Positions 1 through 64,000 of a stretch of 64,000 nucleotides of DNA are shown piece after piece. The notes below the pieces were generated by a model. The model was not told where the DNA came from. It made no database searches and saw only the letters and a program-made list of their open reading frames with translations. How positions within the stretch are numbered: the first letter of the stretch is position 1; each line of letters opens with the position of its first letter. Source of the DNA: a phage. A program made the position numbers and the translations under genes. The stretch lies in the sequence record OZ413489.1. One strand, given 5' to 3'.

Positions 1-258
1 CTCTGGGATGCCAACCCAGGTCTTAAGGGGCGCAAAGAGGATCTGGAGAAATTCTGGGAAGCAACAGGTAAGAAGTTTATCTACTCTTTTGATGGTCATG
101 CTATCTGGACCCGATCTAAACACTCTTTACTTAATGCATACCAACAAAATGGCGGTGCATCGTTGTGTGACTTAGTTGGAATACTCATGCACCACCAGAT
201 GGTGAAGCGTGGGTGGTACGATGAAGGTGTTCGTCGTATTATTTATTACCATAAATAA
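1..258 (+). CDS. hypothetical protein (5'-truncated at window edge)
   Basis: Open frame 1 from window start to TAA at 256-258; same strand as downstream array. Confidence 0.5.
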   Translation, partial: LWDANPGLKGRKEDLEKFWEATGKKFIYSFDGHAIWTRSKHSLLNAYQQNGGASLCDLVGILMHHQMVKRGWYDEGVRRIIYYHK

Positions 259-282
259 CATTGTGGCTTCATAGAGTAATCT

Positions 283-441
283 ATGTCGAATAACCTCTTT
301 AACTGCGGGAAGCCTAAACCTTATGGCAAGGTAATCCGCAACGAAGCGCTCAAAAGAGCGAACGCTCAGAGGCCATTCCGAAAGGAAGTAGACCAGCAAG
401 TGCGGTCGAAATGGGAGGATTCCTGTGGTTGCTTATCATAG
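283..441 (+). CDS. small Cys-containing hypothetical protein (52 aa)
   Basis: ATG 283, weak RBS; not in ORF track (<60 aa). Confidence 0.25.
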   Translation: MSNNLFNCGKPKPYGKVIRNEALKRANAQRPFRKEVDQQVRSKWEDSCGCLS

Positions 442-525
442 GAATATGAGATGGTCCGATCCTACGTGAAAACGTATGGCTATGCACGTAATGGTGCGGG
501 GTAGCTTAACGACCTACCTGAACTA

Positions 526-882
526 TTGGATGAGTACCAACTTCAAGTGCCTGACACACCGAAGTATAAGACTGTGTACACCTTCGACACAATTGAAGAA
601 CTGGAAGCATTTAAGGCAGAGCAGGAAGCCAAACTTCATGTGTTCGACGGTCATAAGTACAAAAAGGCACGCAAGGATGAGGACGGAAACGAAGTGGTTG
701 ACAGAGACGGAAACACGGTGTACGATCCTATCCTGAACGATGACGGAAAGCTTGAACTTATCTGGAGCCCTGTGGGTGAAATGGTGGTACATTGCTTCTG
801 GCAAGCTTCTAAAATGATGGGAGTCCCGTTCCAGATCACAGGTGAATACTTGTGTGGTCGTAATTGGGGTGATTGTCACTAA
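526..882 (+). CDS. hypothetical protein
   Basis: 118-aa ORF, protein-like composition. Confidence 0.6.
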   Translation: MDEYQLQVPDTPKYKTVYTFDTIEELEAFKAEQEAKLHVFDGHKYKKARKDEDGNEVVDRDGNTVYDPILNDDGKLELIWSPVGEMVVHCFWQASKMMGVPFQITGEYLCGRNWGDCH

Positions 883-931
883 TGTAAACTATCAACACAT
901 GGAAGTGTTGTTGAGCAAAGAGGAGACTTTT

Positions 932-1216
932 ATGGTAGTAGAACCAACAAAAACATTTACATCCATGACTATCCCTGTTATTATGCAGGTGGAGTGTGTT
1001 CAGGTATCTCAAGTGTGGCCTGGCACCAAAATCCCAACAGGGCCTGATTTCTTTCAGGTTGGGAAAGTGTACAATGTCTGGAAGGCACCAGATTGTTACC
1101 CTTTCATTAAAGATGACCGTGGGATGCTGTGGTACCTTGGAAATGACTTGACACTGCACCTTGGGAATACTATTATTGCAGTATTCAGACTTAACAAGAA
1201 GGAGACCGATCAATGA
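932..1216 (+). CDS. hypothetical protein
   Basis: ATG 932 preceded by aggag RBS; track ORF 842..1216 probably over-extended. Confidence 0.55.
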   Translation: MVVEPTKTFTSMTIPVIMQVECVQVSQVWPGTKIPTGPDFFQVGKVYNVWKAPDCYPFIKDDRGMLWYLGNDLTLHLGNTIIAVFRLNKKETDQ

Positions 1217-1440
1217 CGACTTTGGTTAAAGCTACCTTTGTAGAAGAAAAGATGACAGACCTGTCATTCTTTAAAGAAGGAAAGACCTACGAGGTTTATT
1301 ACGATAAAGCTCGTGCAAACAAAATGATTAAAGACGAGGAAGGGGTTGCCTGGTATATCTCTCACCTGGCAAACGGTGAGTATCATATCTACGGAACCAC
1401 TTTGCTTGCCAAGTTTGTAGTTGTTGAAGAGGACCTATGA
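1213..1440 (+). CDS. hypothetical protein
   Basis: 75-aa ORF, start overlaps upstream stop (ATGA coupling). Confidence 0.6.
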   Translation: MTTLVKATFVEEKMTDLSFFKEGKTYEVYYDKARANKMIKDEEGVAWYISHLANGEYHIYGTTLLAKFVVVEEDL

Positions 1441-1631
1441 AAGTAAAGTATCTTGCTGAAGGTATGAATAGGTATTTTACCCTTGGTGAAGAATATTGGC
1501 CCTTTACAAACAACGGCGATGTCTACGTGAAAGATAATTTCGGCACGCCGTGGTTTCTGCACTCTAATGGGCTGGGATACTCCATTTACTGCGGTGCAGT
1601 GAACAACACAACTCTTGCAGAGTTCGTTTAG
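1437..1631 (+). CDS. hypothetical protein
   Basis: 64-aa ORF, translationally coupled. Confidence 0.55.
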   Translation: MKVKYLAEGMNRYFTLGEEYWPFTNNGDVYVKDNFGTPWFLHSNGLGYSIYCGAVNNTTLAEFV

Positions 1632-1641
1632 AGGAGGTAGG

Positions 1642-2013
1642 ATGTTAGTAAAAGGTACCCACACAGTCAAACAACGTATTGAAGTTGAGATTGATGATTG
1701 TGAGCTGAAGCATATTTTACGGTCATGCTCCAACGTTTTGCTCCTTAGTATTCTTCAGGAGCGAGCGGAGAACGAGTTCTTAAATGCATTGGCAGGCCGT
1801 CCCGGTGACTTCTGTGTGCGTAAGCGTGGTGACAACAAGTCGTGGTTGTGGGAGATCGATGCCGACTGGGATTACCACAAAAATGAGGGTATAGATGAGC
1901 CTATTCGTGAACTGACGGACAAAGAGATTCAGATGTACAATGAAGTTTGTCATTGGGCAACACGCCAACAAATTTACCTAGACCCTGTGTGGCTGATTGA
2001 AAATAGTCGTTGA
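1642..2013 (+). CDS. hypothetical protein
   Basis: ATG 1642 after GAGGAGG RBS. Confidence 0.6.
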   Translation: MLVKGTHTVKQRIEVEIDDCELKHILRSCSNVLLLSILQERAENEFLNALAGRPGDFCVRKRGDNKSWLWEIDADWDYHKNEGIDEPIRELTDKEIQMYNEVCHWATRQQIYLDPVWLIENSR

Positions 2014-2038
2014 CAAGAAGTAAGGCTAGATGTAAGAT
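2010..2038 (+). promoter_or_regulatory. sigma70-like promoter (ttgaca-17-taagat)
   Basis: -35 ttgaca at 2010-2015, -10 at 2033-2038; upstream aaatagtcgttgaca motif shared with 10591-10604. Confidence 0.55.
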
Positions 2039-2089
2039 ACTCCCCACAAACAGAGTATTGATTGTTAAATAATTAAGGAGACCTCTAAG

Positions 2090-2344
2090 ATGAAAATCAT
2101 GTTGAAACCAGAATGCGTTGCAAACGACCGAGCTTTTAAAGATTGCACACTTGGCGCTACTTATGAAGCAGAGTTTTGTGAGAACCCTTTGGTAAAAGCC
2201 CTTTTGGAAGAAGGGGCCCCTCTATCACAAGAAGAGCTTGATGAGCTGGAAAACTCAGCACAGTGCCTTACCTTTAAAGATGATGAAGGAGACTCTGTCT
2301 GGTGCACTGTTAATGAAGTAGTTTTTGTAAAACCTGAACATTAA
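2090..2344 (+). CDS. hypothetical protein, paralog of 2408..2668
   Basis: RBS aaggaga; shares DRAFKDCT / DSAFRDCT with next gene. Confidence 0.65.
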   Translation: MKIMLKPECVANDRAFKDCTLGATYEAEFCENPLVKALLEEGAPLSQEELDELENSAQCLTFKDDEGDSVWCTVNEVVFVKPEH

Positions 2345-2347
2345 TAC

Positions 2348-2376
2348 TTGACAACAGTGATGGGGCCTAATATAAT
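2348..2376 (+). promoter_or_regulatory. sigma70-like promoter (ttgaca-17-tataat)
   Basis: Consensus hexamers at 2348-2353 and 2371-2376. Confidence 0.6.
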
Positions 2377-2407
2377 GGCCCTATCAAAACGAAAGGGGAC
2401 CACAGCA

Positions 2408-2668
2408 ATGACCAAACAATATCAACGAATTAAAGCCAAGGTTAAGCCAGACTATCTGGAGAAAGACTCTGCTTTTCGGGACTGCACAGCCGACAAAGTT
2501 TACACAGGGGCTGTCCTGTTGAACGATAAACTTGAAGTAGATGTGCTGGGTAAAGAGGCCGTTATCGAGGATGACAACGGTGACTGGGTTTTCTGCACCA
2601 CACGAGAGCTAGAAGTCTTAGAATATTTCGGTGAAATCTTCAACTCCTTAGACGACGAGGAAGCGTGA
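2408..2668 (+). CDS. hypothetical protein, paralog of 2090..2344
   Basis: ATG 2408 downstream of promoter; track start 2348 lies inside the promoter. Confidence 0.6.
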   Translation: MTKQYQRIKAKVKPDYLEKDSAFRDCTADKVYTGAVLLNDKLEVDVLGKEAVIEDDNGDWVFCTTRELEVLEYFGEIFNSLDDEEA

Positions 2669-3057
2669 TGAAAAATATTTGGGATATCGATATCTTTGAA
2701 GCCTCTAAGCTTGACGGTGCTGATGGAGTGATTATGGTGTCTGATGGCAAGGCAACACTAACTTCCGGAGATATCATCTATGCCTTGGACGAGCTGGCGC
2801 TTCTGAAATCTACCGGTAACACTTTGGAGGAGCGTCTTCAAGGATTCGCTTTCAAAGAAGGTACAAATACAGCCATGATGTGCACCACACGGACAGTTCA
2901 GGTTGGTAACGGTGTCTATATGATTATTGCTGTGTGTCCTAAATTCAGCAACGTCAACAAAGATGATGCTGACGCGGTCAACGATGTGGTTGTTCTCTTC
3001 GTGGGTGACGCTATGGCAGATCTGATGAATGCAGGAGAAGCAGCAAATGAAGACTGA
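2665..3057 (+). CDS. hypothetical protein
   Basis: 130-aa ORF, coupled start. Confidence 0.6.
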   Translation: MMKNIWDIDIFEASKLDGADGVIMVSDGKATLTSGDIIYALDELALLKSTGNTLEERLQGFAFKEGTNTAMMCTTRTVQVGNGVYMIIAVCPKFSNVNKDDADAVNDVVVLFVGDAMADLMNAGEAANED

Positions 3058-3349
3058 AAACATCACCCCAGCAGGGTTCTTAAAAGTATACCGTGAACTG
3101 CTATATACTACAGAGGACAGTGTTCTAGAGTATCCAGAATATCTTTTGCTGTATAAGTATCTGCAGGAGGCTGGTGAAAATCTGCCAGTTAGTGCAGAAG
3201 GTGGTCCAAACTGGATATACAGCGCATGGAGAAAGGTTGACATTCTCCCAGACCCAGGTAAAGATATGGTAGTTTGGCAGCTTATCAACAACATCGGGAT
3301 TCCAATCTTTGATGAAGCTGTTAAAATCTATTTTGAACTTGACGATTAA
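3047..3349 (+). CDS. hypothetical protein
   Basis: ATG 3047 with ggagaag RBS; in frame with track ORF 3029. Confidence 0.55.
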   Translation: MKTENITPAGFLKVYRELLYTTEDSVLEYPEYLLLYKYLQEAGENLPVSAEGGPNWIYSAWRKVDILPDPGKDMVVWQLINNIGIPIFDEAVKIYFELDD

Positions 3350-3366
3350 TATCAGGAGACCTTAAG

Positions 3367-3612
3367 ATGACTGAAGCAGTTGCTCGCGCAGGACAGAAAG
3401 TACGTTGTGTTGAAGTAGGTTTTGGTGGCAAAGGGTGTCAAAACTTGACTCAAGGTAAGGAATACGCTGTTATCTCTGGGGGTGGAGACGAAAGTATTGT
3501 GTTCGAGGGCCACATCCTGGATGCTGAAAACTTTGAAATCTTTGACGACGATGGGGACCCGATCACCTGCCTGCTGGACGGGAATTGGGGAACTTTCGAA
3601 GTGATTGGCTAA
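3367..3612 (+). CDS. hypothetical protein
   Basis: RBS caggagacc upstream. Confidence 0.6.
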   Translation: MTEAVARAGQKVRCVEVGFGGKGCQNLTQGKEYAVISGGGDESIVFEGHILDAENFEIFDDDGDPITCLLDGNWGTFEVIG

Positions 3613-3695
3613 CAAATACCTATTGTAATTTACAGAAGGGGATGCTAAAATAGTGTCTCCTTCTATGTTGTTCAAATAAAATCGGAGATTCCATA

Positions 3696-4061
3696 ATGGA
3701 ACAAATGAACGATCAAGCGTCGGTTGCGATGAACGAGCAAGAACAACCTCAAGAATTTTTCTTAGGGTTAAGTAAAGATCAAGTGTCTCTTCTGCTAGTG
3801 CTTTCTTCTTTCATGGGAAGACTTCAGGAGCTTACACAACAGCCAGAGGCTGAACAATTATTCCAGGCTCTGCGTGAAGAAGAAAAATATCGTCGTTTGG
3901 ACTATGCCTTAGGTTGGGTAGCTCAACAACGAGATATGCTGATGGCCCTCTCTGGGACCACAAGTTTTGCAATGGGCCTGTTGGCTCAAGTTCAGGACAA
4001 ATTAATTCAAGCAGGGTTTGCACACACGGCAAACACTAACGAAGAACAAGGAGATAAATAA
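3696..4061 (+). CDS. hypothetical protein
   Basis: 121-aa ORF. Confidence 0.6.
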   Translation: MEQMNDQASVAMNEQEQPQEFFLGLSKDQVSLLLVLSSFMGRLQELTQQPEAEQLFQALREEEKYRRLDYALGWVAQQRDMLMALSGTTSFAMGLLAQVQDKLIQAGFAHTANTNEEQGDK

Positions 4062-5287
4062 TGAGCGTTATTCAACAATTCGCTAACCCGATGAATCCGC
4101 GTGAAACTGTTTTACTAGCTCACGGCATGATTAAACGTGTCAGCATCAAGCCTATCAAAGGTGCTGATCCTACAACAGGTATTAAAACCACTGTGTGGCA
4201 AGGTAAGAAAATTGAATCCAGCCACACCATCTCTTTACTGATTTCTGAACTGGATTCCTCTGATAACCTACTTCAAGGTGGTGAAGAAGTTTGGATCAGT
4301 ATGGGCGATAAGCTGCTTAAACCAGGTCATCAAGACTCTGTCTCTGTTAAAATTGATGACAAGTGGGAAACCGTAACGCCAGGATGGATCGTAAATATCC
4401 CTTTGAAGGCAAACGAGCATAACGGTAAGACCTACTACAAAGGCTCACTGGCTAAGATGGTTAAGCTGGGTGCAGGAGAGGCTCCAGCAGCGACTCAGCA
4501 GCAAAAACAGCAACAAGGTGCACAATCACAAGGCCAGAAGCAGAAACCTCAGCAGAATGCCAATCAGGACGTTTTACGCATCTATGGTGATGTGACTCAG
4601 ATTGTTGGCAACGTGGTTACTGTTAATGACCACAAGATTGGCGAAGGTGCTATGGTTGTCACTGATGAGCAGCTTAAAGACCTGGTGGTAGGTGGTCGTG
4701 TTGCAGCCATTGTTGACAAAGACACCGGAAACATTATCAGTGGCTTCAAGGCCTATCCTCCTAAGGCAGAGAACGGCACTCAAGGCTCTGGTGGCAAGCG
4801 TAAATCCTCTTACGACCCTATCGGTGTGGAGACGGGACATAGCATCAATGCGTTGCAGATCATCCTGGATCGCGGGTTTAAGGTGGACGACCCACTAGGC
4901 GTGGCTAAAACACTGCACGTAGTCACCATTGAGCTTAAGAAAGAGTATGCTCAAGCCACCAACCGAACTGAAGATGAAGTAGGTGCCAGTGTCGGCAATG
5001 CGGTGTTGAACGCTTGTCGCCGTATTGACAAGAAAACGAAAGTTGATGATTTTGCAGCGGCAATTACTGCAGAAGCAAAAGATGTCTTGACTAATCTGGC
5101 TGAGCCGTTGTACGATTGGATCAAGAACGGTGCTGGGTCCACTGACCATCAAGAACCTCAAGCTGCCAAACAGGAAGCAGCTCCACAGCAAAACACTGTA
5201 GACGCTCCTCCTGTAAATGACGAGGAAGATGACCCGATGGATCAGAATCCAGCACAGTATGAGTTCGATGACTCGATCCCTTTCTGA
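4061..5287 (+). CDS. SSB-like protein (Gln-rich linker, C-terminal acidic tail ...YEFDDSIPF)
   Basis: C-terminal DDSIPF resembles the bacterial SSB tail (DFDDDIPF); Q-rich low-complexity linker; N-terminal fold not verifiable by eye. Confidence 0.55.
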   Translation: MSVIQQFANPMNPRETVLLAHGMIKRVSIKPIKGADPTTGIKTTVWQGKKIESSHTISLLISELDSSDNLLQGGEEVWISMGDKLLKPGHQDSVSVKIDDKWETVTPGWIVNIPLKANEHNGKTYYKGSLAKMVKLGAGEAPAATQQQKQQQGAQSQGQKQKPQQNANQDVLRIYGDVTQIVGNVVTVNDHKIGEGAMVVTDEQLKDLVVGGRVAAIVDKDTGNIISGFKAYPPKAENGTQGSGGKRKSSYDPIGVETGHSINALQIILDRGFKVDDPLGVAKTLHVVTIELKKEYAQATNRTEDEVGASVGNAVLNACRRIDKKTKVDDFAAAITAEAKDVLTNLAEPLYDWIKNGAGSTDHQEPQAAKQEAAPQQNTVDAPPVNDEEDDPMDQNPAQYEFDDSIPF

Positions 5288-5295
5288 GGTCAGTT

Positions 5296-5874
5296 ATGAA
5301 ATGCAAACGTTGTGGAGAGGACAAGGAGGCCTCCGACTTCTACACCAGTAACAAATCAACGTGCAAAGAGTGTTGCAAGAAGGCCAGCAGGGAGGCTGAC
5401 CAATTTGCTAAAGACTCTTCAGAAAAAGGTGTAATACGTGTGTTGTACAAGGCTCAAAAGTGCAACAGCAAGCAAAGAGGTCACCCTCCTCCGACTTACA
5501 CCAAAAAAGAGTTTAAGGAGTGGCTATACCTTAACGGTTACAAAGAGTTGTATGATCAGTGGGTAGCCAGCGGATACGACAAAAGGAAAAAGCCTTCTTG
5601 TGACAGGATAGATGATTTCAAAGGGTACTCTTTTGATAATATCCGTTTAACGACTTGGGGAGAAAATAAAGACAAGCAGACAGAGGATATTCTGTTACAT
5701 AGAAGCACCAGCGGTAGACGGTGCAAAAATGTAAGGAGGTTGGACATGAATGGTAACGTTCTTAAAGAATGGGTATCTCACAACTCTTGTAGCAGAGAAA
5801 CCGGAATATATATTGGTTACTACATTCATGAAAAAATTCCAGCTCCAGATGGATACTTATACGAATACTTTTAA
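5296..5874 (+). CDS. Cys-rich protein with HNH_3-like domain (DRID in place of DHID)
   Basis: N-terminal CxxC...CxxCC; SCDRIDDFKGYSFDNIRLTTWGENK resembles HNH_3 but catalytic His position is Arg. Confidence 0.45.
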   Translation: MKCKRCGEDKEASDFYTSNKSTCKECCKKASREADQFAKDSSEKGVIRVLYKAQKCNSKQRGHPPPTYTKKEFKEWLYLNGYKELYDQWVASGYDKRKKPSCDRIDDFKGYSFDNIRLTTWGENKDKQTEDILLHRSTSGRRCKNVRRLDMNGNVLKEWVSHNSCSRETGIYIGYYIHEKIPAPDGYLYEYF

Positions 5875-5890
5875 CACATAACTAACATAG

Positions 5891-5917
5891 CCCTGCCCGA
5901 AAGGGTGGGGCATTTTT
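5891..5917 (+). terminator. putative intrinsic terminator
   Basis: ccctgccc-gaaa-gggtgggg hairpin followed by T-run. Confidence 0.45.
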
Positions 5918-5936
5918 GTATAAGGAGATCTGAAAA

Positions 5937-6353
5937 ATGACATTAGAAGATATCATTGTTAAACCTGAGAACTATGACCAATACAACCTGTCAACTCAAT
6001 CTGTAGACCTTGGATGCGCCACAGTTAGTGCGTGGCTGGTTAATGGAAAAGAGCTGGACAAGTGCTTAGAAGCTCACATGTCTGTTAACAAGTTTCTGGA
6101 TGAAAATACTCACTGGCTTGAGGGTGCTGGAGTATATGCTTCATGGTTGGAGAGCATGGGCTTTGACTATCAATCTGATGAAGGGTGGTGGAGCTATCTG
6201 GCTATCTGTCCAGAAACACTGCAATGCTTCATGAAATACTCTGAAGATCTTGAGTACCGAGCGGTGGTTGATAGTGCTATTGCCCGTTATAGCCGTAAAC
6301 CTTTTTCCCATGACATTAAAACTGTGGAAGAATTTGTTGAAGTTTTCTGTTGA
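5937..6353 (+). CDS. hypothetical protein
   Basis: 138-aa ORF. Confidence 0.6.
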   Translation: MTLEDIIVKPENYDQYNLSTQSVDLGCATVSAWLVNGKELDKCLEAHMSVNKFLDENTHWLEGAGVYASWLESMGFDYQSDEGWWSYLAICPETLQCFMKYSEDLEYRAVVDSAIARYSRKPFSHDIKTVEEFVEVFC

Positions 6354-6449
6354 CACAGGTTGAAAGGTGTGCAATTATAACTTCATAAAACGGGAGGACG
6401 CGATGAACGAAGAAAACTGGGATGTATAACTAACAGGAGACCACTGCCC

Positions 6450-6647
6450 ATGATTTATCGAATCCGTGTAAGAGAAGATGCACCAGGCTGTTACTTTGAC
6501 TGGCGTGGGTGGTGGTTTCTCCACCCGATGGATGGACTCACAGATAGAATGCTGGATGCTGCCCTTTATACAGATACCGACATAGAATATAATCTTTATC
6601 TGAAGGACGGTATAGATAACGGCCTATTTGAAGCAATTCCTGTGTAA
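6450..6647 (+). CDS. hypothetical protein
   Basis: 65-aa ORF. Confidence 0.5.
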   Translation: MIYRIRVREDAPGCYFDWRGWWFLHPMDGLTDRMLDAALYTDTDIEYNLYLKDGIDNGLFEAIPV

Positions 6648-6715
6648 GAGACTGCGATAGCCATGTTTTATGATCTTCCTGTAGCACCACCACCTATTGA
6701 ACCCGGAGAACCAAG

Positions 6716-7135
6716 ATGATCTATGAAATGCCAAAATTGATCCGTGACGATGCCCAAAACCACACCATTATTATGGGTAAACGCATGAATATCCTTTGCC
6801 GTAACGATTTCTGTGGTGGAGAATACGTTGCAGACTACTTCGGTGAGAATGGTAAACACCCTGTTCAGTTCTTCCTTGACCATGAGGATAACATTATCTG
6901 GGAGTTTGAAACTGAAGATATCCGCAACCTCTTCATCTTCCTCGGTGTCAAGGTTAAGGCCAATTTCGCAGAAGGTGAGTGCGACGATTGTGGATTTTAT
7001 GAGGTGACAGACTTTTATCTCCCGAGTGGCAAGAACCTTTACTATGAGAGTCACTTCGGAAACACCAACATGCCTCAAAGCTGGGAAGAATTTTTCAGTA
7101 TCGTAGAAGAGGAGCTGGCATACCGTGATTATTGA
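6716..7135 (+). CDS. hypothetical protein
   Basis: 139-aa ORF, overlaps start of macro-domain gene (operon). Confidence 0.6.
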   Translation: MIYEMPKLIRDDAQNHTIIMGKRMNILCRNDFCGGEYVADYFGENGKHPVQFFLDHEDNIIWEFETEDIRNLFIFLGVKVKANFAEGECDDCGFYEVTDFYLPSGKNLYYESHFGNTNMPQSWEEFFSIVEEELAYRDY

Positions 7136-7583
7136 TACTGTAAAGGGAGATTTAATCTCCCTTTTTAAGAGCGGTGCTGGTCACCTGATCCACGGTTGTA
7201 ACTGCTTCCACACAATGGGTAAAGGTATAGCAAAACAGATTGCCCGTGAGTTCCCTCAAGCATTGGCAGCCGACAAAGAGACGAGACACGGTTGCCTAAG
7301 TAAACTGGGTGCGTTCTCCCGATGGGAGCACTTATCTCCGATAGGTATTGTCTACGGAATCAATCTGTATACTCAGTTCTACCCAGGGCCTAATGCTGAA
7401 TATTTCTCAATCCTGAAAGGCTTTGAGCTAGTCAATGAGGTATTCAAGGGATCGACTTTACCATTCTACATCCCTAAGATCGGGTGCGGCATAGGCGGTT
7501 TGAAGTGGGAGCACGTAGAGGACGTTATTAACCTCGCCACTTTTGATATAGATATTATCGTGGTGGAGTACAAAGAGTGTTGA
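7125..7583 (+). CDS. macro-domain protein (ADP-ribose binding / O-acetyl-ADP-ribose deacetylase family)
   Basis: GHLIHGCNCFHTMGKGIAKQI and IGCGIGG match macro-domain signatures; GTG start. Confidence 0.7.
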   Translation: MIIDTVKGDLISLFKSGAGHLIHGCNCFHTMGKGIAKQIAREFPQALAADKETRHGCLSKLGAFSRWEHLSPIGIVYGINLYTQFYPGPNAEYFSILKGFELVNEVFKGSTLPFYIPKIGCGIGGLKWEHVEDVINLATFDIDIIVVEYKEC

Positions 7584-7609
7584 CAGCTGGCTTTTGAGAT
7601 GGTATAGTC
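7580..7609 (+). promoter_or_regulatory. sigma70-like promoter (ttgaca-18-tatagt)
   Basis: Hexamers at 7580-7585 and 7604-7609. Confidence 0.5.
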
Positions 7610-7636
7610 ACCACAACGATTGAGAGAGGGAGCACT

Positions 7637-7837
7637 ATGGAGACTAAAATCTTAATTCTGGCTGTGATAGATACGACCGAAGGGGCCGTGTTCGAATCTG
7701 CAGGAGGGTATTTCTACCTGCCCTACGGAAAAAGAACTTCCGAACCGAGTAAAGATTCAATCCTTAAAGTGTTCCCTTGTGCTTTCTGGCTGGAGATTCT
7801 GGTAGAAGATTGCAGAGGATTGGGGAGAGAATTATGA
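7637..7837 (+). CDS. hypothetical protein
   Basis: 66-aa ORF. Confidence 0.5.
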   Translation: METKILILAVIDTTEGAVFESAGGYFYLPYGKRTSEPSKDSILKVFPCAFWLEILVEDCRGLGREL

Positions 7838-8028
7838 GAAACAAGAAAGAGCTTTACTCTGGCGAGTGGATCAACGATCAACAGGTCGGAGAGGTAACCT
7901 GCTTCCGATGTTTTACCAGGTACAATCTTAAAACTGCACCAAAAAGTGTTCCAAAGACTGATGGTTATTATATAAAAGAACCTCATTGCCCAAAATGTAA
8001 ATGCCGATTGTACTGGAGCAATCTGTAA
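7834..8028 (+). CDS. zinc-ribbon protein (CxxC...CxxC)
   Basis: ATG 7834 after ggggagag RBS; CFRC...CPKCKC. Confidence 0.5.
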   Translation: MRNKKELYSGEWINDQQVGEVTCFRCFTRYNLKTAPKSVPKTDGYYIKEPHCPKCKCRLYWSNL

Positions 8029-8041
8029 GAGGTTGACATCT

Positions 8042-8069
8042 GAAAACTGCAGTGTATAATATACGCATA
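8042..8069 (+). promoter_or_regulatory. sigma70-like promoter with extended -10 (ttgaca-16-tgtgtataat)
   Basis: Consensus hexamers. Confidence 0.6.
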
Positions 8070-8091
8070 AACTAACAGAGAGCGATGTATT

Positions 8092-8283
8092 ATGGTAATT
8101 TTTAACCGGGATGGTATCATAGTTAGACAGCACCCGTTCCTTGAATACTATCAAATTGAGCAATGGTGCTACGGGGATTGCAGTCACTCCTATGGGCAAA
8201 GTTGGGGATACCGTACAGTTTTTGAATCCACAGACCTTGACAAAGTAAGACAGAAAGTTTTAGAACTTATTAACAACAAGTGA
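8092..8283 (+). CDS. hypothetical protein
   Basis: 63-aa ORF downstream of promoter. Confidence 0.5.
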   Translation: MVIFNRDGIIVRQHPFLEYYQIEQWCYGDCSHSYGQSWGYRTVFESTDLDKVRQKVLELINNK

Positions 8284-8290
8284 GTATGAT

Positions 8291-8623
8291 ATGGTAACAT
8301 TAGAAAGACGTAAAGCTATTGCCGCCACACTGGCAGACATCTTTTGGGATTGTAATTTAAAATCTACCCGAAATTGTGGCGCATCTGTAGATGTATTATT
8401 CCCACGGCCTACTATTGTTGCAATGGGCAACCTTCTTGATGTGGTATATGGAGCATGGGACAAGGAAGGTGGATTCTATATCTGGCAACCTGACTACGGG
8501 ACTTGGAAAGAGGTTAGTGGTTCTACGGACTTCACTCCTGCAGTGGCTAAAATGGATGGCTGGAAAATCTATGTCGGTAACGACATGGAACTGAAAGGCG
8601 AAATTGTTTACTGGTTACCTTAA
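8291..8623 (+). CDS. hypothetical protein
   Basis: 110-aa ORF. Confidence 0.6.
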   Translation: MVTLERRKAIAATLADIFWDCNLKSTRNCGASVDVLFPRPTIVAMGNLLDVVYGAWDKEGGFYIWQPDYGTWKEVSGSTDFTPAVAKMDGWKIYVGNDMELKGEIVYWLP

Positions 8624-8644
8624 GAGAATGCAGGAGATAAAGTT

Positions 8645-8890
8645 ATGAACAAAGGGTGGACATTTGTAGACGGCGTTAAAAACATGCCTCTAGGAAAGTA
8701 TATTGTAGCCATGGCTGATGAGGATGGCAATGTGGATTTCGGAGCTTGCGAGGTTGTTCTTGCAGGATCTGGTAACTATGTGGACAAAACCGGGATAATT
8801 AACGGTCAGTTCTACTTTGATCACAACCCTGTTGTAGCGTATATGGCTATGCCAGAGTTTAAGTTCCCAAAGGATGGTGCTGATGTTTAA
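8645..8890 (+). CDS. hypothetical protein
   Basis: 81-aa ORF, RBS gcaggaga. Confidence 0.55.
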   Translation: MNKGWTFVDGVKNMPLGKYIVAMADEDGNVDFGACEVVLAGSGNYVDKTGIINGQFYFDHNPVVAYMAMPEFKFPKDGADV

Positions 8891-9080
8891 GCTTAAATCC
8901 GCATGGAGCATTGCTGTGGGTGATGAGATCCGTATCCCCGGTGGGAAGACCATTATGAAGATATCTCGTATTGAGTACGAAGGTGACCGTGTATTCCACA
9001 TCTTCGCAGAAGATGGTCGAGAAATTTATATACAGGCAGGTTCTCACATTTATATCCGTAAGAAAGGGGACGACAAATGA
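8874..9080 (+). CDS. hypothetical protein
   Basis: 68-aa ORF. Confidence 0.5.
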   Translation: MVLMFKLKSAWSIAVGDEIRIPGGKTIMKISRIEYEGDRVFHIFAEDGREIYIQAGSHIYIRKKGDDK

Positions 9081-9406
9081 CAGAAATCATCATTTCAACT
9101 GCAGGGTATGTGTTCCTGACAATCATTGCACTGACTATTTTGGTGACAGTGTATGGGTTTGTTATCCTTCCTATCCTTGAGACATTTAGTTTGTGTCGGT
9201 GTTGGAGAAAAGCTTACGGTCCACAACCATGGAAGGACTGGCCCCACCTGGTGCGCTTAGCGTTCTCTTATGCTTACGATCACTCCAGTAGTGCATGCAT
9301 AACCGGATACCACGCCCACAACTGGAGCTGGGAAGGGTTGAGGAAATGGAATGTTACAAAGACCATACCTCTGCGCATGTACAAACCTAAAAACAAAGAC
9401 AACTGA
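9077..9406 (+). CDS. membrane protein (N-terminal TM helix)
   Basis: Hydrophobic N-terminus IISTAGYVFLTIIALTILVTVYGFVILPIL. Confidence 0.55.
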   Translation: MTEIIISTAGYVFLTIIALTILVTVYGFVILPILETFSLCRCWRKAYGPQPWKDWPHLVRLAFSYAYDHSSSACITGYHAHNWSWEGLRKWNVTKTIPLRMYKPKNKDN

Positions 9407-9419
9407 TACTTGAAAATTC

Positions 9420-9990
9420 TTGGCATATCAAGTATAAGGGGGATTTCTAAAATGGATTTCCTCCTTTTGATATTTCACCGGGCCGGATATTTTAAAATTC
9501 TTAGAAAATCAGAAAATGGATCGAAAACTAAAATGGATTTTTCAGAGTAGGCGCGACAAGCTGAATAACTCATCCTATCGTTTGCACCATATTCCAGGCC
9601 ACCATTATAGATTTCCCACACATGCTAACCTCCCTCTACTAGAACTTCCTCCACTTACCCTTGACCTTCTATGGTAACAATCTAACCGCTATCTTGAAGT
9701 TGCTGTGCAGCTTTCCAGGTACTCGATCTACTTTTCATTTCAGGGCTTGGATTTTCTGAAAATTTTTCTCGATAAATTTCTCAGTACTCGATCTGTTTTT
9801 CGTTTTCTGAATCGGATTTTCTGGAAATCGTTCCGGCTCTCGACCTGAAATTTTTGGGGACGAAATCGATTTTTCGTTTTCAGAAATGGATTTTTAAAAT
9901 TTCTATATGGGAATATTTTATGGGATACTGTTTTATAGGAAATTGTTACGGAGGGTAATTAGCGTGCTAATTAAATTTATTAAATGCGAG
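9420..9990. repeat. ORF-free region of degenerate direct repeats
   Basis: Recurring tactcgatct, ggattttctg, tttcgttttc, aaatggattt motifs; no ORF of 60 aa or more. Confidence 0.6.
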
Positions 9991-10004
9991 GAGTTCTCAT
10001 TTAG

Positions 10005-10225
10005 AATTTTGAATGATAATCATTCTCGTTTGCAGAATAACGGGCAGGCCCGGTGATTGTCTCCCGGCCCCTACTGCCCCGGCTTGTTATTATAGTATCA
10101 CACAGGACAAAGAAAGCAAGGATTTTTTGCATAAATTTTTAAATGATAATGATAACCGTTCTCATTTTATGCAGCGCCCATCCCCGGTGGTTGTCTCCCC
10201 CGTCACCGGTGCCTGCCGTCCTTTC
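10005..10225 (+). repeat. two tandem ~75-nt GC-rich units containing ccggtgRttgtctccc
   Basis: Unit 1 ~10005-10085, unit 2 ~10143-10225; each begins aatgataat and contains a GC hairpin. Confidence 0.6.
10045..10067. repeat. 23-nt inverted-repeat arm, left (ggcaggcccggtgattgtctccc)
   Basis: Exact reverse complement of 17486-17508. Confidence 0.75.
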
Positions 10226-10422
10226 GATAGGTATATCGTGCCACCTGGCGGGGCCGCTGTCAACACTTTTCAAAAAATTTTTCTAACCTGATGCGCTAAC
10301 CGCTGCAACCTGGCGGGGTCAGCCTGGCAGGACCTAACTGACCGGGTAGGAGAGAATGAAGGCTTGTAAACCTGGTGGGCCTATGCTACAGGATAGGTAA
10401 CAATTGAAGAGGAGGTACAAAA

Positions 10423-10590
10423 ATGAAAGGTAATATGATCCCCCTAGAAAATGTAGCTATTAATGACGCTGAGGCTATCGCCCTGGTTGAAAAGGCTATG
10501 GCGGGAGCGTTGGAACATAAAGAAGAGTACGAAAAATGGTGGTTAACCTGGCGGGGGCGGCAGGTGGATTCTATCATAAAAATAATTTAA
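10423..10590 (+). CDS. small hypothetical protein (55 aa)
   Basis: Strong RBS gaggagg; not in ORF track (<60 aa). Confidence 0.45.
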   Translation: MKGNMIPLENVAINDAEAIALVEKAMAGALEHKEEYEKWWLTWRGRQVDSIIKII

Positions 10591-10598
10591 AATAGTCG

Positions 10599-10626
10599 TT
10601 GACAACAAGGTTAATCATGGTATTAT
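10599..10626 (+). promoter_or_regulatory. sigma70-like promoter (aaatagtcgttgaca...tattat)
   Basis: Same upstream motif as promoter at 2010. Confidence 0.5.
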
Positions 10627-10676
10627 TACCCTACAAGGTGAACAACACCGCACTAACCAGTAAAGAGGATAAATTT

Positions 10677-10874
10677 ATGAACGCATACGGGATCAAAGTA
10701 CGTCGCAACACTCGCCAGGTGGTCACCAATCAAGTGATTTGCCGGGTGGATGTAACCATCAACAACGGGCAAGGCCTTTATAAATTTCGTCGCGGTCATA
10801 GCTATACCCTGCAACAGCTTAATCGTTGCGCCCTGACAAAAGGTCAGATCAACCATTGGTTTAATAAAAAATAA
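10677..10874 (+). CDS. hypothetical protein
   Basis: ATG 10677 after gagga RBS; track start 10599 lies in the promoter. Confidence 0.5.
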   Translation: MNAYGIKVRRNTRQVVTNQVICRVDVTINNGQGLYKFRRGHSYTLQQLNRCALTKGQINHWFNKK

Positions 10875-10877
10875 GTA

Positions 10878-10906
10878 TTGACATACAGTCCGACACCAAA
10901 TACACT
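10878..10906 (+). promoter_or_regulatory. sigma70-like promoter (ttgaca-17-tacact)
   Basis: Hexamers upstream of 10939 gene. Confidence 0.5.
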
Positions 10907-10938
10907 AAAAGCACAAAAGACACTAAGAGGATAAAATC

Positions 10939-11337
10939 ATGAAAACCACTACCTTTAATTTTGATAATGCAGACTTTTCTTTTTCTGATGTCAAGAACTG
11001 CCGCCGTGATCGTGGATTTTACAAGGCTTATAATCTGGTGGGCCTGGACGATGACAATAATTTGCACGAAGTAGCTGAGATCCGGTATTATGCCGCCGCC
11101 AGCGGTAACACTAACTACTGCGTTTTTTGGATACACGACAACAAGAACAATAAGTACGGTTATACTGGTGGCAAGGCTAGCGGTCACGGTTATGATAAAG
11201 CCAACGCTGCACTTGAAAGCGCATTAAATGCCATGGGAATCACTGCCGACGGCTGGATCTATGAAGAAGAGTTTTTGGCGGCACTTGCTGCCCACCTGGG
11301 CTATAAAAAGCACATTGTAACATGCGCCCACGAATAA
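10939..11337 (+). CDS. hypothetical protein
   Basis: 132-aa ORF, RBS aagagga. Confidence 0.6.
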   Translation: MKTTTFNFDNADFSFSDVKNCRRDRGFYKAYNLVGLDDDNNLHEVAEIRYYAAASGNTNYCVFWIHDNKNNKYGYTGGKASGHGYDKANAALESALNAMGITADGWIYEEEFLAALAAHLGYKKHIVTCAHE

Positions 11338-11347
11338 AAAAAAAATT

Positions 11348-11376
11348 ATTGACACGCTGCAAAATTCAAGTAAACT
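11348..11376 (+). promoter_or_regulatory. sigma70-like promoter (ttgaca-17-taaact)
   Basis: Hexamers upstream of 11425 gene. Confidence 0.5.
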
Positions 11377-11424
11377 AGGCACAAAAGGCGGGAATGTTTC
11401 CCGCCAACACGAAGGAAAAAGATC

Positions 11425-11820
11425 ATGAATAAAAACGTACGCCGCATCATGAACGAACTGGCAAACGATGAAAAAATTATTGATATGCATTTGGTCAACA
11501 TTTGCCGCCGTTGTGTAACATATAACAACCGCGCCGCAAAAGCGCGTGAGATGAACGCAAAAGGCACCTTAAAGCCCTTTCAGGTGGTTGTAAAATCTAT
11601 GACCAGTGCAGCAGGCCAGGCGCATGACCACAACAACGGGAGCACTAATATTGATCCATCTTACGTAATGAAACGGATCCGGACTTGCAAGAATAAAGAG
11701 CAGGTGTATAACGTCATAGATTGGCTGGACTCCCTGGGTGACGTGGTTTACAATAGGTTTTCTGCAGCTATTGAAATTCAGTTAGACAGGTTGGACGGGA
11801 AAGTACTGAAAACTTACTGA
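11425..11820 (+). CDS. hypothetical protein
   Basis: 131-aa ORF. Confidence 0.6.
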   Translation: MNKNVRRIMNELANDEKIIDMHLVNICRRCVTYNNRAAKAREMNAKGTLKPFQVVVKSMTSAAGQAHDHNNGSTNIDPSYVMKRIRTCKNKEQVYNVIDWLDSLGDVVYNRFSAAIEIQLDRLDGKVLKTY

Positions 11821-11822
11821 GT

Positions 11823-11868
11823 TTATTTTTAGATGGCCTTGACTCCAGGGCCATCAATAAAGTAAACT
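11823..11868 (+). promoter_or_regulatory. conserved promoter-stem-loop module, copy 1
   Basis: ttatttttagatggccttgactccagggccatcaataaagtaaact: 7-bp stem gatggcc/ggccatc enclosing ttgact. Confidence 0.6.
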
Positions 11869-11900
11869 AATCCCAGTTAAGCGAAAAAGGAGGCTTGAAG

Positions 11901-12020
11901 ATGAGCACTACACGCCAGCACACAAAGGTAACTATTATCGTTTGCATCATTGGTTATATCCTGGCGCAAATGTTGATGGGTAGCGCTAACGGTGTCGCAA
12001 AATTTTTCTTAAACTTTTAA
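11901..12020 (+). CDS. small hydrophobic peptide (39 aa)
   Basis: RBS aaaggagg; TM-like IIVCIIGYILAQMLMG; below ORF-track cutoff. Confidence 0.4.
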   Translation: MSTTRQHTKVTIIVCIIGYILAQMLMGSANGVAKFFLNF

Positions 12021-12049
12021 TTGACAAGCTAACTTAGATCAGTATACTA
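12021..12049 (+). promoter_or_regulatory. sigma70-like promoter (ttgaca-17-tatact)
   Basis: Hexamers upstream of 12098 gene. Confidence 0.55.
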
Positions 12050-12097
12050 AACACATAAACGGGAAAACTTCCCAGAACACCAAAAGGAGAAAACATT

Positions 12098-12448
12098 ATG
12101 AATACTTCCATCACTATGACCGCCGAAGAAAAAGCCCTGCAGATCGCCGCTCTGAAAAAACAGATTGCAGAACTTGAAGACAAGATCGACAATTTTGAAA
12201 TCGACGAAGACAAATACGACGATAAATATGATGAATGGTTGGACGAGATCTACGGCGAAATTATGATCGGAAACATTTCTTTTCTTCCGTCGCGTATCCT
12301 CAAGGAGCTAGATCCTATCGCTTACCGCTGCGGATTTAGCGACTACATCGACAGCCTGGATATTGAGGACGATGAAGAATACCAGGAATTGCAGACAGAG
12401 CTTGAAGAAGTGAAAGAAGAGCTTGCAGAACTGGAAGAAAACGAGTAA
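12098..12448 (+). CDS. highly acidic coiled-coil protein
   Basis: 116 aa, Asp/Glu-rich with heptad-like N-terminus. Confidence 0.6.
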   Translation: MNTSITMTAEEKALQIAALKKQIAELEDKIDNFEIDEDKYDDKYDEWLDEIYGEIMIGNISFLPSRILKELDPIAYRCGFSDYIDSLDIEDDEEYQELQTELEEVKEELAELEENE

Positions 12449-12450
12449 GA

Positions 12451-12496
12451 TTATTTTTAGATGGCCTTGACTCCAGGGCCATCAATAAAGTAAACT
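12451..12496 (+). promoter_or_regulatory. conserved promoter-stem-loop module, copy 2
   Basis: Identical to copy 1. Confidence 0.6.
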
Positions 12497-12537
12497 TTAT
12501 ACTGTTAACACTGAACTAATGCATAGGAGTTAAAACC

Positions 12538-12783
12538 ATGGCAGCACTAATCACCAAATATTATGCCCCTACCAACACCAAAAGCGCCCGTATCATGGTA
12601 AAAGGCTTCGGACGTAAAAAGGTTTACACTTGGGATTATTCCCTAGACATGGAAGACAACTACACCAACGCGATGACCGATTTTATTAATGAACTAAATA
12701 AGCAGATCTTAACCAATTATAAGGTGACCGACATCGCCTATGTTGGGGAAGGTGGGATCTGTTTTGTCGGTATTGTCAAATAA
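12538..12783 (+). CDS. hypothetical protein
   Basis: 81-aa ORF. Confidence 0.6.
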   Translation: MAALITKYYAPTNTKSARIMVKGFGRKKVYTWDYSLDMEDNYTNAMTDFINELNKQILTNYKVTDIAYVGEGGICFVGIVK

Positions 12784-12835
12784 GCTGTTTTTTCGGTGGT
12801 CCTGGTGGCAGGGCCATCTATAAAGATAGTTTATT
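12784..12835 (+). promoter_or_regulatory. diverged promoter-stem-loop module
   Basis: gtggtcctggtggcagggccatctataaagatag; same layout, different stem. Confidence 0.4.
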
Positions 12836-12858
12836 AACACCATGAAAGGAGAAAGTAC

Positions 12859-13212
12859 ATGATCAGCGGGGCTAGTTTTATTATTGGCGCTATTGCTACA
12901 GCTTTAATTGTAAACAAGATCCAGGATAAAAAGGAAAGAGGAAGTACCGCCCTTGCAGAATATCCATTTTGGACATTCAACGATAACGAAGATTATATTA
13001 TAAAGTATAAAAATAAAGAAGGTGACCAAGTAACACCGCGACCGATCCCGGCTTACAAGATGCAGGAAACACTATACCGCTTGGAGGCAGGGGGCGCAAA
13101 AATTGTGGACTTTTGGGGATACGATCACACAGATCAGGAAGTTATAAAGCGCCGTATCCGGGCTATTCAGGCCAATATTGAAGTTAGCAAGGGGGGAATA
13201 TATGAAGATTAA
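12859..13212 (+). CDS. membrane-anchored hypothetical protein
   Basis: N-terminal TM helix, 117 aa. Confidence 0.6.
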   Translation: MISGASFIIGAIATALIVNKIQDKKERGSTALAEYPFWTFNDNEDYIIKYKNKEGDQVTPRPIPAYKMQETLYRLEAGGAKIVDFWGYDHTDQEVIKRRIRAIQANIEVSKGGIYED

Positions 13213-13399
13213 TTTTGAGAAAATTGTAAAGCGATCTCATGATTCCGAAGAGCTGCCGGAACGCCGCCAGCGTAACAATAAACTGAATAAGCCAAAAAGA
13301 TTTGGGAAGATCTGGCGGAATCATTATGATCGTAAATTGCCGGGCCTCCTTTTGGAACGTGAACGGCAGGCGGAACGATACCGCCACAAAGGCAACTAA
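13202..13399 (+). CDS. small basic protein
   Basis: ATG 13202; Lys/Arg-rich. Confidence 0.4.
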   Translation: MKINFEKIVKRSHDSEELPERRQRNNKLNKPKRFGKIWRNHYDRKLPGLLLERERQAERYRHKGN

Positions 13400-13406
13400 C
13401 AACCAA

Positions 13407-13434
13407 CGCCCCGCCATCGTGCGGGGCTTTTTAT
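13407..13434 (+). terminator. intrinsic terminator
   Basis: gccccgc-loop-gcggggc followed by tttttatt. Confidence 0.65.
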
Positions 13435-13556
13435 TTCTACCCTACGAATAGCGCCCCTGGTTGGCCCCACAACGCCCTAAAAGCCCCCTACCCATGCAAT
13501 CCCATTTCTTAACCTGAAAACATCGTCAAAGGCTGTTTTAAAGCGTTAAAAATATT

Positions 13557-13584
13557 GTTGACATCTAAAATATTCTAGATATAC
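13557..13584 (+). promoter_or_regulatory. sigma70-like promoter (ttgaca-16-tatact)
   Basis: Hexamers upstream of 13621 gene. Confidence 0.55.
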
Positions 13585-13620
13585 TAATCACATCAAAGCG
13601 AGAAGTAAGGAGTAAACGCC

Positions 13621-13881
13621 ATGCGTAAATTAAAAAATTTTGATAAAGTTGATATTGTCCTGAATAATTTTTACTACTGCAATAACAAGGCCGTTTGGTG
13701 GCGTGATAGTTCCACCGATAAAGTCAAGGCGCGCTTTCTCCAGGGGCACTGGCAAGGCCGCCCAGTGATTAAAATCATGGGGCAATTGGTAGCGTTTAAA
13801 AATTGCCGCCGTGTTGATGACGTTGAAGAGATTTTAAACATTTTGCGCCACAATAATTTAAAAAATAGTGTTGACAAGTAA
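13621..13881 (+). CDS. hypothetical protein
   Basis: 86-aa ORF, RBS aaggag. Confidence 0.55.
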   Translation: MRKLKNFDKVDIVLNNFYYCNNKAVWWRDSSTDKVKARFLQGHWQGRPVIKIMGQLVAFKNCRRVDDVEEILNILRHNNLKNSVDK

Positions 13882-13898
13882 ATCTCAATAAGTATAAT
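13871..13898 (+). promoter_or_regulatory. sigma70-like promoter (ttgaca-16-tataat)
   Basis: Consensus hexamers; overlaps 3' end of previous ORF. Confidence 0.55.
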
Positions 13899-13955
13899 TA
13901 AAAACACAGGCGGGAAAACTTCCCGCCACTAACAAAGAAAACAGGAGAAAATATC

Positions 13956-14579
13956 ATGACCACCGTTAACATTACCACAGGTTACAATTTATCTTTCGAC
14001 GTGCTGACCGACGAACAAAAAGAAAAAGCCGTGGAAATGGTCCGCGAAAGAGAAGAACACAGCGGGGATAACTTTTTTGCAGAAAGTGTAATTGAGTACT
14101 ATAAAGAATATGTTTTTCCAGAGTACGGCCTTGAAGATACCGATGTACATTGGTCAGGCTTTTGGTGCCAGGGTGACGGCGCGTCAATCAGTGCGGAAAA
14201 CGTGGATTTAGAAAAATTCTTGCGTAAAGTCAAGTCTCTGACTAAATTCCGCTCAATTCGTCACTTGTTCGGCACAATGCACGATGGCGAGTTATCCGCA
14301 AGTGTTGAGCGTGATCCATATAGCCGCTATAGTCACGAAAACACTGTAAACGGATACATCGATACTACATGGCTAGACCTGACCACCAAACAAGAAAACA
14401 AAGTGGAAGATCTGGAAGAGCTGATCACCGAGACGGTACGGGAGTTATCCCGCAAGGTTTACGTAGACCTGGAGGAGGCCTATCTTGAACAATTCACCGC
14501 CGAAAACTTGATCGGCCTTATCGAGGCCAATGATTGGCGGTTTGATGTCGATGAACACGGTAAGATGACTTTTTCATAA
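13956..14579 (+). CDS. hypothetical protein
   Basis: 207-aa ORF. Confidence 0.65.
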   Translation: MTTVNITTGYNLSFDVLTDEQKEKAVEMVREREEHSGDNFFAESVIEYYKEYVFPEYGLEDTDVHWSGFWCQGDGASISAENVDLEKFLRKVKSLTKFRSIRHLFGTMHDGELSASVERDPYSRYSHENTVNGYIDTTWLDLTTKQENKVEDLEELITETVRELSRKVYVDLEEAYLEQFTAENLIGLIEANDWRFDVDEHGKMTFS

Positions 14580-14667
14580 ATAAAGTGTTGCAATAACCTA
14601 AAAACCTGCTATATTAAAACTCAAGGGGCAAGACGTTTGCCCCACACAAAACAAAGAGGTAAACATT

Positions 14668-15048
14668 ATGAAAAACACTACTAAAGCTATTGACACCGTT
14701 ATGTTTAACCTGGTTACATTCCGTGAAGATATGAAAGATCTTCCACGTGAAACAGTGTGCGATCACATTGAAAACTATCGCAAACTAATCAAAGAGTTGC
14801 CTTTAAAACGTGACCAGTATGCGGCTAACGCTATGCTTAACGCCATGATCAAAAAGATGATTCAGTGTGATTTAACTCTGGCCTATGATTATGCAGGTGG
14901 TCGTTTTGCAGTATACAATCAGCCCGTGCCTGGTATGAGCACCACCGAAGAATTGCACGCGTTAAATCTGAAACAAGATGTATGGGATAACATGCCCCGC
15001 GTGGTGGTGTGGGCAGAAAGCGGAAAGATTTACGGCGATAATTTTTAA
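14668..15048 (+). CDS. hypothetical protein
   Basis: 126-aa ORF. Confidence 0.6.
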   Translation: MKNTTKAIDTVMFNLVTFREDMKDLPRETVCDHIENYRKLIKELPLKRDQYAANAMLNAMIKKMIQCDLTLAYDYAGGRFAVYNQPVPGMSTTEELHALNLKQDVWDNMPRVVVWAESGKIYGDNF

Positions 15049-15112
15049 TCAGGTAACAGGCGGCATATTTGCCGCCTTATTGTTAAACAGAACTGCAAAA
15101 GAGGTACATAGA

Positions 15113-15484
15113 ATGGAATTTATTATTTTGGCTGTAGTAGTTGCCTTGTTCAACGCCTGGATCGCTGGCAAGATAGGTAGATCCGCTTTTCTATGGTTTG
15201 TTATATCTATTTTCCTGGGAGTGGTTGCAACTATTGTATTGGTTATCCTTGCAATTGTTGACAAGGGCGATAATAGAAAGGGTAAAGTGTTTTCCGACCT
15301 GTATGACGCACAAACGTTTGTCAACGCCTATTATAGTGATCTTCCAGTCTCCCTACGCTGCAGCCTGGCACAACAGGTTTTTGATGAGGCTAAAACCAGA
15401 GACCAAGCCCATGAGATATGTTTAACTGAAGCGGATCGCCTATTTGAGAGGAATAGAAAATATGTGGACCAGCCGTTTAAATAA
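15113..15484 (+). CDS. membrane protein (two TM helices)
   Basis: ATG 15113 after aagagg RBS; hydrophobic N-terminal half. Confidence 0.55.
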   Translation: MEFIILAVVVALFNAWIAGKIGRSAFLWFVISIFLGVVATIVLVILAIVDKGDNRKGKVFSDLYDAQTFVNAYYSDLPVSLRCSLAQQVFDEAKTRDQAHEICLTEADRLFERNRKYVDQPFK

Positions 15485-15683
15485 CGCCACGTTAATTAAT
15501 CCCTTTAGTGAAGATTTGAAGCCAGCCGCCTGGCGTGACGGATTCAATAACGAACGCTTTATTTTCAGGCCTGATCTTGAGGAATTTTATAACAATGGAT
15601 CGAACAACAGCGGAGATAATTTTTCTTGTGGTGTGCGTGGTGATAGGACTCCTGGGGGCCATTGTAAACCACGTCACTACTAA
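15462..15683 (+). CDS. hypothetical protein (alternative: overlapping frame 15535..15720 with a TM segment)
   Basis: Two overlapping frames; neither resolvable from sequence alone. Confidence 0.3.
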   Translation: MWTSRLNNATLINPFSEDLKPAAWRDGFNNERFIFRPDLEEFYNNGSNNSGDNFSCGVRGDRTPGGHCKPRHY

Positions 15684-15703
15684 CAGGAGGGAAGGGGGAG
15701 ACG

Positions 15704-15823
15704 ATGACAACCAAAGATAAGCCATGCGCTGATAAGGTGCGCCGTGTTATGGTATGGCTTGAGATTATCGCCCTTGAAATATTGTTAGGCGTAGGGATGT
15801 ACTTTATCGCTGTAAGTAACTAA
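15704..15823 (+). CDS. small membrane peptide (39 aa)
   Basis: RBS aggaggg; hydrophobic core; terminator immediately downstream. Confidence 0.4.
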   Translation: MTTKDKPCADKVRRVMVWLEIIALEILLGVGMYFIAVSN

Positions 15824-15825
15824 GA

Positions 15826-15856
15826 GCGGCCCCCGATCATGGGGGCCTATCTTTTA
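15826..15856 (+). terminator. intrinsic terminator
   Basis: ggccccc-gatcat-gggggcc followed by T-run. Confidence 0.65.
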
Positions 15857-15961
15857 AAAAATTTTTCTTCCGGGGTGTTGCAATCCGGTCCGGAATGTGG
15901 ATAATAACAATCAACGGGGAGCTAATCCCCACCACCACAAAAACCAGAAAGGAGAAACAAA

Positions 15962-16162
15962 ATGAGCAACAATATCCGCGTTATTAACTTCAAAAAAGAA
16001 GAAAAAATTGCCGTGCTGATTGACGGTCAAGAAATCTTCAAGGGCGACTATGAAGATCATCAAACGGCGATTAGTATCACTCGCGTGATTGGTTATCATA
16101 ATTTCTACCCCCAAGGCGCTGAGGCAGCAGTTAAACGAATCAAAGAGATTGTAGGCCTGTAA
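15962..16162 (+). CDS. hypothetical protein
   Basis: 66-aa ORF, RBS aaaggagaaa. Confidence 0.6.
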   Translation: MSNNIRVINFKKEEKIAVLIDGQEIFKGDYEDHQTAISITRVIGYHNFYPQGAEAAVKRIKEIVGL

Positions 16163-16165
16163 AAT

Positions 16166-16210
16166 TTATTTTTAGATGGCCTTGACTTCAGGGCCATCGA
16201 TAAAGTAAAT
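16166..16210 (+). promoter_or_regulatory. conserved promoter-stem-loop module, copy 3
   Basis: tttatttttagatggccttgacttcagggccatcgataaagtaaat. Confidence 0.6.
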
Positions 16211-16255
16211 TTAAACCCTGTTAAAATACCACGCAGTTAACAAGGAGTGATAGAC

Positions 16256-16555
16256 ATGTTTATCCAGGCTAATAATCTTTATTTCTTTGATGGTCAGATC
16301 GTAGATGGTGTGGAAGTGGAGATCACCGGGTGCCCTGGCGGTCAGGCTATGACTTTTCGGAATAATGCCTTTGATGATTCTCATATCGTTATAAGAATGG
16401 AAGTTACGAAGCTGGACGACAAGAAAACACTTATTGACTATTCTGTGAAAGATCATCCAGACTACCGCATGATCCATGGTGATTTGTGCATTGTTGACCG
16501 TGACAAGGTGGGCGGCATTGTGATCGCTATTGTGAACGATGTTTTCTCAAACTAA
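16256..16555 (+). CDS. hypothetical protein
   Basis: ATG 16256 after aaggag RBS. Confidence 0.6.
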   Translation: MFIQANNLYFFDGQIVDGVEVEITGCPGGQAMTFRNNAFDDSHIVIRMEVTKLDDKKTLIDYSVKDHPDYRMIHGDLCIVDRDKVGGIVIAIVNDVFSN

Positions 16556-16572
16556 TTTCAGCAGGCGATTTT

Positions 16573-16923
16573 ATGAAAGTCAAACTATATTACCTTAATG
16601 AGCTTAACCCCCTTGCCCAGGTCCGCGCCCTAGCTAATACCTTGATTTGTGAGAAATCTGTATATTGTGTTGAGCTTAACGCCATGCGTGAACGTCTCAA
16701 AGGTGGTTACTTTGACATCCATGCTGCAATCAACGGCCTGAATATGGAATTTATACGCTTACGTAACAGCCGCCGGAATCTGGCAAGAATGGAACAAGAT
16801 CCGGCCCACCTTCGTAAACTGGTTATTGAAAATCATCTGATGTTTAATGCCGAGGGGGATTATTACCATTTTCACCGCAAACGCTGGTACCGTGGCGGCA
16901 ATACAGGCAAGAATGCAAAATAA
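16573..16923 (+). CDS. hypothetical protein
   Basis: 116-aa ORF. Confidence 0.6.
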   Translation: MKVKLYYLNELNPLAQVRALANTLICEKSVYCVELNAMRERLKGGYFDIHAAINGLNMEFIRLRNSRRNLARMEQDPAHLRKLVIENHLMFNAEGDYYHFHRKRWYRGGNTGKNAK

Positions 16924-16957
16924 GGCCCCTAGCAGGGCCTGCAGCAATATAATCACA

Positions 16958-16992
16958 TAAAGGCCATGCGGTTGCATGGCCTTTATTATTTT
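16958..16992 (+). terminator. intrinsic terminator
   Basis: aggccatgc-ggtt-gcatggcct followed by ttattatttt. Confidence 0.6.
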
Positions 16993-17048
16993 GGCGTTAC
17001 AACGGCATACGGGGCGCTTAAAAAATTTTTAAAGAAGTACTTGCATCA

Positions 17049-17530
17049 TTCCCGACAATATGGATAATAAGAGTTGTCGAGGGGGAGGCCCCCAATCGTT
17101 GACCAGATAGATAGGAGTTAAAATCATGGCTATTGTTACCGCTGGCTATCTTCAAAGATGCGGAAGCAAAACAACGCCGGATCTCAATACATGAGATCAT
17201 CAACCTTAACGCTGGAGGCACACCATACCGCCCAGGACCTGGCCGTGAGATGGACAATACGCTAGCGATCCTGAAGATACGCCGTAAACGGTCCTCCCTT
17301 ACTCTGGACTCATTACACACAATGCAGCCTCCGTTCCAGGTGACCGGGAAACGGATCGCCAGGTCCTGGACAAAGGCCAATGATCGGACCGTATAAATAA
17401 AAGTGTTTTGGTACTGATTTTGGGGTTGACTTGTTCGGCCCCTTTTGCTATTCTTATTAAACGGGCGGCACTTGGGAACAGGGGGAGACAATCACCGGGC
17501 CTGCCTGTCATATAAGAACTATAAAAACCG
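17049..17530 (+). other. promoter-driven GC-rich leader region: candidate 22-aa leader ORF or structured RNA
   Basis: ttgcat-16-gataat promoter at 17049-17076; 22-aa ORF at 17126 with aggag RBS; both long ORFs here look non-protein-like. Confidence 0.35.
17486..17508. repeat. 23-nt inverted-repeat arm, right
   Basis: ggagacaatcaccgggcctgcc is the reverse complement of 10045-10067. Confidence 0.75.
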
Positions 17531-17559
17531 TTGACATCTGCCATGGGGTGGGGTAACAT
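17531..17559 (+). promoter_or_regulatory. sigma70-like promoter (ttgaca-17-taacat)
   Basis: Hexamers upstream of 17614 gene. Confidence 0.5.
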
Positions 17560-17613
17560 TTATCTTGAAGGGGCAAAAGTGCCCACACAACAACCAAGAG
17601 AGAGGAAAACACT

Positions 17614-17886
17614 ATGTCAAACTGGATTAATCAAGAAGTCGAATCACGTTTTAATGCTATTTGGGATCTCATCGAAAAAGAAGACGGCACATCAAGCCCC
17701 TACCTCAACAATTTGGAATTCCATTTTGTGGAAGCGATGAACGCAGAACATGATCACGAAGGTGGCGCGGATGAGTTCGCTAAAGGTTATGGCTTTAACA
17801 ATGCCAACGAAATGATCGAGGCGGTAGTACTCCAGGCTGAGGAAGATTATCAACTAAAAACGCTTGAATTCTGCCGCCGCAAGTAA
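17614..17886 (+). CDS. hypothetical protein
   Basis: 90-aa ORF, RBS agagagga. Confidence 0.6.
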   Translation: MSNWINQEVESRFNAIWDLIEKEDGTSSPYLNNLEFHFVEAMNAEHDHEGGADEFAKGYGFNNANEMIEAVVLQAEEDYQLKTLEFCRRK

Positions 17887-17946
17887 TAAGATAATGACAC
17901 GGGCCAAAAGGCCCACTAATCAGAACCGCACAAAGAGGTAAACATC

Positions 17947-18210
17947 ATGAAACGTCTTGATCAGCTCAAATTAGTTCAATATATGGCTTATCGTGTTCTT
18001 GAAGTCCAGAAAGGTAGCAAAAAAGAGGTTTGCGAGAAAGCTTATAAGATCTTCACTCGCAAAAAAGATGACTGGATGCTACGCCAGACTAAAAAGGCTG
18101 ACATCTTGGGGTACCTGGAAGAAGAGATCCGCCTTGAAGAGCAAGAAGAGATCCGCCGTAGTGAGGCAGATTATCAGGCAGCTTGGGAAAACTGGATGAG
18201 CAACAAATAA
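17947..18210 (+). CDS. hypothetical protein
   Basis: 87-aa ORF, RBS aagaggtaaa. Confidence 0.6.
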   Translation: MKRLDQLKLVQYMAYRVLEVQKGSKKEVCEKAYKIFTRKKDDWMLRQTKKADILGYLEEEIRLEEQEEIRRSEADYQAAWENWMSNK

Positions 18211-18228
18211 TACAACAAGGTGCACGGT

Positions 18229-18256
18229 CAGGGGCTTAAAGCCCCTTTCTTTTTGT
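18229..18256 (+). terminator. intrinsic terminator closing the + strand block
   Basis: aggggc-ttaaa-gcccct followed by ttctttttg. Confidence 0.65.
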
Positions 18257-18859
18257 CTCCTCTTTTCCTACCACAAATGGCCCCGCCTGGCAAATGGAAT
18301 AATCAACAAGCCAGCAATTAACCCCACTGTACAAACATACATATAAAATAACTATTGCATAATTTTTCATTGTGTGGTAGCAGTGCCATTTTTACACGTT
18401 TTTCCTTCCAAAATTGCACGTAATGCAGCATTTGCACAAAATTTAACCTGATGCATATCTTCAATAGCTTGTCAACAACTAAAAATCTTTATAAGTCATA
18501 CACTTACATAACTACAAAAACGTTTTCTACGTGAAAAATCGAGTATAACTATAGCCGCCAGATCTCAGAATTTACGTACGCTCGCCATTCTATAGCCTGC
18601 TAAGCATTTATTCCAACCATAGAATAACGGAATAGTCAATACCTGCATAAAATAATTATTCGTGTAAACTGCATAACATAAATCGGCCCAGGTGTCAACA
18701 TTTTTCGTAAACAGTCTGGAATTGTCACGTTAGGTTACCATAAGCAGAGAAATCTTTAGTCGTCTAATGTTTACTGTACATTACTATACTGACTGGAATC
18801 ATTAGATGACTAAGAGAAAGATAAGAAATAATTAATAATGTAATTATTTTACCTGTAAC

Positions 18860-19125
18860 AATAAGGCAACTATGCAAACGAATGGCATGGCGCGACGGAG
18901 TCGCGACATAATATAAAAGCAGTAACCATCACCCCCGTGATAGTTTGTCTGCAAACTATTAATCAGATCATAGTTGCCTTGTATTTAGTTAATCATGACA
19001 TGACAAGCAAGGCAACTATAGATCTGCTAATAGTTGCCCTGCTTTTATATTATGTCATGCTAATTATAATCAGTGCGATTATTGTCATGTATAATTATTG
19101 TCATGCAAACGAATGGCATGGCTGA
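18860..19125. repeat. array of aaggcaactat motifs in both orientations plus duplicated gcaaacgaatggcatggc
   Basis: Copies near 18863, 18970 (inverted), 19009, 19031 (inverted variant); 18-mer at 18874 and 19106; cgcgac-ggag-tcgcg palindrome. Confidence 0.6.
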
Positions 19126-19132
19126 TTATCGG

Positions 19133-19230
19133 TGTGTAAACAGTCAATCATGTAAATGGTTAGCATGTGAACAATCAGGAATGTAAACAATCCAGTGTGT
19201 AAACTAATAGGTGTGTAAAAGTGTCATGTT
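19133..19230. repeat. iteron-like array of six tgtaaac-type direct repeats
   Basis: gtgtgtaaacag, atgtaaatgg, atgtgaacaa, aatgtaaacaa, gtgtgtaaact, gtgtgtaaaag at 10-20 bp spacing. Confidence 0.55.
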
Positions 19231-19364
19231 GTGTCAGTTAGGTCACATTATGTCAGACAAGTTTTTCTCCTCTTTGTCAAGTGCTGCATGAAAAATTTAC
19301 AAGCTTGTATGGTAGCATTTTTGCGGCCCTGTTTACATTCAGTAATGTATGTATAATCCTTGTT

Positions 19365-19527
19365 GTGTGGGCGTTTAGACGTCTAGACGGTTGGAAGTCC
19401 ACAGGTCAATATCTAATCTATCGGCTGCTAACTATATCCCACACATGTGTGGGCGTTTAGACGTCTAGACGGTTGGAAGTCCACAGGTCAATATCTAATC
19501 TATCGGCTGCTAACTATATCCCACACA
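19365..19527 (+). repeat. perfect tandem duplication of an 81-bp unit (82-bp period)
   Basis: Unit gtgtgggcg...tagacgtcta...cccacaca twice; 7-bp terminal inverted repeat gtgtggg/cccacac; tataat hexamer at 19351-19356. Confidence 0.8.
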
Positions 19528-19789
19528 AATAGTAAGAAATATGATTGTTATATGCGTAAACTGTAACTCATGTTATCAATCCCTGTATGGATCGCCAGTG
19601 GTGCGCATAATAGGTATTATGTTAAATTGCCCGTAATGATAACAGTTCTCACAATGATAGGTATTCTCATTCATCCACACAAAATAGGTTGCAAATGTTG
19701 TGCCACTGTGTGAACGGCCTGGCCTATTAATTTCTCTCACTGCCTCGATATTTGAGAATTGTTATAAGAATGAGAAGTATTCCCATTCC

Positions 19790-20130
19790 GTCCGCCTGGC
19801 AGCACTCCTGTAGGTCCTGCAAGGACTCTAGCTGAAAGCTAGACCCTTCGGGCCTCCCTGTAGGTCAGGTCAAAATCGTGGTAGAATTGGGCCTGTTCAG
19901 ATATTTCTGGCTGACTCTTCAGGTCTGTGTGGGAAAAGCCAACCTCTCCGGCGGGGCAGGGGGTCATGACGGGAAAATTGCAGGTCAATTAAAAAATTTA
20001 CGTGGTGTATGAAGCGCTCTTCAGGTAAGGCATGTATTATGGGATGAAACCCTCTTCAGGCAATGATATTTGTGGGTGTGATATTTGCTGGAAAGCCAGA
20101 TATGACGGGACTCCCGGCGGGGATGGGGTA
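19790..20130. repeat. GC-rich segment with recurring short motifs
   Basis: ctcttcagg x3 (plus one at 20465), ccggcgggg x2, cctgtaggtc x2, atgacggg x2. Confidence 0.55.
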
Positions 20131-20823
20131 GTACAGACAGGGAAAATATGAGAATGTAGTTGGGGAAATTGATCAGACAGGTAGAGTATGGAATATGTTA
20201 CAAGTATGTTAAATATGGAGGTTGAATATCTGTAGGATTTGTGTGTAAAATCAAAGACTTAAGGGGTGTTGTGGTATTTTCTATAAATAATTCAAGTTTA
20301 ATAGGCAATATTTGTCTCTATCCGCTTTGTGTGGTAAACAGATTCAGATTAGATTGGTTTACAAGTGTATACATAATATACAAATTAAAGATACAAGAAA
20401 CCCCCCTCCCCCTTCGGCTACCATTCACCTTTTCCTCTGACTGGTACTTAAACACTTATTCAGACTCTTCAGGTTATCACCCATATATCATATGGCAGTG
20501 ACTGGTGTCCTCCGGCCCCTCTTTCGTCACCCGTCCGCTTCGCCATGCTAATGCCATAGCCAATGGTTCGGTTGTTCACTCTGTTCACTCAGGTGTATCT
20601 CCATACCCCTTCAAACCGAAGAGAACAGAAAACCCGAATTACTCGGTAAAAGAAAAGAGAAGAACTTAATTTTATCAGGATAGGCAAGAATGTCAAGGCA
20701 TGACTGCTCACTAAACAAGCAAACAGTCATGTGTGGAAGGTAAGTGATTGTGGTGGTGGGAAATTTAGTTGAAAGATGTGTTATAGGTGCTCCCAGCACT
20801 TTAGCCGGGTAGCTAATTGTGTG

Positions 20824-21039
20824 TCAGTCCAGTGGTTCATCACCTACTTCACTGAAATCAATGTTCATGGTCTCCTCCCAACCATCAATCTCAGCACCAG
20901 AGTAGAGATCTTTAGGACTTACTCCCAAAGCATCAGCAACAGAGTCCATATTTAACACCTCTGGCAGGTATGATTCATCGAATTCAAGGTAAATCAGGCC
21001 ACGAGTGTTGTCAGCTCCACCAAATATTTCTATCTTCAT
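20824..21039 (-). CDS. hypothetical acidic protein
   Basis: Start at MKIEIF after aggag RBS; last gene of minus block. Confidence 0.5.
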   Translation of the reverse strand: MKIEIFGGADNTRGLIYLEFDESYLPEVLNMDSVADALGVSPKDLYSGAEIDGWEETMNIDFSEVGDEPLD

Positions 21040-21159
21040 GAAATCTCCTCTGGGAATGAGAGTGTGAACAGGGTTTATACGTTCCAATGCGCTGGAATTA
21101 TGCACGTTTGCCTCTTCAGGCCATGCTTCAGCATGAGGAACCTGTGTGGGCTCGGTGCT

Positions 21160-21372
21160 TCATAGTCTACCACCCCTGAACTCTTCGTGCTCAGGCATAA
21201 TAGAGAACCAGATATCTACGATGTCTTCCCACGTCAGGTCATCAGCCTCAGGATCTACCTGGAGCGAAGATGAAGAATCTTCAGAATCGAAGTTTTCCTC
21301 TTGCACTGGCTCAGTCAAGGGACATATAGTCACTCCTTTGGATGTCTCTTCAGATGCATGTGTGTTTATCAT
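21160..21372 (-). CDS. hypothetical acidic protein
   Basis: 70-aa ORF; start overlaps stop of upstream small ORF. Confidence 0.35.
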   Translation of the reverse strand: MINTHASEETSKGVTICPLTEPVQEENFDSEDSSSSLQVDPEADDLTWEDIVDIWFSIMPEHEEFRGGRL

Positions 21373-21470
21373 GTTCCACCCGTGAGTATTCCGGCAACAG
21401 CTGCTATGGACGTAATGATCATCAGGATCACCACTAAAACTTCGGACAATGTTCTCATTGTGTACTCCAT
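21369..21470 (-). CDS. small membrane peptide (33 aa)
   Basis: Hydrophobic LVVILMIITSIAAVAGIL; ATGA coupling to next gene; no clear RBS. Confidence 0.25.
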   Translation of the reverse strand: MEYTMRTLSEVLVVILMIITSIAAVAGILTGGT

Positions 21471-21732
21471 ATTCTACAAACTATGTGTGGATACTATCAC
21501 TGGATCGGTAATGTGTCAACAGAAACGCCGCGAGGGTTTGGTTAAAATCCGAGCGTATGGTGATTTGGGTCAAAACGGACGTGCGTTCTCGCTACGCTCG
21601 AAATATGGAGTTGTTTGTAGGGAGCTCTTAAACGCTCTGTAATGAAATTAACTACCCAAGGTATGCAATCGTGCACCAGACAAAGAAAAGGACGCCACAG
21701 AGCGTCCTAGGTGTCTTAAATTTGATATTTTG

Positions 21733-22044
21733 CTATACCCACGAGGGCTTATCAAGGTTGGAGTAGCTGAAAGGTGTCAAAAGGTGACTGTCAAAATCTC
21801 TCAAACTATCCAAATCTTTTTCCTCGTCCTGACACCATCTGTGCCTACATTTGTTGTTGTAGTGCATGGAATGCATAGCGTTCTGCAACTTAACAGGCAC
21901 AAGTGATTCAGGAGTAGATAGTATTGTTGGGTATGCCAGAACCACCTCAAACAGTGGAAACACATCGAAACTAAAGTCTACCTCTGCAGAGGTTGATGGC
22001 ATATAGGAGTATTTAGCCGCCTTTGTAGACATAATCCACCTCAC
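21733..22044 (-). CDS. hypothetical protein
   Basis: 103-aa ORF. Confidence 0.55.
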   Translation of the reverse strand: MRWIMSTKAAKYSYMPSTSAEVDFSFDVFPLFEVVLAYPTILSTPESLVPVKLQNAMHSMHYNNKCRHRWCQDEEKDLDSLRDFDSHLLTPFSYSNLDKPSWV

Positions 22045-22373
22045 ACAGGTTTGATAATACCTTCACCGAATAGCTCTTCGTATCTAATCTTGTCCGGATC
22101 CCACTCCTGTATAATTTCGAAGACAATATCCAACCCAGGAACAATCACTTCTCCAGTGTCAAGCTTAGCAAGAACAAAACCGGAAGGTTGAATGGTTTCC
22201 CAGTTACGGCGATCAGAATAAAATACTTCGAAAATATCACCAACCTCAATCCGTTTCTGTTGCTCAAGATGCTGAAGGTTCTCTTTCATACGGATGCAGC
22301 GTATTTTTCGTGCAGGCCATAGACCACCTGCATCACGTTCATTCAATTCTTTTACAGTGATCGGTATACCCAT
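22041..22373 (-). CDS. hypothetical protein
   Basis: 110-aa ORF. Confidence 0.6.
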   Translation of the reverse strand: MGIPITVKELNERDAGGLWPARKIRCIRMKENLQHLEQQKRIEVGDIFEVFYSDRRNWETIQPSGFVLAKLDTGEVIVPGLDIVFEIIQEWDPDKIRYEELFGEGIIKPV

Positions 22374-22428
22374 CTCAAGTCTCCTTCATGGATAGTAAAA
22401 AGAGGGGCCTAAGCCCCCCTCTTTGTCA

Positions 22429-22734
22429 TTATTCTACAGAGCGTTTGAACAGAATGTCTGCCTCAGACATGTGCTCAACCTCTTCTTCGATTTTAGCTCG
22501 ACGTTTTTCAGCCTCATATCGAATATCGAACTCGGTAGCCACCAGAGATTTGATGAATTTAGGAGAATACAGATGATCCTGCTTCTCAACAAGAATGATA
22601 TCCTTGATGGCATCTTTCAAATCTTTAATCTGAAGCTGGAGTTCCACCAGTTCTTCAATTGTTTTGCGAAGGCGATCACGTTCTGCAGTGTCAGAAGGAA
22701 GAGAGGTGAACAGTTCAACTTTAGATTTAGCCAT
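22429..22734 (-). CDS. coiled-coil hypothetical protein
   Basis: 101-aa ORF, charged heptad-like sequence. Confidence 0.6.
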   Translation of the reverse strand: MAKSKVELFTSLPSDTAERDRLRKTIEELVELQLQIKDLKDAIKDIILVEKQDHLYSPKFIKSLVATEFDIRYEAEKRRAKIEEEVEHMSEADILFKRSVE

Positions 22735-22762
22735 AGTAAGAGTCTCCTTATGTTGTTTTAAA

Positions 22763-23014
22763 TTAACGTTCTACAAAAATACCGTTCAGTTCAATAACCA
22801 GGAATTTCTGGTCTTCACTATCGTCTCGTGCCAGCACCTCACAGACGTATCGGTCATCCCCATCATCATCGCAGTCAAATACAAGACTGAGGACTTTATC
22901 ATGGTAAACCTTCGCCACTACCGCCTCGTAAGTATTGCCGATTGTGAATCCAAGATAATCTCCGATGCATTTGACAACAACATGGTCTCCAGCATTTAAG
23001 TCAATCTTCGTCAT
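22763..23014 (-). CDS. hypothetical protein
   Basis: Start at MTKIDL after aaggag RBS; track ORF extended to 23080. Confidence 0.55.
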   Translation of the reverse strand: MTKIDLNAGDHVVVKCIGDYLGFTIGNTYEAVVAKVYHDKVLSLVFDCDDDGDDRYVCEVLARDDSEDQKFLVIELNGIFVER

Positions 23015-23169
23015 TACTGCGCTCCTTGGGTAATAATACTGTATGTAAAACTTTAACCAGAGATGTGAATAACGCCCCAAAACACACCGATAGCGCTAAA
23101 ACAGACAAGGCCATCATTAAAGCTTCAGTAAAATCCGTCATTCCTCACCTCTTGTTAGTCACTATACTA

Positions 23170-23433
23170 TCATTTATCCTTGTCGTCAAGAACTTTTTTA
23201 AATCTTTCAGGGATATCTCCCGTTCTTAGATAGTTCATGACCTCGCAAGGTTCCCACTTGAATTTCTTACAGAGCAGGGCGGCTGAGATTGTTTCATTGC
23301 GAAAAGAAAGGATATTAATATCCCACTCTGAGAACCCCAACTTCCGAAGGGTAGCTACAGAAATCCTCACCGCAACCCAGCAGCAAAAACATGCAACAAA
23401 CGCCACTGCTACAACCCACATCAGGATGTTCAT
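23170..23433 (-). CDS. membrane protein (N-terminal TM)
   Basis: MNILMWVVAVAFVACFCCWVAV hydrophobic N-terminus. Confidence 0.55.
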   Translation of the reverse strand: MNILMWVVAVAFVACFCCWVAVRISVATLRKLGFSEWDINILSFRNETISAALLCKKFKWEPCEVMNYLRTGDIPERFKKVLDDKDK

Positions 23434-23522
23434 ATAAGCACCTTACTGAAATACAAGACACAGTGTTAAGGTTACTGACCAGCAAATAATTAACAGTGCC
23501 GTTGCAACCTTGGCAAGATTTA

Positions 23523-23810
23523 TCATAGTGCCTCTAAGATTTCATATCCTTCGGGTCGGAATACAAGCCACTCCGTGGCTCCGTTTGGTCGATACGCTTT
23601 ATACAGAACAACCTGATCTCGGCACATGCACATGGCTACATAGTTTTCATCCACACCTGCAGCCTGCATTGCATCTTCTTCTCCGGCAACCGCTTTGCTT
23701 ACAACTTCCTTGGTAGGCAGGTGTGCGATCAGCTCGTCACCATCATTAATTCCAAAATGGCTGAGTTCTCCATTGGTATCTTTGATCTTAATCTTAACCA
23801 GATCTTTCAT
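23523..23810 (-). CDS. hypothetical protein
   Basis: 95-aa ORF. Confidence 0.6.
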   Translation of the reverse strand: MKDLVKIKIKDTNGELSHFGINDGDELIAHLPTKEVVSKAVAGEEDAMQAAGVDENYVAMCMCRDQVVLYKAYRPNGATEWLVFRPEGYEILEAL

Positions 23811-24139
23811 TAGTCTTTCTCCAGGTTCAAAGGTCCTAAGATTTCATATGCCAGATTAGAAGTTACAAGAGGGTCTTCTGCGTCTTTAGTATTATACCAC
23901 CCGTGAATAACCAGAGTCCCACTTTGTTTCATGTCCAACTGTAACTCTTCTGCCGTTTCCTCATCCAGCTCCAAGATTTCCATAAGGTATTTGATGTTAG
24001 GGAGGTATGCAGCTGTTACAGTCCCCTCTACCAGACCTTCAGGCCAACCTACATCTGGATGACAAGTAGGAACCAGGTTGGTCAGCTTAATGGTGTACGC
24101 TTTTTCTGCACGAGCCTTCAGTAACGGGTCAATCTTCAT
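23810..24139 (-). CDS. hypothetical acidic protein
   Basis: 109-aa ORF, coupled. Confidence 0.6.
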   Translation of the reverse strand: MKIDPLLKARAEKAYTIKLTNLVPTCHPDVGWPEGLVEGTVTAAYLPNIKYLMEILELDEETAEELQLDMKQSGTLVIHGWYNTKDAEDPLVTSNLAYEILGPLNLEKD

Positions 24140-24489
24140 TATTCGTCCTCCTCTTCGGTACCTGCTTCCAGTAATAAGTTAAGAATATCTTCTGCACAAG
24201 GCTCATAGAACTCTTGGCCTTCATTATCGATGATTTTATAGTCATCTCCACGAATAATCAGGGGATCACTCTCAAAATTATCGAGACCTTTAACAACGAC
24301 AACACGATCGATTGCCATCATTGTAAGAACTTTATCGACATCTTCCTCTGCTACACCATACTGCAGCAGAATGTCTTTGGTAGGAGGAACAGCATCCACC
24401 ACAACGCCGTTACCAAAACCTTCTGGAAGTTTAGCTAAAATATCTTCCGGAACCACATTCACATCAAAACCGGTAATTTCTACTTTCAT
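24139..24489 (-). CDS. hypothetical acidic protein (MKVEITG family)
   Basis: 116-aa ORF. Confidence 0.6.
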   Translation of the reverse strand: MKVEITGFDVNVVPEDILAKLPEGFGNGVVVDAVPPTKDILLQYGVAEEDVDKVLTMMAIDRVVVVKGLDNFESDPLIIRGDDYKIIDNEGQEFYEPCAEDILNLLLEAGTEEEDE

Positions 24490-24750
24490 TTACAGCACCT
24501 CTTCGTCAACTACTTCATAAAAATGGCCTGGGATTGCAATAGCGTTCTCACCTTCACCTACAAACACAGTTCCGTCAAGAATCAACATCATAAGAATTTC
24601 TGTAATATCCTCTTCCGGAACGTTGCCAAAACCTTTAATCAGCTCGTAGGTTGGAATATTTACCTCTAAGATGTCACCATCTTTAGAACGGAAATCAACA
24701 CCGTCCTGAATCTCTGCCGTTTCAAGGTTTTTCAATTTAATCTTCATCAA
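24490..24750 (-). CDS. hypothetical acidic protein (MKIKL family)
   Basis: 86-aa ORF. Confidence 0.6.
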   Translation of the reverse strand: MMKIKLKNLETAEIQDGVDFRSKDGDILEVNIPTYELIKGFGNVPEEDITEILMMLILDGTVFVGEGENAIAIPGHFYEVVDEEVL

Positions 24751-24826
24751 TCGGTCTCCTGTCTTGTTAAGATGAAGGTATTATTTCACACAGGGTTGGC
24801 GTTGTCAACACCTGTGTGCAAGAAAA

Positions 24827-25222
24827 TTACTGAAACAGTGCGGATAAATTACCTTCTGGTGGGAACTTATCTGCCAAAAACGGTGTTAGCACAGTAGCCC
24901 TCTGAAGATCTGGGGTCCACTCGTTGTTCAGAACATCCCAGTAGTACGCAATGTTGCTGTGTGGGTGCCGCATTACGAACTTTTTCCCTTCGTAGTCATC
25001 TGAAACCTCTACAGAAGAAATAACAACAGAATCTTCAAGGGTTTCTTCATAGAAAGATCCACCTTCAAATTTCCAACGAGATGCAAGAGCCCCTGCCTTG
25101 AACGCTGCAGATAACGGACTGTCGGCAAGAACATACATTTCTTGCACTCTGTCGCTGCGATCTTTGCTTCTTACGTTGTATACAGTATCTGAGCTATACT
25201 CAACACGGTATAGGCTTACCAT
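24827..25222 (-). CDS. hypothetical protein, paralog of 27029..27427
   Basis: Shared HP(H/D)S...YW...W TP block. Confidence 0.65.
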   Translation of the reverse strand: MVSLYRVEYSSDTVYNVRSKDRSDRVQEMYVLADSPLSAAFKAGALASRWKFEGGSFYEETLEDSVVISSVEVSDDYEGKKFVMRHPHSNIAYYWDVLNNEWTPDLQRATVLTPFLADKFPPEGNLSALFQ

Positions 25223-25554
25223 TACCGAACCTCCTCAATAACTTCCACATCTGAACCTACCACAAATGCAAAAGGACAGGTTTCATGAAAGATATCCGGA
25301 TCGCCGCCAAGCTTGCTAACAATTTCTCCACCACTAATAAACACAAGCTCACCGATATTCATCAGATTGCTGAAATAGTACCCATAATGATTAAAGAATG
25401 CAGCAGGGTCAGGTAGACTAGTAGCCTCAAGCACTACATCGGTTGAGGTTACTTTCTTATCATAACCTCTCGCCTTTTGAGATGCAAGATCTGCAGAATC
25501 CTCAGGCGACCGGAGATGCACAGGAATTGTTTCACCAATAAAGCGTACTTTCAT
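25222..25554 (-). CDS. hypothetical protein
   Basis: ATG start at MKVRFIGE; track start is TTG. Confidence 0.55.
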   Translation of the reverse strand: MKVRFIGETIPVHLRSPEDSADLASQKARGYDKKVTSTDVVLEATSLPDPAAFFNHYGYYFSNLMNIGELVFISGGEIVSKLGGDPDIFHETCPFAFVVGSDVEVIEEVR

Positions 25555-25558
25555 ATTA

Positions 25559-25822
25559 TCACCCAACAACCATAGCTTCAAAAGGAGTCATGAACGAATA
25601 AACGGCATCATCATCTGCTTCAGGGAATGCTCCCAAAGACTTCATATCTGAGCCCTTGACAAATACAAGGTTTTGATCAAAGGCTTCTTGGGGGTCAATC
25701 CGATACATATTTCGTAAAATATCGCTTACCTCCTCATCAAGAGGTGAGTATGCTGTGCACGTTTTTCCGATCAAGCTTTGAGAATCAGGGTATCCACCTG
25801 AAGTTTTAAAATAAACAATCAT
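25559..25822 (-). CDS. hypothetical protein
   Basis: 87-aa ORF. Confidence 0.6.
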   Translation of the reverse strand: MIVYFKTSGGYPDSQSLIGKTCTAYSPLDEEVSDILRNMYRIDPQEAFDQNLVFVKGSDMKSLGAFPEADDDAVYSFMTPFEAMVVG

Positions 25823-25913
25823 ATAGTATCACCTCTGGTAAGAGATTGGGACTCCTTTCCCACAAATAATTACAAATCTTCCTTAGCGAGGAAGTATGCT
25901 AATCCAAGCAGGA

Positions 25914-26183
25914 TTATTCCTCTACAATCTCATACACATCAGGAGTTACAATCAACTCTTCTCCGTTACCCGGTGCAACAAACACCACCAAACCTTCAGG
26001 TGTGTGCTTTTTAGCCATCTCGATAACATCTTCTCGCAGAGCTGGCTCCATCAGATCAAAACCTTCACCTAGGGCATCACGAACCACCTTCATATAGTCC
26101 ACTGGTTGTGCTTCAACAATCATGCCTTCAACCAGTCCACAATTTTTGTCTGCCAGCTCAGTTTGGAATAATTTAATTTTCAT
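25914..26183 (-). CDS. hypothetical acidic protein (MKIKLF family)
   Basis: 89-aa ORF. Confidence 0.6.
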   Translation of the reverse strand: MKIKLFQTELADKNCGLVEGMIVEAQPVDYMKVVRDALGEGFDLMEPALREDVIEMAKKHTPEGLVVFVAPGNGEELIVTPDVYEIVEE

Positions 26184-26320
26184 TTAGAGGTCTCCTCAAT
26201 TATTTGATATTAATAGCCGTAACCTAACACATTAACTACAACTGCGATTGCAAACATAATTTCAAAGCATGCAATCTCTACATTTGGGACTAATTTCTTA
26301 ATCACACCCATTGTAGCACC

Positions 26321-26638
26321 TCATTCTCCAAAGTCAATCTTTACTTTGCCTTTCCCCTTACCTTTCTTTCCACCGCATTTAGCCAGCTGACGTGCTGCAA
26401 CATCTACCATACGGTCAGTTGCCTCGTAAGCATCACTGCCTTTAGCCTTGGCAATAACTTCTTTTCCAGAATTGTCAAAAATGAACGCCATAACTTCCTG
26501 GTGATCATTTTCAACTTTTACACTCACACGTGCATAGTTGGCAGAGGGATGCAAACGCTCCAACTTAGACATTTTGTGGGAAATGAAAGACACCATACCT
26601 TCAGTGATTTCTACGTTGCCAGTGATTTCAATTTGCAT
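26321..26638 (-). CDS. ribosome hibernation promoting factor / RaiA (YfiA) family homolog
   Basis: MQIEITGNVEITEGM...KVE...AKAKGSDAYEATDRMVDVAARQLAK aligns by eye with E. coli HPF (MQLNITGNNVEITEAL...ASAEGQDMYAAIDGLIDKLARQLTK); Lys/Gly-rich C-terminal tail. Confidence 0.7.
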   Translation of the reverse strand: MQIEITGNVEITEGMVSFISHKMSKLERLHPSANYARVSVKVENDHQEVMAFIFDNSGKEVIAKAKGSDAYEATDRMVDVAARQLAKCGGKKGKGKGKVKIDFGE

Positions 26639-26720
26639 AACGTGTTCCTTTTAAAGAAGAGGGAACCGAACCCTCTTTGAAAACAATGATACTAAATCTG
26701 AAGCGTTGTGTCAACAGTTT

Positions 26721-27011
26721 TTACAGATTGTTGTCGATAGTTTTTAAAATATCCACAGCAAGATCTGCCATTTTTCGAACATACTCTGCAAACTCAACAG
26801 GATCCTTGATCAAAGAATTCACAGGGTCGTACCCTAGAGCGTTCAAAATGGCTGCAGCATCTACAACCTTCTCATCATTTGCGAAGATCTCTCCATCAAA
26901 CTTGTAGGTCCATTTTGAGTCAATCTTGGCAGGGAATGATTGGTCAACGCTTGTTACACCATCCTTTTTAAACGCTCCGGTGTTATCAGTGTCTAGAACT
27001 AAATCCATCAT
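26721..27011 (-). CDS. hypothetical protein
   Basis: 96-aa ORF. Confidence 0.6.
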   Translation of the reverse strand: MMDLVLDTDNTGAFKKDGVTSVDQSFPAKIDSKWTYKFDGEIFANDEKVVDAAAILNALGYDPVNSLIKDPVEFAEYVRKMADLAVDILKTIDNNL

Positions 27012-27028
27012 GTTAGTACCTCACCGTT

Positions 27029-27427
27029 TCAGTTTAGCTTTTCTTCAACAACCCCATAGCTCGGGACAGAGTCAAGAGCTTTCTGGTTTAAAAGTGGTGT
27101 AGCAGAATCTGCAAACGGTGTCCAAGTTTTTGTTCTGGCGTTCCAGTAATGCTTCACTCTGGAATCTGGATGCACTATAACAAAAACTTTTTCACTTGTC
27201 AACACATTAATTTCTTCCACACCCCTGCTGATAATTTCTCCGTCATATCCCCCGGTCTGGTATCCTTCGTACCAGGTTCTTGCATAGGCATAGCCAGCCT
27301 GCCAGCATGCAGCCTCCTCCGAGGTGGAGACTACGTAGAAGTCTTTCTCAAATTCTGGGATACGCCCTTGCTTTACGCTCCAAGCTCCGCGAATTTTCAT
27401 TGTAACTTTGAATAGTTTATTTTTCAC
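27029..27427 (-). CDS. hypothetical protein, paralog of 24827..25222
   Basis: 132-aa ORF. Confidence 0.65.
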   Translation of the reverse strand: MKNKLFKVTMKIRGAWSVKQGRIPEFEKDFYVVSTSEEAACWQAGYAYARTWYEGYQTGGYDGEIISRGVEEINVLTSEKVFVIVHPDSRVKHYWNARTKTWTPFADSATPLLNQKALDSVPSYGVVEEKLN

Positions 27428-27439
27428 AACGGTTACCCA

Positions 27440-27694
27440 TCACAGTTCTACAATATCTGCATCTGACCCTGCCCCAAAGGCATAATAGGACTCTTCCCCG
27501 AAATAATATTCCGGTGCACCAGCAGCGATCAGGTCTGATCCCAAAATGAATACCACGTTGTGGCCTACATAGCTGTGATTTTGCCGCACAGGATCATCCC
27601 ACGGCAACCCTTCGAAGTATACCGCAGGGACGACCTTTCCTTTCAGGAAGGATTGCCCCAAGTAGACGTTAGAATCAAGAATTTTAACCTTCAT
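27440..27694 (-). CDS. hypothetical protein, MKVK(I/V)LD paralog family
   Basis: Shares MKVKxLDS...GKV...DLIAAGA with 27684..27911 and 31324..31557. Confidence 0.65.
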   Translation of the reverse strand: MKVKILDSNVYLGQSFLKGKVVPAVYFEGLPWDDPVRQNHSYVGHNVVFILGSDLIAAGAPEYYFGEESYYAFGAGSDADIVEL

Positions 27695-27911
27695 GATCGT
27701 CCTCCACTATCTCTACATCCTCACCTAGGGCAAAGTTGTAGGTCCACTGACTGTCAAAGCATTCCTGAGATGCACCAGCGGCAATAAGATCTGCCCCTTT
27801 TATTTTTAAAAGGTCAGGGTAATCTTCGTTAGGGACAGCAGTAAACACTTTCCCTACTAAAGGCTCCTGACCAATATAGAAGCTTGAATCTAAAACTTTA
27901 ACTTTCATCAA
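27684..27911 (-). CDS. hypothetical protein, MKVK(I/V)LD paralog family
   Basis: Tandem paralog. Confidence 0.65.
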   Translation of the reverse strand: MMKVKVLDSSFYIGQEPLVGKVFTAVPNEDYPDLLKIKGADLIAAGASQECFDSQWTYNFALGEDVEIVEDDHEG

Positions 27912-28195
27912 CGGTCTCCATCAGGTGGTTGTGGGACGTAAACACTGTTACGAATATCGTCCGCAGTATAGTAATAAGTGTCTCCAACCCTATCTCTGGC
28001 TGCAATGTACTCTGCTATACCAATAAGTGCCATTGATTTGGTGGCGTATCTTCCCCACTCGTTAGCTCCCCAGTAGAATTTAGACCAGTAGGGAATAATA
28101 CCGAACAAATATACCTTTTGACGAACTTCCCAGTAAGTGCCTTTTCCGACAAGTTTAAACTCTACTTCACTACTGTTAATCTTTTTCATTATCAA
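27908..28195 (-). CDS. hypothetical protein
   Basis: 95-aa ORF. Confidence 0.6.
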   Translation of the reverse strand: MIMKKINSSEVEFKLVGKGTYWEVRQKVYLFGIIPYWSKFYWGANEWGRYATKSMALIGIAEYIAARDRVGDTYYYTADDIRNSVYVPQPPDGDR

Positions 28196-28488
28196 TCTCC
28201 CTCTACCGTGGTCGGATTGTCAGTAAGAAATTGAGCATTGGCTGGAGGCACGCCTGACATTTTCCACACAACCATAAGTTTGTAACCAGGAACTCTATTA
28301 AGTGCAGATCGAGTAGAGTTTGTGCACGTATACTTTCGCTTTCCAAACCCGTTCTCCATCATAATCCAGTACCCAGTATCTTTGTCACCAGGTATCGGTA
28401 GACCACCTTCATCAACCCACTGAATGGACCACGGCACGATGGCTACAGCTTTATATTTAAACTTTTTAAACCACTCAAAAAGTTTCAT
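28192..28488 (-). CDS. hypothetical protein
   Basis: 98-aa ORF. Confidence 0.6.
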   Translation of the reverse strand: MKLFEWFKKFKYKAVAIVPWSIQWVDEGGLPIPGDKDTGYWIMMENGFGKRKYTCTNSTRSALNRVPGYKLMVVWKMSGVPPANAQFLTDNPTTVEGD

Positions 28489-28491
28489 AAT

Positions 28492-28581
28492 TCAGCCTCG
28501 CATAGACATAATCACTATAAACAGGCAAACAATGAATCCGAATGCCACGCCACCCATAAACGTTAATATTGATGCAATCAT
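28492..28581 (-). CDS. small membrane peptide (29 aa)
   Basis: MIASILTFMGGVAFGFIVCLFIVIMSMRG; fits exactly between flanking genes; below ORF-track cutoff. Confidence 0.35.
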   Translation of the reverse strand: MIASILTFMGGVAFGFIVCLFIVIMSMRG

Positions 28582-28583
28582 AG

Positions 28584-28769
28584 TCAATCAGCCTCGCTTG
28601 GCAACTCTTCTACCTTAACATGCCGAAAAGTGTTACCGTAATGGTTGATCCATGACATCAGCTCGCTTTCTTGCTCTTCCTCTGGGATGAACTCTCGAAT
28701 GCTGACAAGTTTTAAGAAAACCCAATCACAATCTGCACCCATTCTACCAGACAGGCAATAGTGCTTCAT
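28584..28769 (-). CDS. hypothetical protein
   Basis: 61-aa ORF. Confidence 0.5.
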   Translation of the reverse strand: MKHYCLSGRMGADCDWVFLKLVSIREFIPEEEQESELMSWINHYGNTFRHVKVEELPSEAD

Positions 28770-28787
28770 AAAAACCCCCCGCCTGGT

Positions 28788-28982
28788 TTAGAATATTGCT
28801 TCTTCCATTGCACCTGAGAGCAACAAAGAGGTGATCTGGCTAACATTCATCTCAGACTCTACTTCCTCCCCTTTGAAAGGTTCGCGGCAGAATAGGACTG
28901 TTTCAGGACTTTTACTTCGAACAATATAATACAAATCATTCAATGTGTTGTAGTAATAAGTGTTAAAACGTAAGTTTTTCAT
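28788..28982 (-). CDS. hypothetical protein
   Basis: 64-aa ORF. Confidence 0.5.
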   Translation of the reverse strand: MKNLRFNTYYYNTLNDLYYIVRSKSPETVLFCREPFKGEEVESEMNVSQITSLLLSGAMEEAIF

Positions 28983-29266
28983 TTTCTAGTCCCCTTCTTA
29001 GATTTTTGTGTAGAAACGCTTTCTGCAATACGAGACAAACGTTCTTCTGAAGCCTTGCCTATTCCAGGTTTTTTGAGTGGGTTATCTTTATGACCACAAT
29101 CCAATTGGATATTGGATACCTCTCCAACCTTGTAAGTCAATTCTAGCAAAAGGTTGTCGTCCTTGTCAAATGTTCTTACGATAAATTTTTTATCGTTCTC
29201 CTGAACTTCGTATCGGGTACCCGCAGTATACAGCATGGTGCCATCCGCATAGGATATCCAGATCAT
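28979..29266 (-). CDS. hypothetical protein
   Basis: 95-aa ORF. Confidence 0.6.
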   Translation of the reverse strand: MIWISYADGTMLYTAGTRYEVQENDKKFIVRTFDKDDNLLLELTYKVGEVSNIQLDCGHKDNPLKKPGIGKASEERLSRIAESVSTQKSKKGTRK

Positions 29267-29610
29267 TGAACCTCCTTCTGCTGCAACAGCATTAACTCTT
29301 TGTTGGAGATTTTTACTGCTGTTTTTATTGTTCCATCTTCACGAAACCACGACCAGAACTCTACAGTGTCCCCACTGTCAAGCAAAGCATACCCGTGGTA
29401 GAAGTCTTTGTCCTTAGACAGTTTCTCATCTATGTCTGCATCGACACATTCGTGATCCATAGCATTTTGCCTGAATGCATCGGTTATACCAATGCACGCC
29501 TTGCTCTCAAGACTGGTATATCCGATATCTTTTAATTCAGTTTCCCAAGTCCAGTACCCTATAAAAGCTAAAACAGCTACCCACATTAATAACGTTTTAA
29601 TCTTTGGCAT
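29263..29610 (-). CDS. membrane-anchored hypothetical protein
   Basis: N-terminal hydrophobic LLMWVAVLAFIGYW. Confidence 0.6.
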   Translation of the reverse strand: MPKIKTLLMWVAVLAFIGYWTWETELKDIGYTSLESKACIGITDAFRQNAMDHECVDADIDEKLSKDKDFYHGYALLDSGDTVEFWSWFREDGTIKTAVKISNKELMLLQQKEVQ

Positions 29611-29672
29611 TCTCTCTACCTCTTTCTTAGTTTATTTCACTATGGCACATCCTTTGTGCCATATCTCAACCA

Positions 29673-30134
29673 CTACTTAAATAGTAGTCCAAAATAGTGC
29701 AAAATTAACAGAAGTTGAACTACACCTAGTGCAACGGCGAGTATGTTAATCTTAGAATCGAAAAACTTCTTAACTTTTACTCTAAAAGGTTCCTTAATGT
29801 CCTTTACGATCCTATTTATAGATGATTTCATATCCCTGATTACCATCCTAAACATTAGAGACGGATCTTCCTTCTCTGTAATAGAATCGAAAACATACTC
29901 TCTTCGGTCATAAGGACCTCCAGATCTGCGTATTAACCTCTCCACAGAGACCTCGTACGACACACCTGTAACGTAATCATCTATGATAAGTAGTGACGGG
30001 TCTTTATCGTCCAAGGGTATTAAAGTTATCTTTCCAGATTTTGTTAAAATTTCTCCTTTTTCAAGCAAGGTGTACCAATGCTCTCTACCAAGATTGTTGA
30101 GGCACGTTTTTACATATTTAACAAACATCGTCAC
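29673..30134 (-). CDS. hypothetical protein with C-terminal TM helix
   Basis: C-terminal NILAVALGVVQLLLILHYFGLLFK. Confidence 0.6.
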   Translation of the reverse strand: MTMFVKYVKTCLNNLGREHWYTLLEKGEILTKSGKITLIPLDDKDPSLLIIDDYVTGVSYEVSVERLIRRSGGPYDRREYVFDSITEKEDPSLMFRMVIRDMKSSINRIVKDIKEPFRVKVKKFFDSKINILAVALGVVQLLLILHYFGLLFK

Positions 30135-30334
30135 CCCTCATCGCACGTCTGATATAACCACTCTATGAAATCTTGATACCATTCGCCCTCTGAGCGCTCC
30201 GTAGGCCAATAATCTTCACCCTCTCGTGCATTAAAATCTGAGTATTCAACTTTCCACTCCTTTACCAGCTCGTGGAGAAGGTTTTCAGCCTGCTCTAAAG
30301 ATTTATTTTTTGCCATTGCTGTCTCCTTTTTCAA
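30131..30334 (-). CDS. hypothetical protein
   Basis: 67-aa ORF. Confidence 0.55.
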   Translation of the reverse strand: MKKETAMAKNKSLEQAENLLHELVKEWKVEYSDFNAREGEDYWPTERSEGEWYQDFIEWLYQTCDEG

Positions 30335-30535
30335 GATAGTTATACATCAGAACTGCACCACCTAAGATGGCTACCAGTAACAATATCCCAGATAGCATCT
30401 CAATAAACATGGCTTGAAACACTGGAAGGTCTCCCTAAATTAACGCACCATTTTAAATACATGCTCTTTTCCCATAAAGGTGCCTGGCTAAGATCTGCGT
30501 AGAACGCAATCTCTTTAAGAACAGTATAGATAGTT

Positions 30536-30763
30536 TTAGGTGCGGTCTCCATCCCTACTCTCCTTCCTGATATTCTTGTAGTAATCAACTAGGCACATTG
30601 TTACGATGAAGATAACAACAGGCCAAAAAGGTGCAGCAGTGATGATGGTGATAAAATCATCAAACTTCACCCTTCGTCTGGACACGATGCATACACCTGT
30701 CAAGAATGCCGCTGTTATAACGGACATTACCAGGTAACCTATTAGCACAACATTTATACTCAT
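30536..30763 (-). CDS. small two-TM membrane protein (holin-like topology)
   Basis: Two hydrophobic segments and charged C-terminus; holin role is speculation. Confidence 0.5.
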   Translation of the reverse strand: MSINVVLIGYLVMSVITAAFLTGVCIVSRRRVKFDDFITIITAAPFWPVVIFIVTMCLVDYYKNIRKESRDGDRT

Positions 30764-30793
30764 TGGTCCTCCCTTTGTAGGTTAAATTGTATA

Positions 30794-31327
30794 CTACAAA
30801 TGGTCGCTGAGGGTGTCAAGAAAATTATCCCGTTCTTTCTCAGAGTTTTCATGTGTGTAGCTGAAAAACATATCGAGAATAACCTTATTGATATATTCCA
30901 GCTCCTCTGTGTTCAGATGCTTAGCAGGATCTACAATGACATCCCAAATATCATACAGACCACACTCATGATACCCATAACGCCACTCAATTGTCAAGCT
31001 GAGCGGCAAATCTTTACCTTCACAAACAACCTTCCATCTACATATGTTGGTATCTGGTCGTACCTGTGCACGGTACACCTGCACAAAATCCAATTTGAAT
31101 TTGAGGTACTCGTCATACAATTTAAGCACAAAGCTCTCGATTTGTGGAGACACTTTTGCAGCAAACTGTGCGTATTTGTACTTGCACTGGATGATCTTTC
31201 TACGTTTTGCAGTTAAATTTTTTGCCGCCAGTTGTTCTTCAGTGTATCTCCACCTACGATCAACAAACGCAACAGGGTCTTTGTCCCCATAGAGGTCTTC
31301 CCAGTTAATCAGAAGCATACCTGTCAC
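30794..31327 (-). CDS. hypothetical protein
   Basis: 177-aa ORF. Confidence 0.65.
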   Translation of the reverse strand: MTGMLLINWEDLYGDKDPVAFVDRRWRYTEEQLAAKNLTAKRRKIIQCKYKYAQFAAKVSPQIESFVLKLYDEYLKFKLDFVQVYRAQVRPDTNICRWKVVCEGKDLPLSLTIEWRYGYHECGLYDIWDVIVDPAKHLNTEELEYINKVILDMFFSYTHENSEKERDNFLDTLSDHL

Positions 31328-31557
31328 TCCTCCACAACTTCAAGGCCTTTACCGCCTCGCTCTGGCAGATTACTTAAAGATAGGTAATACATATAATCAG
31401 GAGAGATCCTGCCAGACTCTGCACCTGCAGCTAGTAAATCCTTCCCTTTAACCAGGACAACATTCTCGTTTGCAGATAGCCGTTTTGCTTCCACAATTTT
31501 ACCAACACAGTCAACCAAGGAAGGGTACCCTAAATCTGTAAGAAATTTAACTTTCAT
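31324..31557 (-). CDS. hypothetical protein, MKVK(I/V)LD paralog family
   Basis: MKVKFLTD...GKIV...DLLAAGA. Confidence 0.6.
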   Translation of the reverse strand: MKVKFLTDLGYPSLVDCVGKIVEAKRLSANENVVLVKGKDLLAAGAESGRISPDYMYYLSLSNLPERGGKGLEVVEE

Positions 31558-31594
31558 GCTACCTCCTACCTACCGTCCCTGGTAAGATAAATTA

Positions 31595-31993
31595 TTACTG
31601 AACAGAGCGCGGTGCTGGGAAGGATAACTCCTCTAAAGAGAAGATTTCATTTCCTACCACCCAAGTTGCTGGGTCATCTGGATCAACAGGTTGGATAATC
31701 ATTACCTCATCCGCCTCGCACACACGTTTCCCACCCATAGTAGCGTCAGCCACTAACATACGCGGCTCTTCAGAAATGCACAGGTAGCCACCTCGGCCCA
31801 CTGTTCCTTCCACGGGATCCTGCCCTTTGACCACAATGAATACCTTCTCTCCTGTGGAGATATTACTTTTCACACTAACAGTTTGACCAACTTTAGATGT
31901 ACCGATCTTGGTGGCTTCAAACATTAAATCCCGAATTACTGTTGCATAGTTGCCGGACACTTTCTTACCTTCTTTAGTAATCTCAATCTTCAT
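31595..31993 (-). CDS. hypothetical protein
   Basis: 132-aa ORF. Confidence 0.6.
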   Translation of the reverse strand: MKIEITKEGKKVSGNYATVIRDLMFEATKIGTSKVGQTVSVKSNISTGEKVFIVVKGQDPVEGTVGRGGYLCISEEPRMLVADATMGGKRVCEADEVMIIQPVDPDDPATWVVGNEIFSLEELSFPAPRSVQ

Positions 31994-32265
31994 AATCTAG
32001 GCTCCTTAAATGAATCTATGTAATCAATTAAATCCCAAGCATCGCGATGGGCTGTCAGAGGGTATACTTCTCCGAGAGGGATCATAGCAATAAGTCTATC
32101 AAAAACCCAGTCTGGACGCAACATTTTATGGTGATATTCCCACTCACCTTCCACAGATTTTTTCTGAGTTATCAGGATCTCTGTGTAGTGTTTCTCCTGT
32201 CTTGAGTAGATTGAAAATGACTTGTACATAAATGACCCCCTCTTGTTGAAAACAACAATACACAA
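31990..32265 (-). CDS. hypothetical protein
   Basis: 91-aa ORF. Confidence 0.6.
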   Translation of the reverse strand: MCIVVFNKRGSFMYKSFSIYSRQEKHYTEILITQKKSVEGEWEYHHKMLRPDWVFDRLIAMIPLGEVYPLTAHRDAWDLIDYIDSFKEPRL

Positions 32266-32580
32266 CTACCAGGTTACTGTCAAGTAGGCAACCGTATTAT
32301 TTTTCTCTGGGGAGATGCCAACAACATCTACCTGCAGACCTCCTGCCCTTAAATCTCCAACAATGTGAGGGAAGTAATCTGAGAGATGCGAGGGTAGATT
32401 TATCGAAAATCCGCACCCCAGAAAGCCTGCTAACGCTTTATTTTGTATCTCCCCCACAATCGCATCATAAATGGAGTTAAGCTCGTCAGGGAGCGTTACA
32501 GGACGTTTTAGCGCTAACTGGTGTAATTTGTCCTTAGCACTCATTTTCATTTCAGGTCTACCTCTGGAGGTGCCAACCAC
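32266..32580 (-). CDS. hypothetical protein
   Basis: 104-aa ORF. Confidence 0.6.
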   Translation of the reverse strand: MVGTSRGRPEMKMSAKDKLHQLALKRPVTLPDELNSIYDAIVGEIQNKALAGFLGCGFSINLPSHLSDYFPHIVGDLRAGGLQVDVVGISPEKNNTVAYLTVTW

Positions 32581-33080
32581 ATAAACGGCGGCAAGTCTAA
32601 ACGGTTTTTCTTATCCCACACAAAATATGCATATGCTTGCCCGTCAGTTCTGCCGTTTGATTGAAATGATGGACGCTTAGATATTGTGATCACAGTAGTA
32701 GGTGCATTATCAAGCCACCATTCAAATCTGGCTTTGCTTTCCAGAAAATTAAGACGCAAAAGCATAATAACTACGTCAGCATCTTTCAACGCCTTGTCTA
32801 CAAACTCACGAGCCAGGCTGTATGGTGGGTTGGTGATAATACAGTCAACATGGTTGTATTCTGTATTCAGATAGTCAACACCTTCTTGTATTTCTCCCCA
32901 TGCAGATCCTAACGGCATACGGGAGTAGAACACACCTGAGGCACTATTCCTGCAAGGCTCTAAGTAGGTCCAGTCTTCTGGGAACGGAATAAGGTCATAC
33001 AGCCCTTCTGCACACCACTCCGGTGTCACATACTCATCGTAGGCGTTACGTTGTTCATCAGGTTTTCGAGCACAAGTCAT
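32547..33080 (-). CDS. DNA N6-adenine methyltransferase (small phage Dam-like, NPPY motif)
   Basis: IITNPPYS catalytic motif; 177 aa. Confidence 0.6.
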   Translation of the reverse strand: MTCARKPDEQRNAYDEYVTPEWCAEGLYDLIPFPEDWTYLEPCRNSASGVFYSRMPLGSAWGEIQEGVDYLNTEYNHVDCIITNPPYSLAREFVDKALKDADVVIMLLRLNFLESKARFEWWLDNAPTTVITISKRPSFQSNGRTDGQAYAYFVWDKKNRLDLPPFMWLAPPEVDLK

Positions 33081-33131
33081 GCAAATCTCCAGATCATAAA
33101 AGCCCTCCGAAGAGGGCTTTAGAATTAATGT

Positions 33132-34181
33132 TTAAGCTTCTTCGACAATTCCTGCACCCAGGATTTTTTCATTGAGCTCTTTTGCTGTTTTAATAATATT
33201 GTCCACCAGACGCTTGCGAGTCTTATCTTTTACCTTAACCTCTTCACCGCCGTTTAGGGTTGTCTTCAATTGGGACAAAATGTCTTGAAGTTCAACGACA
33301 GAGAATCGCTGCAGATCTTCTGAGGTAATCTCACCTAAGGCAATCTTAACGGTCTCACCACTTTCCATCTGCAGGTTCAGGAACACAGTGTGAACATCCC
33401 CTTTCGAACCACCCGCTTTTGCAGATTCAACAGCATGAACTAACTCATCTAAAGATGTGCACTGGTGAATCTCCGGAAGACCTGCTTCACCTAACACGCC
33501 TTCTTCATCACCTTTTGCCAGAAGCTTTTTCGGTTTTTGTCCGTTCTGGATGCGTTGTATGTTGCCTTCATCCAGAATAATAGCTCCAGTGCGTGCTGCC
33601 AGCTCTTCTCCGTCCAACCACACTTCGCCACCAGCTGTGATGGATGCGATCTCATCTTCTGTCAGCACCCCACCGTAGTATTTTTCGATCAGGCGTTCAA
33701 AACGTTTTTTCCAGTAGCTGACCTGAGTATTCATGTTCACACCGTTACCATAAGTGCCACCTTGATAGTAGTGGAACATAAACTCTGTGTCCGGAGCCAC
33801 AGTACGTTCTTTGCAACCCAGCCATAAGATTGTTCCCGCAGAGCAGCACATCCCTTCCGCATGTGCAACAACGCTTGCCTGAGACTCGCGGAATGCCTGC
33901 AGATAAGCCATCGCAATGTGCACGCAACCACCAGGGCTGTTAATGATCACTCGAATGCTTTCTTCAGGCTGAGCCATACGGATCGTCTGCAGGCGAGACA
34001 TATGATCCTGCAGGTCTTCCAAATCGTCGATATAAAGAACGTGGTCAACAACAGGTGTTGGGTAGCTGTATGTTTCCATGATACCGCCCGGCATACCAAA
34101 CATTTTATTACTCATAGGTTCGAAACCGTTCTGTTTCTCTTTCATGCCGTGTACCATGGTGCTGCGAGGTGTTAAATTCAT
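33132..34181 (-). CDS. ClpP/S14-like serine peptidase with C-terminal extension
   Basis: VIINSPGG and GMCCSAGT match ClpP-family motifs; about 150-aa C-terminal extension. Confidence 0.6.
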   Translation of the reverse strand: MNLTPRSTMVHGMKEKQNGFEPMSNKMFGMPGGIMETYSYPTPVVDHVLYIDDLEDLQDHMSRLQTIRMAQPEESIRVIINSPGGCVHIAMAYLQAFRESQASVVAHAEGMCCSAGTILWLGCKERTVAPDTEFMFHYYQGGTYGNGVNMNTQVSYWKKRFERLIEKYYGGVLTEDEIASITAGGEVWLDGEELAARTGAIILDEGNIQRIQNGQKPKKLLAKGDEEGVLGEAGLPEIHQCTSLDELVHAVESAKAGGSKGDVHTVFLNLQMESGETVKIALGEITSEDLQRFSVVELQDILSQLKTTLNGGEEVKVKDKTRKRLVDNIIKTAKELNEKILGAGIVEEA

Positions 34182-34241
34182 GAGAAATCCTTAATATTGG
34201 AAGTTGAAAGCTATTTATTTAAACCTGATTCACATTTACCT

Positions 34242-34553
34242 TTATTTAGCAATCACTATGGAATACTTACGATTGTCAGAAGCATCACAGCTCAATGATT
34301 GCCAGTCTACCACATACCACGTATCATTGTCAACAATTACTTTATCGCCTGTTCTGTAGCAAGTGCTGCTTTCAATAATTCGAGACTCGATAAAGAATCT
34401 GTGTCGGCGCTCACGTAGCAACGCTAAGTTAATTATATTACCACCGCTGTCCTTGGTCCACACATTCTTGGATCCCTTATTTGCCAAAATTGTCTCGCCG
34501 TTATAGACAAACAGGCAGTATATTTTATTCAGTTTCTCTTGTATTGTAGCCAT
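34242..34553 (-). CDS. hypothetical protein
   Basis: 103-aa ORF with minus-strand ttgaca/tattat promoter upstream (~34593-34622). Confidence 0.6.
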   Translation of the reverse strand: MATIQEKLNKIYCLFVYNGETILANKGSKNVWTKDSGGNIINLALLRERRHRFFIESRIIESSTCYRTGDKVIVDNDTWYVVDWQSLSCDASDNRKYSIVIAK

Positions 34554-34654
34554 ACTGTCCTTCTCTCTGTTTTGTCCGATAATAATATCTAAAGCTTACC
34601 TATTTGTCAACAACTGTTTTAGATATTTAAGGGTGGAATAACCACCCTTCTGTA

Positions 34655-35443
34655 TTACTCGGAAACAGGGGTCCAAATATGATTTGCACGATCCTCAATA
34701 AGATTGAGTGCGATCTGACGACCCAACCCAGAACGAACGACATCGTCTGGACTATCAAAGCTGATCATTCCAACCTCAGGATCTGGATGACGAGTAAAGA
34801 AATCCGTCACCCATGCAAGGCCAGATTTACCAGGGATGTCACGTTGGCTATTATCACCCATAATTACAAGGGTGGCTTGATCAGAGATCCTTGTGATAAT
34901 TGACAACATTTCTTCAGGGTTAGTTTGCTGTGCCTCGTCAATCAGGACAAAGCATCGCTCATCGAAACTACGACCACGAATGCTTTCAACTTCACAAATC
35001 TCGATACGACTGTTCTGACCGTCTCCCAGCATTGCGGCAAAAGCACCTTTGCCAACACGACGACAAATCGTGTCCATCATGCTTCGAAGATAGGGCCACA
35101 GTTTCTGCATTGCATTTCCGGGTTTAAATCCTGAAGTCTTTCCTGTCTGGACGTAAGGACGTGCAACAATGATCTTATCAATCTCATTCTTACGCAGAAG
35201 ATCACCTGCATATGCAGATGCCATGAATGTCTTACCGGATCCAAACACACCGTTTACAATAATAATCTTACGTGACCCTAGATAATCAAGATACTTTTGC
35301 TGCTTTTTATTCATTGGTCGGAGAGCTGGAGCGGTGTGCTCTCGTTCGTCAGCAAATTTCTCAGCAGCCTTACGCAGGCGATCAGATTTGCGAGCCTCTC
35401 TAGCTTCATCACGCATGCGTTTTGTTTCTTTAGCTCGACCCAT
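34655..35443 (-). CDS. phoH: PhoH-like ATPase
   Basis: Walker A GVFGSGKTFMA; size and basic N-terminus typical of phage PhoH. Confidence 0.7.
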   Translation of the reverse strand: MGRAKETKRMRDEAREARKSDRLRKAAEKFADEREHTAPALRPMNKKQQKYLDYLGSRKIIIVNGVFGSGKTFMASAYAGDLLRKNEIDKIIVARPYVQTGKTSGFKPGNAMQKLWPYLRSMMDTICRRVGKGAFAAMLGDGQNSRIEICEVESIRGRSFDERCFVLIDEAQQTNPEEMLSIITRISDQATLVIMGDNSQRDIPGKSGLAWVTDFFTRHPDPEVGMISFDSPDDVVRSGLGRQIALNLIEDRANHIWTPVSE

Positions 35444-35481
35444 GTTGGGACTCCTTTCAGATTGAGATGTGCCAAGTACTT

Positions 35482-35832
35482 TTACTGCAACAGTTTTTCA
35501 ATAGCCGCTTCCATGCTGCTTGCAACAGCCTGAACTCGGATATTCATCTCTTCTTGGTGGATCAGCTCCTTAAGCTCTTTAATGGTAAATTCTTTAGAGA
35601 AACCTTCCACCATAATCTTGTGCAAGGCTTCTTGCGTGTCTACTTGCAAGAACTTTTCCAGTTTGTTGGCAGAGGCTTCTAAATCAGCCCGAATACGAGG
35701 GTCATCTGTGCGATTCAGCATTAGGCGTAAGCCATCAAGATTAGTAGAAATAGCGTCTGCATGTTGAGTAACTAACCGTGGCAAAATGAGATCTACAAAC
35801 TTATTAGCCAAATCGATACGTTCTTGTGTCAC
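35482..35832 (-). CDS. hypothetical protein
   Basis: 116-aa ORF, GTG start. Confidence 0.55.
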   Translation of the reverse strand: MTQERIDLANKFVDLILPRLVTQHADAISTNLDGLRLMLNRTDDPRIRADLEASANKLEKFLQVDTQEALHKIMVEGFSKEFTIKELKELIHQEEMNIRVQAVASSMEAAIEKLLQ

Positions 35833-35942
35833 TGTTGCACCCCCTCTTCATCCTCATGATATTTCTTTTCACGCTTGTGTTTTTTCTTAAGCTCAAGCGC
35901 AATCTCTTTTTTGTACGCCTTCTTCAAGGCTTTTTTAGCCAT
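35829..35942 (-). CDS. small Lys-rich peptide (37 aa)
   Basis: Perfect RBS gaggagg 6 nt upstream of ATG; GTGA coupling to next gene; below ORF-track cutoff. Confidence 0.5.
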   Translation of the reverse strand: MAKKALKKAYKKEIALELKKKHKREKKYHEDEEGVQQ

Positions 35943-36004
35943 TTGGCACCTCCTCTGCTCTCATTACGCTAATTATAACCAACTTAACAAAGCTTTGTCA
36001 ACGA

Positions 36005-36478
36005 TTAGTCAACCTGAACCCAACCATCTGCTACCTTTTTAAACATTCTTTGGTTATCACTACCTCTGAATGGTTTTTTGGTGGGGTTATCTTTTTCGTA
36101 CTTACCATCCATAATGTAATCGACACTATCTTTAATATAATCTGGGACTTCTTCAAACAAATACCCTGTGTACACCCAGATAGTTTTTGTGTTGCCGAAG
36201 CGTTCACGGATAGCGAGAATGATCGAGTACATACCATCGATATTGTAAGGCGCTAAAGGTTCGCCACCACACAATGTAACTCCGGTAATATGTTTCGGCT
36301 CTATAGAGTGAAGTATACTCTCAATTGTGTCATTTGTTAACGGTTCCCCTTTAGCGGGTGACCAAACACTTTTGTTTTGGCAACCAACACAGTGATGTGG
36401 ACAACCAGAACAGAACACCGTTGTCCTAATGCCTGGGCCGTCAACCATGCTACACTCTATAATATTAACAACATTCAT
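36005..36478 (-). CDS. nrdG: anaerobic ribonucleotide reductase activating protein (radical SAM)
   Basis: CSGCPHHCVGC cluster near N-terminus; adjacent to nrdD. Confidence 0.75.
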   Translation of the reverse strand: MNVVNIIECSMVDGPGIRTTVFCSGCPHHCVGCQNKSVWSPAKGEPLTNDTIESILHSIEPKHITGVTLCGGEPLAPYNIDGMYSIILAIRERFGNTKTIWVYTGYLFEEVPDYIKDSVDYIMDGKYEKDNPTKKPFRGSDNQRMFKKVADGWVQVD

Positions 36479-36711
36479 TCCTTACCCTCTTTGAGGTAGG
36501 GATATTCAGGCCCACAATAAGCTCTATCTAAGAAAACAGCTTCTTCCCCTCTGGAATCAGTAGATCTATAATACCCATCACCCTGGTAACTAACGAACCA
36601 GTAGCACCCATCATCGCTTTCTACTGTTGTGGCTCTGTCCGAATGAAAGATAATTTCGTAATCCTTGCCGAATGTAAACCATCTGTTAGCTTTTACACAG
36701 ACACCTACCAT
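36475..36711 (-). CDS. hypothetical protein
   Basis: 78-aa ORF between nrdD and nrdG. Confidence 0.55.
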   Translation of the reverse strand: MVGVCVKANRWFTFGKDYEIIFHSDRATTVESDDGCYWFVSYQGDGYYRSTDSRGEEAVFLDRAYCGPEYPYLKEGKE

Positions 36712-36862
36712 AAGGAACCTCTCTTCTGTGGTGTGCTTCTATTCAAGATAAACTTATAAAAGTCCATTTGATGAAGCCGTATAACTTTTTATACTTACGC
36801 TTCAGTGCTAACAATTTTATCTTGAGTTTCTTGATAGATTTCCGCATTTCGACCCCTTATGC

Positions 36863-36979
36863 TTATAAGTACTCTGCATCGCATTCAGGACAATGCCAAA
36901 TAAAATCGTCCAGTGCCTTGCACCAACGAAGATTGCAACGACAACCACACTTGCAAATTTTATAAATACCTTTAGACAT
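36863..36979 (-). CDS. small zinc-ribbon protein (38 aa)
   Basis: aggagg RBS; MSKGIYKICKCGCRCNLRWCKALDDFIWHCPECDAEYL; preferred over track ORF 36817..37008. Confidence 0.45.
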   Translation of the reverse strand: MSKGIYKICKCGCRCNLRWCKALDDFIWHCPECDAEYL

Positions 36980-37042
36980 ACTGTACCTCCTAGCTCACTG
37001 TGTGTCAATAATATGCCACATCCTTGTGGCTTTTGTCAAGTA

Positions 37043-39166
37043 TCAGCAAATACAACTTCCATAGTGCTTAACTCGCTCGATAACTTCCGCTTGCTTACCT
37101 TTATTGTAAGGACGGGAGTTAGGACTGGAAAGGTATCCAGACACACGTCGAATTACACTGATCGTTCCCTCTTCATGGTTTCCACACTCTGGGCATACAA
37201 AGCCTTTAGCTGTTGCACTGAACTCACCAGAGAAACCACACTTGAGACATTTATCCACAGGTTGGTTAATACCAAAATACATAATATGTTTATATCCGAA
37301 ATCAACAAGAGTTTCCAAAGCATCTAAGTTGTTTTTCAGATTTGGTGTCTCTACGTATCCGATGTTGCCACCAGAGGAGATCATAGCAAAACCTTCCTCA
37401 TACTCCCACTTATCAAAAGGAGAGCTACTGATCCATACTGGCTGATGGAAACTGTTGGTGAGATATTCATGCTCGTGCTTCAACACTTCCGGATATTCAC
37501 GATCCAGACAGGTTGCAGCTTTATAGCATAGACTTTCAGAAGGGGTGCCGTACAAGCTAAATGCTAGTCTACTTTCCTTCTTGTATCTCTCACAAGCATC
37601 TCTCATGTGCTGAAGGATTCCAAGAGCTAAAGCCTTGTCACCCTCTCTGCCCAAAATCTTACAGGTTTCATACACACCAATATACCCAATACTGATGGAA
37701 GCGTACCCGTCATAGAAGAGTTTATCAATACTCTCTTCAGGATCCAGGCGAGCAAGAGCGCCTTCACACCACATGATAGGGTTCTGCCCTGCCTTGGTGC
37801 CTTTCAGACGGTTAACCCTTACAAGGTGAGCTTCATATGCCAAATCCAGATACTCGTCAAGAACGGCAAAGAAATCAACACCTTCCGTCTTAGCTTTTGC
37901 CGCAATCATTGGTAGGTTAAGGCTAACAACACCCAAGTTGAATCTGCCGAGGTATTTCTCCTCACCTGTTTCCAAGTCATTGTATTTGCTAAGAAAACTC
38001 CGGCAACCCATACTCGTTACTTTGCCATCTGTCGAGCCTGTCACTTTACGATTTAGTGGAACAGAAACAAAGTCAGGATAAATCCGCTCTGCAGAGCATT
38101 CCAGAGCTAATCGTTTCAAATCATAGTTGGGATCTCCAGGGTTCATGTTGACACCCTCTTCTAGGAAGAACAGCACTTTAGGGAACACAGGTGTGATACG
38201 TTCTTCACCAAGACCCATTTTGTGGACTTTCAAGTAGTTTTTGGTAATCATTCTACCAAAGACTGAGGTGTCCAAACCTAAACTCAATGTGATGAATGGA
38301 GTTTGCCCGTTGACAGAAGTTAACGTATTGATTTGATAGAGCAAAGTCTGCATGCTGTCAAATACGTCTTTATCTGTCATTTGCATTGCAACAGTCTCAG
38401 CATCTGGCAACCAATGTTCCTGGCAAAATTTAAGGTTCTTCTCATAAGTCGCCTCAACATACTGTGCCAAATAATGGTCAATATGGCTCATAGTCTGACC
38501 CCCATATTGAGCACTAGCTACTGCACTAGAGATTTGGCTAAGGATTGTTGTTGCAACCCCTATTGACTTCGGCTTACTGACATGGGCGTTACCAATGTTG
38601 AATCCGTTTTCCAACATATCTGGATAATTTACCAAACAACAGTTTGTTAACGGACTGATCAAGTAGTCAAGATCATGCACATGGATGAAGCCTTTATTGT
38701 GCTCTTCTGAGACACGGTCTGGCAGGATCTGTGTTGATGCAAGGTGTTTGCTAAGGATGCCTGCAAGCAGGTCACGATGAGTGTGTACATGATTGGTAGG
38801 CTTATTTGCGTTTTCTTTTGTAAATTCATCACAAGTTCGATCCAAGAAGCCACTAATATCTGCAAGCAGTTTTCCACCTGCCTCTCTGTTATTATCTCTT
38901 GTCTGTCTATACTGGATGTATTCTCTGGCTGCACATTTTAAACCCATATCCATAAGAGCATCTTCAACAAGGATATGGATATTTTTTACAGAGATCGTGC
39001 ACTGGTCGGTTGGTAGATTGTTAGCAACAACTTCATTAACCGCACAAGCGATCCGGTAAGCTTCTTCTTCAGTATGTCCAGACTCAAGTAAGGCGGACTC
39101 TGCCGCCTTGATCACCTTAATTCCGTTATAGACCTCTTCTCTACCGTCCCGTTTTACAACTTTCAC
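37043..39166 (-). CDS. nrdD: anaerobic ribonucleoside-triphosphate reductase (class III)
   Basis: N-terminal ATP-cone; C-terminal Cys cluster and glycyl-radical motif RVSGYL; 707 aa. Confidence 0.85.
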   Translation of the reverse strand: MKVVKRDGREEVYNGIKVIKAAESALLESGHTEEEAYRIACAVNEVVANNLPTDQCTISVKNIHILVEDALMDMGLKCAAREYIQYRQTRDNNREAGGKLLADISGFLDRTCDEFTKENANKPTNHVHTHRDLLAGILSKHLASTQILPDRVSEEHNKGFIHVHDLDYLISPLTNCCLVNYPDMLENGFNIGNAHVSKPKSIGVATTILSQISSAVASAQYGGQTMSHIDHYLAQYVEATYEKNLKFCQEHWLPDAETVAMQMTDKDVFDSMQTLLYQINTLTSVNGQTPFITLSLGLDTSVFGRMITKNYLKVHKMGLGEERITPVFPKVLFFLEEGVNMNPGDPNYDLKRLALECSAERIYPDFVSVPLNRKVTGSTDGKVTSMGCRSFLSKYNDLETGEEKYLGRFNLGVVSLNLPMIAAKAKTEGVDFFAVLDEYLDLAYEAHLVRVNRLKGTKAGQNPIMWCEGALARLDPEESIDKLFYDGYASISIGYIGVYETCKILGREGDKALALGILQHMRDACERYKKESRLAFSLYGTPSESLCYKAATCLDREYPEVLKHEHEYLTNSFHQPVWISSSPFDKWEYEEGFAMISSGGNIGYVETPNLKNNLDALETLVDFGYKHIMYFGINQPVDKCLKCGFSGEFSATAKGFVCPECGNHEEGTISVIRRVSGYLSSPNSRPYNKGKQAEVIERVKHYGSCIC

Positions 39167-39441
39167 TTTTTCTCTCCAAAACCATTCTTAACAAAAGAGA
39201 TGAAATCGTCGGCACCGCCTATATGGACACTTTCAAGATTGCTTTCTAAGAAGATCTGCGGCAACGTTCTGGGTACGATTGGACTGCACTTCTCAATAAG
39301 CTCTTCTTTTGTGTAACCCTCGCCAAGTGTCTTATATACAAAAGGCAGACCTTTACTGACTGCAAATTCTTTTGCTCTTACACAATGTGGGCAGTTATCT
39401 TTACCGTAAATAATAAAGAAAAAAGATTTTTCACAGCTCAT
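39163..39441 (-). CDS. glutaredoxin/thioredoxin-like protein (CPHC)
   Basis: GKDNCPHCVRAKEF redox motif; between nrdB and nrdD. Confidence 0.7.
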   Translation of the reverse strand: MSCEKSFFFIIYGKDNCPHCVRAKEFAVSKGLPFVYKTLGEGYTKEELIEKCSPIVPRTLPQIFLESNLESVHIGGADDFISFVKNGFGEKK

Positions 39442-39444
39442 GTA

Positions 39445-40533
39445 TTAAAACTCCCAAATTTCTTCTTCAGCGTCATTAACAGTTGTGTTGACGCGGTAGT
39501 CAGTGTTCGACATTTCTTGGTTCGCCGTCTGTTGCAATGAAGGTTTCATCCACACCTGCATAAACGGTAGAGGGTCCTTTGTTGGCGGCACAAAGTCTTT
39601 GTCGATGCCGTAGTAATCATAAATCGGTGAGCAGTTATAGTCAACCCATTCTTTAAGCAACGGTGAGTTAAGACCTATAATCGCTCTTCCTTCGCTGAAA
39701 ATATAGTCACTCCAACCGTACTCTTTGGTTCGTACTTCATCAAGAATCTCTTTTAACTCCCCTTTTATCTCAAGGAAGCTTTTCTCCCATGCCGGATCAT
39801 TAAGCAGGATATCAATGATGGCAAAATCACCTTTCGAGTGTAGCATTTCGTCAAGCATGATTTTTTGAACAAGCTGCGCCACCTGAACAAAAATACCCTG
39901 TTCAGCTACTGCGAAAGTGCATGCAAAACTTGCAATAAACTCAATACTTTCCAGGGCTAAAAGTGCAAAAAGCGCTCTAAGAATGCATTTCCGCACAATA
40001 TCTTCTTCAACACTAGAAGGATCCAGTCGGTATTTTGCACCAATAACCTCAAGCTCTTGCATGTATTTGACAATAACGCCAGATCTGCTCAGAACGTTTT
40101 GGTTTTCCTGAATCTCTTCTATAATCTCACGGGCATTGGGGAGGCATTGTCTAACAATCTCTGAGTAAGTTAGTGCGTGAAGAACTTCAATCTCTGACTG
40201 TTTCATCAATAGAGTGAAAAGCTCACTATTAGTGATGAATGGTGAAAAGAGGCAGATGATCGATCTTGCCGCAACGCTATCAGCCTCCCATTGCCACATC
40301 AAGGTCTGCACCATCACGTCATAAGTTGACTTGGAGCATGTTACAAAATCTGAAATAGATTGCGACAAATCCACTTCATCCTCTGCCCAATCTTGCTCTT
40401 TTTGTTTTTTGTATAGTTCAAACAGTTGTGGATATTTTTTGTTGATAGAGTCATACATACCCATTTGCTGTCCTAGAAACAGCGGATAGTCACCAGTTTT
40501 ATGAGCGGTGTTCTCAGCATTAAATACAGCCAT
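39445..40533 (-). CDS. nrdB: ribonucleotide reductase class Ia beta subunit
   Basis: 362 aa immediately downstream of nrdA; called from length and operon position. Confidence 0.75.
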   Translation of the reverse strand: MAVFNAENTAHKTGDYPLFLGQQMGMYDSINKKYPQLFELYKKQKEQDWAEDEVDLSQSISDFVTCSKSTYDVMVQTLMWQWEADSVAARSIICLFSPFITNSELFTLLMKQSEIEVLHALTYSEIVRQCLPNAREIIEEIQENQNVLSRSGVIVKYMQELEVIGAKYRLDPSSVEEDIVRKCILRALFALLALESIEFIASFACTFAVAEQGIFVQVAQLVQKIMLDEMLHSKGDFAIIDILLNDPAWEKSFLEIKGELKEILDEVRTKEYGWSDYIFSEGRAIIGLNSPLLKEWVDYNCSPIYDYYGIDKDFVPPTKDPLPFMQVWMKPSLQQTANQEMSNTDYRVNTTVNDAEEEIWEF

Positions 40534-40572
40534 TATTCTAACCTCTAAAATGGGGCCGAAGCCCCTTTAAAA

Positions 40573-42888
40573 TTATAGTGCACAACTTTCGCAATACGGA
40601 TCTTCAACCGAACTATCTGCAATCAAAGGGTAGTTCTTTCTGGTTTCATCTTCAGCCTGTTTCTTGGCATGAAGTTCCTCTGCCAATGAGTCACCAGCAC
40701 CAACCCTGGAGTTTAAATAATACCATGTCTTCATCCCGAATTTAGTGGCACGGATAAGGTACCCTAGCTGCTCCTTCATTGAAATTTTACCATCTTTCAA
40801 CTTGGTGTAGTCTATGTATAAATCCGCGCTGATTGCCTGACCTGTAAATTTTTGAATCACAGCATACATATCGATCATGTCGTTAGTATCAACGTCCCAA
40901 GCCGAGGTGTAATACTCTTTCAACTCATCATAGTCAGGAACGATAAACAGCACCTGCCCTTGTGGCGACTTTTTAAAGATAATGTGCTCACGGACAGGAT
41001 AAACCCCGTTAGTGGTGTTTGTTGCCAGCGAAGAGCTTTCATTAGGCATATATGCTTCAAGAACGCTATTACGTAGCCCACCATTTTCAATGATTTCTTT
41101 ACGTAACCCTTCCCAATCCTGTTTAAGAGAAGGATCTTTCACCACGCTATCGACCTCTTTGTTATAGGTGTCGATTGGTAACCAACCTTCTGGATATTTT
41201 GTTTTATGCATCCACTCGCAGACACCACGCTCTTTTGCCAACCGTAAACTTGCCTTATGCAAGCTGTAGCTGTGAAGTTCTGCAAGATCGTGAACAAGCT
41301 GTTTACTTTCAGGAGATCCGTAAGTAACCTTGTGGCTGGCAATAAAATGTGCAACATTGGTAAGGCCAACCCCGATGGATCTGCGTTTTTTAACTGTGCT
41401 TTCCATATTTTCATACGGATATGTCATGATTTCCATAACATTGTCAATCATAAGCACCGTGTAGTATGCAACATCCTCATACTCCTCTGGAGTAACCCTT
41501 CCAGCTACAAGAGATGACAGGAAGCACAATGCAACCTCTCCATCATCAGCATCGTACTTGAAGATATTACGCATATCTGAATAGCCTTTTGTAGGGAGGG
41601 CTATTTCTGCACACAGGTTACTTGAATAGATCACATCTTTAAAAGGTGTATGTCTATTCATCTCATCTGTCCAGTATACATACAGCCTTCCCACCTCAGT
41701 ACGCTGCGTGATCAGTTCAACAGCAAGATCTCTGGCTCGGATCCATGTTTTAGGAATACTGTCATCTTTAGCAATACGATCAACCTCTGCATCAAACTCC
41801 TCCATAGACATGGTGAAGATACCCTCATGCAGTTGAGGAGCGTGCTTATAAGAAACAAGCATCCAATCTAAATTCTTAGCCACACGGTTGATAAACGACC
41901 TATTAATACCGATGGAGTAGTCCATGGTGTTGATTCTTTTTGAAGCAACAGTCATAGGGTTTCTCAAGCGGATTAGCTCATCAATCTGCGGGTCTAGTGC
42001 AAGGAATGATACTGTTGCAGAACCGCCACGTGATTGTTGTCTGTTCTCCTTAACACCAGCATCAATACCTCGATAATATGGAATCTTACCCATGTGTTTA
42101 ATAGTGTTACCGCGAACACCATCACCTGCAGATCTTGATGATAAATAGTAGCCGATACCTGCTTGGTTAACCGTCATTGTGTACGCAACTTCACGTGCCA
42201 CACCAATAGATTTTGCTGTATCGTCAGCTTTTATTACACAACAAGATGCATACCCTGTCTTACCTGTGCGCAGCCCGTTTAAGTACGGTGTCGGGGCATT
42301 GATCTTTAAGTCGGACAGATAAGTGTATAATTTTACAACATCGTTGATACGACGTTCTTTTGGCATATTCTTCATGACAGCCATTGCTATCCCCATAAAC
42401 ATCATCTGGGGAGATTCAAACAAGGTGTCTTTAAGAGTATCCTTGATCCCGTATTTGTCGCGAAACTGTTTAAGGACTGCATAGCCATAACCGAGATCTT
42501 TACTGTGGTCAATAACAGCGTCTAAAGTGTTTAGCTCGGTAAAGCTATATCCCATATCCTCCCAATACCCTTTCTCAACCATGTCGTTGTAAAATGATGG
42601 TAAGGAAGGGATCTTTGTAAACCCTCCAAAAGCCTCTTTATAAATCTGACCAATAAGAACACGACCAGCCATACGGGAATGTGCTTCGTCTTTACGGCTA
42701 ACACAGGAGTCTATGATAGCTTGGTTAACTTCTTTGGTTGTACATCCATCATACAGTCGTTTGTATGCATCCAGTGCAATATGTGACCAATTGCCGTTAC
42801 CGTCGTCACCGAAAATAGCTGCCTTATTTAAACGTTCTGGATCGAATGCCACTTCACATCCGTTGCTTTTAATTACCTTGGTGATCAA
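40573..42888 (-). CDS. nrdA: ribonucleotide reductase class Ia alpha subunit
   Basis: N-terminal ATP-cone (VIKSNGCEVAFDPERL); 771 aa. Confidence 0.85.
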   Translation of the reverse strand: MITKVIKSNGCEVAFDPERLNKAAIFGDDGNGNWSHIALDAYKRLYDGCTTKEVNQAIIDSCVSRKDEAHSRMAGRVLIGQIYKEAFGGFTKIPSLPSFYNDMVEKGYWEDMGYSFTELNTLDAVIDHSKDLGYGYAVLKQFRDKYGIKDTLKDTLFESPQMMFMGIAMAVMKNMPKERRINDVVKLYTYLSDLKINAPTPYLNGLRTGKTGYASCCVIKADDTAKSIGVAREVAYTMTVNQAGIGYYLSSRSAGDGVRGNTIKHMGKIPYYRGIDAGVKENRQQSRGGSATVSFLALDPQIDELIRLRNPMTVASKRINTMDYSIGINRSFINRVAKNLDWMLVSYKHAPQLHEGIFTMSMEEFDAEVDRIAKDDSIPKTWIRARDLAVELITQRTEVGRLYVYWTDEMNRHTPFKDVIYSSNLCAEIALPTKGYSDMRNIFKYDADDGEVALCFLSSLVAGRVTPEEYEDVAYYTVLMIDNVMEIMTYPYENMESTVKKRRSIGVGLTNVAHFIASHKVTYGSPESKQLVHDLAELHSYSLHKASLRLAKERGVCEWMHKTKYPEGWLPIDTYNKEVDSVVKDPSLKQDWEGLRKEIIENGGLRNSVLEAYMPNESSSLATNTTNGVYPVREHIIFKKSPQGQVLFIVPDYDELKEYYTSAWDVDTNDMIDMYAVIQKFTGQAISADLYIDYTKLKDGKISMKEQLGYLIRATKFGMKTWYYLNSRVGAGDSLAEELHAKKQAEDETRKNYPLIADSSVEDPYCESCAL

Positions 42889-43115
42889 TTTGCTTCCTCC
42901 ACTTCATCAACGTATTTATCAAGGCAGGTATCAGTATCTTGCTGGATAAAGGTATCCTCTTCTACAGAGATATTTATAATTTTGCCTGTATACTCGTCAT
43001 AATAAACATCATCATACATTTTAATATCGTTTGTCAGGCCGTTGAACCAAAGCCAACCAACATACTCTGACCGACTTGCAAAACCAAGATCCTTCCACTT
43101 GGAGTTATGACTCAT
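42885..43115 (-). CDS. hypothetical protein
   Basis: Start at MSHNSKW after aaggtgg RBS; track ORF extended to 43193. Confidence 0.5.
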   Translation of the reverse strand: MSHNSKWKDLGFASRSEYVGWLWFNGLTNDIKMYDDVYYDEYTGKIINISVEEDTFIQQDTDTCLDKYVDEVEEAN

Positions 43116-43125
43116 CTTCACCACC

Positions 43126-43626
43126 TTAGCTTTCAATACCGAATAATTTTTCCAGGCGATGCAGATCTTCAAAATTGAAAGGTTCATCAACAATATGAAT
43201 ATCTTCAGCCTTTTCAGATTGTTTTGTATACTTTCTTACATTAACACGATCCTCTACAGGAATATCATACGGAAGATCTTGAACAAGCATTGCCTCACCA
43301 GGTGCTTTATCCACATCTAAAATATCTACACCGTTATACATTTGCGGGTATCTAAAGTCTGCACGCATGACACCAGCAAATACATCTGCCTTTCGATAAT
43401 GTGTTGGCTTATTTTTGCATCGAACGTTTTTTCCACGAAGAACATCAATACTTTTTAAATCAAACCCTACGGCAAAGAGTGCAGCTCGGAGACCGTTTCG
43501 TGTGCGAACGTTAAACCCGGGAACGGTAGATAGGAAATCCAAAGTAACTGAAATAAATGTCTTTTTAGGAATCATAACATTACTCATATCTGTCTCCATT
43601 TCTGGCTCACCAACAAAGTGAGCCAT
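43126..43626 (-). CDS. hypothetical protein (nucleotide-metabolism context)
   Basis: 166 aa between thyX and nrdA; no motif recognised. Confidence 0.55.
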   Translation of the reverse strand: MAHFVGEPEMETDMSNVMIPKKTFISVTLDFLSTVPGFNVRTRNGLRAALFAVGFDLKSIDVLRGKNVRCKNKPTHYRKADVFAGVMRADFRYPQMYNGVDILDVDKAPGEAMLVQDLPYDIPVEDRVNVRKYTKQSEKAEDIHIVDEPFNFEDLHRLEKLFGIES

Positions 43627-43685
43627 TATTATAGATTATCTAATACTATTAGTCAACACAAAAGTTACCTATCGCTGTGATAGGA

Positions 43686-44669
43686 TTAACCTTTCACGAA
43701 GTGGTTATTAAGCAGTTGTCTGTGCTGAACCCACCCACAAAAGTTGGCAGACCAGAATTTACCATCACGGTCTTGATGGGTTACACCTTCCTGCCAAGTA
43801 CTGATGTCTTGTGTGATTTCACATGAAGACAGGTAGTAGTTTAAACGTTCCATTGCGTTATCGTGATCCATAGGTGTTGCCTGGTGCTCGTAAGGGCTTG
43901 CATGAATACGATCCCCACCAATCAATTTTTTAGCAACACTATCTGCCTTTTCAAACGTGCTGTCAATATTTCGATAAGATACTTGTGCACAGCAACTAGC
44001 ACTGATAGACAGAGCTTCTTTAGTATCGAGAATGCAAAGCTTTCCTTCTGTGTCACGTACAGCGTAGTTAAACTCTCCGTCCAAATAAACGTGCTCTACA
44101 TATGGGGTGTGCCATTGACCCGGTTTAAGGATTTCAGGAGTGCTATTCTCAAGAGCCTCCCACATACAATTAGCTAACATCTGAATCGTAGGATCCGCAT
44201 CGTGCCAGCAACGGAGGTGGAAAAAATTATTCCACTCGGTGCTTGTTACAACTGTTTTCATGCGCTGGAACGGCTCCACTAAGCGGTTACATACTTGCTT
44301 ATGGTAACCAGCAAGGGCGAACTTCTCTGCATGCCAAGCGGCGTTTTTTGCAGCTTCTTTCCAAAACTCTTCAGGAGTTAGCTCCATGTCAGTGTACTCT
44401 ACACGGATCTTTTGATCGTGTTCCCCACCATCTTCCATTCCTCGCTTATTTACACCGAAGCGAACTGGCATTGCCGGATTCTCCACAATCTGTTGCAGCA
44501 TCTTTCCGACAGGCACTGCACGGGAAGACATGGCGTTTCGGCTGAACACTCGGTGCGTCATAAGCTCTGAGTGAATAATTCGAGGATACTCTAGCTCAAA
44601 AGTGGTGATGCGCTTACCTTTCTCGGAAATGCTGTCAGCAATGATCTTTGCAGTGCACAGTTTTAGCAT
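43686..44669 (-). CDS. thyX: flavin-dependent thymidylate synthase (ThyX-like)
   Basis: HRVFSRNAMSSR matches the ThyX RHRx7S motif with Thr in place of the first Arg. Confidence 0.6.
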   Translation of the reverse strand: MLKLCTAKIIADSISEKGKRITTFELEYPRIIHSELMTHRVFSRNAMSSRAVPVGKMLQQIVENPAMPVRFGVNKRGMEDGGEHDQKIRVEYTDMELTPEEFWKEAAKNAAWHAEKFALAGYHKQVCNRLVEPFQRMKTVVTSTEWNNFFHLRCWHDADPTIQMLANCMWEALENSTPEILKPGQWHTPYVEHVYLDGEFNYAVRDTEGKLCILDTKEALSISASCCAQVSYRNIDSTFEKADSVAKKLIGGDRIHASPYEHQATPMDHDNAMERLNYYLSSCEITQDISTWQEGVTHQDRDGKFWSANFCGWVQHRQLLNNHFVKG

Positions 44670-44869
44670 TATTTAGCTCTCCTTGTTTTAATTTTGGAAA
44701 TTTCGTCTGGGTTTATGTTGGCCTTAAATGCAAGGTATCTGTTGAACATATCGGAGCACATGTCTTGGGTGATCCTAGAGGCATACACTAGCTTACCTCC
44801 TAGATCATACACCTCTAGCCAGTCACCGTATCTGACTACAGGATCGCCACCTTTAGAACATCTGCCCAT
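44669..44869 (-). CDS. hypothetical protein
   Basis: 66-aa ORF. Confidence 0.5.
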   Translation of the reverse strand: MGRCSKGGDPVVRYGDWLEVYDLGGKLVYASRITQDMCSDMFNRYLAFKANINPDEISKIKTRRAK

Positions 44870-44870
44870 T

Positions 44871-45464
44871 TCAAATACCTTCTAAAAATTTTCCTATTTT
44901 ATACCAGCTATTAGCGGTATAGTCAACACTGACCTTTAACTCCTCGAATTGCTCATAAGGCGTATCTTTTAGGATTTTAATAACTTCAGGTCGTGAAGCG
45001 AATTGGTTCAGGTATTCATGCCTGTCATCAATTATAACATCTACAGCCACATTTCCTTTGAAATGTGTGGCGTAGAATCCGTGGCCCTGGGTGTGATCGT
45101 CCAGATCCATAAAATCACTGGTCCAACGCTTTAAGAACCTTGATTTAGATGCAAGGTGACCTTTCTTGCATACCGAGATAAATGCAAGCTTGTGACCACG
45201 AGCCACCAAATCTTTCATAACCTCAATAGCCCCCTCTTCAGGCTTAAGGAAGTCGTAGAGGGACGGATCACTCCAGAAATCAAAAGGTCCTATGATGTTT
45301 TCTTTGGGACGATCAGGCCAATACTTTGACAGATCGTAATACATTAGCCCATTAGAAGGTTTAGCTACTGTCTTACTGGCTGGACCATACAAACGCTCCA
45401 ACCACTCCCACCATGCTGTTCCTGAATCTACCAGTGTCAGATCTACATCAATTCCGATTAACAT
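44871..45464 (-). CDS. HAD-family 5'(3')-deoxyribonucleotidase
   Basis: N-terminal IGIDVDLTL (DxDxT) motif. Confidence 0.6.
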   Translation of the reverse strand: MLIGIDVDLTLVDSGTAWWEWLERLYGPASKTVAKPSNGLMYYDLSKYWPDRPKENIIGPFDFWSDPSLYDFLKPEEGAIEVMKDLVARGHKLAFISVCKKGHLASKSRFLKRWTSDFMDLDDHTQGHGFYATHFKGNVAVDVIIDDRHEYLNQFASRPEVIKILKDTPYEQFEELKVSVDYTANSWYKIGKFLEGI

Positions 45465-46072
45465 TCTTCTTGGGCCTCTTTAGCATCAATATACTTGCAC
45501 ACAATCTCCGATGCACACTCCCAAGGTGCACCTTCAGGGTTTACAACATCAAACTCAACCCCTTTTATTCCGTTCTTTTCCAGACTTAGATAGGTTCTGG
45601 AATCATTTCCCCAGTCATATCCTACACGGTGAATACGGAACAACAACAGATCTCCACCTGTGCTGTATGCGTACTCGCTAAGGCATGCCAGCTCCTCTTT
45701 GAATCCCCCATCGGAGTAAACAATAACCCCTTTACCTTCAGGGAAATCTTTCTTCAAAGATGCGACTGCGGCTTTACCGAAAGCATCTTCACCAAAGATA
45801 GGTTTAATCAGATTTTCACTACAATGGATCATCCATTCTCGCGGAGAAACATGCTTGCCGTCTATCATTAAGAAAGGGCAAGGCTCTTCTTTGTAGTGAC
45901 GGTCATAAAGTGCATTCCAGAGTTGAGGAGTTACACCAGCTGCCTTAATTGCCACACTGAAGAGCATTTCCTTAACCTCGCGGTGGTGTGAGTTAGGAAT
46001 AGCTTCCAACAAGAGATCTGCAATGTGATCCTTACCACTGCTGGGTGGGGCGTTAAGAACAATAATATCCAT
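45458..46072 (-). CDS. P-loop kinase, probable dNMP kinase
   Basis: Walker A NAPPSSGKDH; layout resembles T4 gp1. Confidence 0.5.
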   Translation of the reverse strand: MDIIVLNAPPSSGKDHIADLLLEAIPNSHHREVKEMLFSVAIKAAGVTPQLWNALYDRHYKEEPCPFLMIDGKHVSPREWMIHCSENLIKPIFGEDAFGKAAVASLKKDFPEGKGVIVYSDGGFKEELACLSEYAYSTGGDLLLFRIHRVGYDWGNDSRTYLSLEKNGIKGVEFDVVNPEGAPWECASEIVCKYIDAKEAQEEC

Positions 46073-46275
46073 TAAAAACCTCCGTGGTATTCTTCAACTG
46101 CATCAATAATACTTTTACACTTATCTACCAGCTCGTTAGCCACTACAGAATCGTCTTCCCAAACAGCCTCCTCAATCTGATCAAGCAATGATCGCATCTT
46201 ACTCATCATTTCTGGGATAAAGTTTTCTGAAAAGTTGTCTGGAATTGTTAACTCTAGTGTCATTTCGGTCTCCAA
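46072..46275 (-). CDS. hypothetical acidic protein
   Basis: 67-aa ORF. Confidence 0.5.
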   Translation of the reverse strand: METEMTLELTIPDNFSENFIPEMMSKMRSLLDQIEEAVWEDDSVVANELVDKCKSIIDAVEEYHGGF

Positions 46276-46290
46276 TCATACTATGCGTTA

Positions 46291-46749
46291 TTAGAAGTTT
46301 GTTTTTACACGTCCCTTCTCATCAACCTCGTTGTTAGCTAAAAGCGTTACAAAGTCTGTGAAACGAACATGAAGAACCCTTTTCTTATCAAGGTATCCTA
46401 AAGCCACCCCTGAGAAATTTAGCATCAAAGGGGCTAAAGAAGCTCTGGCACTGAAATGCTGTTGTTCTACCCTTCCAACACCCTTAGTGTAGGATGGGTT
46501 AAGATTGTAAGTTCTGAATCCCAGTTTTGTTGGAGCTTTAGAATTAAAAACGACTTTATAGCGTTTCTTACTCAACTTATGCTCCAGGATAAGCATTCCC
46601 TTATCACCTTTGATAAGTTGAAAATCTGTAAAGTGCTCTTTTAAGACGAAAGGTAGTGCCAGTCCCATCGCCTGTCCTCTTTGTACCGCTGTCTCACCAA
46701 AAGCTTTTGCATCAGTAAGTTCTTTGGTCAAGTCTATGCTTTTGATCAT
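46291..46749 (-). CDS. hypothetical protein
   Basis: 152-aa ORF. Confidence 0.6.
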   Translation of the reverse strand: MIKSIDLTKELTDAKAFGETAVQRGQAMGLALPFVLKEHFTDFQLIKGDKGMLILEHKLSKKRYKVVFNSKAPTKLGFRTYNLNPSYTKGVGRVEQQHFSARASLAPLMLNFSGVALGYLDKKRVLHVRFTDFVTLLANNEVDEKGRVKTNF

Positions 46750-47533
46750 ACCTGGTCTCCAAAATGTATTGTAGTTCTTTCTTACCTATACTCTTCATTC
46801 CAGCAGTCTTACCTGCTTCTTCTTGAAAAGAAGAATAGCATTCAGCAAACACTCTGTCAACACCGTTAACTAAAGATTTTATGAAATATGTTGATTCTTC
46901 AGATTTTGGGTCATCATCCCCCAATACTTTTCCAGCATTATACCCAACACGTCTTACACAGAAGTCGTAGTCATCTGGTGTGCTAAAAGAAAATAACTTA
47001 TTCTCTCCAATCTCTACAGGATCCCTATTGCACGCCTTTTTCTCCCAAATTTGGAAAACACATGGCACGTCATAAGGTTTGCCATTAAGTAAAAACGAAT
47101 TCTTAGGGCACCTTTCGCTGTAGACAAGGTGCATCGACATGTCCAGTTTGTTTGCAAAAAATATTTTTTCAAATGTCCGTGGCAAGATGAAGGCTATAGC
47201 CCCTCCAAGCTCTAGCAATGATGCACAATGGTTAAAGAATTTGCAAGCTAAGGATGAATTCTTGCCAAATGGTGGGTTACCTATGAAGACATCTGCCTTG
47301 GGATGCACCTCCAAGAAGTTTGCCTGAATGCACGGTGTTGGTCCTTCAAATTCAGGATCTGGTACTAAATCGTACGACAGTATCTCTGAAAATAGTTTTG
47401 AAAAAGAACCCCTTCCAGCAGAAGGCTCAACGTATGCACAATTCCCATACTTATCTTTTACTTTACCAACAAGATATTCTGCATACTCAGGGTTTGTGTA
47501 GTATTTGTCGTTGGACTCTTTCTTGCTCAAAGT
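46712..47533 (-). CDS. DNA N6-adenine methyltransferase (NPPF motif)
   Basis: VEPSAGRGSF (motif I) and IGNPPFGK (motif IV); TTG start after ggagg; stem-loop gggaggc-gcaa-gcctccc just upstream. Confidence 0.65.
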   Translation of the reverse strand, partial: TLSKKESNDKYYTNPEYAEYLVGKVKDKYGNCAYVEPSAGRGSFSKLFSEILSYDLVPDPEFEGPTPCIQANFLEVHPKADVFIGNPPFGKNSSLACKFFNHCASLLELGGAIAFILPRTFEKIFFANKLDMSMHLVYSERCPKNSFLLNGKPYDVPCVFQIWEKKACNRDPVEIGENKLFSFSTPDDYDFCVRRVGYNAGKVLGDDDPKSEESTYFIKSLVNGVDRVFAECYSSFQEEAGKTAGMKSIGKKELQYILETRYDQKHRLDQRTY

Positions 47534-47575
47534 GCCTCCAAAAGGAAAAGGGAGGCGCAAGCCTCCCTATAATTG

Positions 47576-48559
47576 TTAGATTATCTGAATCAGGGTATTT
47601 TTCATTTCTTCTCTGGTTCGGATGTTGTTACGGTCACGAACAACAGATCCACAACCTTCGCAGCGGTATGTTTTAAATGCACTCAGTTGAGTATACGCCA
47701 AAGCTTCTTCCTCGTGAAGGTGTTCTCCACCACAGCGTGGGCAACGAACTTTTGGCTCCTCATCCTGGTAGTACAATGACATGTTGGGGTGCTGCTTAGC
47801 AAACGGGCGAGCCAGCAAATACAGGCCTTCCAGAGATAGGATATCGCCAACATTGTACTCCCGCATCTGTTTAAACGCCTCAAGATCACCGTGAACACAC
47901 TTGATCCACATTTCAAATGTGTGGTCAATCAGTTTCTGTCGGGCAAGTTGGAAGTATTTGCATGCATACTCCAAAGTGTTTGCATTCAAACGGAATGCCT
48001 TCTTGATCATTTTAAGGGTGTCAACCTCTTTGTAGGGGCTTGTTGGAGGCAATCCGTGAAATGCAAATCGTTGGTTGGCCCACCCACAGTCAAAACCTGA
48101 ATTGTGGGCTACTGCGACATCACATTTATCCAGATAATACCACAAATCCTGAATCAATTCGAGATCATTGTGAATATCCTCATCCCACATTTTGTAATCA
48201 GGAAGAGCGCAGTCAACCACACTAGGACTGTCTAACCACTTACCTGCGAAAGTTAGCATGTAGGGCATAATTTCAATACCACAGGTTTGAATGTTGGTCT
48301 TATAGTGCCCAAAGAACCAGCCGTTTGTTGGGGATGTCTCTGTATCATACACCCAAACTTTAGCACCTTTGTGCTCCTCAAGGAAGCGCTCCGTTGCCTC
48401 TCCTACAATCTCTGACATATTCTCTTGTGCACGTTTAAGCTGTAGTCGGATCCAGCTCTCACGTGACTCACGGCCTAAAAATTCACGAGCAATTTGTCTA
48501 TTAGTGTATCCCTGTTGCTTTAGTGTTAAAATTTGCTCAAGAGTTAACTTTGTCATCAT
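47576..48559 (-). CDS. DnaQ-like 3'-5' exonuclease with N-terminal HTH
   Basis: VWVYDTETS, VAHNSGFD and HGD exonuclease motifs; C-terminal CxxC...CxxC. Confidence 0.65.
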   Translation of the reverse strand: MMTKLTLEQILTLKQQGYTNRQIAREFLGRESRESWIRLQLKRAQENMSEIVGEATERFLEEHKGAKVWVYDTETSPTNGWFFGHYKTNIQTCGIEIMPYMLTFAGKWLDSPSVVDCALPDYKMWDEDIHNDLELIQDLWYYLDKCDVAVAHNSGFDCGWANQRFAFHGLPPTSPYKEVDTLKMIKKAFRLNANTLEYACKYFQLARQKLIDHTFEMWIKCVHGDLEAFKQMREYNVGDILSLEGLYLLARPFAKQHPNMSLYYQDEEPKVRCPRCGGEHLHEEEALAYTQLSAFKTYRCEGCGSVVRDRNNIRTREEMKNTLIQII

Positions 48560-48571
48560 CGTTAAGATTCC

Positions 48572-48793
48572 TTAGTAAAACTGAAGAATGTCTTTTAAAG
48601 CGAAGTCACGATATTCGCCCTTGTCTACATCGAAGGCACGCATCAACCACTGCTCTTCTTTATGATACTCTGTAGAGCCAAACCATAAATTAGGCTCAGT
48701 AACGCAGCGATCTGCAACAACACCTTTCCAGTTACGGTATTTCATCCTGATCAGGACTGAGTCGCAAGGATTGAATACCTTTTTCATCCCCAT
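48572..48793 (-). CDS. hypothetical protein
   Basis: 73-aa ORF; start uncertain. Confidence 0.45.
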   Translation of the reverse strand: MGMKKVFNPCDSVLIRMKYRNWKGVVADRCVTEPNLWFGSTEYHKEEQWLMRAFDVDKGEYRDFALKDILQFY

Positions 48794-49337
48794 AGAAATC
48801 TCTCTCCTCAGTTTTCTTTATAAACTCTTGCATGTAGGACTCAATAGCCTCATGCTTGGTGCACTCCGGATCAATGACAAGATTGAGATCTGATTCTGCT
48901 CGTGCAATAATCGTAGCTTTAGAGCATCTCCTCAAGAACTTTGTCATATCATCTCTGTAGTTTTTGTGGAGCGGGAAGTCGCTGTAGTCTTTCTCCAAAT
49001 AGTCAGCCATCCGGCGCAACGCCTCTGATAAACTGCAATCTGTATACTCGTTACAGTATTTCATCCAGTATTTAAGCACATACCCCTCAAAGGTATTAGT
49101 GCATTGAGACAAAACACCCCTGCAACGACCAGTCAGATGATCATGATCTAAACAAGGCTTACGAAGTGGCTCGCACAAGATCGGATCAAGACCATCCTGC
49201 TCCTCTGACAATTCTTTTCGAAAGTTGGCTATGTCCTTAGAATCTTTTAACCACCCGTTATGAACTGGGGCTTTGACAGCTTTCTTTCTTATTTTACGCT
49301 TTGCGATAATCCCTCCAGATGAGCCCTGCCTATCCAA
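48732..49337 (-). CDS. endonuclease VII-like Holliday junction resolvase
   Basis: CLDHDHLTGRCRGVLSQCTN matches the T4 gp49 HLDHDHxxG...RGLLCxxCN signature. Confidence 0.7.
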   Translation of the reverse strand: MDRQGSSGGIIAKRKIRKKAVKAPVHNGWLKDSKDIANFRKELSEEQDGLDPILCEPLRKPCLDHDHLTGRCRGVLSQCTNTFEGYVLKYWMKYCNEYTDCSLSEALRRMADYLEKDYSDFPLHKNYRDDMTKFLRRCSKATIIARAESDLNLVIDPECTKHEAIESYMQEFIKKTEERDFYGDEKGIQSLRLSPDQDEIP

Positions 49338-49918
49338 TAAGCATCTGCGAGATCGGCCTTACCTTGTACCAAATTGATCCCGTCTAGGAACCCAGGTTCA
49401 GATACTTCGCAGGCCTTAACCATCAACTTTTTATCCATTGTAACAGGTTTCTTCACAGTATGCTCTTTACCTGTCTTTTTGTCAAGCTTTTTCTTCTCCT
49501 CAAAAGCAAGTTCTTCAGGAAGATGACTACGAGCAAACTTTTTGGCAGTTGTTGGTGTCACTGTGTGGACCTTAAACAGGCCGTCATTTTCACAATCAGC
49601 TAAGGCATCCCAAAGCATAATTTCAAGACCGTAAAACAACCCAGCCAGTTCACGTGTGGCATCCCCGCGTGATCCAAAGGAAAGCCCTTCCATAACCACG
49701 GTGTCAACGTGATGCGTGTGGATATAATATCTGACCTGTTTGCAGATCCAGTCAATACGCTCAGCAGCTGTTGCAAAAGAAACCGTCCCTGGTTTCTTCT
49801 CTTTTGCAGATGAGCTTTGAGTTCGTAACACAACCTTATGAACAGGCTTTCCATCGTCCCATACAACGCAAGCTGTGTGTGTCAACGACTGGTCTATGGA
49901 TAATAGACGCTCTCTCAT
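49289..49918 (-). CDS. RuvC-like resolvase/nuclease (putative)
   Basis: N-terminal LLSIDQSLTHTACVVWD and later VMEGLSFG resemble RuvC/YqgF folds; weak. Confidence 0.45.
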   Translation of the reverse strand: MRERLLSIDQSLTHTACVVWDDGKPVHKVVLRTQSSSAKEKKPGTVSFATAAERIDWICKQVRYYIHTHHVDTVVMEGLSFGSRGDATRELAGLFYGLEIMLWDALADCENDGLFKVHTVTPTTAKKFARSHLPEELAFEEKKKLDKKTGKEHTVKKPVTMDKKLMVKACEVSEPGFLDGINLVQGKADLADAYWIGRAHLEGLSQSVK

Positions 49919-50250
49919 ACTTCCTCATCCTCCTCTCCTTCATCAGGAGCATAAGCCTTATCTTTGAACAAGACGAGAGAGCAAAGCTTAACATCTGTTT
50001 CCACACTGGTGAACATGCATAACCGCTCGCCCTCAATCAGTTCACAATCCTCTTTTAAAACAGCAGACCATACACGGTCATCTGCGTAATCATCAGTGTA
50101 CAGGATGTATGAAATGGTGTCATCTTCATACAACCGCCACATACCTGTGGCAACAACGAATGTATTTTTTGTTTTAAGTGTCCCTGTTGTATGATCATCC
50201 TCAAAAACAGCTTCCATAATTGCACTATCTACAGAATTTTTAGTCATCAA
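49915..50250 (-). CDS. hypothetical acidic protein
   Basis: 111-aa ORF. Confidence 0.55.
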   Translation of the reverse strand: MMTKNSVDSAIMEAVFEDDHTTGTLKTKNTFVVATGMWRLYEDDTISYILYTDDYADDRVWSAVLKEDCELIEGERLCMFTSVETDVKLCSLVLFKDKAYAPDEGEEDEEV

Positions 50251-51386
50251 ATTGCTCCAACATTTCTAAGAACGTTAACAAGTTTTGTTTGATCATTGAA
50301 TGTTCGCTTCATATACAAACAGTCAAAAATTATACTCATCCATTGACCTACGGAAATTCTACGATCAACACCATTGAAGTCAGTATACTTAACAACACCT
50401 TTCGGGAACCACTTCTTGTACTGATCAATAATAGCCACCCACATCTCCTTTGGAGTGCTGCACTGAGACAGTAGGTAGAATGCTGAGGCATCTCCGAACT
50501 TACCCTTACCGATAAGTCCCTGATACGGCTTGATGTTGTCAGCAGAGTCACCACACAGCATTTGGTATCCGAAGAACAGCATTCCGTAACCACCAACCTC
50601 TCCATTAGGCTTCATGAAGATGTTCCCCATACCGTTATCGATCAGCATAGGGGTTTCTCTTACAAAATCTCCCTTATCGTTTCGCATGGGATCGAACACA
50701 AGCCCCGGTAGTGTTCTTTGGTCCTTATCAATAGAGATAATAAACTTGTTGAACTTACCTGTTTTTTGGTAGTGGTTCCAACCTTCAAATTGCTGGATAG
50801 CTAACCAGTCGTCAGCCTCGATACCGTTGATCACTTGAGCATTATACTGCTTTTGGAGATACTGTCTTGCATCTCCAAGCAGCAGTGGTCGAAGAGTATT
50901 GTTACGGTTGGCTTTATATCTTTCCGGCATGGGAAGATCTAGTCTGAAATTACCTGTGCCTCCAAGTACCCCCACGCACCGATCTTCCGGAATACCGAGA
51001 TAATTAAGGACTGCATTAGCTTTACACTTAATTGTGTGCAAGCAGTTCTCTACAGGATCAGGGGTTTGGATATCCAAGACATCGAAATCTTCTCGTGTCC
51101 ACGGAATAAACTCCTTGCCAGCCTTTTTACATGCAGCTTCACGGTTGGTATTCTCAGCTTTTAACCAACCACCAACGGTGTTCTTCTGCCGCCCCCAGAA
51201 CTCTGTTCGTGTTTTAAACATCTTCTTACGTCCGGAGGCTTTGTGTGTTACCTCAATTGTCCTTTTTTCACAACTTGCTGCAGCTTGATATGCAACCTGA
51301 TCGAAGTCATAATAAACTATAGCGTCAGGTTCAAGAAGATCAGCCAGACAATCTATGGACTCAATAAGTGGATATTCTCTACTCAA
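50247..51386 (-). CDS. FEN-family 5'-3' exonuclease / RNase H-like protein
   Basis: GIEADD and GDSADNIKPY acidic motifs. Confidence 0.6.
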   Translation of the reverse strand: MSREYPLIESIDCLADLLEPDAIVYYDFDQVAYQAAASCEKRTIEVTHKASGRKKMFKTRTEFWGRQKNTVGGWLKAENTNREAACKKAGKEFIPWTREDFDVLDIQTPDPVENCLHTIKCKANAVLNYLGIPEDRCVGVLGGTGNFRLDLPMPERYKANRNNTLRPLLLGDARQYLQKQYNAQVINGIEADDWLAIQQFEGWNHYQKTGKFNKFIISIDKDQRTLPGLVFDPMRNDKGDFVRETPMLIDNGMGNIFMKPNGEVGGYGMLFFGYQMLCGDSADNIKPYQGLIGKGKFGDASAFYLLSQCSTPKEMWVAIIDQYKKWFPKGVVKYTDFNGVDRRISVGQWMSIIFDCLYMKRTFNDQTKLVNVLRNVGAI

Positions 51387-51687
51387 AGACCCTCCTGTTA
51401 GTTATTCTGCAAGATGGTTGGATGCTGTAATGGAAGGCATCATCACTCTCTGCAATAAGTGACTCAACATCCCAATACTTTTCAAAAAGGAACGGATTAG
51501 ACCCCCAGTGGTGGGTTATTTTCATCAAGGAGTCTGGTATCATATAACCACAGATCTTAATTACATCGCCAGGTTGAATTGTGTTTTCATGAAGGTTGCT
51601 TGCCTTCTTCAGAATCATACCTTTATGATTCTCGTTTGCATACAACTGGACAATATCTTTATCTTCAACAATAAAAATTTTAAGCAT
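51379..51687 (-). CDS. hypothetical protein
   Basis: 102-aa ORF. Confidence 0.55.
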   Translation of the reverse strand: MLKIFIVEDKDIVQLYANENHKGMILKKASNLHENTIQPGDVIKICGYMIPDSLMKITHHWGSNPFLFEKYWDVESLIAESDDAFHYSIQPSCRITNRRVFE

Positions 51688-51746
51688 ATCTAGTTCTCCT
51701 AGTTTATAGATATCTTACCGATAATATCAGATTAATAACACTTTTG

Positions 51747-52040
51747 TCAAGACTTTTTAGTCTTTCTTGGAGAGCTTTTTGTTGATCTTTTCCTTTTGTG
51801 GTAGATTCCAAGTGCAGCGTTTTCTTGGGCGCACGTTTTAACAGTTCTCAGACAAGAACTTTCAGCTTTAGGCAGGTTTAACTCCCACCAACCAAGCCAG
51901 TAAAGTTCTGATTCAGACAACTGCTCAGATTCAGCCTTCCGATACAAGGCTTGCATACCTCTGATGATATCGTCCAGAGGTGTATCGAATACAAAAGCTG
52001 TCTTATCGAATTTCTCTTTTACAGGTTTCTTAGCCATCAA
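51747..52040 (-). CDS. hypothetical protein
   Basis: 97-aa ORF, basic C-terminus. Confidence 0.55.
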   Translation of the reverse strand: MMAKKPVKEKFDKTAFVFDTPLDDIIRGMQALYRKAESEQLSESELYWLGWWELNLPKAESSCLRTVKTCAQENAALGIYHKRKRSTKSSPRKTKKS

Positions 52041-52494
52041 GGTAACCCTCTATCCACGAAAAGTCAGTCTTCCACTCTGGAACTTTACTAAGCTCACGCC
52101 ACTCTGCAAAGCAGTCTCGGTAATACTCCTCTGCCATACCTTTGGTGATCTTATTCACCTTAGCCAACTGATTAACTGCCTGAGCATACTTTCCACGGAT
52201 ATTTGCTAACCCAGGGTGCACCGATGTGTGACAATCCGGGCACAACGCTATCAGTCCGACAAGCCGGATCACTCCCTCTTCGAAAGTGTAAAGTTCATGA
52301 CACTCCACTGGGTGTTTGCTGCCTTTACCGCCGCACACCTCACAGGTGTAGTTGGCTTCTCTATAGCACTTCTTGCGGATCTTATCCCACTCACTCTTCT
52401 TTACAGCGTTTCGGAGGTTATTATACCAAGCTGTTTCTGGGATCAGTTGCACAATAAGCCTGCGTTCAGACTTCATTAAACGTCCGTCTTCCAC
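52030..52494 (-). CDS. HNH-like endonuclease (putative)
   Basis: CEVCGG...HPVECHE...CPDCHTSVH arrangement. Confidence 0.5.
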   Translation of the reverse strand: MEDGRLMKSERRLIVQLIPETAWYNNLRNAVKKSEWDKIRKKCYREANYTCEVCGGKGSKHPVECHELYTFEEGVIRLVGLIALCPDCHTSVHPGLANIRGKYAQAVNQLAKVNKITKGMAEEYYRDCFAEWRELSKVPEWKTDFSWIEGYLDG

Positions 52495-52503
52495 GTATCC
52501 TCC

Positions 52504-52710
52504 TCATTCAAAGAAATGGGTACGAGGGCAGGAACCTGCCTCTCCTTGTTTCACAAGTTCGTAGAGCTCACCTTGGCTTGTCTCATAAAGGCAAATACGT
52601 TTACCATTGTCCCGATATACATCGACAAGATACGCTGTTTCACCTGCAAACACTACACCACAGGCCAGACATGCCGCCATGAACAAAATTGCCAACAGAA
52701 AATCTTTCAT
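52504..52710 (-). CDS. small secreted protein or lipoprotein (68 aa)
   Basis: Signal peptide MKDFLLAILFMAACLACGVVFA with possible lipobox Cys; downstream of endolysin. Confidence 0.5.
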   Translation of the reverse strand: MKDFLLAILFMAACLACGVVFAGETAYLVDVYRDNGKRICLYETSQGELYELVKQGEAGSCPRTHFFE

Positions 52711-52778
52711 GGTTAAACCCTCTCAAACATTTTATGAGGTGACAATACCACGTCCGTGTGGTTATGTCAATGATACTG

Positions 52779-53477
52779 TTACAAGCTTTCAGTAAGAGCC
52801 TTTGCGTAACACGCTTCAGCAGACTCTTTGGTGTCAAACCTGCCTAACGTTTTTCCTCTGAAAGTTACTTTCCATTTGCCCCTGTCTGCTTCAAATCTGA
52901 CACCTCTAGATTTATCCCTCCCTAAAGGCTGTCCACGATATTCCCTGACAAACGTGCCACTTTCAAAAGACTTTTGAGCAGCAATGGCCTCTTCTAAGGT
53001 ATCGTATTCTCCTAAATCTTTCTTATAGTAATGACCTACCTTACCAAAAGCAGCATACCTTCCAGATCTAGCATGAAAATATACACCCAAATGTCCAGTA
53101 TTGGATTTAGGTATCTTGCGTGCCAGGCATCCGTCATCTGCCGCCTTTTTTGCATTTTCTTCTGGTGTTAACAGTTGTAGGTTTTCTACCCTATCATCCG
53201 CAACACCATCGGAATAGAAAAGTGGCTTTATGTGATCAACTTCGTACCCTTCTGGGATTGGTCCATAGTGCATCTCCCACACCAATCTATGCCTGTAGTA
53301 ATGCACGCCACAATAGACTATATCCCTGTACCCGTCCATGTTAGTACATCCAGCCTCCTTTCCCAGTAGTTGAGGTTTGTTTTTTGGCGGGGACTTCCAA
53401 AACAACCTTCCAGTTCCTGTATCGTATCTAAAGACACTCCACCAGTTAATCCCGTTACTCATCTGTAACAACTCCAC
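52779..53477 (-). CDS. HNH homing endonuclease with AP2-like DNA-binding domain
   Basis: GYEVDHIKP...NLQLLTPEEN HNH core; C-terminal AP2-like segment; overlaps endolysin 3' end. Confidence 0.7.
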   Translation of the reverse strand: MELLQMSNGINWWSVFRYDTGTGRLFWKSPPKNKPQLLGKEAGCTNMDGYRDIVYCGVHYYRHRLVWEMHYGPIPEGYEVDHIKPLFYSDGVADDRVENLQLLTPEENAKKAADDGCLARKIPKSNTGHLGVYFHARSGRYAAFGKVGHYYKKDLGEYDTLEEAIAAQKSFESGTFVREYRGQPLGRDKSRGVRFEADRGKWKVTFRGKTLGRFDTKESAEACYAKALTESL

Positions 53478-53943
53478 CTGCCTTCTTAAAGATATCCAGC
53501 ATCTTGTCTATACTTTCTGCTCGCTGATTGTACAGCTTTCCAGCTCCTGGCGGTGGTGGGAAGCTTGCCCAGCGGCTGCGGCATTTATAAATGGCCTGAT
53601 GAATACGCCCTTCGTCAATGTCAGCGAGAGCCTTGCACTCACGGATCAGTTGCAACGCAATCTTGTCCTGACTGGCAGGGCCAAAATCTGGTAATCCTAA
53701 CTGTTTCATGTAGTGTTTAGCAAACTTCTCCAAAACCTGGTAACGACCAGCAGCGGAGGAGGTAAGTTTAGCATTTAGCTTAACGTAAACACCTGGATGC
53801 TTGCTGTAATCGCTGAACAGCTTGCCGCCGACTATGACATCGTACCCCCGATCCTTGGTAGGTTGTCTACCATTATCTGTTCCTTCCGAATATGCGATCA
53901 TATCCAAGAAAGCTTTTCGTTGAACATTTTTATCAAGTTTCAT
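53455..53943 (-). CDS. endolysin, lambda R-like
   Basis: NVQRKAFLDMIAYSEGTDNGRQPTKDRGYDVIVGG aligns by eye with phage lambda R. Confidence 0.8.
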   Translation of the reverse strand: MKLDKNVQRKAFLDMIAYSEGTDNGRQPTKDRGYDVIVGGKLFSDYSKHPGVYVKLNAKLTSSAAGRYQVLEKFAKHYMKQLGLPDFGPASQDKIALQLIRECKALADIDEGRIHQAIYKCRSRWASFPPPPGAGKLYNQRAESIDKMLDIFKKAGGVVTDE

Positions 53944-54067
53944 TTTTCATACTCTCCAGTTTGCTCATAACTAACCCGATCAACAACACTGCATAGTGTG
54001 GTTATGTAGGTGCCAATTGAAAAACCATCATTCAATTGGCTACCGTTACCTACTAAACCATCCTACA

Positions 54068-55351
54068 TCATTCCAGAACCTCCCAAGTGTCTGGGTCAAC
54101 ATTTCGGACGCAGATACCGACAGGGAATTGGTAGTTGTTGTCTTCTGTCCTTGATTGATATTTGAAGGTGACAAACTTGCCGATCATTTCCTGCATCCTG
54201 TCATAGCTACGCTCCTCGTGCGTGCCTTTCATCTTCATTTTAACAATAACACCTTCCTTGTCAACACAGATAAGAACACCTTCATCATTCTTATCTTTCT
54301 CAACGTCAATAACTTTCACCTCTGCGTCGTTGAACTTTTTCCATTTCAATGCTTCAGATGTTCGCTGACCGTACTCGTATTTACCGCAGAAATTACGCAT
54401 GATAGTACCTTCATATCCTTCGGACATGAATATACCAACAGATTCTTCGCAATGATCAACTGTGTACGCAAGCTCTGCGTCAACAACCTTGATATGGTCA
54501 AGCATCAGAGTGGTAACGGTATCCTCTGCATCCATAAGATCCTTGCAGCGTCCAGACTCTGTTTCTGGATCCCACCACACCTTGTCGCTAGGAATATCAA
54601 AAATGTGATACTCCAGATCGTAGCTACAGTACCCACCGTAACGCAAATCATCACGAACAGGCTCAACATCGACAGGAATATCTACCTTGTTGAAGTTTTT
54701 GTATGTTGATAAGCCTGCCTTAATTGCTGCATGACGGCGTTTTTTATCTGCCTCATAGTCTTTATCGATCTCGGCCTGAATTTCTTCCTGTGTGCGCCAC
54801 CGTTTAGCAAGAGACACTATTTTCTGCAGAGGAAGACCATGAATATAGAGCTCTCCGTCGAGCTGTTTAATCCCGGTGGTTAGGTGGAAAGAGCGAAGTT
54901 GCTCCAGAAGCTTTCCTTGAATAGGGTAGGACTTATTACCACGGGAAATAAATTTAGGCTCACCATTTTGGAAAACAACAAGCAGACGAAGGCCATCTAA
55001 CTTACGCAAGATCCAGCAAGGTAATTTAAGTGCCTTGCCACGCTTCAGGTAGTCATGCACCAGCATGGGTAAAAGATCAACACCCTGCTCGCAATCTTCC
55101 ATGTTTTCAACATACCCCAGACGGACTTGTTTTTCCCACTTGCTGATAGCCTCAAGCTCGGCCTGTTGCTCAGCTGTAGTCTCGTTGGCACGACCTACGT
55201 TCTTAGGTGTGCATACCGTCTCTTTGTACTGCAGTTTACCATCAAGCTTGCCAAACTCTACGATAACCTTATCACCATCCGTGAATACTTTCCACTGTTG
55301 GTAGCTGCCATCTTTATTCAGTGCGTACAGTGTTGTTTTGATCTGATGCAT
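54068..55351 (-). CDS. ATP-dependent DNA ligase (putative)
   Basis: Motif I KxDGxR (RKLDGLR); 427 aa; ligase versus other nucleotidyltransferase not fully resolved. Confidence 0.6.
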   Translation of the reverse strand: MHQIKTTLYALNKDGSYQQWKVFTDGDKVIVEFGKLDGKLQYKETVCTPKNVGRANETTAEQQAELEAISKWEKQVRLGYVENMEDCEQGVDLLPMLVHDYLKRGKALKLPCWILRKLDGLRLLVVFQNGEPKFISRGNKSYPIQGKLLEQLRSFHLTTGIKQLDGELYIHGLPLQKIVSLAKRWRTQEEIQAEIDKDYEADKKRRHAAIKAGLSTYKNFNKVDIPVDVEPVRDDLRYGGYCSYDLEYHIFDIPSDKVWWDPETESGRCKDLMDAEDTVTTLMLDHIKVVDAELAYTVDHCEESVGIFMSEGYEGTIMRNFCGKYEYGQRTSEALKWKKFNDAEVKVIDVEKDKNDEGVLICVDKEGVIVKMKMKGTHEERSYDRMQEMIGKFVTFKYQSRTEDNNYQFPVGICVRNVDPDTWEVLE

Positions 55352-55620
55352 TACTCGGCCTCTTCCTTAAAAATTTTAAACATCTCTTCTTTACTCATTA
55401 CCAACCAGTCTCCCATAAAGTCAACTAGCCAATCTCCCTGGTACAAGACAAGGTTACCAAAAGGCTCGACAAGCTCACACATGCGACGAAGATCTCTGGT
55501 CCGAACAGGTGACGATGTAAACACACCTGTATCAATCCACCGTTGCAGATCAGATACTGATGAAGAGCTTCCGTCAAACTGATGTGCTTCTACAGGTTTA
55601 GCAAGATTAAATAACGGCAT
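55351..55620 (-). CDS. hypothetical protein
   Basis: 89-aa ORF. Confidence 0.55.
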   Translation of the reverse strand: MPLFNLAKPVEAHQFDGSSSSVSDLQRWIDTGVFTSSPVRTRDLRRMCELVEPFGNLVLYQGDWLVDFMGDWLVMSKEEMFKIFKEEAE

Positions 55621-55945
55621 TGCAGTCCTCCTTCTGTAGTAGGTCTTTTATAGGATAAACAAGTAAGTGTGGGTCGTAATAACGTATAGTCCTATTCTGC
55701 CACACTATGAACTTTATTACAACCAAATTTACAATATCTTTATCACCATGTAGCCCAACACACACATTTGTCCATATTTTGTGGTTGAAGACCTTGCTAT
55801 CGATGTAGATTTTAGTGTCAAACTTATCCTCCATTCTACCAATAAGTTTAACCAACTCTTTCATCTGATCCCCAAACACAGCATCGTTTTCAAGATCTCT
55901 AGAGTGCTTGTACATAACTATCTGCCTCACTTGCATACTTTCCAC
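55607..55945 (-). CDS. hypothetical protein
   Basis: 112-aa ORF. Confidence 0.55.
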   Translation of the reverse strand: MESMQVRQIVMYKHSRDLENDAVFGDQMKELVKLIGRMEDKFDTKIYIDSKVFNHKIWTNVCVGLHGDKDIVNLVVIKFIVWQNRTIRYYDPHLLVYPIKDLLQKEDCNAVI

Positions 55946-55978
55946 AACAAGTAAAGCCGGGTAATCCCGGCTATGTTG

Positions 55979-56692
55979 TTAAATATACTCTGTTACATCC
56001 TTGAAGCTCGAAGGCTTCATGATCTTACCTTTACTGTCAAGGAATATGATAACTTTATTACCGTTGTAGAATTCTTCCTTAGCAACAAAACCTTCATATC
56101 GACCATCAAAGCGTCGTTCAAGATCTTTAATCTCCAACTCGATGAGTTGTTCAGCAGGCATATCTGCACTGGCACCGTGTGAATACCGTAGATGGTTGAC
56201 CCGTGCAAACTTGCTGTCATTCGATTTGAGAACCTTACGCATCATCCCGCACACATCGCCGCGAAGCTGGAACAGCAAAGCTGTTGACAACTCTGCTAAG
56301 CGGTAAGCGGATGCTCTTTGCTTAGAGGTGTTTTTCGCAGCGATCAGTGTATCATAGAACTCACCGATCTTGAACTTAAGACCTCGTGGATTATCAAACA
56401 GGTTTGACCACTTTTCGTGATTGTCATTAACAAGATAAGCGGCATAACTTGTGACAACGTGAAGATCGCAGGCCTCTTTTAGCAGGTGATCTCCACCATC
56501 CCCTTTCTCCAGCTCTTCCAAAACTTCATTGAACTCTTCCTCAATGAAGCTAAGCTGTAATTCGAACGGTATGTATGATTTTTTCACTTTAGCTGCCACA
56601 CGGTTCCAGTTTTCCACCCAGTTGGCAGACCAAAGGTAGTTTTCAGGTTGGGACAGTTTTTCCAGGTTGTCAATTAATTTGGTATTCAGCAT
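55979..56692 (-). CDS. hypothetical protein, possible MazG-like NTP pyrophosphohydrolase
   Basis: EEEFNEVLEELEKGD...LLKEACDL resembles the MazG EExxE...D pattern; weak. Confidence 0.35.
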   Translation of the reverse strand: MLNTKLIDNLEKLSQPENYLWSANWVENWNRVAAKVKKSYIPFELQLSFIEEEFNEVLEELEKGDGGDHLLKEACDLHVVTSYAAYLVNDNHEKWSNLFDNPRGLKFKIGEFYDTLIAAKNTSKQRASAYRLAELSTALLFQLRGDVCGMMRKVLKSNDSKFARVNHLRYSHGASADMPAEQLIELEIKDLERRFDGRYEGFVAKEEFYNGNKVIIFLDSKGKIMKPSSFKDVTEYI

Positions 56693-56705
56693 TAAAGGTC
56701 TCCTT

Positions 56706-57467
56706 TTAAAGTTCCATAAAGTTTTCTACGGTCTCAATGAATGTTTTATCAGAGAAGGCATCAACCGCACCGTTAAACCAAACTGGGATGCCGCGATCCT
56801 CATACTGGTAAATATCACTACGTGAAATGCCATTCTCCTCTAGATGCTGTGAGTCGTATTTATTAACGATCAGTAGTTTGGTTCCCTTATTGCAGGCAGG
56901 GAATAGCTCCCAGTTAAAATTGATAACTGTGTTGGAACACCCTACAAGGATAACCATATCATTGCTTGTAAGAGAAGTCAACAGGTCATACATGTCTGTA
57001 TACTTCGGAGCTACTTCTCCGAAGAACACCACATTAGGTTTAACCCAGGTATACTTTCCTGCATCTACCTCAGAGTATCCAATGTCCTTAATGACGTCAC
57101 TTCCTTCATCGTCCTCATAGACTATTTCTGGCAAATACCCGTGAACATGTAAAATATCTTCATGTTTTACACCAGCACGCTCCAGCAAATCATCTACATT
57201 GGTGGTAAGGTTGATCACACGACCAGACCAGCGGGAATACCACTCAGCGATCCGAAGATGTGCAAGGTTAGGCTCAACACCGCCTAGAGCTACACGACGT
57301 GCATTGTAAAAGTCATGCACCTTGTAGTAGTTCTTGGCAAAGGTGTGGATGTTGCACACCTCATCGATGCTGAAATTCTCCCACATTGCAGTGCTACCAG
57401 ATCGGAAAGTGGGAATACCAGATTCAGCGCTCAAACCAGCACCGGAGATAATAATCAGTCGTCGCAT
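56706..57467 (-). CDS. Sir2-family (sirtuin-like) NAD-dependent protein
   Basis: GAGLSAESGIPTFR, TTNVDDL and HG motifs match Sir2/CobB; no Zn-ribbon Cys pairs seen. Confidence 0.7.
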   Translation of the reverse strand: MRRLIIISGAGLSAESGIPTFRSGSTAMWENFSIDEVCNIHTFAKNYYKVHDFYNARRVALGGVEPNLAHLRIAEWYSRWSGRVINLTTNVDDLLERAGVKHEDILHVHGYLPEIVYEDDEGSDVIKDIGYSEVDAGKYTWVKPNVVFFGEVAPKYTDMYDLLTSLTSNDMVILVGCSNTVINFNWELFPACNKGTKLLIVNKYDSQHLEENGISRSDIYQYEDRGIPVWFNGAVDAFSDKTFIETVENFMEL

Positions 57468-57475
57468 AAGTGTCC

Positions 57476-57826
57476 TCAGTAGATGTTTTGTTTAATCTCT
57501 ATTCCAAACTTTTTAAACGAGTCAGCTGCAAGCATGAATTTACGAGCCGCTGATGGGTTAGAAGTATGCACGAAAATCTTCACGTTGTCAACTACAGGGG
57601 GCTTACCAAATACAAATTTTTCCTCCAACATAGATAGGCAATCGTACCCTTCGAACACCTCTCCAAGGTCGTTGTCCATGTGCCACTCAGAAACGCGTCT
57701 GTAGAGCTTTCCCCTATCGTTAATAAAATCTATAAACTCGGAGGAATTCTTTAGCCAAATAGCGTCTGGGAGCCCATAATTTGACGGATCTCTCAAGTCA
57801 TCCAGCCACACAATCAACTTCTTCAT
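57476..57826 (-). CDS. hypothetical protein
   Basis: 116-aa ORF between Sir2 and RNA ligase. Confidence 0.55.
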   Translation of the reverse strand: MKKLIVWLDDLRDPSNYGLPDAIWLKNSSEFIDFINDRGKLYRRVSEWHMDNDLGEVFEGYDCLSMLEEKFVFGKPPVVDNVKIFVHTSNPSAARKFMLAADSFKKFGIEIKQNIY

Positions 57827-58758
57827 TGCATATAGTTCTCGTTGTGGAAATAGTAATCAAGTATCTCACGGCGTTCCTGCTCCAGGAGGCAGTTCCACAC
57901 ATCTTCTGTGTAATTGTTACGAATGAAGTTTACCATGCCGTAAAACTCTTCGTCAACACGTTTAAAGATATCATCATCCCAAATCCTCCAAGCTTTACCC
58001 CTCATTACGGCCTTCCGTGCCAGGTAGTATGGAGACTTGATCTTCAGCTGCAGGTCATAAGGGTAGTAAGGCTTACGGATCATATACCCTTCGCCCCTTG
58101 TTTCTGCGGCTAATTCTTTTGCATAGCTGAACGGGATTTCACGCACAGTGTGAGGACGTTTTGCACCAAGGTATTTGGCAATCCCATCTAAAGCTGCTTC
58201 TGGTAGCATTATTCCAGAATCATTATATCTGCAACCTATCAAATATGCGCCATGGTCTTCTTGAACAATATGCGGATCTGAAGGGTGACAAATTTCAAAC
58301 ATGAATGTCATGTTTTCATTGCCCATAACCTTCTTGATAAGATCTAAATTACCACATTGCTCTTGGATGGTTTCCTTTGCAAGGTTACAATATGGAGAAT
58401 CAAGAGACCCGGTTGTTGAGAACAATAGGTCACCTTTATGAGATGATACCACACCAAGGAATCCGTTCTTTTTCTCTACCGCAGTCACAAGCTTATTGTC
58501 AGGCAGGTTGGTGGAGTTTTCTCCCAAGTTAAACACTTTTGTGAAGGGCCATGCCACAACATTTCCTTCATTACCTACAACAATGCCTCGACACTCCAGT
58601 AAACGAGGGGACAAATGCCATAAATTGTTGTAAAATACTTTTCTAGCATATTTATAGATCTTTAACCCAAGATCCGGGTAATATCTACTGGTTACAAGAC
58701 CTTTGTCAACTAGGTCGTCTGCATTAAAATACTTCATCATACGTTCCTCATTTGTCAT
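57823..58758 (-). CDS. RNA ligase, T4 RnlA (Rnl1)-like
   Basis: LLECRGIVVG...KVFNLGEN resembles T4 Rnl1 (ALECRGIMFE...FFNLNENP); nucleotidyltransferase motif EKKNG. Confidence 0.6.
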   Translation of the reverse strand: MTNEERMMKYFNADDLVDKGLVTSRYYPDLGLKIYKYARKVFYNNLWHLSPRLLECRGIVVGNEGNVVAWPFTKVFNLGENSTNLPDNKLVTAVEKKNGFLGVVSSHKGDLLFSTTGSLDSPYCNLAKETIQEQCGNLDLIKKVMGNENMTFMFEICHPSDPHIVQEDHGAYLIGCRYNDSGIMLPEAALDGIAKYLGAKRPHTVREIPFSYAKELAAETRGEGYMIRKPYYPYDLQLKIKSPYYLARKAVMRGKAWRIWDDDIFKRVDEEFYGMVNFIRNNYTEDVWNCLLEQERREILDYYFHNENYMQ

Positions 58759-58801
58759 TTTGTCAGTCTATCCTGCCACACAAATAACCTAGTGTCAACA
58801 C

Positions 58802-58830
58802 TTGAAATTAACAAAACAGTTAGGTATACT
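58802..58830 (+). promoter_or_regulatory. sigma70-like promoter (ttgaaa-17-tatact)
   Basis: In the divergent intergenic region upstream of the kinase gene. Confidence 0.5.
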
Positions 58831-58858
58831 ATCGTTGAAATTAAAACGGAGTATTACT

Positions 58859-59269
58859 ATGTCTAAAATGCTATATATCGTGCGTGGTCTACCAGGGTCT
58901 GGCAAATCAACACTGGCAAATGCGCTATCTTTAGAAGGTCTGTATCCACATTTTGAGAACGACATGTTCTGGTACGACGATGATGGAAATTACAACTGGG
59001 ATGCAAGTAAAGTAACACTTGCAGCAAAATGGTGCAAAGATAACGTAGAAGATATGATGCGTATGGGATACGACCGTATCGTGGTAAGTAATACGTTTAC
59101 AAAAGAAAAATATGTGCAAGAATATATTGACATGGCGATCAGTCATGGGTATAGTTATACCGTGATCGTGGTTGAAAACCGCCATGGTAATAAAAGCATT
59201 CATGATGTTCCAGACAGGGTTGTGGATCGTATGGAACGCCAGCTTAAAAACTGCATTAAACTTAAATGA
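58859..59269 (+). CDS. P-loop polynucleotide 5'-kinase-like protein
   Basis: Walker A RGLPGSGKST; layout similar to the T4 Pnk kinase domain; track start 58802 lies in the promoter. Confidence 0.55.
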   Translation: MSKMLYIVRGLPGSGKSTLANALSLEGLYPHFENDMFWYDDDGNYNWDASKVTLAAKWCKDNVEDMMRMGYDRIVVSNTFTKEKYVQEYIDMAISHGYSYTVIVVENRHGNKSIHDVPDRVVDRMERQLKNCIKLK

Positions 59270-59276
59270 GGAATGT

Positions 59277-59831
59277 ATGAAATACTTTGTAACAAGCGAC
59301 ACACACTTTCTCCACCAGCGGGTCATGGAGTTCGATTCATGTCAAAAACACAGATCTCAGTATGATCACAATCTTGACAGTATGAATGCGGGAATCATCG
59401 CCGAGTGGAACTCTGTTGTGTCACCTGCAGACACTGTGTTCCACTTGGGAGATATTGCGTGCACTAATGATAAGAATATCAACAACTTACTTCCAGATAT
59501 TCTAAATATGTTGAACGGACATATTATTCTTGTTCGTGGCAACCATGACACAAGGACGACTGTCAGAATTATGAAAGAGTTCGGTCATGAGGTTGTAGAT
59601 TATTACGAGCTTCGCCACAACAAGAATTTGATCTGTATGAGCCATTACCAATTTGCAAAGTGGAACAGAAAGCCTCACGGATCAGTCCAACTGTTCGGTC
59701 ATGCTCACGGAACCACACAACAGTTGTTTGGCAGGCAGCTTGATGTCGGTTGGGATGTGTGGGGGAGACTCTTACCATTAGAAGAGGCATACCGTATTGC
59801 AATGAGTTTTGCTATTGACAGCGGGGAGTAA
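59277..59831 (+). CDS. calcineurin-like metallophosphoesterase
   Basis: VTSDTHF, HLGDI and GNHDT phosphoesterase motifs; start at MKYFVTSD. Confidence 0.7.
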   Translation: MKYFVTSDTHFLHQRVMEFDSCQKHRSQYDHNLDSMNAGIIAEWNSVVSPADTVFHLGDIACTNDKNINNLLPDILNMLNGHIILVRGNHDTRTTVRIMKEFGHEVVDYYELRHNKNLICMSHYQFAKWNRKPHGSVQLFGHAHGTTQQLFGRQLDVGWDVWGRLLPLEEAYRIAMSFAIDSGE

Positions 59832-59878
59832 TCCCTGCTATTTTAAAGAAAATTGCCACACAAGGAGAATCAGGAGAT

Positions 59879-60229
59879 ATGAAAGATGGGGATAAGCTGC
59901 TATATCTTAAAGTCCCCCTTGAAATACTGTCTATGTCAAAAGTTTTGAATGACACAACTGGAGAGGTTGTTGTTCTTGACTTGTATGACAAGATCGTATA
60001 CTGCTACCTGCACAACTGGTATAAGCTTGGAGGAAATTCACGCTTCACACCCAGCACAAGGAAAATTGCAGCAGATGTTGGGATAAAGAAAACAAAAGCA
60101 GCAGCGTGCGTTAAAACTTTAGAGTGTGCAGGGGTGGTTGAAACATCCACACAAGGGAGAGGTAAAAGATGCACATTTTCCAAAGTTTTGCCACCAGAAG
60201 AAGTTATTCGGATGTCAACAACTGGTTAG
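59879..60229 (+). CDS. winged-helix DNA-binding protein (replication-organizer or repressor-like)
   Basis: PSTRKIAADVGIKKTKAAACVKTLECAGVVE resembles HTH of phage replication initiators; operator array immediately downstream. Confidence 0.5.
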   Translation: MKDGDKLLYLKVPLEILSMSKVLNDTTGEVVVLDLYDKIVYCYLHNWYKLGGNSRFTPSTRKIAADVGIKKTKAAACVKTLECAGVVETSTQGRGKRCTFSKVLPPEEVIRMSTTG

Positions 60230-60288
60230 ACCAGTAAAAACTTAAATATCTGTACTATAAGGATTCGTATGTTTTATGTTCGCCATGG

Positions 60289-60386
60289 AACGGATACTAT
60301 TAACTGTCCGTGATACGGACACTACTGTCCGTCACGCGGACACATCTGCCCGTAATACGGACACTAACTGTCCGTGATACGGACAC
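60289..60386 (+). promoter_or_regulatory. array of four palindromic operators (ctgtccgt-N3-acggacac)
   Basis: Copies at 60304-60322, 60325-60343, 60346-60364, 60368-60386; 21-22 bp centre-to-centre. Confidence 0.7.
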
Positions 60387-60529
60387 ATAAAGAATATAAC
60401 TAAAATAACTAAATAATAAAAAATAAAAGATCTAGTACTTATGGTACTAAGTACATATACTTAACTTATGTAGAATATACTAGATCCTAAGTACCATGTT
60501 TTAAATTTATTACTTACTATGGGCAGTGT

Positions 60530-60790
60530 CGGCCCTTCATTGGCACTCGCCTACGAGGGGCGAGATGCCGTGCCTCCTTGGTGTACACAATAACAGAAGT
60601 GCATACATGCAGGTCTGTTAACATGTGTGGGAGCGAAGCGATAGCGCAGGCCAAAGGCCGAGCACTGCTGTGGACCACCGACGAAAGCTTGCCAGCGCCG
60701 TAAGGAGTCGGTTGAGAGTCTCCCGCGCGAGCTTGGATGAAGTTTATGTGTGGAAACTGACAAGAAGGTCCCTAAATCGCTCCACAGCCA
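60530..60790 (+). other. GC-rich hairpin-dense island; candidate structured RNA or leader
   Basis: Sharp composition shift; multiple stem-loops; only ORF is antisense and non-protein-like. Confidence 0.3.
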
Positions 60791-60889
60791 TGTAAACTAT
60801 ACCAAGTAAGGCAATCGCACCAGTTTGATAGAAAAGCTCGTTACAAAGCGATACAGTGAGTTTTTCTATAACTTGAAGAGGAGGCAGCT

Positions 60890-61468
60890 ATGAGTCCACG
60901 CAAAGATGACCGTGAAAAGATTGCAAAACGTTATCAGAATGAAGAACAGATGGAGAAAACTTTCAAGTGGAAGCCAGGTTTCCAGCGTAATCATTCTAAC
61001 GCTCGTGATCGTAAGCATCCGGATAAGTGGTTAACACCGCCAAATGATGGCATGCAGGTTGGGGATGAGAAGGAGCTGTCACCTGGAAAAGATGGCAACT
61101 ACATTCGCACTAAGGAAGCAGGTCCAAAGGATGACAGCTATCTTGTAGATAAGGTTCTTGATGGTATTGATGTAGATGTTGACACTGCACGAAACCTTTT
61201 TCTTGGTTGGTATCGTACAGGGTTTTTCGACATCAAGGCTATTCGTCGTGTTTGTGATATTAAAAAGTCTGCATATGATGATGACTCTCTACATCGCACT
61301 CTGAGACAATGCTCAGAGAGATACGGTCATCCAGTTATCACTCTTGACGATATTAACGAAGTGATGTATCATGCAGAGGTTGTTGCAGGTAGATTCGGTG
61401 ATGCATATCTCGGTATTCTTTCTGCAAAAGATGAGGTAATGTTAAATAAAATTTACTATGAACGCTGA
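60890..61468 (+). CDS. hypothetical protein
   Basis: 192-aa ORF, RBS gaggagg. Confidence 0.65.
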   Translation: MSPRKDDREKIAKRYQNEEQMEKTFKWKPGFQRNHSNARDRKHPDKWLTPPNDGMQVGDEKELSPGKDGNYIRTKEAGPKDDSYLVDKVLDGIDVDVDTARNLFLGWYRTGFFDIKAIRRVCDIKKSAYDDDSLHRTLRQCSERYGHPVITLDDINEVMYHAEVVAGRFGDAYLGILSAKDEVMLNKIYYER

Positions 61469-61667
61469 GGAGCGCTTAATGAACAACCCGGTAGCAAAGA
61501 ACTGTAATAAGTTCAACAAGTCTGCAATTCACACTGACAGGAAAAAGAGCTGGTCTCCTGACATTGACGAGGAGCTTGAGAGTTACTTTGAAGACCTGGT
61601 CACTAATGCAGATGAGGTTGCGATTAAAGAATACGCAGACAGGAAGGATAAGGCCGGAATCTGTTGA
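61458..61667 (+). CDS. hypothetical protein
   Basis: 69-aa ORF. Confidence 0.5.
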   Translation: MNAEERLMNNPVAKNCNKFNKSAIHTDRKKSWSPDIDEELESYFEDLVTNADEVAIKEYADRKDKAGIC

Positions 61668-61743
61668 CAAAAATAGTGTTACCTGATAAGATCTGCAATA
61701 TGATGTGATGCAATTTTAACTTACGAGGTCTACAGGTAATGCT

Positions 61744-61986
61744 ATGTTTAAGGTTAAGCTCGTTTTTCGTTCCATGAATGAGGATTATTTAGAAGATGAA
61801 GGTGAATTTCGTGCACTGGATGATGCAATAGATTTTGCCAACGACTTAGCTTGTATGAATACAGGTTATGGGCTATGTTGTTGGGATGGTGGTGTTCAGA
61901 TCGGTGATAGCAAGATCTTCTACTTCTACCCTGAGCCTGATAACAAACAAATTAAGTATGTTTTATTTATTTGTGCTTTACAATGA
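61744..61986 (+). CDS. hypothetical protein
   Basis: 80-aa ORF. Confidence 0.55.
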   Translation: MFKVKLVFRSMNEDYLEDEGEFRALDDAIDFANDLACMNTGYGLCCWDGGVQIGDSKIFYFYPEPDNKQIKYVLFICALQ

Positions 61987-62039
61987 GGTTGTTTTCGTGT
62001 ATCATGATGAATATCCAATTTAAAGATGAATTTGATGGC

Positions 62040-62300
62040 TTTATCTCTGGATGCTTTGAAACAGGGTTCGGAGAAGACTGAGTTCCCCTTAGAGGGCTTG
62101 ATAGTGCACCACACTTAAAATGGTAGGGGCAGCCAGCACATGACGATGTGACCCCAGCCAACCTGTAACAAGGTCGAGCCGAAGCGCGGGTAATAGGCCT
62201 CTGGTAACCCACTTGTTGGGTCTTGCTGGCCCAGGACGCTGGACAAGTCGCAGGGAATACCACCCTGCGGCGAACTTGACAATCAGTATTTGCTATGATA
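62040..62300 (+). other. GC-rich island; candidate structured RNA or leader
   Basis: Composition shift; stem-loops; in-frame extension upstream of ATG 62333 looks non-coding. Confidence 0.3.
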
Positions 62301-62332
62301 AAATCCACCTATCACGTGATAATGGAGGAAAC

Positions 62333-62671
62333 ATGGCGGATACAACTAAAAAGCGTCGCCGTAGAGGCAGACCTCTGAAAGAGGAGTCCAACGCCATTCA
62401 GCTAGAGAAGAACATCCTTGATATGAAGGAATCTTTTATAGCGATGGTTCCAGAAGCTCACAAAGTTTTAAGAGAGCTGATGTTGGACCCGAAAACCAAA
62501 CAAAATATTCGTCAAAGCATTGCAGAGTATGTTCTTGATAAGGCAGACCGAATGCAGGAAGAATATGATGAGATGTTTGGTGAAGAGGAAGAGGTGGTAG
62601 TGGAAGAGGCTGAAAAACCAGCACCTTTTATGCCATTTACTACAGAAATACAGCCTGTTAGCAATAGCTAA
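62333..62671 (+). CDS. AT-hook-like basic/acidic DNA-binding protein
   Basis: N-terminal KKRRRRGRPLKE (RGRP AT-hook core) and acidic C-terminus; RBS ggagga. Confidence 0.55.
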   Translation: MADTTKKRRRRGRPLKEESNAIQLEKNILDMKESFIAMVPEAHKVLRELMLDPKTKQNIRQSIAEYVLDKADRMQEEYDEMFGEEEEVVVEEAEKPAPFMPFTTEIQPVSNS

Positions 62672-62680
62672 AATATTTTC

Positions 62681-62709
62681 TTGACAAACTTTGCTTAACA
62701 GTGTAATAT
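62681..62709 (+). promoter_or_regulatory. sigma70-like promoter upstream of tRNA cluster (ttgaca-17-taatat)
   Basis: Hexamers at 62681-62686 and 62704-62709. Confidence 0.55.
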
Positions 62710-62767
62710 TGTAAACATGGTCTCCCACCTTTTCTGGCGGCTAAGGTGTAAAAGAAAGCCACCCAGT

Positions 62768-62842
62768 GCCCTGTTAGCTTAGTGGATAAAGCAGCGGCCT
62801 TCTAAGCCGTTGACACTGGTTCGAGTCCAGTACGGGGTGCCA
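62768..62842 (+). tRNA. tRNA-Arg (anticodon UCU)
   Basis: Cloverleaf folded by hand; loop cttctaa; TTCGAGT T-loop; encoded CCA. Confidence 0.75.
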
Positions 62843-62846
62843 AATT

Positions 62847-62933
62847 GGGGAGTTATCCCGTAGAGGTAGCGGTGTAGACTGTAAATCTATTGTCATTGCG
62901 ACTCGGGTGGTTCGACTCCACCACTCCCCACCA
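62847..62933 (+). tRNA. tRNA-Tyr (anticodon GUA), long variable arm
   Basis: Perfect acceptor ggggagt/actcccc; loop ctgtaaa; encoded CCA. Confidence 0.75.
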
Positions 62934-63047
62934 AATTTATATTTTTAGATGCATAAATAATACAGATAATGGCATTGATATTTATCGTCGTTTATACTAG
63001 TCACTAACTGCTCGAAAATCAGTGTCATTATCAGTATAATTTATAAA

Positions 63048-63138
63048 GGAGGGTAGGGAGCAATGGTGCTCAAGCGGTCTTGAAAACCGTCCCGTTGAGG
63101 ATGACTCGATGATGGTTCGATTCCATTACTCTCCGCCA
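63048..63138 (+). tRNA. tRNA-Ser (anticodon UGA), long variable arm
   Basis: Anticodon arm gcggt-cttgaaa-accgt close to E. coli tRNA-Ser(UGA); encoded CCA. Confidence 0.7.
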
Positions 63139-63236
63139 CATTGTTGACCTTGTAATTAAGCGAAAGCCGGAAGCAGAACCGGATTATCAAATGTTACAGT
63201 CGTCATCGCCGACTAGCAACATGGTCAACATGCTGA

Positions 63237-63335
63237 GCTAGGTAAGCCCTTTGGCAAGGGCGAGGATTTTTAATCCTGAAAATAGACGAGGTAGTCGTTG
63301 AATACATAGGTGGTTCGATTCCATCACCTAGCACC
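63237..63335 (+). tRNA. tRNA-like gene with aberrant anticodon arm
   Basis: Acceptor gctaggt/acctagc, D-arm and T-arm fold; anticodon region is either a 5-nt loop or a 4-bp stem with loop tttttaa; 3' end is CC then T. Confidence 0.35.
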
Positions 63336-63340
63336 TTTTT

Positions 63341-63416
63341 GCTGATGTAGCACAATCGGTAGTGCAATTGATTTGTAATCAATAGGTTGTAGGTTCAAAT
63401 CCTGCCATCAGCACCA
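63341..63416 (+). tRNA. tRNA-Thr (anticodon UGU)
   Basis: Perfect acceptor gctgatg/catcagc; loop tttgtaa; encoded CCA. Confidence 0.8.
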
Positions 63417-63417
63417 A

Positions 63418-63492
63418 GGCCCTGTAGCTGGAAGGTTCAAGCAAGCGACTCATAATCGCCAGACGGTGGTTCAATTCCACCCAGGGCCACCA
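63418..63492 (+). tRNA. tRNA-Met (anticodon CAU; could be Ile-lysidine type)
   Basis: Perfect acceptor ggccctg/cagggcc; loop ctcataa; encoded CCA. Confidence 0.75.
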
Positions 63493-63503
63493 AATAGTAA
63501 ATA

Positions 63504-63580
63504 CTCCGCGTAGCTCAGCTTGGTAGAGCGCCTGATTTGGGATCAGGAGGTCGAGTGTTCGAATCACTTCGTGGAGACCA
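63504..63580 (+). tRNA. tRNA-Pro (anticodon UGG)
   Basis: Anticodon arm cctga-tttggga-tcagg; canonical D-arm; encoded CCA. Confidence 0.75.
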
Positions 63581-63626
63581 CTTTCAGTTATACTTTAAAC
63601 ATATATAAACAAAAGGAACCTTTAAA

Positions 63627-63896
63627 ATGTATACACTTAAAATTGTAGAGCGTGTAAATCCAACCCATACTGTAGATTTTCGTGACGATTTCAATCCTCT
63701 GGCTGTAAATCTTCGAGAGTCATATCATGAACTCAGCTGCGATGCAGTGGTGGTCTTTTTTGAAGACAACTCTGAAGGGGCGGTAGCTTGTGTTGTTGAT
63801 AGTGAGCAGAAGTTTTATATTTACAGAGATGTAGATGCATACTTGATGAATGAAAACGCAGTTACTGTTAGAATCATCCACCGAGTGCCTCGATAA
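63627..63896 (+). CDS. hypothetical protein
   Basis: 89-aa ORF, RBS aaaggaacc. Confidence 0.6.
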   Translation: MYTLKIVERVNPTHTVDFRDDFNPLAVNLRESYHELSCDAVVVFFEDNSEGAVACVVDSEQKFYIYRDVDAYLMNENAVTVRIIHRVPR

Positions 63897-63949
63897 GTAT
63901 TAGTCTCCTTTTAGTTAGTTTCGATCTATTTAGGTTACTCAATTTTAAC

Positions 63950-63986
63950 CCGCCCCGTTAGCTGTATAGCTGCGGGGTTTTTTCGT
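63950..63986 (+). terminator. intrinsic terminator
   Basis: ccccg...cgggg stem followed by ttttttcg. Confidence 0.6.
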
Positions 63987-64000
63987 TTCTGGAGCCTTAA

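Follow-up and report, generated by a model that had tools for sequence, protein, structure and literature searches.

A conserved, folded, non-coding GC-rich element adjoins the putative replication origin of rV5-like phages and is shared with small phage-like plasmids of Escherichia coli

What a GC-rich, hairpin-dense island does in a 660-nt gap between two phage genes is the question raised by this locus. The initial annotation had placed the island at 60530-60790 of the window (the whole stretch of 64,000 nt from record OZ413489.1 that was analysed here) and had considered a structured 5′ leader, a small RNA or a remnant of acquired DNA. The window comes from the genome of a Vequintavirus (rV5-like) phage of E. 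coli; the 671 nt across the intergenic region share 99.4% identity with Escherichia phage JohannBauhin and 88-99% with 119 Vequintavirus (rV5-like myophage) records. From about 58800 onward all genes are on the plus strand, in the order polynucleotide kinase, phosphoesterase, a 116-aa DNA-binding protein, the gap with the island, a 192-aa protein, small ORFs and a tRNA cluster. The analysis below indicates that the island is a conserved, non-coding, folded element adjoining the putative replication origin of rV5-like phages. It probably aids the start of replication or expression at this origin-like locus, because small phage-like plasmids of E. coli, 13 kb in size, also have this element next to their origins.

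The sharp shift in composition reported at the outset was reproduced: the GC content in 200-nt windows is 0.54 over 60500-60799 and 0.35-0.41 on either side. By segment, it is 0.67 in module A (60526-60577), 0.63 in the core (60623-60731) and 0.59 in the whole island, whose limits were refined to 60526-60731, versus 0.21 in the AT-rich stretch to its left and ~0.42 in the flanking genes. The first limits therefore enclose a real island, but the conserved functional part is shorter, and 60732-60799 is a poorly conserved tail with many variable columns among 16 distinct phage sequences. The island ends 159 nt before the ATG at 60890, so that it does lie upstream of that gene, as annotated. The many local stems noticed by eye also held up when the region was folded. 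The plus-strand RNA of 60515-60800 reached -110.1 kcal/mol, compared with -92.9 +/- 5.2 in dinucleotide shuffles (z = -3.3), and none of 200 shuffles was as good. The minus-strand RNA of the island region gave z = -2.3, and the plus strand folded with DNA parameters was still significant (z = -2.8). Both the energy and the z-score were lower on the plus than on the minus strand, in the phage as well as in the plasmid islands. The features of the locus are collected in Table 1.

Table 1. Features of the island and of its two neighbours, in window coordinates; sequences of helices are given as RNA
Feature	Position	Strand	Description
116-aa winged-helix protein, putative origin-binding initiator	59879-60229	+	Assigned with PHROG and Pfam
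Four tandem iterons	60301-60386		22 nt each, spacing 21, 21 and 22 bp; dyad GTCCGTnnnACGGAC in each
AT-rich stretch, putative DNA-unwinding element	60387-60523		137 bp, GC 0.21, has GATC sites
Module A, outer stem	60531-60535 with 60570-60574	+	GGCCC with GUGCC
Module A, inner hairpin	60542-60551 with 60559-60569	+	GGCA-CUCGCC, loop UACGAGG, GGCGAG-A-UGCC
Variable middle hairpin	60593-60618	+	ACAGA..UCUGU around UGCA-UACA-UGCA
Core	60623-60731	+	P1, hairpin, and P5 with two mini-hairpins; helices from RNAalifold consensus
P1, closing helix	60625-60633 with 60720-60728	+	GUGUGGGAG with CUCCCGCGC; RNAalifold: GUGUGGG(AG)/(CU)CCCGCGC
Core hairpin	60649-60659	+	GGCC-AAA-GGCC
P5	60677-60682 with 60707-60712	+	ACCGAC with GUCGGU; encloses mini-hairpins GCU-UGCC-AGC and CC-GNRA-GG
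Invariant 26-nt block	60682-60707	+	CGAAAGCTTGCCAGCGCCGNAAGGAG, unchanged in every relative
Poorly conserved tail	60732-60799	+	Includes CCCTAAATCGC; 63% identity to L004, versus 82% for the island
Leader of the 192-aa gene	60800-60889	+	Highly conserved; 89% identity to L004, with a ~70-nt near-identical block
Leader hairpin, 13 bp	60828-60869	+	AUAGAAAAGCUCG..UGAGUUUUUCUAU, present in the MFE fold
Shine-Dalgarno sequence and start codon	ATG at 60890	+	AGAGGAGG, then ATG, 3′ of the leader hairpin

The initial annotation had proposed covariation in homologous regions as a check, and we analyzed this with an alignment of nine phage and plasmid sequences, whose island versions are ~84% identical between phages and plasmids. 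The proposed structure has 48 pairs, and 97.1% of the cells are paired. Changes on both sides were observed in 7 pairs, compared with 1.2 +/- 0.9 in column shuffles (none of 500 reached 7), and most of them stem from one deep split, between phage and plasmid type, plus L004 (IMG/VR 3300010279_000001, a divergent 137-kb viral contig whose island is 82% identical), so that they represent few independent events; the plasmid cores are near-identical to one another. In a control with the partners slid by 1-3 columns, only 0-2 pairs had both-sided changes. Module A has 15 pairs over 60531-60574; in plasmid L008 two of them change from G-C to U-A on both sides and none is broken, the inner hairpin reading GUCA-CUCUCC...GGAGAG-A-UGAC instead of the GGCA-CUCGCC...GGCGAG-A-UGCC of the phages. 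Among the 16 distinct phage sequences module A is unchanging, except for one C.U in this window. In P5, three of the six pairs show a compensatory change (ACCGAC/GUCGGU in phages versus GCUGCC/GGCAGC in plasmids), and the outer pair forms a series, with A-U in most phages, G.U in phage Aya and L004, and G-C in the plasmids. This outer pair competes with a mini-hairpin, GUG-GAC-CAC, which has a U-A / U.G / C-G series of its own, and the inner three pairs of P1 are broken in some sequences. The core tetraloop varies within GNRA only (GUAA or GGAA). The middle hairpin has one A-U to C-G compensation in L004, and it is dispensable, since an 18-nt deletion takes out its 5′ arm in rV5 and Pr121LW. 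Across the 16 phage sequences 38 of the 107 unpaired columns vary, as against just 5 paired columns outside the middle hairpin. Judged from these comparisons, the island is under structural constraint, with its helices kept by compensatory changes. It is not a decaying remnant of acquired DNA, although the part of that suggestion which invoked acquisition stands in one respect, since the element is shared horizontally with 13-kb plasmid-like elements of E. coli.

The folded strand appears to be the plus strand, because P1 has two U.G pairs that never vary and P5 passes through G.U intermediates, all of which can form on that strand alone and would be A.C mismatches on the other, and because the plus strand also folds better. 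As to its chemical nature, the GNRA loop and the cUUCGg loops, the latter located in extra hairpins of the plasmid islands and elsewhere in the phage, lean toward RNA, but the many 3-nt loops would suit DNA, and the fold is significant with DNA parameters too. For the core, a covariance model (R1) found exactly one copy per genome, scoring 132 bits in the window and 100-112 in the plasmids; no second copy was detected in the window, and none in 76 kb of Klebsiella Mydovirus KB57.

Is the island coding? The initial annotation had seen no sense-strand ORF; in fact short plus-strand ORFs of 31, 41 and 56 aa overlap the island, but the 56-aa ORF, the one annotated elsewhere, lacks coding conservation. 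This ORF (60625-60795) is 'ORF 78' in rV5 and has also been annotated in ECML-10 and in BASEL phages, and of 16 phage sequences checked for this frame, 14 keep it open. It starts with GTG without a Shine-Dalgarno sequence, however, and L004 has it truncated; most of its variable sites are non-synonymous (TAVDH, TNVDH, TNAGR and others), and its conserved blocks are unchanged at all three codon positions. The invariant 26-nt block would be translated as RRKLASA in the phages, as AESLPAP in plasmid L008 and as PKACQRR in plasmid L018. The island is taken to be non-coding because this block falls in three different frames in different relatives, and a coding signal was sought in the homologues in vain, in line with the first reading of the region as non-coding. 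The idea that ORF 78 is a real small protein-coding gene, to which we give hardly any credence, was rejected, since neither its frame nor its amino-acid sequence is conserved among homologues.

The failure to recognize a known RNA family by eye was borne out by systematic scans. With Rfam 15 (4,227 covariance models), no match to the island reached the gathering score in a search of the whole window, and the matches elsewhere in it were six tRNAs and a group I intron. At E<=10, a search of 60200-60950 gave chance-level matches, the best being rli43 with 22.9 bits versus a gathering score of 100; the rli43 match lies mostly over the AT-rich stretch. The plasmid island gave only chance-level matches to eukaryotic snoRNAs and lncRNAs at the same threshold. 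The families left unmatched include those of sRNAs, protein-binding RNAs, plasmid replication RNAs and C4/CI. ARAGORN placed no tRNA or tmRNA gene in the island; its seven genes in the window are all within 62768-63580. The island is thus a structured motif with covariation support that matches no catalogued RNA family, new as an element but of a general kind that is known.

The plus-strand helices of the island start ~10 nt or less from the AT-rich stretch. The 116-aa protein matched PHROG 12838, 'replication initiation protein', with E = 5e-80, and more weakly the initiator families phrog_8102 and phrog_428, as well as Pfam DUF6945 and HTH_36; in relatives it is annotated as 'replication initiation protein' or 'putative transcriptional regulator'. 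The iterons are entered as repeat_region in several records and were found in all the rV5-like relatives read. Inside the AT-rich stretch, on the minus strand at 60420-60432, the 13-mer GATCTTTTATTTT agrees perfectly with the oriC 13-mer consensus GATCTnTTnTTTT, as does no other site in the 64-kb window; it is present in a single copy, versus three in oriC. The hallmarks of an iteron origin were observed at 60301-60523: at least three direct repeats of ~17-23 bp with helical-repeat spacing, an adjoining AT-rich stretch with 13-mer-like sequence (one copy), and a cognate initiator gene beside the iterons that co-varies with them in the comparison with L004. This locus, directly to the left of the island, looks like a lambda-like iteron origin, an assignment that is putative and made from sequence features. 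Skew analysis in the rV5 genome paper left the replication origin unplaced (PMC3606486), so that the assignment contradicts nothing in that paper.

The comparison with L004 separates the island from its neighbour. The initiator homologue of L004 is 28% identical, and its repeats are five unrelated 20-nt repeats; over the initiator, the repeats and the AT-rich stretch the DNA identity is 46-47%, no better than that of unrelated sequence. On the flanks it rises to 90% in the left-hand gene and to 82-89% across the island and leader on the right-hand side. Since the initiator and the iterons have been replaced together between flanks that are 82-90% identical, they have the pattern of an initiator-iteron specificity cassette. 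The swapped cassette, which includes the AT-rich stretch, ends exactly at the start of the island. Initiator and iterons are hence swapped between relatives, and the island is retained. In L004 the island has been inherited together with a near-identical leader hairpin and the 192-aa gene.

The distribution of the island was then analyzed in several collections. In a blastn search of 5,426 complete E. coli genomes the island was found on four small plasmids and had no chromosomal match, and host-derived DNA as its source was rejected on this absence. On the 20,395 replicons of the complete E. coli genomes, which we take to include F- and R1-type plasmids, blastn detected no similarity except on the 13-kb elements, and among the 72,556 plasmids of PLSDB, apart from the 13-kb elements, only a single phage genome entered as a plasmid matched. 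PLSDB and metagenomes added further island-bearing plasmids, and pattern scans of metagenomes added three more phage-type contigs with the island. Among 50,697 phage records the island is the only DNA shared with the plasmids, and it is shared with Vequintavirus alone. The IMG/VR collection was scanned with three patterns; the matches of the first were read in context and two of the second were checked with the covariance model, and the 58 matches of a 14-mer scan stand outside the covariance-model screening. GTDB species representatives and JGI/ENA metagenomes were covered by pattern scans filtered by context. True matches of the pattern scans were rV5-like phage contigs and 13-kb plasmid-type contigs only, which is weak evidence for absence elsewhere because exact-pattern scans miss diverged relatives. 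The flanking proteins led to no distant syntenic loci, both being restricted to the same ~120 phage records.

The plasmid-like elements are circular, of ~13.2-13.9 kb, and one record of 39.6 kb is a trimer. They carry genes for an HK97-like major capsid protein, a Dit-like tail protein, a neck protein, a 706-aa tape-measure protein, a 303-aa O-like initiator and several small proteins. Neither annotation nor family scans of 15 proteins revealed a recognisable terminase or portal, and no dedicated primase gene was recognisable. The best phage relatives of the tape measure are those of the Vequintavirinae, at ~25% identity. No tblastn match to the capsid protein was found in the phage collection; its homologues in a large protein database are all from E. 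coli and at least 82% identical, and they therefore add no divergence for covariation. The capsid family comprises 18 clusters, of which one has 441 members, mainly on contigs 13.4-14.3 kb in length. An aminoglycoside-resistance transposon has been acquired by one element. No plasmid protein has a significant match in the window, and none is homologous to the 192-aa protein; a 24-nt plasmid-phage match (519-542 of plasmid L010 with 19747-19770 of the window) failed a database-scale search and was discarded. Literature searches turned up nothing relevant on satellites or plasmids linked to rV5 or the Vequintavirinae, on the plasmid protein accessions or on Vequintavirus non-coding RNAs, and this family of 13-kb plasmids with capsid and tail genes is apparently without a published description.

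In the plasmids the order and orientation are as in the phage, with iterons, AT-rich stretch, island and genes following one another. The iterons number 4-7 copies at 23-bp spacing and differ in sequence between plasmids, and the AT-rich stretch has 13-mer-like GATC repeats, with a one-mismatch 13-mer at 13212-13224 of L010. The plasmid islands are modular: ahead of the constant core, copies of (U)GUGUGGG enclose one to four different small hairpin cassettes, depending on the plasmid. They are flanked by a weak promoter-like site and two terminator-like hairpins, all on the minus strand, the hairpins adjoining the island on its left. Downstream of the island come strong sigma-70-like promoters, which belong to the operon with the O-like initiator gene.

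From this arrangement we tentatively favor the reading, to which we assign a probability of roughly 0.4, that the island is an origin-coupled single-strand accessory element that acts on the plus strand, as a transcript or as a priming site. The initiator would open the AT-rich stretch, and the adjoining island would then fold, either as a read-through plus-strand RNA or as the exposed plus DNA strand. The folded island would be recognized by a factor common to all these replicons, for which the host or phage primase-helicase, RNA polymerase or PriA are candidates, and this would yield either a primer or R-loop or a site for helicase loading, so that the island would couple origin opening to the start of DNA synthesis. 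This reading is favored because the structured element follows directly on iterons and an unwinding stretch, in one and the same orientation, in two unrelated replicons, and because the island is kept while the initiator specificity changes. It is weakened by L004, where the island travels with the leader and the 192-aa gene, so that a leader role fits equally well, and by the lack of similarity to other elements on the 20,395 E. coli replicons. Furthermore, a single common factor is not obvious, because the rV5-like phages encode their own gp4-like primase-helicase (PMC3606486) and the plasmids persist without the phage. We regard as unlikely a further step, in which the 13.5-kb elements would be satellites of rV5-like phages and the island the shared cis-acting handle of a helper-satellite pair; the elements would then have copied the island so that the phage replisome replicates them, or to compete with it.

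The main rival, possible but on the whole doubtful, is that the island is a structured cis-acting mRNA leader or intercistronic element within a long plus-strand unit that starts near 58800. It could protect the RNA, direct its processing, act on the translation of the 192-aa gene or render RNA polymerase resistant to termination, and its presence in the plasmids would reflect a shared regulatory logic ahead of their own operon. The structure is indeed on the mRNA-sense strand, the neighbouring genes are all on the plus strand, and the GNRA loop of the core and the cUUCGg loops are typical of RNA. Genes 81 to 27 of rV5 have been proposed to form one transcription unit, with this stretch as its start (PMC3606486), and no intrinsic terminator separates the upstream gene from the island; neither such a terminator nor a sigma-70-like promoter was found in 60230-60890, leader included. 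A CTAAAT sequence in the tail was considered as a late-promoter-like motif and rejected, since the motif (CYCTAAATNGC) is not enriched in the window. The inheritance in L004, where the island has stayed with the leader hairpin and the 192-aa gene and not with the initiator cassette, also speaks for a leader. However, the promoters of the plasmid operon lie downstream of the island, which is thus outside the primary leader of that operon, and a homologue of the 192-aa protein is missing from the plasmids. In addition, the island stops well short of the ATG, with the next 68 nt poorly conserved, and a leader role would leave the adjacency to iterons and AT-rich stretch in two unrelated replicons as a coincidence or as shared ancestry.

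The island might instead be an independent trans-acting RNA, which would be processed from a read-through transcript and either bind a protein or act as a decoy, or else give rise to an sRNA; the phage would use it to manipulate its host, and the plasmids to sense or interfere with the phage. The stable RNAs encoded next to the tRNA genes of T4 are a model for a processed RNA of this sort, and here the island lies 2 kb upstream of the phage tRNA cluster. The compact multi-branched fold and the invariant 26-nt region at the three-way junction suggest a specific binding partner, and the element is common specifically to Vequintavirus and the 13-kb elements. Yet neither a sigma-70-like promoter nor an intrinsic terminator of its own was found, and it is present in one copy per genome and is without an Rfam match among sRNA and protein-binding families, and we consider this explanation improbable. 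Still less credible, to the point of being very unlikely, is a protein site in duplex DNA (a pac signal copied by a satellite, or a partition or resolution site) or an antisense copy-number RNA from the minus strand. Plasmids without a recognisable terminase would need the packaging site of a helper if they were satellites; the motif TGTGTGGG, with 14 copies in the window versus 2.06 expected, is seven-fold enriched on both strands, as expected of a DNA motif; and the two terminator-like hairpins to the left of the plasmid island would suit a minus-strand RNA. A duplex site, however, would not be expected to keep its hairpins by compensation (5 pairs in two helices, with none broken) or to vary freely at structure-neutral positions while its stems do not. 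A minus-strand RNA would have its G.U pairs turned into A.C mismatches, and the phage has no minus-strand terminator at the equivalent place.

Phage typing and therapy draw on the rV5-like phages, a large group, and this locus provides for them a concrete candidate origin, composed of initiator, iterons and unwinding stretch, together with an unusual structured partner. Through the island, a lytic phage of 137 kb is also connected with small E. coli plasmids that recur as a family and bear capsid and tail genes. Should phage and plasmids interact, the best-studied bacterium would have yielded a new helper-satellite system, and one in which unrelated replicons share an origin accessory while swapping initiator specificity. 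If the satellite reading is true, the island would be the first of a new class of structured origin-coupling elements of RNA or ssDNA.

Known systems offer several points of comparison. In the ori of phage lambda, four dyad-symmetric iterons within the O gene are combined with an AT-rich stretch and the O initiator. The left neighbour of the island resembles it in its four dyad iterons, AT-rich stretch, winged-helix initiator and co-exchange of initiator and iterons; on the other hand, the phage initiator is just 116 aa here, and lambda is not known to have a structured GC-rich element of 200 nt beyond its AT-rich stretch. With HK022 put, which consists of two hairpins, ~70 nt in total, directly downstream of its promoter, and with the P4 CI RNA, the island has in common that it is a folded sense-strand sequence in the early region of a phage or satellite that could act in cis, but the plasmid island is upstream of the operon promoters and the C4/CI families of Rfam were unmatched. 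RNA-primed origins are exemplified by ColE1 with RNA II and RNA I, by the primary origin of T7 and by oriF and oriG of T4. A folded transcript next to the origin could likewise form a primer or R-loop here, although no sigma-70-like promoter placed to start such an RNA was found, no match to a plasmid replication RNA was found in Rfam, and the phage locus has an initiator protein and iterons, which ColE1 is not known to have.

Single-strand initiation signals (ssi) are nearer in layout. In the G-site of R1/R100 and the complementary-strand origin of phage G4, a structured single-strand signal downstream of the opened origin is where the primer is laid. The island is comparable as a structured signal downstream of an origin that is conserved across different replicons, but it differs in having no blastn match in E. 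coli genomes and plasmids beyond the 13-kb elements; no sequence kinship to characterised ssi was seen among the 20,395 E. coli replicons and 72,556 plasmids. At the oriV of RSF1010 (IncQ), iterons bound by the initiator are followed by a GC-rich and an AT-rich stretch and then by ssiA and ssiB, strand-specific hairpins that are active only when single-stranded. The island locus shares the layout of iterons, AT-rich stretch and strand-specific hairpins beside the origin, in this case plus-strand helices supported by covariation. It has no sequence similarity to RSF1010, and whereas ssiA and ssiB are single hairpins of ~40 nt on opposite strands that serve the plasmid's own primase, the island has ~200 nt and several helices on one strand. 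The RSF1010 ssi, the R1 G-site and the ColE1 primer RNA may thus be regarded as analogues of the island in layout, rather than as members of one family with it.

The core of the GC-rich island has homologs, situated beside iterons, in a recurrent family of circular E. coli elements of ~13.5 kb, i.e., L010 (NZ_CP020521.1, whole 13,689 bp), L017, L018, L019, L009, L122, L143 and L252. These elements encode HK97-like capsid, Dit-like, neck and tape-measure proteins together with an O-like initiator, and they carry about 3 kb of non-coding, hairpin-dense DNA. Neither a terminase nor a portal was recognizable in them, as would be expected of phage satellites or minimal phage-plasmids. Within the family, one record (39.6 kb) is a trimer, and one copy has gained strA/strB-type resistance genes. 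No description of the family was found in a literature search.

Relatives of the island region were also present in public records under other names. The 18 'Campylobacter phage' GenBank records MG0656xx are rV5-like coliphage genomes, with 95-98% identity over this region, and CP057073.1, a PLSDB 'plasmid' of an E. coli assembly that matches the island, has a length (137.6 kb) consistent with a rV5-like phage genome.

The coordinates of the other features are collected in the table. The motif TGTGTGGG was observed 14 times in the window, on both strands, vs 2.06 copies expected (0 of 100 shuffles). It often adjoins hairpins located immediately 5′ of genes, and the hairpin cassettes of the plasmid islands are also separated by it.

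Features of the window
Feature	Position	Details
Group I intron	243-478	Rfam RF00028, 64.7 bits, E = 4e-14
TGTGTGGG, examples of the 14 sites	14641, 17582, 19364-19527, 19926, 21143, 60624	
82-bp direct repeats (two)	19364-19527	inside ORF-poor stretch 19130-20240
13-bp hairpin	60828-60869	immediately 5′ of Shine-Dalgarno of 192-aa gene
Second GC-rich intergenic island	62040-62275	GC 0.545; strong predicted fold
tRNA-like gene, 99 nt	63237-63335	ARAGORN: 4-base anticodon, type '???'

The second GC-rich island, which had no match in Rfam, is 92% conserved in the divergent 137-kb viral contig L004; it lies 5′ of the gene at 62333-62671 and of a promoter close to consensus at 62276 (TTGACA-17-TAAAAT). 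The 13-bp hairpin, a possible site of processing or of translational control, is essentially identical in L004, in which the 192-aa gene is only 84% identical.

A group I intron was detected near the start of the window. The large terminase gene of rV5 is reported to be in separate segments (PMC3606486). The tRNA-like gene scored 35.5 bits with Rfam and is annotated in relatives as a 97-nt tRNA-Lys; it is perhaps a tRNA with an intron or one resembling frameshift suppressors.

The stretch 19130-20240 extends for >1 kb without any ORF of at least 60 aa. In addition to the direct repeats, it holds the palindrome CCCACACATGTGTGGG, small hairpins, CCCTTCGGG among them, and recurring CTCTTCAGG motifs. 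The covariance model of the island core had no match in this stretch. It is probably the 'non-coding' box of the rV5 genome figure, and it is similar in style to the non-coding region of the ~13.5-kb plasmids.

Follow-up and report, generated by a model that had tools for sequence, protein, structure and literature searches.

Class II tRNAs (Leu, Ser and Tyr) and tRNA-Sec have an additional hairpin placed between the anticodon arm and the T arm. In class II tRNAs, this hairpin begins within 0–2 nt and the whole variable region is no longer than ~21 nt. Some other RNAs keep the L-shape and break the rules of decoding. Examples are the allo-tRNAs, tRNA-Other of Bacillus cereus and the staphylococcal non-proteinogenic tRNA-Gly. 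Allo-tRNAs have a long variable arm and anticodons that change between relatives. Their architecture is 8/4 or 9/3, their loops are of the standard 7 nt and their hosts differ from those considered here; they are not expected to be related in sequence to the element described below. In phage T4, the stable RNAs C and D (species 1 and 2 RNAs) are small non-tRNA RNAs encoded inside the tRNA operon. Both have a tRNA-like acceptor/T-arm 3' domain and are presumably matured by tRNA processing enzymes.

The commonest tRNA target of E. coli anti-phage nucleases (PrrC, PARIS AriB and Schlafen) is tRNA-Lys(UUU). Several defence nucleases prefer this tRNA (PMC13056530; PMC10264068). Phage tRNAs, including tRNA-Lys(UUU) of T5, neutralise PARIS AriB or retron Ec78 PtuAB (PMC11464382; PMC12409363; PMC11555353; PMC10264068). 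The T5 tRNA-Lys is a canonical decoder, resistant by virtue of the changes U39A, A41C and U16C (PMC12409363). In the PARIS and retron tRNA papers, rV5-like phages do not appear. The rV5 genome paper reports six tRNAs and is silent on the element described here (PMC3606486). Similarly, we found no description of it in the literature on Vequintavirinae tRNAs, tRNA-like decoys or Hena1.

A tRNA-like element in the tRNA cluster of an rV5-like phage

We analysed a stretch of 64,000 nucleotides (64 kb) from sequence record OZ413489.1, referred to below as the window. The source phage is an rV5-like Vequintavirus with 99.7% identity to rV5 and relatives. A tRNA cluster occupies positions 62768–63580 (+ strand), according to ARAGORN, Rfam and the GenBank annotation of 99.7%-identical phages. 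The gene order is Arg(UCU), Tyr(GUA), Ser(UGA), the tRNA-like element, Thr(UGU), Met/Ile(CAU) and Pro(UGG). A consensus scan identified a σ70-like promoter, TTGACA-17-TAATAT, 5' of the cluster (62681–62709, +). This is annotated as P(tRNA) in rV5 (NC_011041) and probably drives transcription. A second promoter-like site, TCGAAA-17-TATAAT, lies 5' of tRNA-Ser and the element (63012–63040, +) and was found by consensus scan only.

The element was confirmed at 63237–63335 (+). The RNA itself spans 97 nt (63237–63333, +), with the first base of the acceptor stem at one end and discriminator A73 at the other, and was recognised by ARAGORN, the Rfam tRNA model and the family model described below (R1). 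An initial annotation had proposed a tRNA-like gene with good acceptor, D and T arms and a long variable arm, all of which are present. We rejected protein coding over the element; the only open reading frames are on the minus strand, encode 59 aa or fewer and run through tRNAs. The minimum free energy fold comprises the acceptor stem, the D arm, a short-looped anticodon hairpin, a variable-arm hairpin and the T arm. The energy was −34.2 kcal/mol (z = −3.66) and none of 200 shuffled sequences folded equally well. We consider the fold to be beyond chance because of covariation among relatives, not because of the single-sequence fold.

The acceptor stem is formed by 7 bp between GCUAGGU (63237–63243, +) and ACCUAGC (63326–63332). 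Next are A8, A9 and the D arm, GCCC-UUUGGCAA-GGGC, with GG at the 18/19 position (63244–63261, +). Here, A8 and U14 stand in place of the canonical U8:A14 pair. The D arm can also be drawn with 6 bp and 4 nt, like that of tRNA-Sec. A junction G follows (63262, +), at position 26, or 27 in an alternative register. It is invariant in 15 of 15 sequences, and Rfam deletes one position at this point. The 'anticodon' arm, defined by its sequence and by covariation in the family, is 15 nt instead of the usual 17 (63263–63277, +). It can be read as AGGAU-UUUUA-AUCCU (5 bp and 5 nt) or as AGGA-UUUUUAA-UCCU (4 bp and 7 nt, anticodon UUU); the initial annotation had listed both readings and both are in the sequence. 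The 4-bp reading can also be drawn as five 'pairs' including a G-G mismatch. If the U31–A37 pair is open, the element presents UUU at positions 34–36 of a 7-nt loop, together with A73.

The variable region is 30 nt, compared with 38–40 nt in relatives. The 5' linker, GAAAAUA (63278–63284, +), is single-stranded and unpaired in every fold. The variable-arm hairpin is GACGA-GGUAG-UCGUU (63285–63299, +) and a hairpin occurs at equal offset in 20 of the 20 variants folded. The single-stranded 3' linker, GAAUACAUA (63300–63308, +), contains a core conserved in the family. Both the Rfam alignment and the minimum free energy fold place the T arm, GGUGG-UUCGAUU-CCAUC, at 63309–63325 (+), with a canonical T loop. 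The 3' end (63333–63340, +) consists of discriminator A73, CC and U5, directly followed by tRNA-Thr, which begins at 63341. Hence, as originally reported, the gene ends in CC then T and encodes no CCA, unlike all six neighbouring tRNAs.

No prediction tool returned a clean, canonical tRNA. ARAGORN places a gene at exactly 63237–63335 (+), named 'tRNA-???', with the four-base anticodon atcc in an 8-nt loop. We rejected this fold (stem AUUUU/AAAAU, 8-nt loop, anticodon AUCC); the pairing is absent from relatives, which read GGUCCAUCCAGACCUGAAAAU. The Rfam tRNA model (RF00005) matches 63237–63333 at 35.5 bits, a marginal pass for a gathering score of 29. In its alignment, one position is deleted, the first anticodon-stem pair is non-standard, the loop is UUUUUAA (7 nt) and the variable region contains a long insertion. 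The initial annotation had allowed that a tool might return a canonical, high-scoring fold. The '???' of ARAGORN and the marginal Rfam match, with its flawed anticodon stem, are not of that kind. Among the neighbours, four class I tRNAs score 60–78 bits against RF00005 and tRNA-Tyr scores 29.9 bits. The window's tRNA-Ser is below the RF00005 gathering threshold, and its best match is to the tRNA-Sec model (41.5 bits; gathering score 47). We also rejected tRNA-Sec, tmRNA, YrlA and other Rfam families as identities for the element. The only matches were of the tRNA-Sec type and sub-threshold, and ordinary class II tRNAs give these too.

A conserved family with a changeable anticodon arm

One homologue per genome was found in Vequintavirinae, in the PD06-like phages of the Stephanstirmvirinae and in the Schitoviridae phage UTK0002. 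The genera with a copy are Vequintavirus, Avunavirus, Seunavirus, Mydovirus and Henunavirus. It is well supported that the element represents, in Vequintavirus, a conserved family of tRNA-shaped RNAs encoded within tRNA clusters of large, virulent phages of enterobacteria. This family is previously undescribed. In GenBank, the element and its homologues are named Lys, OTHER, TERM, ??? or hypothetical protein, or are not named at all. The 'hypothetical protein' labels correspond to spurious small open reading frames, and we discounted them.

The common architecture is also well supported. It is an L-shaped cloverleaf with a 7-bp acceptor stem, an A8/U14 D arm, an elbow of the G19:C56 type, a 5-bp T stem and a canonical T loop. 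In a MAFFT alignment (A1), 99.7% of cells were paired and 10 of 22 pairs had changed on both sides; slid partners were 32–44% paired. A further alignment (A3) contained 30 distinct sequences. Here, 98.8% of cells were paired (30–44% for slid partners) and 14 of 22 pairs had changed on both sides, including 19:56 (GC to UA). Across the family, both-sided changes occurred at 5 of 7 acceptor pairs, whilst 3 of 4 D-stem pairs and 2 of 5 T-stem pairs covaried. All acceptor and T-stem cells were paired (100%). The D-loop base 19 (G/U) covaried with T-loop base 56 (C/A) with zero exceptions (GC, n=21; UA, n=9). The family model R1 gave 68–126 bits for members and no more than 28.5 bits for ordinary tRNAs. 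In the 64-kb window, it had a single match, the element, at 102.5 bits.

With the acceptor stem (7 bp), G18G19 in the D arm, the 5-bp T stem and the 19:56 elbow, the element has the hallmarks of a canonical cloverleaf. Class II tRNAs and tRNA-Sec share these features and the extra hairpin. It is equally well supported that the family departs from tRNA in two regions; the anticodon-like arm is 15–16 nt and the variable region is 30–40 nt. The canonical 17-nt anticodon arm, with a 5-bp stem, a 7-nt loop, U33 and a purine at 37, is absent. Relatives have either a 16-nt arm with a 6-nt loop or a 15-nt arm with A33. Stem pairs 30:39 and 31:38 covary. The innermost pair covaries from C-G to U-A, which favours the closed form with 5 bp and 5 nt. 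The ambiguity between 5-nt and 7-nt loops is a trait of the family. At least seven distinct loops, of three lengths, occur among 30 sequences: CAUCCA, CCUCCA, CUUCCA and CAGCCA (6 nt), [C/U]AUCAAA (7 nt, A33), UUAUA and UUUUA. Thus, the anticodon is not conserved among orthologues.

In the variable region, near-invariant single-stranded linkers, GAAAA(A)UA and AAUACAUA, flank a hairpin of free sequence; this organisation is well supported. GAAAA of the 5' linker is invariant in 15 Vequintavirinae sequences, as are A8, U14–U16 and G. UTK0002, one of the 30 aligned members, carries an extra U directly after the linker G. All 27 unique Vequintavirinae and metagenome sequences share the core of the 3' linker without change, and in PD06-like phages it reads AAUACGAAAUA. 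The hairpin stems are unrelated between variants (e.g. GACGG/CCGUU, UCCCCC/GGGGGA, GCUCUC/GAGAGU and UUAGAC/GUCUAA). Hence, the loop is the least conserved part of the core and the linkers are the most conserved. At the level of sequence, this is the reverse of the pattern for a decoding tRNA.

Relative to class II tRNAs and tRNA-Sec, the family therefore differs in the length of the anticodon arm (15–16 nt, not 17), its unconserved loops, A8/U14, the discriminator (U, A or C) and stems of 7/5, not 8/5. Its 7-nt and 9-nt single-stranded linkers also set it apart from class II tRNAs. Neither the canonical U8:A14 pair nor a short variable region (4–5 nt, or a hairpin of up to ~21 nt) is present. 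Against the tRNA-Sec model (RF01852), which calls for 8 + 5 stems, UCA, G73 and at least 47 bits, the element has 7 + 5 stems, A73 and no UCA. The best relative is the pEa56 copy, at 37.6 bits. Type B relatives have a loop resembling that of tRNA-Sec (CAUCAAA, compared with CUUCAAA). The rV5 version alone exceeds the Rfam tRNA threshold; homologues from other genera fall short of E < 0.01. RNAs C and D of T4 are longer (119–139 nt) and are not full cloverleaves. With filters off, model R1 gave 7 bits on rnaC (E = 0.69) and no match on rnaD.

The 3' end also varies. Most relatives have U73 (C73 in one) and an encoded CCA. The rV5-like sequences end A-CCU or A-CAU, Avunavirus U/C-ACA and the PD06-like phages U-UCA or U-CCC. 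Thus, CCA is missing in three lineages, despite neighbours that encode it, and the discriminator varies between A, U and C.

A search of 5,426 complete E. coli genomes with blastn found no match to the element as a host or prophage copy. The conserved 22-mer had no exact match across 185,579 GTDB species genomes. Looser DNA patterns used with IMG/VR recovered the PD06-like group; the remaining matches were tmRNA 3' ends and unrelated tRNAs.

Sequence mimicry of tRNA-Lys and competing explanations

The element is probably not an ordinary decoding tRNA, because the anticodon arm is too short and too changeable. What the arm resembles is E. coli tRNA-Lys. Positions 33–40 of the two RNAs are identical, UUUUAAUC; the context is C-UUUUAAUC-A in E. 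coli and U-UUUUAAUC-C in the element. The E. coli tRNA-Lys sequence was verified in 5,426 of 5,426 genomes. The determinants of AriB cleavage are U36AAUC followed by A41 in tRNA-Lys, or by C41 in the cleavable tRNA-Asn, and U16U17 (PMC12409363). In the AriB register, the element has UAAUC followed by C, and UU precedes GG in the D loop.

Our best overall explanation is that this member of a conserved family is a processed, non-decoding tRNA mimic and a putative decoy for tRNA-targeting effectors. We put the probability of this reading at roughly 0.4. A decoy for anticodon nucleases was among the possibilities in the initial annotation and it is the one we favour: the element may act in this way. 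We favour it because the rV5 arm copies the loop and 3' stem of E. coli tRNA-Lys, including the AriB motif UAAUC. A decoy or competitor is also proposed because E. coli anti-phage nucleases attack tRNA-Lys(UUU) more often than any other tRNA. The element would be transcribed together with the tRNA operon. RNase P would generate the 5' ends of both the element and tRNA-Thr. Trimming of the U5 trailer would leave ACC, and the host CCA-adding enzyme would add the last A. The conserved body would then provide general tRNA-like recognition and the fast-changing anticodon arm specificity. In the least certain step, the RNA would serve as a decoy, competitive substrate or inhibitor of tRNA-targeting effectors.

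The element shares with T5 tRNA-Lys(UUU), and with the other phage tRNAs that neutralise AriB or PtuAB, a place in a tRNA cluster and a relationship to tRNA-Lys(UUU). The countering of tRNA-targeting immunity is shared as an idea. In contrast to T5 tRNA-Lys, the element keeps the sensitive-type UAAUC and UU before GG, its body is non-canonical and the loops of its orthologues differ. A nuclease-resistant anti-defence tRNA would be a canonical decoder with changed AriB determinants (U39, A41 and U16); the element retains U39/C40. If it has any role in defence, the element would be a decoy rather than a replacement, unlike T5 tRNA-Lys.

A wider proposal is that the whole family combines a fixed 'handle' (acceptor, T and D arms, and linkers) with a 'bait' in the anticodon arm that can be exchanged. 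Each lineage would tune its bait to imitate the host tRNA hit by locally prevalent immune nucleases. The bait would be Lys(UUU)-like in rV5-like coliphages, and Gly(UCC)-like or Sec/UCA-like elsewhere. Such RNAs would form a class of decoy distinct from resistant replacement tRNAs. We regard this extension as doubtful. Two observations count against the decoy reading itself. The loops CAUCAAA and CAUCCA resemble host Sec CUUCAAA and Gly(UCC) CUUCCAA without matching them: A33 is present or a base is missing, and 'mimicry' is therefore inexact across the family. Furthermore, the invariant linkers, which the decoy idea does not explain, suggest a conserved partner or tertiary fold.

The element could instead be a working but aberrant elongator tRNA-Lys(UUU), which we consider possible but rather unlikely. 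The stem would have 4 bp, or G-G and 4 bp, below the loop UUUUUAA. LysRS would charge the RNA via UUU and A73, and the CCA enzyme would complete the 3' end. Such a tRNA would supplement or replace host tRNA-Lys, and its odd body might make it nuclease resistant. The UUU anticodon, loop features and A73 are identity elements for E. coli LysRS. The element has Y32, U33, UUU, A37 and A38 in the loop, with A73, and both loop and discriminator have changed in the rV5 lineage relative to relatives with U73. Rfam aligns the element in this way and above its gathering score. GenBank records for BASEL phages give it as tRNA-Lys, codon AAA. Furthermore, ARAGORN finds no other tRNA-Lys in rV5-like clusters, unlike relatives with large clusters. 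Lysine codons are frequent in the window's long open reading frames (74 per 1000, of which AAG is 43%), and within the genus the element is conserved like true tRNAs.

Other evidence opposes a lysine decoder. The initial annotation had proposed a comparison with the tRNA-Lys genes of relatives. These carry separate, canonical tRNA-Lys(UUU) and tRNA-Lys(CUU) genes, and also tRNA-Gly(UCC), alongside the element. Hence, the element is not an orthologue of those tRNA-Lys genes and, with a variable region of 30 nt, does not have a class I body. Its orthologues in other lineages are not Lys tRNAs and are mostly unfit as canonical decoders (6-nt loops or A33). The sister lineage Avunavirus has UAU, U/C73 and no CCA. 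The covariation of the innermost pair favours 5 bp and 5 nt, and A8/U14 replaces U8:A14. LysRS is a class II enzyme that approaches tRNA from the side of the variable loop, and a clash with the 30-nt variable region is likely. The lack of an encoded CCA, beside six neighbours that have it, also argues against decoding. Finally, with U39, C40 and UU before GG kept, the RNA is not 'resistant' in the manner of T5 tRNA-Lys.

It is unlikely that the element is a structured RNA that is neither decoder nor decoy. In that case, a protein of the phage or the host would recognise the linkers and the variable-arm hairpin, and the tRNA body would serve only processing and stability; the RNA would then be comparable to T4 RNAs C and D. 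The RNA might be a scaffold, a regulatory sRNA, a non-ribosomal aminoacyl carrier, or a substrate or inhibitor of a modifying, CCA-adding or processing enzyme. The location of the highest conservation, in the linkers and not in the anticodon loop, is consistent with this. So is retention in three phage lineages with differing neighbours. T4 also offers a precedent for stable RNAs with a tRNA-like 3' domain in a tRNA cluster, but these are non-homologous. Rfam matches are limited to tRNA and tRNA-Sec, and the copying of the tRNA-Lys loop by the rV5 arm is left unexplained. For the 'processing element' of the initial annotation, we found no specific support. Each neighbour is itself an RNase P substrate and, in relatives, the element adjoins a CCA-ending tRNA.

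Decay is improbable. The element would be a relic in the rV5 lineage, its ancestral function lost and its loop drifted to U/A, persisting through a conserved operon. The loss of CCA and change of discriminator in rV5 and Avunavirus would fit, as would a variable arm shorter than that of relatives. Phage V18, a viable isolate, lacks tRNA-Ser, part of tRNA-Tyr and the element's 5' half. Under some conditions at least, the phage can thus do without the element. Such a loss fits an accessory anti-defence role, and also a weak function. Conversely, the element shows neither the loss of pairing nor the spacer-like divergence of a decaying pseudogene. Between divergent Vequintavirus variants, it is 96–98% identical, on par with true tRNAs, and spacers are 79–86% identical. 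Substitutions are few and keep the bases paired (U-A to U-G, and G-U to G-C). Every stem is intact, and stem changes relative to other genera are compensatory. Judged from these sequences, the element is under purifying selection within Vequintavirus. The 'pseudo-tRNA' of the initial annotation, if taken to be a decaying gene, is thus hard to reconcile with presence in three phage lineages and compensatory change in every helix and at 19:56.

Very improbable indeed is a suppressor tRNA, reading UAA via UUA in rV5-like phages or UGA via UCA in Henunavirus-type members: some GenBank records of rV5-type sequence and of an Erwinia phage homologue say 'tRNA-TERM', and the type B loops put UCA at 34–36, and resemble the tRNA-Sec loop, and the pEa56 copy has its tRNA-Sec match, but UUA is out of register in either loop reading (the 7-nt loop gives UUU), so that no in-register stop anticodon sits in a canonical loop, type B has A33 rather than U33, the tRNA-Sec score is below 47 bits and similar to those of the window's Ser and Tyr tRNAs, the stems are 7 + 5 rather than 8 + 5, and position 73 holds U or A rather than G.

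Implications for phage tRNA clusters

Phage tRNA clusters are by now recognised as anti-defence loci, since their tRNAs stand in for host tRNAs that PARIS, retron effectors, PrrC and similar systems destroy. They also hold conserved tRNA-shaped RNAs that annotation pipelines miss or name inconsistently. Caution is needed with counts of 'tRNA-Lys' in rV5-like and related phages, and with codon-usage analyses that depend on them. Should the element decode lysine, a tRNA that combines a 15-nt anticodon arm and A8:U14 with a variable region of 30 nt would be of interest to work on the structure, function and engineering of tRNAs. Should it instead serve as a decoy or inhibitor against tRNA-targeting immunity, coliphages that are therapeutic candidates, namely the rV5-like phages, the phi92/PD06-like phages and the Vequintavirinae of the BASEL collection, would carry a new type of RNA anti-defence factor.

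The element and its annotation

ARAGORN called the element 'tRNA-???' at exactly 63237-63335 (+), where the initial annotation had placed a tRNA-like gene, with a four-base anticodon and an 8-nt loop. The six ordinary neighbours were called as Arg-UCU, Tyr-GUA, Ser-UGA, Thr-UGU, Met/Ile-CAU and Pro-UGG. At minimum energy, the sequence folds into a cloverleaf that carries one additional hairpin (-34.2 kcal/mol, z = -3.66), and none of 200 shuffles folded as well. The Rfam tRNA model, which has a gathering score of 29, matched 63237-63333 with 35.5 bits. Four class I neighbours scored 60-78 bits and tRNA-Tyr 29.9 bits; tRNA-Ser was absent from the matches at the gathering threshold. In the Rfam alignment of the element, the anticodon stem has one deleted position and a non-standard first pair, and there is a long insertion in the variable region. 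Thus, tRNA prediction returned no clean canonical fold.

Read from the sequence, the acceptor stem (GCUAGGU/ACCUAGC) is followed by A8, A9, the D arm (GCCC-UUUGGCAA-GGGC) and a single G. The 15-nt anticodon-like arm is either AGGAU-UUUUA-AUCCU or AGGA-UUUUUAA-UCCU; both initially proposed readings, 5 bp with 5 nt and 4 bp with tttttaa, are present. The long variable arm noted at the outset is a 30-nt region made of GAAAAUA, the hairpin GACGA-GGUAG-UCGUU and GAAUACAUA. The T arm is GGUGG-UUCGAUU-CCAUC, and the 3' end is A73, CC and then U5 up to tRNA-Thr. As had been pointed out, CCA is not encoded, unlike in all six neighbours. The 98-nt spacer between tRNA-Ser and the element (63139-63236, +) has a multibranch fold in which GUUGACC/GGUCAAC forms the closing stem (-25.8 kcal/mol, z = -2.15). 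It is probably no separate conserved RNA, because conservation among Vequintavirus variants is 79-81%. Elsewhere in the window, a group I catalytic intron was found at 243-478 (+) (Rfam RF00028, 64.7 bits; gathering score, 50). The rV5 terminase gene, which is known to contain introns, lies beyond the other end of the window.

The tRNA cluster is 99.7% identical to that of Escherichia phage rV5 and many other Vequintavirus genomes. The rV5 genome paper counts six tRNAs (PMC3606486), and the element is unannotated in the rV5 reference record. Elsewhere, the identical sequence is labelled tRNA-Lys (BASEL phages), tRNA-OTHER, tRNA-TERM, tRNA-???(atcc), 'hypothetical protein' or nothing. Annotation of the element is inconsistent, and no description of the family was found in Rfam or in the literature open to search. 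The current 'tRNA-Lys' labels enter codon-usage and tRNA-content analyses. The CAU-anticodon tRNA (63418-63492, +) is annotated as tRNA-Met in rV5 and Murica, and in BASEL phages as tRNA-Ile (codon AUA, implying lysidine modification). Eighteen 'Campylobacter phage' records (host C. jejuni; MG065644-MG065682) carry this coliphage cluster at 99-100% identity; they are probably mislabelled rV5-like coliphages, or contaminants.

Conservation of the family

Homologues were sought by blastn, using the element and then its diverged copies as queries. One homologue per genome was found in Vequintavirus, Avunavirus, Seunavirus, Mydovirus and Henunavirus, and in the Stephanstirmvirinae phage PD06 and its relatives. 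One was also present in the N4-like Salmonella phage UTK0002 (Schitoviridae, genus Ithacavirus). Further variants came from IMG/VR and metagenomes scanned for exact patterns, and the family's range may be wider than such scans reach. The conserved 22-mer had no exact match among 185,579 bacterial and archaeal species genomes, and blastn gave no match in 5,426 complete E. coli genomes.

The first round gave 27 unique sequences and the model-based alignment holds 30 distinct ones. When 15 sequences were aligned plainly with MAFFT, standard pairs filled 99.7% of cells across the four cloverleaf helices and the tertiary 19:56 pair; sliding the partners by 1-3 columns left 32-44%. The 30 distinct sequences are 98.8% paired (slid controls, 30-44%) in an alignment that was fitted to the model and leans towards structure, though the MAFFT alignment gives the same picture. 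Both-sided changes, counted as sequences and not as independent events, occur in 10 of 22 pairs in the former and 14 of 22 in the latter; several, for example U19:A56, probably arose once and were then passed on within a clade. The D-loop/T-loop elbow pair is G19:C56 in 21 sequences and U19:A56 in nine. The exchange is without exception and indicates a true L-shaped fold.

The variable-arm hairpin lies at a fixed offset in all 20 folded variants, with unrelated stem sequences. A covariance model of the family scores its members at 68-126 bits and ordinary tRNAs at no more than 28.5 bits, including the class II Ser and Tyr tRNAs of the same clusters. The window copy, at 102.5 bits, is the sole hit in 64 kb. 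Identity between the window and the most divergent Vequintavirus variants is 96-98% for the element, 89-100% for true tRNAs (at least 95% for all except tRNA-Ser) and only 79-86% for adjacent spacers. This difference from the spacers, together with the covariation, speaks against the pseudo-tRNA first suggested, in the sense of a decaying gene. Judged by its sequence, the element is no decaying pseudogene, the rV5 lineage included.

Departures from a decoding tRNA

The element does not behave like a decoding tRNA. Conservation is inverted: the single-stranded linkers GAAAA(A)UA and AAUACAUA flanking the variable hairpin are nearly invariant, and within the core it is the 'anticodon' loop that varies most. 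The anticodon-like arm is 15-16 nt family-wide, rather than 17, and occurs in three types. Type A (Seunavirus, Mydovirus) has a 5-bp stem and a 6-nt loop, CAUCCA, CCUCCA, CUUCCA or CAGCCA. Type B (Henunavirus, PD06-like phages, UTK0002, metagenomes) has a 4-bp stem and a 7-nt loop, [C/U]AUCAAA, with A at position 33. Type C is a 15-nt arm with the loop UUAUA (or U-UUAUA-A) in Avunavirus and UUUUA (or U-UUUUA-A) in rV5-like phages. The U8:A14 of nearly all tRNAs is reversed to A8 and U14. Most members have U as the discriminator; rV5 has A, and a few have C. Most lineages encode CCA; rV5-like (A-CCU, A-CAU), Avunavirus (U/C-ACA) and PD06-like (U-UCA, U-CCC) copies do not, whereas their neighbouring tRNAs do. 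The Rfam tRNA threshold is reached by the rV5 version alone. At E < 0.01, Rfam returned nothing for type A copies; one copy of type B matched tRNA-Sec below threshold. The element lacks the 8/5 stems, G73 and score that define tRNA-Sec. Comparison with relatives' tRNA-Lys genes, as initially proposed, argues against orthology: large-cluster relatives carry canonical Lys(UUU), Lys(CUU) and Gly(UCC) genes besides the element, which is thus orthologous to none of the three.

The type B arm is probably ancestral, because it is found in three separate lineages. Relative to it, the rV5/Avunavirus branch kept a 15-nt arm and replaced both stem and loop, with compensatory changes at pairs 30:39 and 31:38; in rV5, U73 became A73. 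The resulting rV5 arm reads U-UUUUAAUC-C, and positions 32-41 of E. coli tRNA-Lys(UUU) read C-UUUUAAUC-A (confirmed in 5,426 of 5,426 genomes). The PARIS nuclease AriB recognises U36AAUC|A41 in tRNA-Lys and D-loop U16U17; cleavable tRNA-Asn has the same motif but C41, and the resistant tRNA-Lys of T5 carries U39A, A41C and U16C (PMC12409363). PrrC likewise targets tRNA-Lys(UUU), and a bacterial Schlafen nuclease prefers it (PMC10264068; PMC13056530). In the 7-nt-loop register, the element has the sensitive-type UAAUC|C, and UU directly 5' of GG. Since these determinants are kept, the rV5 arm looks like a nuclease target rather than a resistant replacement of the T5 type.

Other unusual RNAs occur in relatives. 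In Mydovirus and Seunavirus, the element is directly preceded by a second tRNA-like gene that is non-canonical (loci L016 511-585, L030 5383-5457 (-) and L004 1419-1494). It has a good cloverleaf and either a 6-nt loop, ACGAUA (ARAGORN '???(ga)', GenBank 'tRNA-Ser'), or a 7-nt loop, ACGAUUC, with C33 and U37 (called Ile-GAU). This resembles a loop of the Ile(GAU) type in which U33 has been replaced, parallel to the element's Gly(UCC)-like CAUCCA. A Seunavirus tRNA (L028 5994-6079, -; 86 nt), mis-called '???(ggca)' by ARAGORN, has a canonical Lys anticodon arm (UCCGA-CUUUUAA-UCGGA) and an enlarged D arm. Downstream of the element in Seunavirus and Avunavirus, a conserved stretch of ~170-190 nt (L004 ~1620-1790; L005 ~1115-1285) has ends that pair in the manner of an acceptor stem. 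Within it are the 3' half of a D arm and an anticodon-like arm, whose stem covaries (CCGUU/AACGG vs CCAAC/GUUGG) and whose loop is YGYGGAR. This stretch may represent a giant tRNA-like RNA, its D loop holding an insert of roughly 100 nt. PD06 (L095 ~1680-1775, ~2590-2670) has further tRNA-like sequences uncalled by ARAGORN, one of which has an Arg(UCU) anticodon arm (CCUGA-CUUCUAA-UCAGG) and a long variable region and seems to lack a D arm. The PD06 tRNA-Lys(UUU) (L095 2328-2403) has a mismatched anticodon stem and UAACUC at 36-41, compared with the AriB-sensitive UAAUCA. In UTK0002, a class II tRNA-Ser(UGA) (L050 2397-2482) lies directly upstream of the element, both unannotated in GenBank, and 2090-2390 holds more structured-looking sequence.

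Candidate role and alternatives

Inside a tRNA operon, the element is a gene for an L-shaped, tRNA-like RNA that is conserved and under selection, and this identity is very probably correct. Consensus scans place promoter-like sites upstream, the first being P(tRNA) of the rV5 annotation. We infer the processing steps from established tRNA processing. RNase P would cleave at the 5' end of the element and at that of tRNA-Thr, 8 nt past the acceptor stem, exonucleases would trim the U5 trailer to ACC, and the CCA-adding enzyme would supply the final A. T4 tRNAs lacking an encoded CCA are completed by this enzyme. In the least certain step, the RNA would then act as a tRNA mimic with the anticodon arm serving as lineage-specific bait. 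In rV5, a tRNA-Lys look-alike would compete for, or inhibit, tRNA-Lys-directed nucleases. For the whole statement, a conserved tRNA-like RNA that is processed and acts as a mimic or decoy, we estimate a probability of about 0.4; the nuclease-bait part, drawn from sequence likeness, is more tentative.

A working but aberrant tRNA-Lys is unlikely. The 7-nt reading has U33, UUU, A37, A38 and A73, the identity set of LysRS, rV5-like clusters have no other tRNA-Lys, and Lys codons are frequent in the window's ORFs (74 per 1000, 43% AAG). However, the history of the family, covariation of the closing pair, A8/U14, the variable region of 30 nt and the lack of an encoded CCA all count against it; the element departs from tRNA-Lys in orthology and body. 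A protein-binding or regulatory RNA working through the invariant linkers is slightly less likely again. T4 RNAs C and D offer an analogy, without homology to the element. That the element is a relic in the rV5 lineage is improbable given its conservation, although phage V18 has lost the 5' half of the element, tRNA-Ser and part of tRNA-Tyr. In V18 (L007 960-1045), this natural deletion fuses the tRNA-Tyr 5' part, through the anticodon arm, to the element's 3' part, which starts with the variable hairpin's 3' strand, and the acceptor strands of the chimera cannot pair. A stop-codon suppressor is very improbable, the anticodon in the window being out of register.

The element is closest to class II tRNA in shape. 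It differs from a canonical elongator tRNA in the anticodon arm, the 8:14 pair, the variable region and anticodon conservation, and by the defining tests it falls outside each named family considered. The T arm and acceptor 3' strand with GCACC and U5 (63307-63340, +) were terminator-like in a consensus scan; if they terminate or pause transcription, expression of the downstream Thr, Met and Pro tRNAs would be modulated. In possible role, the element resembles anti-defence phage tRNAs, and it may represent an RNA-decoy arm of the arms race between phages and tRNases.
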